A DNA stretch of 11,830 nucleotides from a plasmid. The number at the start of each line of letters is the position of its first letter. Positions within the stretch are counted from its first letter, which is position 1. Under the pieces are notes generated by a model. The model had not been told where the DNA came from. It ran no database searches and saw only the letters and a list, made by a program, of their open reading frames with translations. Of the stretch, positions 1-11,830 are shown one piece after another. The position numbers and the translations under genes are program-made. Where the stretch lies: sequence record NZ_CP072183.1; one strand, written 5' to 3'.

Positions 1-1674
1 ATGGCAGATGAAGCAGTACGAGCCGTTCAAAAATGGCTCAACAAAACGTATGGTAGCGTTCCTGGCTTTGTCGCAGCTCCAGAAAACGGGCAAACGGGAT
101 GGCCAACAATTTATAGCCTAAGAATGGGATTACAGCACGAAATCGGTATTAGTGCTATTGGTGAAGGCTTTGGCGAGACGACCAAAAACGCCTTAGCACC
201 TGTTGTAGGTAGTCTGAAGCCAGGATATAAGGGGAACATTGCTCAACTCATTCAAGGGGCTTTCTGGTGCAAAGGGATTAGTCCAGTAGACTTTAATAAT
301 GAGTTCACGAATAACACCCTTAATGCTGTTAAAGAACTTCAGCAAGATGCTGGCATTGCGGCTGATGGATCTGTGACAGTGGCATTTATGGCGGCTTTGT
401 TTGACATGGCAGCTTTCGTCTTAGTTTCAAACGGCGATGCTAAGGTTCGAACCATGCAGCAAGCGCTCAACCGTAAATTCTCTGGGGAATTACAAGAATT
501 GATGCCGTGTGATGGCGTTTATCAACGAGCAACTAATACAGCGTTGATTTATGCCTTACAACGAGCAATCGGTATGAGTTCTGCGCAAGCAAATGGTAAC
601 TATGGTCCAGGGACAATTGCCGCTACACCTACTGTTAATCAGGGAGCCAATAGCGACGTTGTCCAGGTCATCCAATACGGCTTGTATGTGAACGGCTTTT
701 ATACAGGGGCATTTGATGGCTATTTTAGTTCAGACGTAGCAACGGCAGTGGTAGCTTTTCGAAAGTTTATGAATTTACCGCCATTTAATAGCACAGCTGA
801 CCTAACCGTCATCAAAGGATTGTTGACTAGCAACGGCAATACTAATCGTGATTCAAATACTTTTGATACAGCAACTCAATTAAGTGCTGCACAGGCAAAA
901 CAACTAAAGCAATTCGATTTTTCAATAGTTGCTCGTTATCTAACTGGCAGCGTTGGTGCAGGGGCTGCCGAACGTGATAAATACTTGACTTCCACGGAAC
1001 TTGCAAATCTTACTGAGGCTGGACTAAAAGTTGTGCCAATATATGAAGATGGTGGCTATGAGTTTGATTACTTTAGTCTACAGCAGGGAATTCATGACGG
1101 ATTTGTTGCAAGTAGTACTGCTGCTAAGTTAGGGTTTCCGGCTGCAACTACGATTTACTTTGCAGTTGATGTGGATGTTCAAAGTGGCGATATAGATGGC
1201 ACAATTATTTCTTATTTCCGTGGTATTAGCCAAGCTATGAACAATAGTATTTTCAAAATTGGAATATATGGAACACGGAATGTATGTAATCGGGTAACCG
1301 CTGCATCGGGGACCAATATTCTTTATTCCTACGTCGCTGATATGTCATATGGATGGAGCGGAAACCTAGGTTTTAAGATGCCTCAAAATTGGGCATTTGA
1401 TCAGTTTGTGGAATACTCAGCTGCAGGTGTTGATATTGACCAAGTAGCTTCTTCAGGAAAAGACCAGGGAAGCGGGACTTTCAAAGTGGATCCTAACGCA
1501 GTACGCCTTGAGTTTGCGCGAACCTTAATTAACAATGCCTATCAGTTAAAACCATTACAACCAGATATTCCGACCTTAGAGGTTGATGGCCCTGAAATTC
1601 ATGTATCAACTATTTTGGCAGAGTTTTATCTTAAACTATCAAGTACTTTTGCGAGCAACGATAGTGGAGCCTAG
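1..1674 (+). CDS. N-terminal fragment of a cell-wall hydrolase-like protein: three ~90-aa PG_binding_1-like repeats followed by a DUF1906/Rv2525c-like glycoside-hydrolase-like domain (FDFSIVARYLTG...IYFAVDVD...IGIYGTRN). No signal peptide. The ORF starts exactly at the window edge, so the true N-terminus may lie upstream.
   Basis: 557-codon open frame. Three internal repeats with the PG-binding pattern (L..G..G..V..LQ..L..). The conserved DUF1906-like motifs are recognised from memory of the family, not from a search. Confidence 0.75.
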   Translation: MADEAVRAVQKWLNKTYGSVPGFVAAPENGQTGWPTIYSLRMGLQHEIGISAIGEGFGETTKNALAPVVGSLKPGYKGNIAQLIQGAFWCKGISPVDFNNEFTNNTLNAVKELQQDAGIAADGSVTVAFMAALFDMAAFVLVSNGDAKVRTMQQALNRKFSGELQELMPCDGVYQRATNTALIYALQRAIGMSSAQANGNYGPGTIAATPTVNQGANSDVVQVIQYGLYVNGFYTGAFDGYFSSDVATAVVAFRKFMNLPPFNSTADLTVIKGLLTSNGNTNRDSNTFDTATQLSAAQAKQLKQFDFSIVARYLTGSVGAGAAERDKYLTSTELANLTEAGLKVVPIYEDGGYEFDYFSLQQGIHDGFVASSTAAKLGFPAATTIYFAVDVDVQSGDIDGTIISYFRGISQAMNNSIFKIGIYGTRNVCNRVTAASGTNILYSYVADMSYGWSGNLGFKMPQNWAFDQFVEYSAAGVDIDQVASSGKDQGSGTFKVDPNAVRLEFARTLINNAYQLKPLQPDIPTLEVDGPEIHVSTILAEFYLKLSSTFASNDSGA

Positions 1675-1697
1675 ATTGCAATAATAAAGTTACCACC
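1670..1697. repeat. IS30-family left terminal inverted repeat
   Basis: Pairs with 2693-2720 in inverted orientation, 25/28 identical. Confidence 0.75.
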
Positions 1698-2610
1698 TAG
1701 AAAGAGGCTTGCTCACTGCTTGAACTGGGGTTTGCCAACGGAGACATTTTCTAGGTTTGTTATTGATAAGCGCTGTGGCTTGTTGAATATCGGTCTCTGA
1801 AACCTGATCAAACTGTGTTCCCTTCGGGAAATAGTAGCGAAGTTCTCGATTGAACCGTTCATTTGTGCCCCGTTCATTCGGGTGATAGGCGTGGCAAAAG
1901 TAAACCGGTATCCGATAGCGCTTTGTAAGCGCCTGATCGCAGGAAAACTCTTTACCGTGATCAACCGTCACTGATCGAACCGGACCCGGAAAGTCCACCA
2001 TCAGTCTTGCAAATCCCTTGAGAACAGCATTTTGTGATAAGTTTTCAAGCTTAGTTGTCGCCATTAAACGTGTCACCCGATCGACAATGGTCAAAACAGC
2101 AGCCTTTGACCCGCGACCACCGCGAACTGTATCCATCTCTAAATGTCCTTTTTCGGTTCGCCGATTAGCTGACTCACTGCGAATCTCAATTGAGGTGCCT
2201 ACTGCTTGGTTATAGCGCGACCGAAGGTCTTGTCTTCTTTTATGACGTTTACCGTGATCAAAGAGTTGGCTTGGCTGAAAATCGACTTGTCTTTGATAAA
2301 TCCAGTGGTAAATCGTGTGTGGCGCACAGTGAACGGCATAACCGACCATTTCAGGGGACCAACCTAGGTTTAGCTTCTCAGTTACCATCCGCTTCAACTT
2401 AGGCGTTAAAATCGAGTGCCGACCACAACGATGCCGACAAGTATCGGCATGATCCTGAGCTATAATGGCGCAGTAATCACCTTCAGGGCAACGGTGAAGC
2501 TCATGCCTAATAGAAATACGAGAGCGGCCTAAGGTCGCGGCGATGTATTGAATCGTGTGGTGTTGCATCAGTTCTATCTGAGATCGTTCAATTAAGGTTA
2601 TAATGGCCAT
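1690..2610 (-). CDS. IS30-family DDE transposase (306 aa)
   Basis: N-terminal HTH region (IERSQIELMQHHTIQYIAATLGRSRISI) and a C-terminal integrase-core/DDE region (...DHGKEF... YFCHAYHPNERGTNE) typical of IS30-family transposases. It is bounded by the IS inverted repeats. Confidence 0.9.
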   Translation of the reverse strand: MAIITLIERSQIELMQHHTIQYIAATLGRSRISIRHELHRCPEGDYCAIIAQDHADTCRHRCGRHSILTPKLKRMVTEKLNLGWSPEMVGYAVHCAPHTIYHWIYQRQVDFQPSQLFDHGKRHKRRQDLRSRYNQAVGTSIEIRSESANRRTEKGHLEMDTVRGGRGSKAAVLTIVDRVTRLMATTKLENLSQNAVLKGFARLMVDFPGPVRSVTVDHGKEFSCDQALTKRYRIPVYFCHAYHPNERGTNERFNRELRYYFPKGTQFDQVSETDIQQATALINNKPRKCLRWQTPVQAVSKPLSRW

Positions 2611-2692
2611 GGGACCTGTCCTTCTCTCTAGATGGTATGTTATGCAAACACCATTTTAGCAAGAACGGACAGGTCTTTTTTCACATTTTCTG

Positions 2693-2720
2693 GGTGGTAA
2701 CTTTAATTATGCAATCTAGG
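2693..2720. repeat. IS30-family right terminal inverted repeat
   Basis: Reverse complement matches 1670-1697. Confidence 0.75.
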
Positions 2721-3206
2721 GGAGCGCCACTAGGTTTTACAATTTCTGATGGTAAATTAGGAACTCAAGTACAATCTGAGATCGATAAATTCAAAGAAGC
2801 ACACGAAGCCGCAAAGAATTTTGACTTTACATCTTTGATTGGTACACTAGGGCCAATGATTGGCAATGGAAATCTAAAAGTTGGAATGTCAACCAAAAAT
2901 GGAATGCTAGGATTTAAAGTGGTCTGTGAATCTACAACAACAGTTGTTACCAACGGACAACAGGAAAATGTTACAACTTCGTTGAGTATCGAGATATACA
3001 CTAAGCCAAATGGATTAGGGATCCCAGCTGAAGATTATAAACCAATTTATGTTCCTGTTTCTGAACATGAACCAAACTTGGGGTGGATTCCTTGGGCAGC
3101 AGGGGCGTTTGTATTAATAGTAACAATTATTATGGCTCCAGAAGTAGCGGCTACTCTTATTGGAGCTGCTGCTAAACTATTGCCAGCGACGTTCATTGCT
3201 GCTTAG
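2709..3206 (+). CDS. C-terminal fragment of the IS-split hydrolase gene. It would be translated only from an ATG lying inside the IS right end. Ends with a hydrophobic TM-like segment (WIPWAAGAFVLIVTIIMAPEVAATLIGAAAKLL).
   Basis: The frame from 2721 is continuous with the frame of ORF 1..1674 once the IS is removed. The track ORF start (2637) and the ATG at 2709 both lie within IS sequence. No independent RBS. Confidence 0.5.
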   Translation: MQSRGAPLGFTISDGKLGTQVQSEIDKFKEAHEAAKNFDFTSLIGTLGPMIGNGNLKVGMSTKNGMLGFKVVCESTTTVVTNGQQENVTTSLSIEIYTKPNGLGIPAEDYKPIYVPVSEHEPNLGWIPWAAGAFVLIVTIIMAPEVAATLIGAAAKLLPATFIAA

Positions 3207-3225
3207 CTTTTAAGGAGGTGATTAA

Positions 3226-3729
3226 TTGGGATTGTTACCATTAATACTTGGTGTACTGGGATATTCCATATTGTTGAGCTCGCTTGCTTTAACAATAATG
3301 GTGCGGCACCAAACTTCTGATCAAAAACGTAGCGAAGCCTATATAAAAGTGGCTAAGTATCTGGGCGAAAACCCAACTTTATTTAAGAAGGTAAACCAAT
3401 TAGTCAAATTGGAAGGTGCAACAAAGCTTATGGCATTCGTGTTCTTTTTTGGCGGATGGATAGTCTATTCAATAAATAGCTTTTTGATTGACTCTTTGGA
3501 CGAGGGAGTTCGTGTAATCATTTTGTGGGCATCGATTGCCTTATTTGTTATTTTGACTATTGTGCAGATGATGCTAGAATTTCGGCACAAAAAATTGTTG
3601 GCTTTTCCTCTTTCTAATATTTCTCTAGTAGAGAATACTGCAGGAGAGAAACGTTGGATTCTCAGCAAGATACTGTTAATGATCGGGACCGTGATATTGA
3701 CAATATGGCTACAACTTGTGGCTCAATGA
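3226..3729 (+). CDS. Small integral membrane protein (167 aa, about 4 predicted TM helices), function unknown. TTG start.
   Basis: RBS AGGAGG at 3213-3218, 7 nt before TTG 3226. Four hydrophobic stretches. Followed by a strong terminator. Confidence 0.7.
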   Translation: MGLLPLILGVLGYSILLSSLALTIMVRHQTSDQKRSEAYIKVAKYLGENPTLFKKVNQLVKLEGATKLMAFVFFFGGWIVYSINSFLIDSLDEGVRVIILWASIALFVILTIVQMMLEFRHKKLLAFPLSNISLVENTAGEKRWILSKILLMIGTVILTIWLQLVAQ

Positions 3730-3832
3730 TTACTAACTGATAAACTTTCAAAATTTGTTCCGTTAGATTGTACCCTAACGATTCGTCCAGAAACGTCTTG
3801 AAACAAAGCCTAAAATCCGATTCAAATAAGTG

Positions 3833-3870
3833 ACCCGAAACGATGTCTAAGATCGTTTCGGGTATTTTTA
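3833..3870 (+). terminator. Rho-independent terminator (12-bp perfect stem acccgaaacgat/atcgtttcgggt, then ATTTTTA)
   Basis: Perfect inverted repeat 3833-3844 / 3852-3863 with a T-rich tail, about 100 nt after the stop of the 3226-3729 gene. Confidence 0.7.
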
Positions 3871-3891
3871 TGGGCAGCCATCCGTAACCGT

Positions 3892-3900
3892 TGCTATAAT
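3892..3900 (+). promoter_or_regulatory. TG-extended -10 element (tgcTATAAT) for the HTH gene
   Basis: Consensus TATAAT preceded by TGn, 34 nt upstream of the ATG at 3934. No convincing -35. Confidence 0.35.
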
Positions 3901-3933
3901 CGTCATTAGAATGCACGAGATGAGGACGGTTAT

Positions 3934-4482
3934 ATGAGTAAGACCATCAAAGAGTTAGCAAATGAATTAGGCATAAGCAAGCAAGCGGTGAGTAAGAAAC
4001 TAACTGCCAACTTCCGAGCCAACCACGTAACAACCGTTACCACCAACGGACGCCAGAAGTTGGTGGTTGATGATGATGGTGTATTTGAACTGAAGTCCCA
4101 ATACATAGAAGATCATAACCAACAACAGGGTGCCAACCATTCAACCGCCAACGTTGTCGACGACAACACTAACTTGGTTGATGAACTAAAAAAGCGCATA
4201 TCGGCTCAGGAGAATGAACTATCTCAAAAAAATAAGCAAATTCTTGCTAAGGATTCCCAATTGGAGAACATGCAGAAACTACTTGATCAATCGCAACAAC
4301 TCCAACTAATGGCCGAAAACAAACTTAAGAAGCTGGAAGCACCCCAAAACAACCCTGAGAGCGGTTCTGATCTAGCAAATGACCAAACGCATGAACGAGC
4401 GCCAGAGGCGCCTGTAAAGGCTGAAAGTAGCCCAGAACAACCGCCGTCTTTTTGGCAGAGATTGTTTGGTACTGGAAAGTAA
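3934..4482 (+). CDS. HTH DNA-binding protein with a Q/E/K-rich coiled-coil C-terminal half (182 aa). Resembles the small replication-associated or accessory HTH proteins (RepB/DUF536-like) found next to Rep_3 replicons in Lactobacillaceae plasmids.
   Basis: RBS GAGG about 7 nt upstream of the ATG. N-terminus MSKTIKELANELGISKQAVSKKL is a classic HTH. A TG-extended -10 (tgcTATAAT) lies at 3892-3900. The family assignment is from memory. Confidence 0.7.
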   Translation: MSKTIKELANELGISKQAVSKKLTANFRANHVTTVTTNGRQKLVVDDDGVFELKSQYIEDHNQQQGANHSTANVVDDNTNLVDELKKRISAQENELSQKNKQILAKDSQLENMQKLLDQSQQLQLMAENKLKKLEAPQNNPESGSDLANDQTHERAPEAPVKAESSPEQPPSFWQRLFGTGK

Positions 4483-4483
4483 C

Positions 4484-4513
4484 AAATAGCCACCGTAGTC
4501 ACGGTGGCTATTT
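4484..4513. terminator. Perfect 13-bp-stem hairpin (aaatagccaccgt-agtc-acggtggctattt) immediately after the HTH gene stop. Likely a transcription terminator or stabilising hairpin.
   Basis: Perfect inverted repeat 4484-4496 / 4501-4513. The U-tract is limited to the TTT that belongs to the stem. Confidence 0.5.
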
Positions 4514-4620
4514 CACTAAGTCTTAAAATCCAGAAATCCGTCAGTACAGGTCGTGATCAAGTAGACCAGTGGCTATTTACAAAGTGGGTTGCACGAGGCT
4601 AGGCAGGGTGAGCACTGCAG

Positions 4621-4634
4621 CTAATGGCCATTAG
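4621..4634. promoter_or_regulatory. Perfect 14-bp palindrome ctaatggccattag, upstream of the type I toxin promoter
   Basis: Exactly self-complementary. Candidate operator. Confidence 0.3.
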
Positions 4635-4707
4635 TCAACTGCGCAGATTCCATAACGAAGTTTTGACTATTTTTGATTGGTAATTAAAGTGGTGTTTACT
4701 GCTTTTT

Positions 4708-4716
4708 TGGTATACT
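4708..4716 (+). promoter_or_regulatory. TG-extended -10 (tggTATACT), candidate promoter of the Fst-like toxin mRNA
   Basis: TGn plus TATACT 56 nt upstream of the ATG at 4772. A cgcg-tgatac-cgcg hairpin in the predicted 5'UTR could sequester the RBS. Confidence 0.3.
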
Positions 4717-4768
4717 AGTTTAGTCGCTACGCCTTTTCGCGTGATACCGCGCCTAAAGGTGGTGATAG

Positions 4769-4786
4769 TTCATGAATTCATTCGAT
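4769..4786. repeat. Direct repeat copy a (ttcatGaattcattcgat), spanning the toxin start codon
   Basis: 17/18 identical to 4977-4994. Confidence 0.6.
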
Positions 4787-4861
4787 AAAGCGATCATCGC
4801 GCCGCTGCTTGTCGGTGTGTTTCTGCTTTTGTTGAAATACGCGCTGGATAACCACAAGTAG
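4772..4861 (+). CDS. Fst/par-family-like type I toxin peptide (29 aa: MNSFDKAIIAPLLVGVFLLLLKYALDNHK)
   Basis: RBS AAGGTGGTGA 7 nt upstream. Single TM helix with a charged C-tail. The core IIAPLLVGVFL closely resembles pAD1 Fst VIAPIFVGLVL. Not in the ORF track because it is under 60 aa. Confidence 0.6.
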   Translation: MNSFDKAIIAPLLVGVFLLLLKYALDNHK

Positions 4862-4896
4862 TGTGAGTAGCGACTAATTCCAGCACCTGGCACCGG

Positions 4897-4930
4897 GTCA
4901 TCATCTTCTTGCGGAGATGATGGCTTTTTT
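4897..4930 (+). terminator. Rho-independent terminator for the toxin mRNA (8-bp stem catcatct/agatgatg, loop tcttgcgg, then CTTTTTT)
   Basis: Hairpin plus T6, about 36 nt after the toxin stop. Confidence 0.6.
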
Positions 4931-4935
4931 CGACA

Positions 4936-5005
4936 CAAAAACCCATGCAGCTTGCGGACTACACGGGTTTGTGATGTTCATAAATTCATTCGATTAGGTT
5001 CATTT
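4936..5005 (-). ncRNA. Predicted antisense RNA antitoxin (RNA II-like, about 60-70 nt) of the Fst-like type I TA module
   Basis: Minus-strand promoter candidates: TATAAT (plus 5014-5019) and TGcTAAAAT (plus 5002-5010). It contains the complement of direct repeat b. It ends at a minus-strand terminator (plus 4937-4968: a 7-bp stem that includes a G-U pair, then U5). The architecture mirrors pAD1 par. Confidence 0.4.
4977..4994. repeat. Direct repeat copy b (ttcatAaattcattcgat), within the predicted antisense RNA
   Basis: 17/18 identical to 4769-4786. A transcript from the minus strand across this copy is antisense to the toxin translation initiation region. Confidence 0.6.
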
Positions 5006-5030
5006 TAGCATAGATTATAACCAGTTGCAT

Positions 5031-5810
5031 TTATAAATCTTTGCTTGAGGATCTGCGTGCAAAGTTATTGTGAATTTCAACTTGAACTACTTGTCGTCCT
5101 CGCTTGGCTTGAAACAATTCCAAATCCATATCATCAATTTTCATATTTATTTCTTCGATCGATCTAATTAGAACGCTTTTTTTCAAATCCTTGTAAGCGT
5201 AGTTTTTGGGGGCGCCTAGCCACTTTTTAAAATCATCCGGAGCGCCTTGGACTATCGGGATTGATTGACCATTATCTTTATCAGACTCACGCATCAATTT
5301 ATACAGCAAAATAGCATATTTGCTTTTGAGCTGGACAGTGTCATGTAAAAGATACTGAGTATAGTGACCATTATCCTTAAGACGTAAAAGAAAAGGCGCA
5401 AAATCTTCATTAATTTTGAGTTCTATTTTACCATTTTCCCAAACCTTGGCACGCTCAAACCAACCAGTCATCGTGATTGATCTTTCTACCTCGTTGTAAA
5501 TTCTGACACTCTTAGCACGCATGTCATTGAGATTTTGAGCTAATTGAGAATATGTACGACCGCTACGTTTTAATTCGAGTACGTTAGATAATTCGTACAT
5601 AGATGTTTGAATGACATTGAAGTTCTTGTCATCAGGCTTAATTTTGGAAATTACATAATCCATAATTTTAAGTTCACGCGCATTCAAGTCATGGCGAGCT
5701 TTAGTGATAAGGTCGTTGTGTTCAGCAACCAAAAAATAGCGTTGATCGTTTATTTCGTCTTTGTTAAAGTTACGGTCATTTTTCCATAAGAGCTTCTTTA
5801 CATCTACCAT
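5031..5810 (-). CDS. rep: Rep_3-family (RepB/RepA-type) theta-plasmid replication initiator protein, 259 aa
   Basis: RBS GAGGTGA 6 nt before the ATG at 5810. N-terminal region (LVAEHNDLITKARHDLNARELKIMDYVISKI) typical of Rep_3 initiators of LAB theta plasmids. Iterons lie immediately upstream. Confidence 0.9.
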   Translation of the reverse strand: MVDVKKLLWKNDRNFNKDEINDQRYFLVAEHNDLITKARHDLNARELKIMDYVISKIKPDDKNFNVIQTSMYELSNVLELKRSGRTYSQLAQNLNDMRAKSVRIYNEVERSITMTGWFERAKVWENGKIELKINEDFAPFLLRLKDNGHYTQYLLHDTVQLKSKYAILLYKLMRESDKDNGQSIPIVQGAPDDFKKWLGAPKNYAYKDLKKSVLIRSIEEINMKIDDMDLELFQAKRGRQVVQVEIHNNFARRSSSKDL

Positions 5811-5840
5811 ACAGAATCACCTCAAGAGGTATTATACATT

Positions 5841-5868
5841 AAAAGGAGAACAATTTTGTCTCCTTTTA
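5841..5868. promoter_or_regulatory. Perfect hairpin/inverted repeat (aaaaggaga-caattttg-tctcctttt) between the rep start and the iterons. Candidate Rep autoregulatory operator overlapping the rep promoter (-10 TATAAT on the minus strand at plus 5831-5836).
   Basis: 9-bp perfect arms. Position is typical of Rep autorepression sites. Confidence 0.45.
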
Positions 5869-5869
5869 A

Positions 5870-5972
5870 TTTTTACCCCCCTATCGTGTGCTTTTTACCC
5901 CCCTATCGTGTGCTTTTTACCCCCCTATCGTGTGCTTTTTACCCCCCTATCGTGTGCTTTTTACCCCCCTAT
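5870..5972. repeat. Iterons: 4 full plus 1 partial tandem copy of the 22-bp unit tttttacccccctatcgtgtgc (replication origin of the Rep_3 replicon)
   Basis: Exact tandem repeats at 5870, 5892, 5914 and 5936, plus a 15-bp partial at 5958. A 22-bp period (two helical turns) directly upstream of rep. Confidence 0.9.
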
Positions 5973-6013
5973 TAGTCGATTTAAACGCGTGGTTGAGCCA
6001 TTCTCGTCTCCCT

Positions 6014-6053
6014 AAGTACTTAAAGTATTTAAAAGTATTTAGAAGTATATATA
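6014..6053. repeat. AT-rich tandem 9-10-bp repeats (aagtactta / aagtattta / aaagtattta / gaagtatata). Candidate DNA-unwinding element of the origin.
   Basis: Four degenerate tandem units adjacent to the iterons. Confidence 0.5.
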
Positions 6054-6055
6054 AC

Positions 6056-6295
6056 GCGCGCGAGGCTTGTGTTTGTGTTTTGCTTGTTAATAACCACAAA
6101 AGACCTTGGGGAGAACCTCTTCCCAAACCCCATACAAAATTCTGGTCGCGTTGCTCCCTAAAAAGGTGTGGCTGCGCCACATTTAACTCCGGCTTCGCCT
6201 GCGCGCCGTTGGCTTGCCCTAGCGCGCTTCGCTTGCGTGGCTCAGAAGAACCTCAGCTGAAGCTTCGGTAGGGCTATCGCCATTCACCGACAAAA
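6056..6295. other. GC-rich non-coding island (well above the local approx. 35-40% GC) with nested short inverted repeats (tgtggc-tgc-gccaca; gaagcttc). Function unknown, possibly an oriT-like or recombination-site remnant.
   Basis: Composition shift visible by eye. No plausible ORF on either strand. Confidence 0.4.
6269..6287. repeat. 19-bp direct repeat copy 1 (tagggctaTcgccattcac)
   Basis: 18/19 identical to 7071-7089. The two copies bracket the terminator / RHH gene / upstream region. Confidence 0.5.
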
Positions 6296-6356
6296 GCACA
6301 TTGCCTAAATTTGATCAATTACTAAAGATGTTTATTGGTGTCAAGAACCTATGCTG

Positions 6357-6403
6357 ATAAAAACGGCTTAGAACGCAAATATGAGCGTTCTAAGCCGTTT
6401 TTG
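6357..6403. terminator. Bidirectional rho-independent terminator (14-bp perfect stem acggcttagaacgc/gcgttctaagccgt, A5 on the left and T5 on the right)
   Basis: Perfect inverted repeat flanked by A-run and T-run. About 70 nt downstream of the minus-strand small ORF 6474-6653. Confidence 0.75.
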
Positions 6404-6473
6404 ATGTAGAGAGCATTAATTATACCCACCAGAGTAAGAAACGCTAGTACAGGCCCTTTAGCGCTTTTTAAAC

Positions 6474-6653
6474 TCACTGCTTTGATAACCAGTCCTCAAT
6501 GATATTTGATTTGGTCACGCTGACATGGTACTTAGCCAGTTCCGGATTTTGATTCACTTCCTGTTGCTTTTTTGCGACCAGCTGATTCAATTTTGCAATC
6601 GCCTGATCGGTCAAAGTGAACATGACCCGGTGTGTTTCGTCTTGCTTTGTCAT
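6474..6653 (-). CDS. Small (59 aa) ribbon-helix-helix-like DNA-binding protein (MTKQDETHRVMFTLTDQAIAKLNQLVAKK...). Candidate partition or copy-control regulator (ParR/CopG-like).
   Basis: Found by hand, below the track's size cut-off. Strong RBS (AGGAGG, 8 nt before the ATG at 6653). Predicted beta-strand then helix pattern of RHH proteins. Terminated by the bidirectional terminator. Confidence 0.55.
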   Translation of the reverse strand: MTKQDETHRVMFTLTDQAIAKLNQLVAKKQQEVNQNPELAKYHVSVTKSNIIEDWLSKQ

Positions 6654-6979
6654 TTCAAAAACCTCCTGAATGGTGATGATGAATGGTCGTCTAGCAAACC
6701 AACGCGGCGTTTAAATAGCGTCACGTTACCGGACGAGTTTTGGTCAACAGTTGCGACGGCCCTGGTCAAAACGTGAACGTTTTTCTCCAAGCAAAAGATC
6801 AAAATAAATTGAGTTGCTATCCAATCCTTCTCAAAAATCGGCTCGCCTGGATCGACCACTTTTTGAGACTGCTTGGAACGCGCCTAAAATCATGAAAGAG
6901 CATAAGGCAAAACTGACCCCAAAATTGGGGTAAACCGCAGTGCGGTTTGGTTTGTCGTGATAGCACGTTGGGGTCAAAA

Positions 6980-7116
6980 GGTGTAGTAAAACGCCATTTA
7001 CTCCACGTGAAAAAATTACGAACGTGTAGTAAAACGCGTTTTACTACACGTGGATGATGCCAGTTACGACAAGGGCTAGCGCCATTCACTACACGTAAAC
7101 AGTTTTTTACTACACC
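6980..7116. promoter_or_regulatory. Cluster of six copies of the 9-bp motif TACTACACG/CGTGTAGTA, arranged as an imperfect palindrome (6980-7008), a perfect 30-bp palindrome (7022-7051: acgtgtagtaaaacgcgttttactacacgt) and a direct pair (7087-7116). Operator or centromere-like protein-binding array.
   Basis: Repeats read directly. Spacing between centres is about 43 and 65 bp. Lies upstream of the RHH-like gene. Confidence 0.5.
7071..7089. repeat. 19-bp direct repeat copy 2 (aagggctaGcgccattcac)
   Basis: See 6269-6287. Confidence 0.5.
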
Positions 7117-7468
7117 TGAGCAAGATTATTCGCTTATTGGGCATAAACGAACGATTTTTGGTGTTTCAGCGCGTACAGCTATATAGTAGCTTGTCTGCAA
7201 CTCGGCATACGTATAGTGAGTTGCTCGAATTGAAGCGTAGATGTTGCTTTAACAGAAACTGTCGAGATGCTTGTAAATTAACAGAACGTTGAATTAGCCG
7301 AAGCTTTAAAGTTGCACAAATAGCAACTGATATGTTTATCAAATGCAACTCATATATTACACAATGTTCAACTTGAATGAAACTCTAAATGCAAGTGGGT
7401 GTCAACACCACGTGTAACATCGTGAGAAGGTCAGCGAAAAGATGGCGGCAGATGCTGTTTAAATTTTG

Positions 7469-7526
7469 ATTTTGAAGGGGGACTCACCTCCCTTCAAAAT
7501 AACAGGGGGATTGGGGGCGTGCCCCC
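7469..7526. other. Two adjacent G/C-rich hairpins (ttgaaggggg-actcac-ctcccttcaa and ttggggg-cgtg-cccccaa) with no U-tracts
   Basis: 8-bp and 7-bp perfect stems. Not followed by T-runs on either strand. Confidence 0.4.
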
Positions 7527-7573
7527 AAACAAAATTGACGATCAGCGCAGCTGAGATTCTGTCAATTCATCGT

Positions 7574-7589
7574 AAGTGTACGTACACTT
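7574..7589. promoter_or_regulatory. Perfect 16-bp palindrome aagtgtacgtacactt, about 240 bp upstream of the toxin operon promoter
   Basis: Exactly self-complementary. Operator-like. Confidence 0.4.
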
Positions 7590-7827
7590 GCAAATCTCGC
7601 GACAGTAGAAAAACGTCAAAAAGGAAAATTTGGCATTTACGGATTTTGCTTTTTATTTGGGATTCATAGTTAACACTAGATCACTTAAAAATAACGGATT
7701 TTCAATGGAGACGCTAATTACTTTTGAGCTATTCAAGCACATTTTTCTTAGCACATTTAGCGACTTCTTCGGCGTGCTTCGTTCTAGATCAATTCACTTA
7801 GGCAGTGGTTTTATAGGCTAATAATAA

Positions 7828-7856
7828 TTGAGCTTTATGAGTTGTTCAGCTATAAA
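7828..7856 (+). promoter_or_regulatory. Candidate sigma-A promoter of the toxin-immunity operon (TTGAGC-17 bp-TATAAA)
   Basis: -35 at 7828-7833 and -10 at 7851-7856. This would put the TSS downstream of the track ATG at 7842. Confidence 0.45.
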
Positions 7857-7928
7857 ATAGCGACTATACTGCTCAATGTATACAGTTATTGCCAGGCACT
7901 GAAGAACTTTGGAAAGAAGATAATAGGC

Positions 7929-8831
7929 GTGAAAAAGTGGAAAGTTATTGGGCTAATATTCGGGCTCTTTCTAGTCAATTTGCTTGGGTATTCAACAATT
8001 GTATCCGCAGACACAACACAATCTTTAAATCAAATTGTTTCAACTGAAAGCCGTATTAGCGATAACAATACTCAACTGACCAATGCTGACAAGTTATCAA
8101 GAAGTAATCCAGAAAATGGACAACCAATTATCGCTTCTGGAAAACAAGTGGTACTGAATAATAGTCATGGCAATGGCATAAGTTCTCGTGCAGAAGTTCC
8201 TGTTACAAATATTACCTGGCACTTATCGGAAGAATACATATCCGGAAAATTCAGAGTCAATTTCTGGATTGATTCTATTGAGGGTGTCCCGCCAGCCGCA
8301 GTTGATGTGCAAATTGAATTTAATACTGAGCCTACCCTTGCAGGTCCGGTGAATGCCAATACGCTGGCACCCATTAGCAAAATAGGCGGTTTGCAAACAG
8401 GATTACTTGGTTTTACAGAATTGCCAGCCAAAACCACATTTTTTAACGTTGCTGGCGCTGTTGGATTTATAGGAGTTAATGGAGCGGCTAATGTAAAACC
8501 AATCCCACCAACGGCCATCTATTTACAAAATAAAATAGGACAGAATTTCCCTGAATATGTTGATCCCGTGTCTAAAAAAGATGCAGAAACACCTATTAAT
8601 ACTACCTGGACTAAGTTATCAAAATCTCCTAGTTGGTCATCAAAAGATAGATATATTTATATTAAAACGTTCAGTGAAACATATGGCAATCAATCTGCAG
8701 ATTTTTGGAGTTCTCGAGAAGTGCATCATATTCGCCCGAGAGTTTATGGCGGAACAAATGACTTTAATAATTTGATGCCGGTGTTAACACCAAATCATCG
8801 GTTGATCACCGCGTGGTTTAACAACTATTGA
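7929..8831 (+). CDS. Secreted toxin with an N-terminal Sec signal peptide (MKKWKVIGLIFGLFLVNLLGYSTIVSA|DT) and a C-terminal HNH/EndoVII-fold DNase domain of the colicin E9/pyocin (AHH/SHH-like) type: EVHHIRPRVYGGTNDFNNLMPVLTPNHRLI
   Basis: The longest ORF starts at ATG 7842, but a GTG at 7929 gives a canonical signal peptide and lies downstream of the predicted promoter. The C-terminal motif aligns position-by-position with the colicin E9 HNH motif [32 protein letters not shown], recalled from memory. The stop overlaps the RBS of the next gene. Confidence 0.75.
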   Translation: MKKWKVIGLIFGLFLVNLLGYSTIVSADTTQSLNQIVSTESRISDNNTQLTNADKLSRSNPENGQPIIASGKQVVLNNSHGNGISSRAEVPVTNITWHLSEEYISGKFRVNFWIDSIEGVPPAAVDVQIEFNTEPTLAGPVNANTLAPISKIGGLQTGLLGFTELPAKTTFFNVAGAVGFIGVNGAANVKPIPPTAIYLQNKIGQNFPEYVDPVSKKDAETPINTTWTKLSKSPSWSSKDRYIYIKTFSETYGNQSADFWSSREVHHIRPRVYGGTNDFNNLMPVLTPNHRLITAWFNNY

Positions 8832-8843
8832 GGAGGAACTCAT

Positions 8844-9347
8844 TTGGAATCTCTAATTCGGCGAAGAATTAATTCTTTAATAAAGGTGACGAAAAATGGG
8901 GAAAAAGCGCTCTCAACATTCCAATTAGATGGAGATGTGCAAAATGTTTCTTTTAAGATAGAACCTCCTGCACACGCTGATGATATAGAAAAAATAAAAA
9001 GGTGGAACCTTCCACAGGATTACATTGAGTTTCTCTCGATTACTAATGGACTATTTTTATTTGACACAACAATCGAAGGGATTCCTATGGGATATACGTG
9101 TGAAGTCTATTCAATTAGAAAAATGATTAAAGAAAAAGAGGCACTGCCTAAAAGTTTTGTAAATAAAGTACCCATTCTCCATATAAGGGATGTCGGAGAT
9201 ATGTATATTGATATAGAGAAGTATCGGTTAGGAAAATCATATCTAACTCATCCCGGAATAGAAGCAGACCGATATTTCGATTTTTCATTTTCAAAATGGC
9301 TCGATAAATATATGGTGGCGGGAGGCAATGAGTTTTGGAATTTCTGA
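8844..9347 (+). CDS. SUKH-1 (SMI1/KNR4) family immunity protein, 167 aa. TTG start.
   Basis: RBS GAGGAGG at 8830-8836, 7 nt before TTG 8844. Hallmark SUKH-1 motifs W-LPqDYieFL...NG (KRWNLPQDYIEFLSITNGLFLFD) and a C-terminal IRDVGDMYIDI. Translationally coupled to the nuclease gene. Confidence 0.85.
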   Translation: MESLIRRRINSLIKVTKNGEKALSTFQLDGDVQNVSFKIEPPAHADDIEKIKRWNLPQDYIEFLSITNGLFLFDTTIEGIPMGYTCEVYSIRKMIKEKEALPKSFVNKVPILHIRDVGDMYIDIEKYRLGKSYLTHPGIEADRYFDFSFSKWLDKYMVAGGNEFWNF

Positions 9348-9406
9348 TAACAAAGTTGGCCAAGTAGGAAACCAAAAACTTCGAATTGAGATTGATTAGT
9401 GTGCTT

Positions 9407-9437
9407 AATAAGGCTGTCAAAGAAAAACAGCCTTATT
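9407..9437. terminator. Hairpin with an 11-bp perfect stem (aataaggctgt / acagccttatt) between convergent genes. Candidate bidirectional terminator with weak U-tracts.
   Basis: Perfect inverted repeat. Located after the immunity gene stop and after the stop of the minus-strand gene at 9585. Confidence 0.4.
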
Positions 9438-9584
9438 ATCACAAGCTAGATCTCATTAGAGTATAAGATAACATTTATGAAAACTAACGACTTTTGCTTA
9501 AAAACCGCCTAAATTACGTGTTTGTAAGCATAAGAGACAGTTTGAGTGTACTGACTGTCAAGGTGGGGGACAGTTAGTGTAATT

Positions 9585-10343
9585 TCAGGAATTTATAAAG
9601 GAGATTGGTAAGTCTAAATCGACAGTATTATACGTTATAACTAGACCATTGGCAGAGCTTGCGGGAACGCCCTCAATAGTTATTGCAATGGTCTTTTTCT
9701 TTTTTGCTGGAATAGAAATTTTTGAGAATGGCTTTACTTTTAATGAGTTACCTTCTGAATCAGAAACAGTAAGGTATTTGGTATCTAATACGACAGGGAC
9801 AAGGTAGTGATCATTTTTAACCGTTATGTTAAAAGCAGTGGTGTTTTTTATACTGTTCTTGTTTTGTTTTTTAGGGGTAATGGTCATGCTAAATAAAACA
9901 TGCGACTTTCCATTGTACTTAAACTCTTCTCCCATAGGAATTGGCTTTCTTGAAATGGCACTTTTCATAATATGATAACCAATGGGAACAGAAACCACTT
10001 TGGTTTGTATATTATTGTTATGCTTAACCCGTATTGCAAGCTTAGAGGAGGAGGGCTTTAATTCCGAAACGGTATTTTCTCTTTTATTCGAAATGCCAGA
10101 AGAAAGTTGATTCTCTTTAAGATCACTTATCGTATATTTGCTTTTTGGAGAGGTAGCAAATGTGACAGCAATACTGTTACTGTGCTTAATAAGTTTGACT
10201 TTTTTAATAGTAATGGTGGGACGTTCAAACTTATTTGAGGCCGTTCCTTCAGGGTTCATGCGCCATAACACCGCAAGAACAATTACTCCAATTATGCTGA
10301 CAGCCAAGATGAGCCAAAAGTAACGTTTGTTTTTTAAAAGCAT
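9585..10343 (-). CDS. N-terminally membrane-anchored extracytoplasmic protein (about 252 aa), function unknown. Likely beta-rich, DUF4352-like.
   Basis: Start chosen at ATG (plus 10341-10343) with GGAGG 7 nt upstream. The track's TTG at 10349 abuts the SD and was not used. One TM helix (FWLILAVSIIGVIVLAVLW), then a K/S/T/N-rich soluble domain. Confidence 0.75.
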   Translation of the reverse strand: MLLKNKRYFWLILAVSIIGVIVLAVLWRMNPEGTASNKFERPTITIKKVKLIKHSNSIAVTFATSPKSKYTISDLKENQLSSGISNKRENTVSELKPSSSKLAIRVKHNNNIQTKVVSVPIGYHIMKSAISRKPIPMGEEFKYNGKSHVLFSMTITPKKQNKNSIKNTTAFNITVKNDHYLVPVVLDTKYLTVSDSEGNSLKVKPFSKISIPAKKKKTIAITIEGVPASSANGLVITYNTVDLDLPISFINS

Positions 10344-10394
10344 TGACAAGCCTCCGTGAATGCGGTTTCATTTTAAGAAAAAGGGGGAATTAAA

Positions 10395-11480
10395 TTGCGA
10401 AAAGTATGGGCATATATCACTATGATAGCTGCAGCCTTAGCGATAATTCAAGTTCAAACGGTAAGTGTAAGTGCTGATAGTATGGCAAATCCTTTGGCAG
10501 CGAATAGCCATGTTTTACCAAAGAATGATATTGTTTTGACTAACCAGACGACAACACAACAGTTTTTGAATGAAATCATTCGACAATATCAGTATTCTTA
10601 TCCCGATTTTAAAGGGAGTGTCAAAGCTTATACACCTGATCAATATCAGGATTTAAAAGAAGGAAAGAAAGTTCAAGGAATTACGTCCGAATATCTTGCG
10701 AAACTGAATAAATCGTCTAATCATCTATCTGTGAGGACGGTATCACCTGTGTCAAACCCCAATTCGGCGCCGTACAGTTCCGTTGGGGTTTTGAGCACGT
10801 GGTTTTCGATGGCAAATGGTGTCATGGTCATTAACTCACCATACCTTGACAGTTCGTATAAAAAAATCATCTCTAACTCAAATGGCACAGAGCTGAGCAG
10901 TGGAACTTCTGGCGGTACTGGATTTAGCATTGGAGTAGACCGTATAGGGACAGCAGCACACATGTTATATGATGGTCATTATATTTCTGGAGGAATTATT
11001 AACTTTGGTGATAGTCAAGCAAATCATCAAGGGGTCGGTTACGGAGTATTGAATAGATTGATAGTGCCACAGGCATGGATTAATAATTCAACAGCTACTT
11101 CGAATGATTACGGGGCTGCAATTGTCTCTATGAAGTCTGGTAGTATGCCTGCGGGTCTTAATTTAAATACGAACCCTGCTGATACGATGGCAGCAAGATC
11201 CATTGGATTCCCTGGCGATCCGCAATCAGGGTACGAACTTCAAGGAGTCATGGTTCAATCAAGTGGGACTGTCACACCCTTTTCAGAGGACCCACTAGGA
11301 ATATATATTTCACAACAAATTAATTCGTATCATGGCATGTCGGGAGGTCCATTACTTGATGGCAACAATTCGGTTATCGGAATAAACATTCTTGCTTGGT
11401 CGAACGTGCAAGGACAAGAGTATCAGTGGGGATTTCGACGAATGAATAGTGGAGTTGCGGGATTCTTGAGAAATTATTAG
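10395..11480 (+). CDS. Secreted trypsin-like (chymotrypsin-fold, S1 family) serine peptidase, 361 aa, with a signal peptide
   Basis: RBS AAGGGGGAA before TTG 10395. Signal peptide MRKVWAYITMIAAALAIIQVQTVSVSA|DS. Catalytic triad motifs in canonical order: GTAAHM (His), NDYGAAIV (Asp), GMSGGPLL (Ser). Confidence 0.85.
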   Translation: MRKVWAYITMIAAALAIIQVQTVSVSADSMANPLAANSHVLPKNDIVLTNQTTTQQFLNEIIRQYQYSYPDFKGSVKAYTPDQYQDLKEGKKVQGITSEYLAKLNKSSNHLSVRTVSPVSNPNSAPYSSVGVLSTWFSMANGVMVINSPYLDSSYKKIISNSNGTELSSGTSGGTGFSIGVDRIGTAAHMLYDGHYISGGIINFGDSQANHQGVGYGVLNRLIVPQAWINNSTATSNDYGAAIVSMKSGSMPAGLNLNTNPADTMAARSIGFPGDPQSGYELQGVMVQSSGTVTPFSEDPLGIYISQQINSYHGMSGGPLLDGNNSVIGINILAWSNVQGQEYQWGFRRMNSGVAGFLRNY

Positions 11481-11652
11481 TCCTTGTCTAGTCTATCCTA
11501 AAAAAACCAGCGCTAAATGAGATAGCACAAACATTTGGAAGGTGAAATTGAGCTTGCGCCCACATTTTCATAGTCGTCGATACATGTCTAACCAAGTCCA
11601 TGAGCGTTCGATGATCCATCGTTGTGGCAATACTTTAAATATAGACATTAAG

Positions 11653-11693
11653 AATGAGGCAACTTCAACACTATGTGAGGGCCTCATTTTTTT
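11653..11693 (+). terminator. Candidate rho-independent terminator (stem aatgaggc/gcctcatt with a large loop, then T7)
   Basis: 8-bp stem plus T7, about 170 nt after the peptidase stop. The loop is unusually long (20 nt). Confidence 0.4.
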
Positions 11694-11830
11694 GCTAAGT
11701 TCAAAATAAAAGGATTATTTGTGGATCAGGGTTGCCTTTCGAAGCTTTGAAGAGATGAAATGAATCCGAACATATGTTTGCTTTTTGTGACGGCAGACGT
11801 GCTGTCTAAAACAAAAAAGGAGACTTTAAA

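What the first reader, a model, noticed from the sequence alone, without database searches (positions are those of the whole stretch)
1660..2730. IS30-family element has split a large hydrolase gene in frame, with the IS end supplying the stop codon
The IS ends are defined by 28-bp imperfect inverted repeats at 1670-1697 and 2693-2720, flanked by GGAG at 1666-1669 and 2721-2724. ORF 1..1674 terminates at a TAG that is part of the IS terminus. Removing the IS plus one GGAG fuses it, codon to codon, to a 162-codon open frame (2721-3206). A 4-bp duplication is longer than the 2-3 bp usually quoted for IS30-family members, which is worth noting. The ancestral about-717-aa protein would combine PG-binding repeats, a DUF1906 hydrolase-like domain and a C-terminal TM anchor. 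The ATG at 2709, inside the right IR, could allow independent expression of the C-terminal fragment.
Basis: seen in the sequence. Interest (0 to 1): 0.55.

Follow-up and report, generated by a model that had tools for sequence, protein, structure and literature searches.

The report
Insertion sequence splits plasmid cell-wall hydrolase gene
A common 1,051-bp jumping gene of lactic acid bacteria has recently landed inside a cell-wall hydrolase gene on a small Lacticaseibacillus paracasei plasmid and cut it short, which is an ordinary gene-disruption event that public sequences fully explain.

Summary
The window is a complete circular plasmid. Deleting 1670-2724 (1,051-bp IS plus one GGAG) gives 10,775 bp. 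That sequence matches L. paracasei JCM 8130 plasmid pLBPC-2 with 4 SNPs and no indels. The two flanks fuse into its annotated 716-aa 'glycoside hydrolase domain-containing protein' at 100% identity.

The element belongs to the IS30 family:
- NCBIfam IS30 transposase model, 227 bits against a cut-off of 80.
- Catalytic spacing D160-(56)-D217-(33)-E251.
- 34-nt terminal inverted repeats, 88% complementary.

Its transposase is only about 41-42% identical to the nearest named family, ISLpl1. The TAG at 1672-1674 is bases 3-5 of the IS end. The truncated product is exactly residues 1-557 with no foreign residues.

The 4-bp duplication is a property of this IS, not a quirk of this site. Of 19 non-redundant copies, 9 have exact 4-bp flanking repeats, 2 have 3 bp and 8 have none.

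The ATG at 2709 is in frame, but nothing supports an outward promoter. The same disrupted allele occurs in at least six other public assemblies.

Verdict: real, recent and ordinary. Low interest. The minor points are the 4-bp stagger and the recurrent inactivation of this gene on related plasmids.

The parts
1..1674 (+). 5' part of the interrupted hydrolase gene. It encodes a truncated 557-aa product: PG_binding_1 repeats, the Rv2525c-like glycoside-hydrolase-like domain at aa 301-501, and the first ~16 residues of the Ybfg_C match (aa 541-557).
   Evidence: ORF list. Pfam hits. Identical to nt 1-1669 of the intact CDS of pLBPC-2.
1666..1669 (.). Left copy of the 4-bp target-site duplication, GGAG.
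   Evidence: Sequence. The empty site in pLBPC-2 has a single GGAG.
1670..2720 (-). Complete 1,051-bp IS30-family insertion sequence. The transposase is on the minus strand.
   Evidence: Identical (100%) full-length copies in 8 listed L. paracasei plasmid records (7 contiguous; H24 as two joined pieces) and about 100 records at 95% or more. The ends CCTAG...CTAGG are constant while the flanks vary.
1670..1703 (.). Terminal inverted repeat at the transposase-distal end. It contains the TAG at 1672-1674 that ends the hydrolase ORF.
   Evidence: 34-nt inverted repeat, 88% complementary.
1690..2610 (-). Transposase gene, 306 aa, with DDE triad D160, D217 and E251.
   Evidence: NCBIfam NF033563 transpos_IS30, 227 bits. 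Pfam rve. D-(56)-D-(33)-E spacing. Annotated as 'IS30 family transposase' WP_003574021.1 in identical copies.
2687..2720 (.). Terminal inverted repeat at the transposase-proximal end. It contains the in-frame ATG at 2709.
2721..2724 (.). Right copy of the 4-bp target-site duplication, GGAG.
2721..3206 (+). 3' remnant of the hydrolase gene (161 codons plus stop). It holds the rest of the Ybfg_C domain and the C-terminal membrane-spanning segment.
   Evidence: Pfam Ybfg_C. Hydrophobic segment at about aa 674-706 of the fused protein. Identical to the 3' end of the intact CDS.
3226..3729 (+). Conserved 167-aa membrane-protein gene 20 nt downstream of the hydrolase stop. It is probably co-transcribed and therefore exposed to polarity from the insertion. 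This is an inference.
   Evidence: ORF. The same gene follows the hydrolase gene or its remnants in every related plasmid inspected.

Best explanation
A 1,051-bp IS30-family insertion sequence transposed recently into the gene for a 716-aa putative cell-wall hydrolase on a pLBPC-2-type theta-replicating plasmid of Lacticaseibacillus paracasei.

Shown:
- The IS is a common passenger of Lactobacillaceae plasmids.
- The hydrolase carries peptidoglycan-binding repeats, an Rv2525c-like glycoside-hydrolase-like domain, a Ybfg_C domain and a C-terminal membrane segment.
- The insertion duplicated 4 bp of target (GGAG).
- The IS lies antiparallel to the gene. Its terminal CCTAG puts a TAG in frame one codon after the junction.
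- The gene now encodes exactly residues 1-557, because codon 557 changes from GCG to GCC and both encode Ala.
- The last 159 residues are lost from that product. They comprise most of the Ybfg_C domain and the membrane segment.

Inferred:
- The truncated protein is non-functional or mislocalised.
- The 3' remnant and the downstream membrane-protein gene are separated from their promoter.
For: - Empty site: the window minus 1670-2724 equals pLBPC-2 (10,775 bp) with 4 SNPs and no indel. The fused ORF equals its CDS exactly.
- Five plasmids match the excised junction at 100%.
- IS identity: 100% identical copies in 8 listed plasmid records.
- Family: IS30 HMM at 227 bits and D160-(56)-D217-(33)-E251. 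This fits the D-(54-61)-D-(33)-E motif quoted for the family (PMC2516522).
- IS boundaries and duplication length: 19 non-redundant copies all end in CCTAG/CTAGG with variable flanks. Nine have exact 4-bp direct repeats (GGAG, GGAA, ATAG, TTGT, TTAA, ATTT, TTTT twice, AGAT). About 0.1 would be expected by chance.
- The Ybfg_C match spans aa 541-652 of the fusion, across the break at 556/557.
- The event is not an assembly artefact. The same junction is present in six other public assemblies.
- Copy-out/paste-in is described for the IS30 family in PMC5821093 and PMC9927407.
Against: - Nothing contradicts the structural account.
- The functional consequences (loss of activity, polarity) are inferred and not measured.
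- The catalytic domain at aa 301-501 is intact, so the truncated product might retain activity.
- No IR-IR circle or dimer junction was found to confirm the transposition route or a 4-bp spacer.
- Two copies show only 3-bp repeats, so the stagger may not be strictly 4.
Confidence: 0.95

Rival explanations
1. The split gene still works as two polypeptides. The N-terminal 557-aa enzyme is made from the original start. The C-terminal anchor fragment is translated from ATG 2709 (MQSR followed by 161 aa) or ATG 2637. Its transcript would come from read-through or from an outward promoter in the IS end.
For: - ATG 2709 and ATG 2637 are in frame with the remnant, and the frame is open from 2637.
- No terminator-like site lies on the + strand inside the IS, so read-through transcription is conceivable.
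- The disrupted allele persists in several samples.
Against: - No promoter-like site lies in 2610-2720 on the + strand.
- The only ribosome-binding-like motif before 2709 is GGGTGG at a spacing of 11 nt, and there is none before 2637.
- The break falls inside one Pfam domain, Ybfg_C at aa 541-652. That makes reassembly of two fragments unlikely.
Confidence: 0.07
2. The insertion is a selected loss of function. The intact hydrolase is costly or autolytic for the host, and IS insertion is one of several recurrent ways of silencing it.
For: - The same IS inserted independently in a 94.6%-identical (aa) allele at aa ~441-443, with TSD GGAA.
- 3' remnants abut IS6 elements in two other plasmids.
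- Two pLBPC-2-like plasmids carry different 1-bp deletions in the gene and have no annotated CDS.
- The disrupted allele occurs on at least 10 contigs.
- The idea that IS elements lower plasmid cost by disrupting harmful genes is cited in PMC12504390.
Against: - At least five plasmids keep the gene intact and identical.
- The 1-bp deletions may be sequencing errors.
- IS-rich Lactobacillaceae plasmids accumulate neutral insertions.
- No fitness data exist.
Confidence: 0.25
3. The two flanks are separate genes, or the IS arrived by homologous recombination or as part of a larger composite element rather than by simple transposition. The GGAG repeat would then be coincidental.
For: Eight of 19 copies of this IS elsewhere lack flanking repeats, so recombination between copies does happen.
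Against: - The window differs from pLBPC-2 by exactly 1,055 bp (1,051 + 4) at one point and by 4 SNPs elsewhere.
- The flanks fuse into an annotated single CDS.
- A single Pfam domain spans the junction.
Confidence: 0.01

Closest known systems
ISLpl1 (IS30 family, Lactiplantibacillus plantarum; Nicoloff and Bringel 2003, cited in PMC12504390) and ISLsa1
   Same: - About 1 kb with a single ~306-aa DDE transposase.
- Terminal inverted repeats of about 30 bp.
- Plasmid-borne and spread among lactic acid bacteria.
- These are the best named matches by tblastn.
   Different: - Only 41-42% (ISLpl1 family) and 40% (ISLsa1 family) amino-acid identity, so this is a different IS.
- NCBI annotation gives it only the generic name 'IS30 family transposase'.
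- ISfinder surveys of L. paracasei list ISLpl1 and ISPp1 as their IS30-family hits (PMC9818903). ISPp1 may therefore be its ISfinder name. This is a lead and could not be tested here.
IS30 (E. coli) and ISApl1, the studied prototypes of the family
   Same: - DDE spacing D-(54-61)-D-(33)-E.
- Single ORF and terminal inverted repeats.
- Presumed copy-out/paste-in transposition via a circle whose IR-IR spacer equals the duplication length (PMC5821093, PMC9927407).
   Different: - 31-33% amino-acid identity.
- Those elements make 2-bp duplications (PMC5821093, PMC9927407). This IS makes 4 bp.
- The transposase is about 80 aa shorter than that of IS30 (from my own knowledge).
IS1630 of Mycoplasma fermentans (IS30-type element with long duplications)
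   Same: It shows that duplication length is not fixed within the IS30 family. IS1630 copies are flanked by duplications of 16-26 bp (PMC3317919).
   Different: IS1630 duplicates long, variable inverted-repeat targets. The IS here gives a short, nearly constant 4-bp duplication.
Bacillus subtilis YbfG-type proteins (PG_binding_1 + Rv2525c_GlyHyd-like + Ybfg_C)
   Same: The intact 716-aa protein has the same three Pfam domains in the same order. It also matches phage endolysin families.
   Different: - No solved structure was detectable by sequence.
- The enzymatic activity of this plasmid protein is untested.
- In this window it is truncated inside Ybfg_C.

Membership tests
IS30 family of insertion sequences | Transposase homologous to IS30-family transposases | tested here: met
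   NCBIfam NF033563 transpos_IS30 (equivalog), E 3e-67, 227 bits against a cut-off of 80, covering profile positions 3-267 of 267. The next best, IS481, scores 64.7 bits against a cut-off of 224.
IS30 family of insertion sequences | DDE catalytic triad with spacing D-(54-61 aa)-D-(33 aa)-E (PMC2516522) | tested here: met
   D160-(56)-D217-(33)-E251, in the contexts HLEMDTV, VTVDHGKEF and RGTNERFNRELR, inside the Pfam rve match at aa 154-244.
IS30 family of insertion sequences | N-terminal helix-turn-helix DNA-binding domain | tested here: inconclusive
   Pfam HTH_38 matches aa 5-40 below threshold only (E 0.052, 13.7 bits against a cut-off of 27). HTH_23 gives E 0.016.
IS30 family of insertion sequences | About 1-1.7 kb, with one ORF filling most of the element and terminal inverted repeats of about 20-30 bp (typical values recalled from ISfinder, my own knowledge) | tested here: met
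   The element is 1,051 bp. A 921-nt ORF fills 88% of it. The inverted repeat is 25/28 matches, extending to 34 nt at 88%.
IS30 family of insertion sequences | Target-site duplication of 2-3 bp. This is typical of the family but not defining, because IS1630 is an accepted member with 16-26 bp (PMC3317919). | tested here: not met
   The duplication is 4 bp here, by comparison with the empty site. It is also 4 bp in 8 further copies, 3 bp in 2, and absent in 8. I treat this as a variant trait of this IS lineage, not as grounds for exclusion.
IS30 family of insertion sequences | Preference for imperfectly palindromic targets with a GC-rich centre and AT-rich flanks (PMC9927407, citing Kiss 2007) | tested here: inconclusive
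   The target here lies in a 6-bp inverted repeat, TAGTGG-AGCG-CCACTA, but the duplication is offset 2 nt from its centre. The nine reconstructed targets show no clear consensus by eye.
IS30 family of insertion sequences | Copy-out/paste-in transposition through a circle or (IS)2 junction with abutted ends | not testable with these tools
   A search for abutted ends with a 0-8 nt spacer found nothing in metagenome contigs or in the fetched loci. Absence is uninformative, since such junctions are transient.
YbfG-like peptidoglycan-binding glycoside-hydrolase-like proteins | PG_binding_1 repeats, then Rv2525c_GlyHyd-like (PF08924), then Ybfg_C (PF21015), in that order | tested here: met
   Fused protein: PF01471 at 62 bits, PF08924 at 144 bits (aa 301-501), and PF21015 at 27.9 bits against a cut-off of 27 (aa 541-652).
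YbfG-like peptidoglycan-binding glycoside-hydrolase-like proteins | Demonstrated cell-wall hydrolase activity | not testable with these tools
   Only similarity to PHROG endolysin families is available (phrog_13480, E 1e-19). No solved relative was found by sequence.

The most novel reading that the evidence does not exclude
This IS would represent a distinct Lactobacillaceae sub-lineage of the IS30 family whose transposase makes a 4-nt rather than a 2-3-nt staggered target cut, which predicts a 4-bp spacer in its circle junction. Its repeated hits on the YbfG-like hydrolase gene would reflect selection to silence a costly, possibly autolytic, plasmid gene. The hits are two independent insertions, alongside IS6-linked truncations and two frameshifts in related plasmids.
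Probability: 0.2. Interest if true: 0.35.

Novelty: new member of a known kind. Interest (0 to 1): 0.15.

Why it matters
It matters little beyond annotation.
- It shows that ORF 1-1674 and ORF 2721-3206 are two halves of one pseudogenised gene and should not be annotated as separate proteins.
- It shows that the window is a pLBPC-2-type plasmid carrying one extra IS.
- It records that this widespread Lactobacillaceae IS30-family element makes 4-bp duplications. That helps when delimiting its copies and when inferring the geometry of its transposition intermediate.
- The recurrent decay of the hydrolase gene could be a small, testable case of IS-mediated reduction of plasmid cost.

Tried and rejected
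1. Alternative phasing of the IS ends. An IS of 1,052-1,053 bp with a 2-3-bp duplication is arithmetically possible from the single site. It is rejected because 19 copies all end exactly at CCTAG/CTAGG with variable neighbouring bases.
2. Identity with ISLpl1. Rejected, since identity is only 41-42% at the amino-acid level.
3. The original ISLpl1 paper could not be read. Literature searches for a published duplication length or name for this IS gave nothing specific.
4. A search for this exact junction in PLSDB found no record that spans it. It was then found in other assemblies through the exact truncated protein.
5. A search for an IR-IR circle or dimer junction found none.
6. The outward promoter in the IS end: the consensus scan found none.
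7. A sequence search of solved structures with the hydrolase gave no hit.
8. Structure prediction and the large protein searches were not used, because the question was settled by DNA comparison.
Full report
**Observation**

Reading the window confirms every coordinate in the finding.
- GGAG lies at 1666-1669 and again at 2721-2724.
- Between them lies a 1,051-bp segment whose ends are inverted repeats. Positions 1670-1697 and the reverse complement of 2693-2720 agree at 25 of 28 positions.
- The repeat finder extends the repeat to 34 nt at 88% complementarity, 1670-1703 and 2687-2720.
- The segment carries one long ORF on the minus strand, 1690-2610, 306 aa.
- ORF 1-1674 ends at TAG 1672-1674, which is bases 3-5 of the terminal CCTAG.
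- Joining base 1669 to base 2725 gives an uninterrupted 2,151-nt ORF of 716 aa plus stop.

**The empty site**

The junction with the IS and one GGAG removed was searched against PLSDB. It matched five plasmids at 100% over all 1,082 nt and two more at 99.9%.

One of the five is pLBPC-2 of Lacticaseibacillus paracasei JCM 8130 (NZ_AP012543.1, 10,775 bp). It annotates a single 2,151-nt CDS there, WP_003572855.1, 'glycoside hydrolase domain-containing protein'.

The window has 11,830 bp, which is 10,775 + 1,051 + 4. After deleting 1670-2724 and rotating, it matches the reverse complement of pLBPC-2 with 4 substitutions and no indel. The fused ORF is identical to that CDS.

So the window is a whole circular plasmid, and the insertion added exactly the IS plus 4 bp.

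**What the element is**

- The 306-aa protein matches the NCBIfam equivalog model for IS30-family transposases at 227 bits against a cut-off of 80.
- It matches Pfam rve.
- It has the triad D160-(56)-D217-(33)-E251. This is the D-(54-61)-D-(33)-E spacing quoted for the family (PMC2516522).
- The N-terminal helix-turn-helix is seen only below threshold.
- By tblastn, the nearest named families are ISLpl1 (41-42% identity) and ISLsa1 (40%). IS30 and ISApl1 are at 31-33%. It is therefore a distinct member of the family.
- NCBI annotation calls identical copies simply 'IS30 family transposase'.
- The IS is common. 113 plasmid records match it, 61 of them at 99% or more. Most are Lacticaseibacillus, but Lactiplantibacillus, Levilactobacillus, Pediococcus, Liquorilactobacillus and Weissella also carry it.
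- ISfinder-based surveys of L. paracasei list ISLpl1 and ISPp1 as their IS30-family hits (PMC9818903). ISPp1 may be its ISfinder name, which I could not check.

**The 4-bp duplication**

From one site alone the ends could be phased differently, for example 1,052 bp with a 3-bp duplication. I therefore collected other copies from four whole plasmids and from a scan of genome contigs.

All 19 non-redundant copies end at CCTAG...CTAGG, and the neighbouring bases vary.
- Nine have exact 4-bp flanking repeats: GGAG, GGAA, ATAG, TTGT, TTAA, ATTT, TTTT twice and AGAT.
- Two have 3-bp repeats.
- Eight have none, as expected after recombination between copies.

About 0.1 four-base matches would be expected by chance. 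Four base pairs is therefore the usual stagger of this IS.

The prototypes differ. ISApl1 and IS30 give 2 bp (PMC5821093, PMC9927407). The family does tolerate other lengths, since IS1630 gives 16-26 bp (PMC3317919). I treat the 4 bp as a lineage trait and not as grounds for excluding it from the family.

In the copy-out/paste-in model, the spacer between abutted ends in the circle generally equals the duplication length (PMC5821093). A 4-bp spacer is therefore predicted. I searched for such junctions and found none.

**What was hit**

The intact protein has these features:
- PG_binding_1 repeats;
- an Rv2525c-like glycoside-hydrolase-like domain (PF08924, formerly DUF1906) at aa 301-501;
- a Ybfg_C domain at aa 541-652;
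- a strongly hydrophobic C-terminal segment at about aa 674-706.

It resembles phage endolysin families. No solved relative is detectable by sequence.

The break at residue 556/557 falls inside Ybfg_C. That is independent evidence that the flanks belong together.

Codon 557 changes from GCG to GCC, both Ala, and is followed at once by the TAG of the IS. The product is therefore exactly residues 1-557, with no IS-encoded tail. It keeps the catalytic-type domain. It loses most of Ybfg_C and the membrane segment. Loss of function or mislocalisation is an inference.

**The C-terminal remnant**

- ATG 2709 lies in the IS end and is in frame. The frame is in fact open from ATG 2637.
- The consensus scan finds no promoter-like site in 2610-2720 on the + strand, and no + strand terminator inside the IS.
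- The only ribosome-binding-like motif is GGGTGG, 11 nt before 2709.

Expression by read-through cannot be excluded, but nothing supports it.

A conserved 167-aa membrane-protein gene starts 20 nt after the hydrolase stop. It accompanies the hydrolase gene or its remnants in every plasmid examined. It may suffer polarity from the insertion, which is also an inference.

**Age and spread**

The IS is 100% identical to copies on other L. paracasei plasmids. The duplication is perfect, and the backbone differs from pLBPC-2 by 4 SNPs. The event is therefore recent.

No PLSDB record contains this junction. The exact 557-aa product is nonetheless encoded on at least 10 contigs of other public assemblies. 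The six I inspected have the same junction, and five of those contigs break inside the IS, as short-read assemblies do. It is a circulating plasmid variant and not an artefact.

**Side observation on recurrent decay**

- In plasmid NZ_CP136126.1, the same IS (100% identical) sits in a 94.6%-identical allele at aa ~441-443, with a GGAA duplication.
- In two larger plasmids, 3' remnants abut IS6 elements.
- Two pLBPC-2-like plasmids carry different 1-bp deletions and lack an annotated CDS. These could be sequencing errors.

This is compatible with selection against the gene, and equally with neutral decay on IS-rich plasmids.

**Verdict**

It is a textbook IS insertion that existing public sequences explain fully. 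The only slightly unusual trait is the consistent 4-bp duplication for an IS30-family member. Interest is low.

Noticed in passing
window 1-11830 (whole): The window is a complete circular plasmid. It equals L. paracasei pLBPC-2 (10,775 bp) plus 1,055 bp. The only other differences are 4 substitutions, at window positions 9390, 9966, 10369 and 10370.
   Followed up: yes
window 5870-5972, next to 5031-5810 (-): There are 4.7 perfect copies of a 22-bp unit (TTTTTACCCCCCTATCGTGTGC) just upstream of the Rep3-type initiator gene. These are probably the iterons of a theta-type origin.
   Followed up: no
window 7842-8831 (+) and 8844-9347 (+): A 329-aa protein with a C-terminal HNH motif is followed directly by an SMI1/KNR4 (SUKH) family protein. 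The arrangement resembles a toxin-immunity pair.
   Followed up: no
L006 (NZ_CP136126.1) 9914-11868: The same IS, 100% identical, inserted independently into a 94.6%-identical (aa) allele of the hydrolase gene at aa ~441-443, with a 4-bp duplication GGAA. The remaining upstream stub is then cut by an IS6 element.
   Followed up: yes
L034 (pWX5) and L035 (pMGB0625-2), hydrolase gene nt ~1508 and ~1261: Two otherwise near-identical pLBPC-2-type plasmids have different single-base deletions in the hydrolase gene (TT to T, and GG to G) and no annotated CDS there. These are either real frameshift pseudogenes or sequencing errors.
   Followed up: partly
L029-L033 (five other Lactobacillaceae plasmids): 3' remnants of related hydrolase alleles, of various lengths, are widespread. 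Two abut IS6-family elements (L030, L031). The downstream 167-aa membrane-protein gene is retained intact in all of them.
   Followed up: partly
window 1662-1667 and 2727-2732: The target lies inside a short inverted repeat. The empty site reads TAGTGG-AGCG-CCACTA. The duplicated GGAG is offset 2 nt from the centre of symmetry. IS30-family elements are reported to prefer palindromic targets (PMC9927407). The nine reconstructed targets of this IS show no obvious consensus.
   Followed up: partly
window 1-120 and fused protein aa 674-706: The hydrolase has peptidoglycan-binding repeats but no signal-peptide-like hydrophobic N-terminus. Its only strong hydrophobic segment is C-terminal. How the wall-binding part would reach the cell wall is unclear.
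   Followed up: no
L003 10205-11278 and L004 18980-19940: Variant copies of the IS are still flanked by 4-bp duplications (TTAA, TTGT). One is 1,074 bp because of a short internal duplication near the left end. The other is 961 bp with a 90-bp internal deletion. These changes must therefore have arisen after insertion.
   Followed up: no
L023-L028 (ENA and Logan assemblies): The exact truncated 557-aa product and the same hydrolase-IS junction occur in at least six other public assemblies, with 10 contigs on record. Five of the six contigs end inside the IS.
   Followed up: yes

What the first reader, a model, noticed from the sequence alone, without database searches (positions are those of the whole stretch)
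4700..5020. Unannotated Fst/par-like type I toxin-antitoxin module next to the replicon
A 29-aa ORF with a strong SD encodes MNSFDKAIIAPLLVGVFLLLLKYALDNHK, a single-TM peptide with a charged tail. Its core IIAPLLVGVFL is near-identical in pattern to Fst of pAD1 (VIAPIFVGLVL). An 18-bp sequence covering its start codon (ttcatGaattcattcgat, 4769-4786) is repeated 17/18 at 4977-4994, beyond two back-to-back intrinsic terminators (plus-strand 4897-4930, minus-strand 4937-4968). Minus-strand -10 elements (TATAAT, TGcTAAAAT) sit just right of the second repeat. A ~65-nt convergent RNA would therefore carry the complement of the repeat and pair, with one G-U, across the toxin RBS and ATG. This is exactly the RNA I/RNA II logic of par. 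Neither the peptide nor the RNA is in the ORF track.
Basis: partly seen in the sequence, partly recalled or inferred. Interest (0 to 1): 0.7.

Follow-up and report, generated by a model that had tools for sequence, protein, structure and literature searches.

The report
Known Lpt/RNA II plasmid toxin-antitoxin locus

Summary
These are the 29-aa ORF (4772-4861), the strong SD, the repeat over the start codon (18/19 nt, against at most 15/19 in 200 shuffles), two back-to-back terminators and the minus-strand -10 boxes. The Fst/par-like reading is also right.

It is not new. Window 4640-5030 is 100% identical to pLBPC-2 (AP012543), the reference sequence on which Folli et al. 2017 defined the Lpt/RNA II type I toxin-antitoxin system. 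The peptide is Lpt itself: P11 is CCG, K22 is AAA, pI is 8.21, and it is 69% identical to Lpt-like. The two -10 hexamers mutated in that paper (TATACT, TAAAAT) are the ones in the window.

RefSeq leaves the gene unannotated because Lpt scores below the curated Fst cut-offs (Pfam 23.1 of 36 bits, NCBIfam 15.1 of 26).

My additions are small. Across 34 related loci the two repeat copies co-vary, so cognate pairs are far more stable than non-cognate ones. Unlike par of pAD1, the two RNAs have separate terminators. The apical loops of these terminators are complementary and co-vary, which suggests a kissing-loop start. The rep mRNA should also carry the RNA II sequence in its 3' UTR.

Verdict: already known, low interest.

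The parts
4708..4716 (+). RNA I (toxin mRNA) promoter: extended -10, TGgTATACT
   Evidence: Sequence. TATACT is the hexamer mutated to TGTCCC in Folli 2017, which abolished RNAP binding. It is conserved in all 14 aligned loci.
4722..4931 (+). RNA I, about 210 nt. The start is inferred as about 7 nt after the -10 box and the end as the T-run of T1.
   Evidence: MFE -82.4 kcal/mol, z = -5.4. Consensus fold over 9 distinct homologues gives 66 pairs, 13 of them with compensatory changes. The published RACE 5' end lies 27 nt downstream of the predicted start, about 4750.
4720..4730 (+). 5' strand of the upstream helix (UH). It pairs with 4867-4877, just after the stop codon.
   Evidence: 11-nt, 100% complementary inverted repeat I2. 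Present in the MFE and in the consensus structure, columns 5-12 with 149-156. Named UH in Folli 2017.
4867..4877 (+). 3' strand of the upstream helix
4731..4760 (+). 5' stem-loop (SL). Its 3' arm AAAGG is the start of the SD, paired to CCUUU at 4733-4737.
   Evidence: MFE. Consensus pairs at columns 13-18 with 37-42 are nearly invariant. Described as the SL that sequesters the RBS.
4756..4766 (+). Shine-Dalgarno region AAAGGTGGTGA
   Evidence: Sequence. GGTGGTGA or GGAGGTGA is conserved in all homologues.
4772..4861 (+). lpt, the 29-aa Lpt toxin: single transmembrane helix, PXXXG motif P11-G15, polar C-terminal tail
   Evidence: ORF. Pfam Fst_toxin E = 6.8e-5. P11 = CCG and K22 = AAA, as in Maggi 2019. 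pI 8.21 and 69% identity to Lpt-like, as in Maggi 2024. Core codons 7-21 differ by 6-7 synonymous and 0 non-synonymous changes against the L010/L012 group.
4762..4786 (+). DR1: repeat copy in RNA I covering the 3' part of the SD, the spacer, the AUG and codons 2-5
4897..4930 (+). T1, the intrinsic terminator of RNA I: 12-14 bp stem plus U6. Apical sequence CUUGCGGA at 4908-4915.
   Evidence: Folds. Compensatory changes at 4 stem pairs.
4930..4973 (-). T2, the intrinsic terminator of RNA II and the first hairpin downstream of rep. Apical sequence UCCGCAAG, the complement of + strand 4951-4958.
   Evidence: Folds. 6 of 12 stem pairs carry compensatory changes.
4971..4994 (+). DR2: second repeat copy. 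Its complement forms the single-stranded 5' tail of RNA II.
   Evidence: DR1 x RNA II duplex is -30.2 kcal/mol.
4930..4995 (-). RNA II (antitoxin sRNA), about 66 nt by my estimate. The paper predicts 74 nt. Its ends have not been mapped experimentally.
   Evidence: Start inferred as 7 nt after TAAAAT. Fold. Consensus fold has a free 5' tail plus T2.
5002..5010 (-). RNA II promoter: extended -10, TGcTAAAAT. The -35 region (about 5030-5025) abuts the rep stop codon (5033-5031).
   Evidence: Sequence. TAAAAT was mutated to TGACAC in Folli 2017, which abolished RNAP binding. About 4-fold higher occupancy than the RNA I promoter.
5031..5810 (-). Context: rep, a Rep_3 family initiator, on the same strand as RNA II and immediately upstream of it
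   Evidence: Pfam Rep3_N 131 bits and Rep3_C 56 bits. RefSeq 'replication initiation protein'. Conserved microsynteny reported.
3934..4482 (+). Context: 'replication protein B' / DUF536-type HTH gene upstream of lpt on the same strand
   Evidence: RefSeq annotation. Synteny noted in Folli 2017.

Best explanation
This is the Lpt/RNA II type I toxin-antitoxin module of the pLBPC-2 plasmid family. It belongs to the Fst/par group.

RNA I. A weak promoter (TGgTATACT) makes a stable, highly folded RNA I of about 210 nt that encodes the 29-aa membrane peptide Lpt. In the full-length RNA the 5' end is locked to the region just after the stop codon (the upstream helix). A 5' stem-loop buries the Shine-Dalgarno sequence.

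RNA II. A stronger convergent promoter (TGcTAAAAT) makes a small RNA II of about 65-75 nt. Its unstructured 5' tail is complementary to RNA I from the SD through codon 5. That is 24-25 nt with one G-U and a 1-nt bulge, and the duplex is about -30 kcal/mol. Pairing blocks ribosome loading.

First contact. I infer that contact starts as a kissing interaction between the complementary apical loops of the two separate terminators (CUUGCGGA in RNA I, UCCGCAAG in RNA II). It would then spread to the repeat.

Outcome. If RNA II supply stops, through plasmid loss or stress, the more stable RNA I is freed and perhaps 5'-processed to expose the SD. Lpt is then made and inserts in the membrane, which arrests growth, condenses the nucleoid and makes the membrane leaky.

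Shown in published work on this sequence or near-identical ones: both promoters bind RNAP, both RNAs exist, the RNA I ends are mapped, and Lpt is toxic in E. coli and needs P11 and the C-terminal tail.

Inferred: RNA I-RNA II pairing in vivo, the kissing-loop step, and plasmid stabilisation in Lacticaseibacillus.
For: Identity:
- 100% over window 4640-5030 to NZ_AP012543.1 1624-2014.
- 100% over window 4680-5056 to 1598-1974. This is the published locus range.

Peptide matches every published descriptor of Lpt:
- 29 aa, core AIIAPLLVGVFLLL, P11 CCG, K22 AAA, pI 8.21, 20/29 (69%) identical to Lpt-like.
- Fst relationship: PF13955 E = 6.8e-5 and NF033608 E = 0.015. The pLBPC-1 homologue at the same kind of locus passes NF033608 (34.8 bits against a cut-off of 26) and is annotated as an Fst family toxin.

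Coding selection:
- The hydrophobic core shows mostly synonymous changes across groups.

RNA architecture:
- RNA I z = -5.4.
- UH, SL and T1 are kept in the consensus fold, with 13 compensatory pairs.
- RNA II has a free 5' tail plus T2, with 6 of 12 compensatory pairs.

Repeat:
- 18/19 against at most 15/19 in 200 shuffles.
- DR1 and DR2 co-vary. The mean cognate duplex is -29.9 kcal/mol against -17.5 for non-cognate pairs. This rests on 14 plasmid loci carrying six distinct peptides (five repeat types).
- The same pattern holds in 34 loci including metagenomic ones.
- Most within-locus differences between the two copies give G-U pairs.

Loop complementarity:
- 6-8 nt in every locus, in 4 co-varying variants.

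Published experiments:
-.
Against: - Curated family thresholds are not reached by Lpt itself (23.1 of 36 bits, 15.1 of 26 bits).
- No Rfam family matched the RNA II region, even at E <= 10.
- The simple promoter and terminator scanner found neither published promoter nor either terminator.
- The RNA II ends are not mapped. A 2021 review states that the mechanism of regulation by RNA II is unknown.
- Toxicity has been shown only in E. coli. No plasmid-stability data from the native host turned up.
- Both RNAs rise together in cheese-like medium, which is not classical post-segregational-killing behaviour.
- Loop co-variation rests on only about 2 variable positions and 4 variants. These are not phylogenetically independent.
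Confidence: 0.9

Rival explanations
1. There is no independent antitoxin gene. T2 is simply the rep terminator, and the DR2 complement reaches the cell only as the 3' UTR of the rep mRNA, or as a fragment processed from it. Toxin repression would then be coupled to rep transcription.
For: rep (5031-5810, minus) ends 21 nt before the -10 box of the RNA II promoter. No hairpin lies between the rep stop and T2, so rep transcripts should run through DR2 to T2. The rep-lpt synteny is conserved.
Against: The extended -10 TGcTAAAAT is conserved. In the published AFM assay it bound E. coli RNAP about 4 times more often than the RNA I promoter, and the binding was lost when TAAAAT was mutated. In L010-L014 rep lies 60-100 nt or more further away, yet the RNA II promoter region is retained. 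The two sources of antisense RNA are not mutually exclusive.
Confidence: 0.08
2. The module is a genuine type I toxin/antisense pair. Its main role, however, is a stress or starvation response (growth modulation during cheese ripening) and not post-segregational killing for plasmid maintenance.
For: RNA I and RNA II are both up-regulated in cheese-like broth, and RNA I was detected in ripening Parmigiano Reggiano. Weaver's review flags Lpt as a possible exception to par-like regulation. Lpt overexpression in E. coli gives transient stasis and not death.
Against: All known copies sit on plasmids directly beside rep. The RNA architecture (UH, SL, repeat, stronger antitoxin promoter) matches the par plasmid-stabilisation system. 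Repeat specificity groups that differ between co-resident plasmids fit plasmid-specific addiction. For example, pLBPC-1 and pLBPC-2 occur in one strain, with a cognate duplex of about -30 kcal/mol against a cross duplex of -15 to -22.
Confidence: 0.2
3. The ORF, the repeat and the hairpins are chance features of a non-coding spacer downstream of rep.
For: The ORF is very short, and the scanner tools did not flag the promoters or terminators.
Against: The repeat exceeds every one of 200 shuffles. There is a synonymous-substitution pattern and there are compensatory stem changes. The locus is conserved in 50 plasmid records. Published transcripts and toxicity also argue against chance.
Confidence: 0.01

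Closest known systems
Lpt/RNA II type I TA system of Lacticaseibacillus plasmids (Folli et al. 2017, PMC5608710; Maggi et al. 2019, PMC6811638; Maggi et al. 2024, PMC11352940)
   Same: It is the same locus. The nucleotide sequence is 100% identical to the pLBPC-2 reference. The peptide, the promoters, the repeat, the UH and SL, and the neighbouring rep and repB-like genes are all the same.
   Different: Nothing differs in sequence. I found two points not stated in the Lpt papers I searched. First, the two terminator loops are complementary and co-vary. Second, rep transcripts must read through RNA II.
par (Fst-RNA I/RNA II) of Enterococcus faecalis plasmid pAD1
   Same: - Convergent RNA I and RNA II.
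- A small toxin with one transmembrane helix and a PXXXG motif.
- A repeat transcribed in both directions that covers the toxin translation start.
- A 5' upstream helix and a 5' stem-loop that hides the SD.
- An antitoxin promoter stronger than the toxin promoter.
- The plasmid location.

   Different: - par has one shared bidirectional terminator, so its loops are complementary by construction, and two repeats, DRa and DRb.
- Here there are two separate, non-overlapping terminators. Their stems are unrelated, and only the apical 6-8 nt are complementary.
- There is one composite repeat, with conserved flanks and a plasmid-specific core.
- Lpt is 29 aa against 33 aa for Fst, and it falls below the Fst HMM cut-offs.
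- The Lpt C-terminal tail is required for toxicity, unlike that of Fst.
Lpt-like and other Lpt paralogue groups (pMA3, pRCEID7.6, pMC11, pLBPC-1 and others)
   Same: Same architecture and synteny. The core AIIAPLLVGV is shared by four of the five groups.
   Different: The core of the repeat and the loop sequences differ between groups, which gives separate RNA specificity groups. The peptide termini also differ: pI 8.21 for Lpt against 5.88 for Lpt-like.
hok/sok of plasmid R1
   Same: The toxin mRNA is held inactive by 5'-3' long-range pairing, and it is possibly activated by processing. An antisense RNA blocks translation. The role is plasmid addiction. This comparison rests on my general knowledge.
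   Different: The toxin family is unrelated. Sok overlaps the mok leader in cis. Activation of hok mRNA is by 3' trimming, whereas 5' processing is suspected for Lpt RNA I.

Membership tests
Lpt/RNA II locus (Folli et al. 2017) | Sequence identity to the reference locus on pLBPC-2 (AP012543 1598-1974 and 2009-1541) | tested here: met
   100% over 391 nt and 100% over 377 nt at exactly record 1598-1974. The published range is given.
Lpt/RNA II locus (Folli et al. 2017) | 29-aa Lpt peptide with the published properties (P11 CCG, K22 AAA, pI 8.21, core AIIAPLLVGVFLLL, 69% identity to Lpt-like) | tested here: met
   compared
Lpt/RNA II locus (Folli et al. 2017) | -10 hexamers TATACT (RNA I) and TAAAAT (RNA II) on convergent strands | tested here: met
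   4711-4716 (+) and 5007-5002 (-). The mutated hexamers are listed.
Fst/Ldr toxin family (Pfam PF13955, NCBIfam NF033608) | HMM score at or above the curated cut-off | tested here: not met
   PF13955 gives 23.1 bits against GA 36, E = 6.8e-5. NF033608 gives 15.1 bits against 26, E = 0.015. The match is significant but below threshold. The pLBPC-1 homologue reaches 34.8 bits on NF033608, which links the group to the family.
Fst/Ldr toxin family (Pfam PF13955, NCBIfam NF033608) | Short peptide with one hydrophobic helix carrying a (A)PXXXG motif, followed by a polar or charged C-terminal tail | tested here: met
   A10-P11-L-L-V-G15 and the tail KYALDNHK. The motif is defined.
Fst/Ldr toxin family (Pfam PF13955, NCBIfam NF033608) | Toxic when over-produced (membrane damage, nucleoid condensation) | not testable with these tools
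   Published for the identical peptide, in E. coli only.
par-type RNA I/RNA II regulation (pAD1) | Direct repeat transcribed in opposite directions, covering the toxin translation initiation region | tested here: met
   DR1 at 4762-4786 and DR2 at 4971-4994. They co-vary in homologues. There is one composite repeat here, not DRa plus DRb.
par-type RNA I/RNA II regulation (pAD1) | Single bidirectional intrinsic terminator shared by both RNAs | tested here: not met
   There are two separate hairpins, T1 at 4897-4924 (+) and T2 at 4973-4936 (-), with unrelated stems. Only the apical 6-8 nt are complementary.
par-type RNA I/RNA II regulation (pAD1) | 5' upstream helix and 5' stem-loop that sequesters the SD in the toxin mRNA | tested here: met
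   The MFE and the consensus fold both contain them.
par-type RNA I/RNA II regulation (pAD1) | RNA II binds RNA I and represses toxin translation; plasmid stabilisation by post-segregational killing | not testable with these tools
   Only indirect published data exist: an E. coli growth assay with the RNA II promoter inactivated. A review states that the mechanism is unknown.
Rfam antitoxin sRNA families | Covariance-model match over the RNA II region | tested here: not met
   No relevant match at E <= 10 in 4400-5300 on either strand.

The most novel reading that the evidence does not exclude
In the Lpt branch of the Fst/par family the shared bidirectional terminator has been replaced by two independent terminators. 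Only their apical loops are kept complementary. The variants are CUUGCGGA/UCCGCAAG, CUAGCAGA/UCUGCUAG, UUAGCGG/CCGCUAA and GUAGCG/CGCUAC. Selection would therefore act directly on a loop-loop kissing contact that starts antitoxin binding. Together with the plasmid-specific core of the repeat, this would set RNA specificity groups that keep co-resident plasmids from cross-neutralising each other. In addition, the rep mRNA would carry the complete antitoxin sequence as its 3' UTR, which would tie toxin repression to transcription of the replication gene.
Probability: 0.4. Interest if true: 0.3.

Novelty: already known. Interest (0 to 1): 0.1.

Why it matters
As a discovery it matters little. The locus, the peptide, the two RNAs and their promoters were described in 2017 and studied further in 2019, 2021 and 2024.

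Its practical value is for annotation. PGAP misses Lpt in most Lacticaseibacillus plasmids because the peptide scores below the Fst HMM cut-off. As a result, addiction modules on food and probiotic-strain plasmids go unrecorded.

The comparative results here offer concrete, testable hypotheses for a question a 2021 review calls open, namely how RNA II controls Lpt. Those results are the co-varying repeat core, the co-varying terminator loops and rep read-through.

Tried and rejected
- Rfam scan of 4400-5300 at E <= 10: only a chance hit to a viral frameshift element, nothing for RNA II.
- Consensus promoter/terminator scan: it reported a different weak promoter-like site (TTGACT at 4663 and TAAAGT ending at 4690) and hairpins inside the ORF. 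It missed T1, T2 and both published promoters. I did not rely on it.
- PDB sequence search with the peptide: no Fst structure was retrieved, only a chance hit at E = 1.5.
- Full-text search for the peptide string: no hits, because the sequence appears only in figures. I established identity through codons, pI, percent identity and coordinates.
- Whole-RNA duplexfold of RNA I against RNA II: z = -3.6, but one of 300 shuffles scored as well. This measure is uninformative for long RNAs, so I used the repeat segment.
- Genome contigs pattern scan: 1 true locus (L. plajomi, same group as pRCEID7.6) and 8 hits outside the lactobacilli that I took to be chance matches and did not inspect.
- Metagenome pattern scan: 119 loci, of which only 22 pass my SD, start-codon and 25-40 aa ORF filter, all with Lpt-family peptides. 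It produced no new repeat or loop classes beyond the four already seen.
- Overlapping minus-strand ORFs (61 aa at 4753-4938, 50 aa at 4794-4946): rejected as genes. They run antisense through lpt and T1, and the substitution pattern fits the plus-strand frame.
- Iteron or origin explanation for the repeat: rejected. There are only two copies, 208 nt apart, downstream of rep, and they co-vary as an antisense pair.
- YUNR U-turn motif in the T1 loop: CUUG, CUAG and UUAG fit the motif, but the pLBPC-1 group has none, and the motif carries too little information to count as evidence.
Full report
**1. What is in the sequence**

- A 29-codon ORF lies at 4772-4861 (+) and encodes MNSFDKAIIAPLLVGVFLLLLKYALDNHK.
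- The ORF is preceded by AAAGGTGGTGA.
- The sequence around the start codon, GTTCATGAATTCATTCGAT (4768-4786), recurs at 4976-4994 with one mismatch.
- With a 1-nt indel the repeat extends to GTGAT...TTCGAT, at 4762-4786 and 4971-4994.
- In 200 dinucleotide shuffles of 4640-5030 the best 19-mer direct match was 12-15 of 19, never 18.

Two hairpins lie back to back between the repeat copies.

- T1 is on the plus strand at 4897-4924 and is followed by T6.
- T2 is on the minus strand at 4973-4936 and is followed by UUUUUGUGU.
- The minus-strand boxes TGcTAAAAT (5010-5002) and TATAAT (5019-5014) are present.
- The simple scanner missed both hairpins and both promoters, so I did not use it as evidence either way.

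**2. What it is**

Window 4640-5030 is 100% identical to plasmid pLBPC-2 of Lacticaseibacillus paracasei JCM 8130 (NZ_AP012543.1 1624-2014, minus strand). It is also identical to several sister plasmids. Window 4680-5056 maps at 100% to record 1598-1974.

Folli et al. 2017 (PMC5608710) defined the 'Lactobacillus plasmid toxin' Lpt/RNA II type I toxin-antitoxin locus on this sequence. They cite AP012543 2009-1541 in their Fig. 2 and 1598-1974 in their Table 1.

That paper describes the following:
- convergent RNA I and RNA II;
- a 29-aa toxin;
- a 24-nt complementary repeat that spans the start codon;
- an upstream helix (UH) and an SD-sequestering stem-loop (SL) in RNA I;
- a predicted 74-nt antitoxin.

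The hexamers they mutated to inactivate the promoters were TATACT to TGTCCC and TAAAAT to TGACAC. These are the hexamers at 4711-4716 (+) and 5007-5002 (-) of the window.

The peptide string is not in the searchable text, but every published descriptor fits the window ORF.
- The Lpt coding region of the L. rhamnosus strains is identical to that of pLBPC-2.
- The mutants P11 (CCG) and K22 (AAA>TAA) match codons 11 and 22.
- The conserved core AIIAPLLVGVFLLL matches.
- The computed pI is 8.21, the published value.
- Identity to Lpt-like is 20/29, or 69%, also the published value. The Lpt-like sequence is recovered here from pMA3-type plasmids and matches the published cloning primer.

The window as a whole is a permuted, complete copy of this plasmid backbone plus one IS insertion.

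**3. Why it is unannotated**

RefSeq has no CDS between the repB-like gene and rep in pLBPC-2 or pEG9C.

Lpt matches the Fst models significantly but below the curated cut-offs. Pfam PF13955 gives 23.1 bits (GA 36, E = 6.8e-5). NCBIfam NF033608 gives 15.1 bits (cut-off 26). The Lpt-like groups behave the same way.

The 32-aa homologue on pLBPC-1 scores 34.8 bits on NF033608. It is annotated as 'type I toxin-antitoxin system Fst family toxin'.

**4. Independent support for the mechanism**

I aligned 14 plasmid loci carrying six distinct peptides, which fall into five repeat types.

*Coding selection.* Against the L010/L012 group, the hydrophobic core (codons 7-21) differs at 6-7 codons synonymously and at none non-synonymously.

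*RNA I.*
- It folds far better than shuffles, at -82.4 kcal/mol and z = -5.4.
- The consensus fold of nine distinct homologues keeps four elements: the UH (4720-4730 with 4867-4877), the SL that pairs CCUUU with the AAAGG of the SD, a coding-region helix, and T1.
- 13 of its 66 pairs are compensatory.

*RNA II.* It folds as a free 5' tail plus T2, and 6 of the 12 stem pairs are compensatory.

*The repeat.*
- Its flanks (GTGA... and ...TTCGAT) are conserved.
- Its core is group-specific and changes in parallel in both copies. The cores are TTCATGAATTCAT, TTTATGAGTCCCT, CTCGTGAGTAATT, GTCATGAATACTT and GTATGTCTTCAT.
- Cognate DR1 x RNA II duplexes average -29.9 kcal/mol, against -17.5 for non-cognate pairs.
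- Most differences between the two copies within a locus are transitions that give G-U pairs.
- A further 22 metagenomic loci and one L. plajomi contig fall into the same classes.

The repeat is conserved, and more than that, it co-varies.

**5. Where it departs from par of pAD1**

In par the two RNAs share one bidirectional terminator. The complementary terminator loops start the interaction.

Here the terminators are separate and their stems are unrelated, yet the apical sequences are complementary. RNA I carries CUUGCGGA (4908-4915). RNA II carries UCCGCAAG, the complement of 4951-4958.

The complementarity is kept in all 34 loci through co-varying variants: CUAGCAGA/UCUGCUAG, UUAGCGG/CCGCUAA and GUAGCG/CGCUAC.

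I found no mention of this in the two Lpt papers I searched. A 2021 review says the mechanism of regulation by RNA II is unknown.

This evidence is suggestive and not strong. Only about two positions vary, and the four variants share ancestry.

A second point follows from the layout.
- The rep stop codon (5033-5031) abuts the -35 region of the RNA II promoter.
- T2 is the first hairpin downstream of rep.
- rep mRNA should therefore contain the whole RNA II sequence. This is an inference.

**6. Mechanism, with status of each step**

Shown in published work:
- Both promoters bind RNAP, and the RNA II promoter is occupied about 4 times more often.
- Both RNAs are detected by qRT-PCR.
- The RNA I 5' end lies 27 nt downstream of the predicted start, which suggests processing that would remove the UH and open the SL.
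- Lpt is toxic in E. coli, with nucleoid condensation and membrane permeabilisation. Toxicity needs P11 and the C-terminal tail.
- Lpt makes liposomes leak.

Supported here by comparative analysis:
- translation of the ORF;
- the UH, SL, T1 and T2 structures;
- antisense pairing at the repeat.

Inferred:
- kissing-loop initiation;
- faster decay of RNA II;
- post-segregational killing in the native host.

A stress-response role remains a live alternative for the biological function, because both RNAs rise in cheese-like medium.

**7. Verdict**

The novelty class is 'already known'. The interest score is low (0.1). The residual novel reading is selected kissing loops on separate terminators, RNA specificity groups, and a rep 3' UTR that carries the antitoxin. 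It is plausible (about 0.4) but would be only a modest refinement of a known system.

Noticed in passing
window 1671-2716 (transposase ORF 1690-2610, minus): An IS30-family insertion sequence of about 1.05 kb lies here. NF033563 scores 227 bits, and the element has imperfect terminal inverted repeats (GATTGCA...AAAGTTACCACC). It is absent from pLBPC-2 and pEG9C. It splits the glycoside-hydrolase-domain gene into the ORFs at 1-1674 and 2637-3206.
   Followed up: partly
window 1-11830: The window is a complete, permuted circular plasmid. It consists of the 10,775-bp pLBPC-2 backbone at about 99.9-100% identity plus the IS30 element. It lacks the ISL1 copy present in pEG9C.
   Followed up: yes
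window 4908-4915 and 4951-4958: The same 8-mer, CTTGCGGA, sits at the apex of both terminator hairpins on the plus strand. [quoted passage not shown] The pair co-varies in four variants across 34 loci. I found no mention of it in the Lpt papers I searched.
   Followed up: yes
window 4930-5033 (minus strand): The rep stop codon (5033-5031) abuts the -35 region of the RNA II promoter, and no hairpin precedes T2. rep mRNA should therefore end at T2 and carry the whole antitoxin sequence as its 3' UTR.
   Followed up: partly
L014 (pLBPC-1, NZ_AP012542.1) against the window: Strain JCM 8130 carries two Lpt-type loci on two plasmids, with different repeat cores and different loop sequences. Cognate duplexes are about -30 to -31 kcal/mol and cross duplexes are -15 to -22. 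This fits separate RNA specificity groups that avoid cross-neutralisation.
   Followed up: partly
window about 7842-9347: Two adjacent genes are annotated in pEG9C as an HNH-endonuclease-motif protein and an SMI1/KNR4 family protein. The pairing resembles a nuclease toxin and immunity pair.
   Followed up: no
window 4484-4513 (minus-strand hairpin AAATAGCCACCGTGACTACGGTGGCTATTT): A 13-bp hairpin lies just downstream of the repB-like gene (3934-4482), and GTGGCTATTT recurs at 4504-4513 and 4569-4578. It may be a terminator or a regulatory site of the replicon.
   Followed up: no

What the first reader, a model, noticed from the sequence alone, without database searches (positions are those of the whole stretch)
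6474..7130. Hidden 59-aa RHH-like gene with an upstream array of six TACTACACG motifs, including a perfect 30-bp palindrome
A well-expressed-looking small ORF (AGGAGG-N8-ATG, 59 aa, a beta-strand then helix start typical of ribbon-helix-helix proteins) is absent from the ORF track. Its upstream region carries a 9-bp motif six times, arranged as IR (6980-7008), perfect IR (7022-7051) and DR (7087-7116). This is the kind of multi-site array bound cooperatively by ParR/ParG/CopG-type proteins (plasmid centromere or autoregulated operator). No ParA/ParM partner is present in the window. It could therefore be an orphan centromere-binding protein, a copy-number regulator acting on the nearby replicon, or the remains of a partition locus. 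The whole unit is bracketed by 19-bp direct repeats (6269-6287 and 7071-7089), suggesting it moved as a cassette.
Basis: partly seen in the sequence, partly recalled or inferred. Interest (0 to 1): 0.55.

Follow-up and report, generated by a model that had tools for sequence, protein, structure and literature searches.

The report
Orphan conjugative transfer origin on small plasmid
The small gene and its repeat array are most likely a transfer origin (oriT) copied from large conjugative Lacticaseibacillus plasmids, which would let this small, relaxase-less plasmid be moved between cells by a helper plasmid; they are not a partition or copy-number locus.

Summary
The 59-aa ORF (6474-6653, minus strand), its AGGAGG-N8-ATG start and the perfect 30-bp palindrome are all there. 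The motif array is two exact copies and four one-mismatch copies.

The interpretation does not hold well. In large Lacticaseibacillus conjugative plasmids the same gene, leader, hairpin core and array lie between the T4SS genes and an operon. That operon encodes the 59-aa protein, an Aux1-like RHH protein, an Aux2 homologue and a MobL relaxase. This is the pLS20-type relaxosome and the canonical oriT position.

The hairpin core persists, with compensatory changes, in genera whose relaxases are only about 45% identical.

The array is three 30-bp dyads and comes in two sequence types. [quoted passage not shown] It does not track the 59-aa protein, which is identical on plasmids carrying different types.

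The window is a complete plasmid with no relaxase, T4SS, ParA or ParM. It is therefore an orphan oriT, with a candidate type-1 helper (pEG9A) in the strain that carries a plasmid identical over the queried segment.

The 59-aa gene is under purifying selection. No tool supported an RHH fold, and its role is unknown.

This is a new member of a known kind, of moderate interest.

The parts
6474..6653 (-). 59-aa protein gene. It is the first gene of the relaxosome operon in large casei-group plasmids. Here it stands alone.
   Evidence: ORF. Median dN/dS 0.21 over 213 pairs, and 31 of 32 copies intact. Variability by codon position 0.045/0.020/0.127. Lies upstream of the Aux1-like, Aux2-like and MobL genes in L010 and L012-L016.
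6662..6667 (-). Shine-Dalgarno AGGAGG, 8 nt before the ATG
   Evidence: Read directly from the sequence.
6359..6402 (.). Perfect 18-bp-stem hairpin flanked by A and T runs. Inferred to be a bidirectional terminator ending the 59-aa transcript.
   Evidence: I6. Conserved in L003-L006. The terminator function is an inference.
6654..6897 (-). Conserved non-coding leader between the oriT core and the gene. It contains the imperfect inverted repeat 6804-6837 / 6860-6893.
   Evidence: No codon periodicity in the annotated mini-ORF frame (0.097/0.087/0.096), and single-base indels are present. Inverted repeat: I2. No consensus sigma-70 promoter on the minus strand.
6778..7171 (+). Extent of the self-contained oriT unit, as delimited by the second, gene-less copy in pRCEID3.2 and pYIT356
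   Evidence: Window 6778-7171 matches L007 1984-2376 and L008 3708-4099. The size is comparable to the 362-bp minimal oriT of pLS20 (PMC5313138).
6898..6907 (+). Near-invariant GAGCATAAGG motif (CCTTATGCTC on the relaxase-gene strand). Candidate part of the relaxase recognition or nic region.
   Evidence: The GCATAAGG core is identical in all 41 distinct core sequences, including Sporolactobacillus, Vagococcus and metagenome loci. That collection was filtered on GCATAAGG with at most one mismatch, so it cannot reveal cores that lack the motif.
6916..6931 (.). IR2, the palindrome ACCCCAAAATTGGGGT. It varies between relatives with compensatory changes.
   Evidence: Variants CTATCAAAATTGATAG, AACCCAAATATGGGTT, TAACCATTTCATGGTTA and ATATCATAAATGATAT in relatives. 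Forms a hairpin in the ssDNA fold.
6932..6948 (.). IR1, AAACCGCAGTGCGGTTT. This is the most conserved hairpin of the core.
   Evidence: Hairpin in the ssDNA fold of 6880-6985, z = -3.17, with 0 of 200 shuffles folding as well. Stem ends change in a compensatory way (AACCCGC..GCGGGTT, CACCGC..GCGGTG, AAGCCGC..GCGGCTT). Conservation of the central CCGCAGTGCGG is circular, because that string was the search anchor.
6957..6976 (+). Third element (GTGATAGCAC ... GGGGTCA). It repeats the right arm of IR2 and co-varies with it.
   Evidence: GGGGTCA, GATAGCAG, GCTAGCAG, GTGGTTA and GATATC track the IR2 variant across loci.
6979..7008 (.). Dyad 1 of the array (imperfect, type 1)
   Evidence: D3 and I1.
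7022..7051 (.). Dyad 2, the perfect 30-bp palindrome ACGTGTAGTAAAACG|CGTTTTACTACACGT
   Evidence: I5.
7088..7117 (.). Dyad 3.
   Evidence: Compare the window with L010, L012, L015, L032, L034, L044 and L047.
7072..7089 (+). Right copy of the 18-bp repeat AGGGCTAGCGCCATTCAC. It is the inner flank of dyad 3 and internal to the array.
   Evidence: D4. Conserved as AGGGATAGCGCCATTTAC in large plasmids.
6270..6287 (+). Left copy of the 18-bp repeat. It is an isolated element resembling a half-site flank, downstream of the terminator.
   Evidence: D4. Conserved in L006, and similarity to the right copy is limited to about 20 bp.

Best explanation
Proposed identity. Window 6474-7171 is an orphan origin of transfer (oriT) of the pLS20/MOB-L type. 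It sits on a small Rep_3 theta plasmid that has no relaxase and no T4SS.

Proposed anatomy, written in the window's + orientation.
1. The 59-aa gene on the minus strand.
2. A 240-bp non-coding leader.
3. A core made of GAGCATAAGG, the variable hairpin IR2, the invariant hairpin IR1 and a third element.
4. An array of three 30-bp dyads.

Proposed mechanism (inferred).
- A co-resident large conjugative plasmid supplies the MobL relaxase, the Aux1-like RHH protein, the Aux2 homologue and the T4SS.
- The Aux2 homologue is a TraM analogue. It has an N-terminal RHH domain and a C-terminal tetramerisation domain.
- Aux2 tetramers are proposed to occupy the three dyads. This would make the array the specificity determinant, with type 1 (ACGTGTAGTAAAAC) and type 2 (AATGTYGRATWTT) as the two alleles.
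- The relaxase is proposed to recognise the hairpin core and nick near it. The plasmid is then transferred as single-stranded DNA.

The 59-aa protein. It is a casei-group-specific extra first gene of the relaxosome operon. It is kept under purifying selection even on orphan plasmids. It most likely acts as an additional oriT-associated accessory factor or regulator. It does not appear to read the array type.

Shown versus inferred. Synteny, homology, core conservation with compensatory changes, covariation of array type with Aux2, and selection on the gene are shown here. Nicking, protein binding and mobilisation are inferred.
For: Synteny. In L010, L012, L013, L014, L015 and L016 the same gene, leader, core and array lie between the last T4SS-operon gene and the relaxosome genes. 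Those genes encode the 59/66-aa protein, an 81-90-aa protein, a 145-aa protein, the relaxase, and a DUF3991/ArdC protein.

Homology.
- The relaxase matches Pfam MobL PF18555 at E = 3.5e-113.
- A profile of the 145-aa protein hits PDB 7nuv, Aux2 of pLS20, at E = 5.9e-35 over its whole length.
- A profile of the 81-90-aa protein hits RHH antitoxins, with 3h87_C at E = 5.8e-10.

Precedent in pLS20.
- The oriT is the intergenic region directly upstream of aux1-aux2-rel, and it works in trans on a relaxase-less plasmid (PMC5313138).
- Aux2 binds a wide stretch of that oriT, and a motif present three times was proposed as its site (PMC8829557).

Core.
- The same layout, with near-invariant GAGCATAAGG and compensatory changes in IR2 and in the stem ends of IR1, recurs in Sporolactobacillus, Vagococcus and other Lacticaseibacillus.
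- Relaxases at those loci are only 43-46% identical to the casei-group relaxase.
- As ssDNA the core folds better than all 200 shuffles (z = -3.17).

Array type.
- In complete PLSDB plasmids, array type against Aux2 N-terminal type gives 18 and 17 concordant versus 3 discordant. Fisher p = 2e-7.
- The form of the 59-aa protein and the Aux1 N-terminus lie between the array and aux2. They show no association with array type (p = 1).
- The same 59-aa protein occurs with both array types.

Orphan status and helper.
- The window is a whole plasmid, and its nine large ORFs include no relaxase.
- pEG9C is 100% identical to the window over the queried 6200-7400 segment.
- Strain EG9 also carries pEG9A (79.8 kb), which has a type-1 array, type-1 Aux2, a MobL relaxase and a T4SS.

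Spread. 39 of 60 plasmids with a type-1 array and 28 of 51 with a type-2 array are typed non-mobilizable. pRCEID3.2 and pYIT356 carry one unit of each type.

Family link to oriT. The only distant relative of the 59-aa family (P0055) again sits beside an oriT core and a repeat array.
Against: - No experiment was done. Nicking, binding and mobilisation are all inferred, and the nic site is not located.
- Covariation of array type with Aux2 type is strong but not absolute. Three complete plasmids are discordant (NZ_CP101846.1, NZ_CP045587.1, NZ_CP080337.1), as are three metagenome contigs.
- The plasmids are related to one another, so the Fisher p-value overstates independence.
- The C-terminal tail of the Aux1-like protein is completely linked to the Aux2 N-terminus. 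It cannot be excluded as the specificity element.
- Several strains that carry the window-type (type 1) small plasmid have a large plasmid of type 2. Examples are CP140138.1 with CP140137.1, and NZ_CP139084.1 with NZ_CP139085.1.
- The pLS20 oriT shares no recognisable sequence with this core.
- The role of the 59-aa protein is unresolved. No fold or family assignment was obtained.
- Two small ORFs (2637-3206 and 3226-3729) were not scanned against Pfam.
Confidence: 0.72

Rival explanations
1. The 59-aa protein is an RHH protein of the ParG, ParR or CopG type. It binds the TACTACACG array as an autoregulated operator or an orphan centromere, and so acts in partition or copy-number control of the Rep_3 replicon.
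For: - The gene is small and well conserved, with a strong RBS.
- By eye the sequence has an RHH-like pattern (RVMFTLTDQAI ... TKSNIIEDWL).
- The array is statistically non-random.
- In the one distant relative (L071), an array of TACCGAY repeats phased at 11 bp lies about 100 bp upstream of the homologous gene.
- Some records name the protein 'plasmid replication protein'.
Against: - The identical protein occurs with array type 1 (window, pMA3) and type 2 (pMGB0245-3).
- The protein's form shows no association with array type.
- The array lies 326-464 bp upstream of the ATG, with the conserved oriT core in between.
- Gene-less copies of the array exist in pRCEID3.2 and pYIT356.
- No ParA or ParM is present in the complete plasmid. 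In large plasmids ParA lies more than 4 kb away and is not syntenic.
- No RHH fold was predicted.
- The 'replication protein' name matches no NCBIfam model, and no experimental basis for it was found.
Confidence: 0.08
2. The 59-aa protein is a transcriptional regulator of the relaxosome operon promoter, or a TraY-like bending factor. It binds somewhere in the conserved leader or core (6654-6976). The array serves Aux2. On orphan plasmids the gene is kept because it acts in cis on oriT. This partly overlaps the best explanation but assigns the protein a specific role.
For: - The gene is first in the operon and lies immediately downstream of the conserved leader with its inverted repeat 6804-6893 (I2).
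- Purifying selection holds on orphan copies, with pN 0.015-0.029 against pS 0.17-0.29.
- The gene and leader are a casei-group-specific insertion between the core and aux1.
Against: - No DNA-binding fold was detected.
- By eye, no protein residue co-varies with the IR2 variant.
- The gene-less oriT unit in pRCEID3.2 shows the gene is not always adjacent to an oriT unit.
Confidence: 0.3
3. The three dyads are a res-like site for a serine recombinase supplied in trans, used to resolve plasmid multimers. The idea rests on three subsites and on TGT-N-G..A/T-rich half-sites that recall Tn3/gamma-delta res.
For: - There are three dyads with 12-14-bp half-sites.
- By recollection, not by any test here, the type-2 half-site ATGTCGGATTTT resembles the resolvase consensus TGTCYNNTA.
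Against: - All three dyads have the same length of about 30 bp. By recollection, res subsites differ in length (28, 34 and 25 bp).
- No resolvase gene lies next to the array in any locus examined.
- The array is always attached to the oriT core and upstream of the MobL operon.
Confidence: 0.02

Closest known systems
pLS20 (Bacillus subtilis) relaxosome: oriT_LS20, Aux1, Aux2 and the RelLS20 (MOB-L) relaxase
   Same: - The large relatives carry a MobL relaxase (PF18555, E = 3.5e-113).
- They carry a full-length Aux2 homologue (PDB 7nuv, E = 5.9e-35).
- They carry an RHH protein in the Aux1 position.
- The oriT lies in the intergenic region directly upstream, embedded in the conjugation operon.
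- In pLS20 the oriT works in trans on relaxase-less plasmids, and Aux2 covers a wide region with a thrice-repeated motif (PMC5313138, PMC5675868, PMC8829557).
   Different: - There is no sequence similarity between the pLS20 oriT and this core.
- An extra 59-aa gene and a 240-bp leader are inserted between the core and aux1.
- The repeats are three 30-bp dyads, whereas pLS20 has three copies of a 7-mer.
- The window itself holds only the oriT and the extra gene, with no Aux1, Aux2 or relaxase.
Staphylococcal pWBG749-family oriT mimics with SmpO specificity (PMC4652767, PMC8136818)
   Same: - Small plasmids without relaxase or T4SS carry copies of a conjugative plasmid's oriT.
- Several oriT subtypes exist.
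- Specificity is set by a small tetrameric accessory protein encoded on the helper.
   Different: - The relaxase family is different.
- Here the inferred specificity factor is an Aux2/TraM analogue.
- The orphan also keeps a small protein gene of its own.
- Nothing has been tested experimentally in Lacticaseibacillus.
F-plasmid TraM and its sbmA/B/C sites
   Same: - Per PMC8829557, Aux2 is a structural analogue of TraM.
- From my own recollection of TraM biology, not tested here: TraM has an RHH N-terminal domain and a tetramerisation domain. It binds three sites in oriT cooperatively, and TraM and oriT are allele-specific among F-like plasmids.
- The variable N-terminus and conserved C-terminus of the 145-aa protein fit this picture.
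   Different: - By recollection, the F sbm sites lie between nic and traM. Here the array lies on the far side of the hairpin core from the relaxosome genes.
- There is no sequence relationship with TraM.
ParG, omega and CopG-type RHH operators or centromeres
   Same: Short repeated sites in direct and inverted orientation next to a small gene.
   Different: - No NTPase partner is present.
- There is no co-transcription with rep, because a strong hairpin and 660 bp intervene.
- Array type is independent of the adjacent small protein.
- An RHH fold was not predicted.

Membership tests
MOB-L (pLS20-type) oriT | Lies directly upstream of the aux-aux-MobL relaxase genes within a conjugation cluster | tested here: met
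   Met in the large relatives L010 and L012-L016. The window carries the homologous DNA: 78-85% identity for the array and a near-identical core.
MOB-L (pLS20-type) oriT | Inverted repeat(s) beside a conserved sequence that is kept across divergent relaxases | tested here: met
   IR1, IR2 and GAGCATAAGG recur at loci whose relaxases are 43-46% identical, with compensatory changes. ssDNA fold z = -3.17. The conserved CCGCAGTGCGG and GCATAAGG strings were also the search anchors.
MOB-L (pLS20-type) oriT | Site- and strand-specific nicking by the relaxase, and mobilisation in trans | not testable with these tools
   Requires a nicking assay and mating experiments.
Orphan oriT / relaxase-in-trans mobilisable plasmid | No relaxase or T4SS on the replicon | tested here: met
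   The window is a complete circle. The nine large ORFs scanned have no relaxase or T4SS domains. PLSDB types the relatives as non-mobilizable. Two small ORFs were not scanned.
Orphan oriT / relaxase-in-trans mobilisable plasmid | A cognate conjugative helper with the same oriT subtype in the same host | tested here: met
   Strain EG9 carries pEG9C, which is 100% identical to the window over the queried 6200-7400 segment. It also carries pEG9A, which has a type-1 array, type-1 Aux2, a MobL relaxase and VirB4. This is not universal: strain M233-24W pairs a type-1 small plasmid with a type-2 large one.
Aux2/TraM-type binding array | The repeat sequence co-varies with the DNA-binding domain of the accessory protein | tested here: met
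   35 concordant against 3 discordant complete plasmids, p = 2e-7. Markers lying between the array and aux2 show no association. Binding itself was not tested.
Ribbon-helix-helix superfamily (for the 59-aa protein) | Beta-alpha-alpha fold, or profile similarity to RHH families | tested here: inconclusive
   The AF2 monomer is all-helical (H3-35, H37-40, H48-58; pLDDT 81 and 86). There is no Pfam, NCBIfam, PDB-profile or Foldseek hit. hhalign against the Aux1-like RHH profile gives 0.6% probability. A monomer model cannot show a strand that forms only in a dimer.
Type Ib/II partition locus (ParG or ParR with a centromere) | An adjacent ParA or ParM NTPase gene, with the centromere repeats at the par operon | tested here: not met
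   None in the complete plasmid. In large plasmids ParA lies 4-6 kb away and is not syntenic with the array.
CopG-type copy-number repressor | Co-transcribed with and immediately upstream of rep, with the operator at the promoter | tested here: not met
   An 18-bp-stem hairpin (6359-6402) and about 660 bp, including the iterons, separate the gene from rep. The same gene sits in a relaxase operon on plasmids with other replicons.

The most novel reading that the evidence does not exclude
The 59-aa protein founds a new, very narrow family of oriT-linked factors. This would be a third relaxosome accessory protein or regulator specific to casei-group MOB-L plasmids. It acts preferentially in cis, which would explain why orphan oriTs keep it intact.

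Separately, the two array alleles and the matching Aux2 N-termini form a lock-and-key system. That system partitions small Lacticaseibacillus plasmids into mobilisation groups. Dual-oriT plasmids such as pRCEID3.2 and pYIT356 would be generalists.
Probability: 0.3. Interest if true: 0.55.

Novelty: new member of a known kind. Interest (0 to 1): 0.4.

Why it matters
Small cryptic plasmids of L. paracasei, L. casei and L. rhamnosus are widely used as vector backbones and are usually scored as 'non-mobilizable'. If the module is a working oriT, 67 of the 111 array matches in PLSDB sit on plasmids that are typed non-mobilizable yet would be transferable by co-resident MOB-L conjugative plasmids. 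That bears on safety assessment of probiotic and starter strains and on vector design.

The finding also supplies a natural two-allele test bed for how Aux2/TraM-type proteins set oriT specificity in Gram-positive conjugation. Binding sites have so far only been proposed for pLS20. Finally, it corrects the database names 'plasmid replication protein' and 'replication protein' attached to this gene and to the spurious mini-ORFs in its leader.

Tried and rejected
- Pfam and NCBIfam scans of the 59-aa protein gave no meaningful hit.
- A PDB profile search, Foldseek on the AF2 model, and hhalign against the Aux1-like RHH profile gave nothing.
- Two AF2 runs gave a helical monomer. This neither proves nor excludes an RHH dimer.
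- An Rfam scan of the whole window returned only chance hairpin matches at the terminator.
- The first genome-contig scan with the 59-aa protein found nothing.
- An exhaustive HMM search showed the family is tiny and gave only one distant relative.
- The sigma-70 consensus scan found no convincing promoter for the gene.
- The res-site idea was rejected. The dyads have uniform length, no resolvase is syntenic, and the array is always attached to the oriT core.
- The upstream ORF 6650-6859 overlaps the start codon by ATGA and is annotated elsewhere as 'replication protein'. It was rejected as coding because it has no codon periodicity, carries indels and varies in length.
- I looked by eye for residues of the 59-aa protein that co-vary with the IR2 variant and saw none.
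- The ssDNA fold of the conserved right flank 7130-7420 is no better than shuffles (z = -0.02).
- Literature searches for the core sequence and for the named small plasmids turned up no prior description of an oriT there.
- The '19-bp cassette ends' idea was rejected, because the right copy is internal to the array.
Full report
**1. Observation**

The 59-aa ORF lies at 6474..6653 on the minus strand. CCTCCT at 6662-6667, eight bases and CAT at 6651-6653 give AGGAGG-N8-ATG.

TACTACACG occurs twice exactly and four times with one mismatch between 6980 and 7116. The window has 7 matches at up to one mismatch against 1.5 expected, and 0 of 200 shuffles reach 7. The 30-bp palindrome 7022-7051 is perfect, and 6979-7008 is an imperfect copy of it.

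The '19-bp' direct repeat is 18 bp with one mismatch (6270-6287 and 7072-7089). The ORF is not hidden in public records. RefSeq annotates it as WP_003572033.1, and other records call it 'plasmid replication protein'.

**2. Where the window comes from**

Over 6200-7400 the window is 100% identical to L. paracasei plasmids pEG9C and pLBPC-2-like records. Its end joins its start in a relative, so it is a complete circular plasmid. Its length fits pLBPC-2 plus an IS30-family insertion; that reading is my inference.

It carries the following.
- A Rep_3 initiator (5031-5810, minus strand) with 22-bp iterons at 5870-5979.
- An HTH protein (3934-4482) whose counterparts in related plasmids are annotated DUF536 or 'replication protein B'.
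- Cargo genes.

No relaxase, T4SS, ParA or ParM domain was found in the nine large ORFs scanned.

**3. The gene is real but unassignable**

Across 22 distinct alleles the median dN/dS is 0.21, and 31 of 32 copies are intact. Third codon positions vary most, at 0.045/0.020/0.127.

Attempts to assign a fold or family gave the following.
- Pfam, NCBIfam, a PDB profile search and Foldseek gave nothing.
- AlphaFold2 predicts three helices both with and without a 28-sequence alignment.
- hhalign against an Aux1-like RHH profile aligns 'LTDQAIAKLNQLVAKK' in the RHH register, but at only 0.6% probability.

The RHH idea therefore rests on inspection alone. A monomer model cannot settle it.

An exhaustive HMM search shows the family is tiny. 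The ORF just upstream (6650-6859) is annotated elsewhere as 'replication protein'. It shows no codon periodicity and varies in length, so it is not coding.

**4. The array is modular**

Megablast matches of several plasmids stop at about 6982, which is the left edge of the array.

In pMGB0245-3 (L004) the array is replaced by a different sequence with the same architecture: three dyads of about 30 bp with half-site AATGTYGRATWTT. Homology to the window resumes at about 7155. That plasmid encodes exactly the same 59-aa protein as the window. A protein that read the array specifically could not be identical in both.

pRCEID3.2 (3.25 kb) and pYIT356 carry both array types. Each array is joined to a copy of window 6778-6982, and the two units are in inverted orientation. 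Only one unit adjoins the small gene.

**5. Context in large plasmids**

Both array types occur in 35-106-kb Lacticaseibacillus plasmids at one fixed place. That place is between the last gene of a T4SS cluster (NlpC/P60, VirB4, pLS20_p028-family) and an operon. The operon encodes the following.
- The 59/66-aa protein.
- An 81-90-aa protein, whose profile hits RHH antitoxins (3h87_C, E = 5.8e-10).
- A 145-aa protein, whose profile hits PDB 7nuv, Aux2 of pLS20, at E = 5.9e-35 over its whole length.
- A relaxase that matches Pfam MobL at E = 3.5e-113.
- An 81-aa protein.
- A DUF3991/ArdC protein.

This is the pLS20 relaxosome. The facts known for pLS20 are as follows.
- Its oriT is the 362-bp intergenic region just upstream of aux1-aux2-rel.
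- That oriT works in trans on a relaxase-less vector, and its nic lies next to an inverted repeat (PMC5313138).
- Both Aux proteins are RHH proteins essential for transfer (PMC5675868).
- Aux2 is a TraM analogue that covers a broad part of oriT (PMC8829557).

**6. A conserved core**

Using the relaxase as bait, I compared loci from other Lacticaseibacillus species, Sporolactobacillus, Vagococcus and metagenomes. Their relaxases are 43-46% identical to the casei-group relaxase.

They share the layout GAGCATAAGG-N-AAANCTG-[IR2]-AAACCGCAGTGCGGTTT-GNTTT...[third element]. This corresponds to window 6898-6976. The collection was anchored on CCGCAGTGCGG and filtered on GCATAAGG, so conservation of those two strings is partly built in.

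Three observations are not built in.
- IR2 changes by compensatory substitution. Examples are ACCCCAA/TTGGGGT, CTATCAA/TTGATAG, TAACCAT/ATGGTTA and ATATCAT/ATGATAT.
- The third element follows IR2.
- As ssDNA, window 6880-6985 forms two adjacent hairpins with z = -3.17.

In the other species the core is followed directly by aux1. The 59-aa gene and its 240-bp leader are therefore an insertion specific to the casei group.

**7. Who reads the array?**

The first five large plasmids already pointed the way. The 145-aa protein has a C-terminal 55 residues that are almost identical in every case. Its N-terminal 90 residues are only about 41% identical between plasmids with type-1 and type-2 arrays.

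I then cross-tabulated complete PLSDB plasmids by accession and position.

| | Aux2 N-terminus type 1 | Aux2 N-terminus type 2 |
|---|---|---|
| Array type 1 | 18 | 1 |
| Array type 2 | 2 | 17 |

Fisher p = 2e-7. The three discordant plasmids are real, complete records.

In the set of sequenced loci, the 59/66-aa form and the Aux1 N-terminus lie physically between the array and aux2. Neither shows any association with array type (p = 1). An association that skips over shuffled intervening DNA argues for functional coupling rather than linkage.

There are two caveats.
- The plasmids are related, so the counts are not independent.
- The Aux1 C-terminal tail is completely linked to the Aux2 N-terminus and cannot be separated from it.

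The predicted beta-strand differs between types (RKTFFVDS against RKTVTLDS). That is the segment where RHH specificity usually resides. This last point is an inference.

**8. Mechanism proposed**

The window carries an orphan oriT. A helper plasmid would supply Aux1, Aux2, the relaxase and the T4SS. Aux2 tetramers would occupy the three dyads, whose centres are 43 and 66 bp apart. The relaxase would act at the hairpin core.

Strain EG9 has both pEG9C, which is identical to the window over the queried segment, and pEG9A. pEG9A has a type-1 array, type-1 Aux2, a MobL relaxase and VirB4. Some other strains pair a type-1 small plasmid with a type-2 large plasmid.

39 of 60 plasmids with a type-1 array and 28 of 51 with a type-2 array are typed non-mobilizable. 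The conceptual precedent is the oriT mimics of the staphylococcal pWBG749 family, whose subtype specificity is set by SmpO (PMC4652767, PMC8136818).

**9. The 59-aa protein**

Its retention under purifying selection on orphan plasmids suggests it contributes to oriT function or regulation. Among small-plasmid copies pN is 0.015-0.029 against pS of 0.17-0.29.

Its only distant relative is P0055. There the gene again lies next to an oriT core, but on the other side of an array of nine TACCGAY repeats phased at 11 bp. The link between this family and oriT therefore holds across arrangements. That one case also keeps alive the idea that such proteins bind arrays. What the protein binds remains unknown.

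**10. The 18-bp repeat**

The right copy is the inner flank of dyad 3 and is conserved in large plasmids (AGGGATAGCGCCATTTAC). The left copy is conserved in pLA103, and similarity between the two copies does not extend beyond about 20 bp. CGCCATTYAC also occurs inside dyad 1.

The left copy therefore looks like an isolated relic of a half-site flank. It is not the end of a cassette.

**11. Verdict**

The partition and copy-control interpretation is not supported. The 'array bound cooperatively by RHH-type proteins' part is plausibly right, but for a different protein (Aux2) and a different process (conjugative transfer).

This is a new member of a known kind, an orphan oriT of a MOB-L system. 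It carries an uncharacterised small gene and a natural two-allele specificity system. Interest is moderate.

Noticed in passing
window 4772-4861 (+), within 4483-5030: A 29-aa hydrophobic ORF (MNSFDKAIIAPLLVGVFLLLLKYALDNHK) lies between the converging Rep_3 and HTH (DUF536-type) genes. This is the position of the Lpt type I toxin-antitoxin locus described for pLBPC-2 and relatives (PMC5608710).
   Followed up: partly
window 1-414 and 11638-11830; 1690-2610 (-): The window's end and start are contiguous in L004, so the window is a complete, circularly permuted plasmid. Its length fits pLBPC-2 (10.8 kb) plus an IS30-family transposase insertion.
   Followed up: partly
window 7088-7096, against L010 7094-7102: In all small plasmids with a type-1 array, the left 9-mer of dyad 3 is inverted (ACTACACGT instead of ACGTGTAGT). 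This turns the dyad into a direct repeat. Large conjugative plasmids keep the dyad. The consequence is unknown.
   Followed up: partly
L007 (pRCEID3.2) 1984-3107; L008 (pYIT356) 3708-4935: Two tiny plasmids carry two oriT units of different array type in inverted orientation, separated by about 400 bp. They may be mobilisable by both helper types. The arrangement might also allow relaxase-mediated inversion.
   Followed up: partly
L010, L012-L016 and L029-L051, the aux1-like gene: The relaxosome operon is mosaic. The 59/66-aa form and the Aux1 N-terminus always travel together. The Aux1 C-terminal tail and the Aux2 N-terminus always travel together. The two blocks assort freely, which implies a recombination breakpoint inside aux1.
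   Followed up: partly
window 6650-6859 (-); L005 3512-3661; L013 6715-6813: Mini-ORFs in the leader are annotated 'replication protein' in RefSeq. They show no codon periodicity and differ in length between plasmids, so they are probably annotation artefacts. 'Plasmid replication protein' for the 59-aa gene likewise matches no NCBIfam model.
   Followed up: yes
window 7155-7660: A conserved non-coding stretch to the right of the array is shared by small plasmids of both array types. It contains many (A/T)GTTGC / GCAACT motifs. Its ssDNA fold is no better than shuffles (z = -0.02). It would lie on the array-distal side of the oriT core. Its function is unknown.
   Followed up: partly
window 6100-6290: A GC-rich conserved segment between the iterons and the terminator hairpin is also present in pRCEID3.2 and pYIT356, separated there from the 59-aa gene by an Lpt-like toxin gene. 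It ends with the isolated 18-bp half-site-like element.
   Followed up: no
window 7842-8831 (+) and 8844-9347 (+): A 329-aa protein with a C-terminal HNH motif and an N-terminal hydrophobic stretch (possible signal peptide, not tested) is followed by an SMI1/KNR4 (SUKH) protein. This looks like a polymorphic toxin and immunity pair carried as plasmid cargo.
   Followed up: no
L071 130-640: The distant homologue P0055 (66 aa) lies downstream of an oriT core and nine direct TACCGAY repeats phased at 11 bp. This is a different array architecture and gene placement from the window.
   Followed up: partly
L017 2990-3130; L018 2900-3040: Other Lacticaseibacillus MOB-L oriTs carry arrays of their own beside the same core, with motifs such as ATATCGTGGG and GGGCACAAA. 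Their Aux2 N-termini are correspondingly divergent. This suggests many specificity types exist.
   Followed up: no
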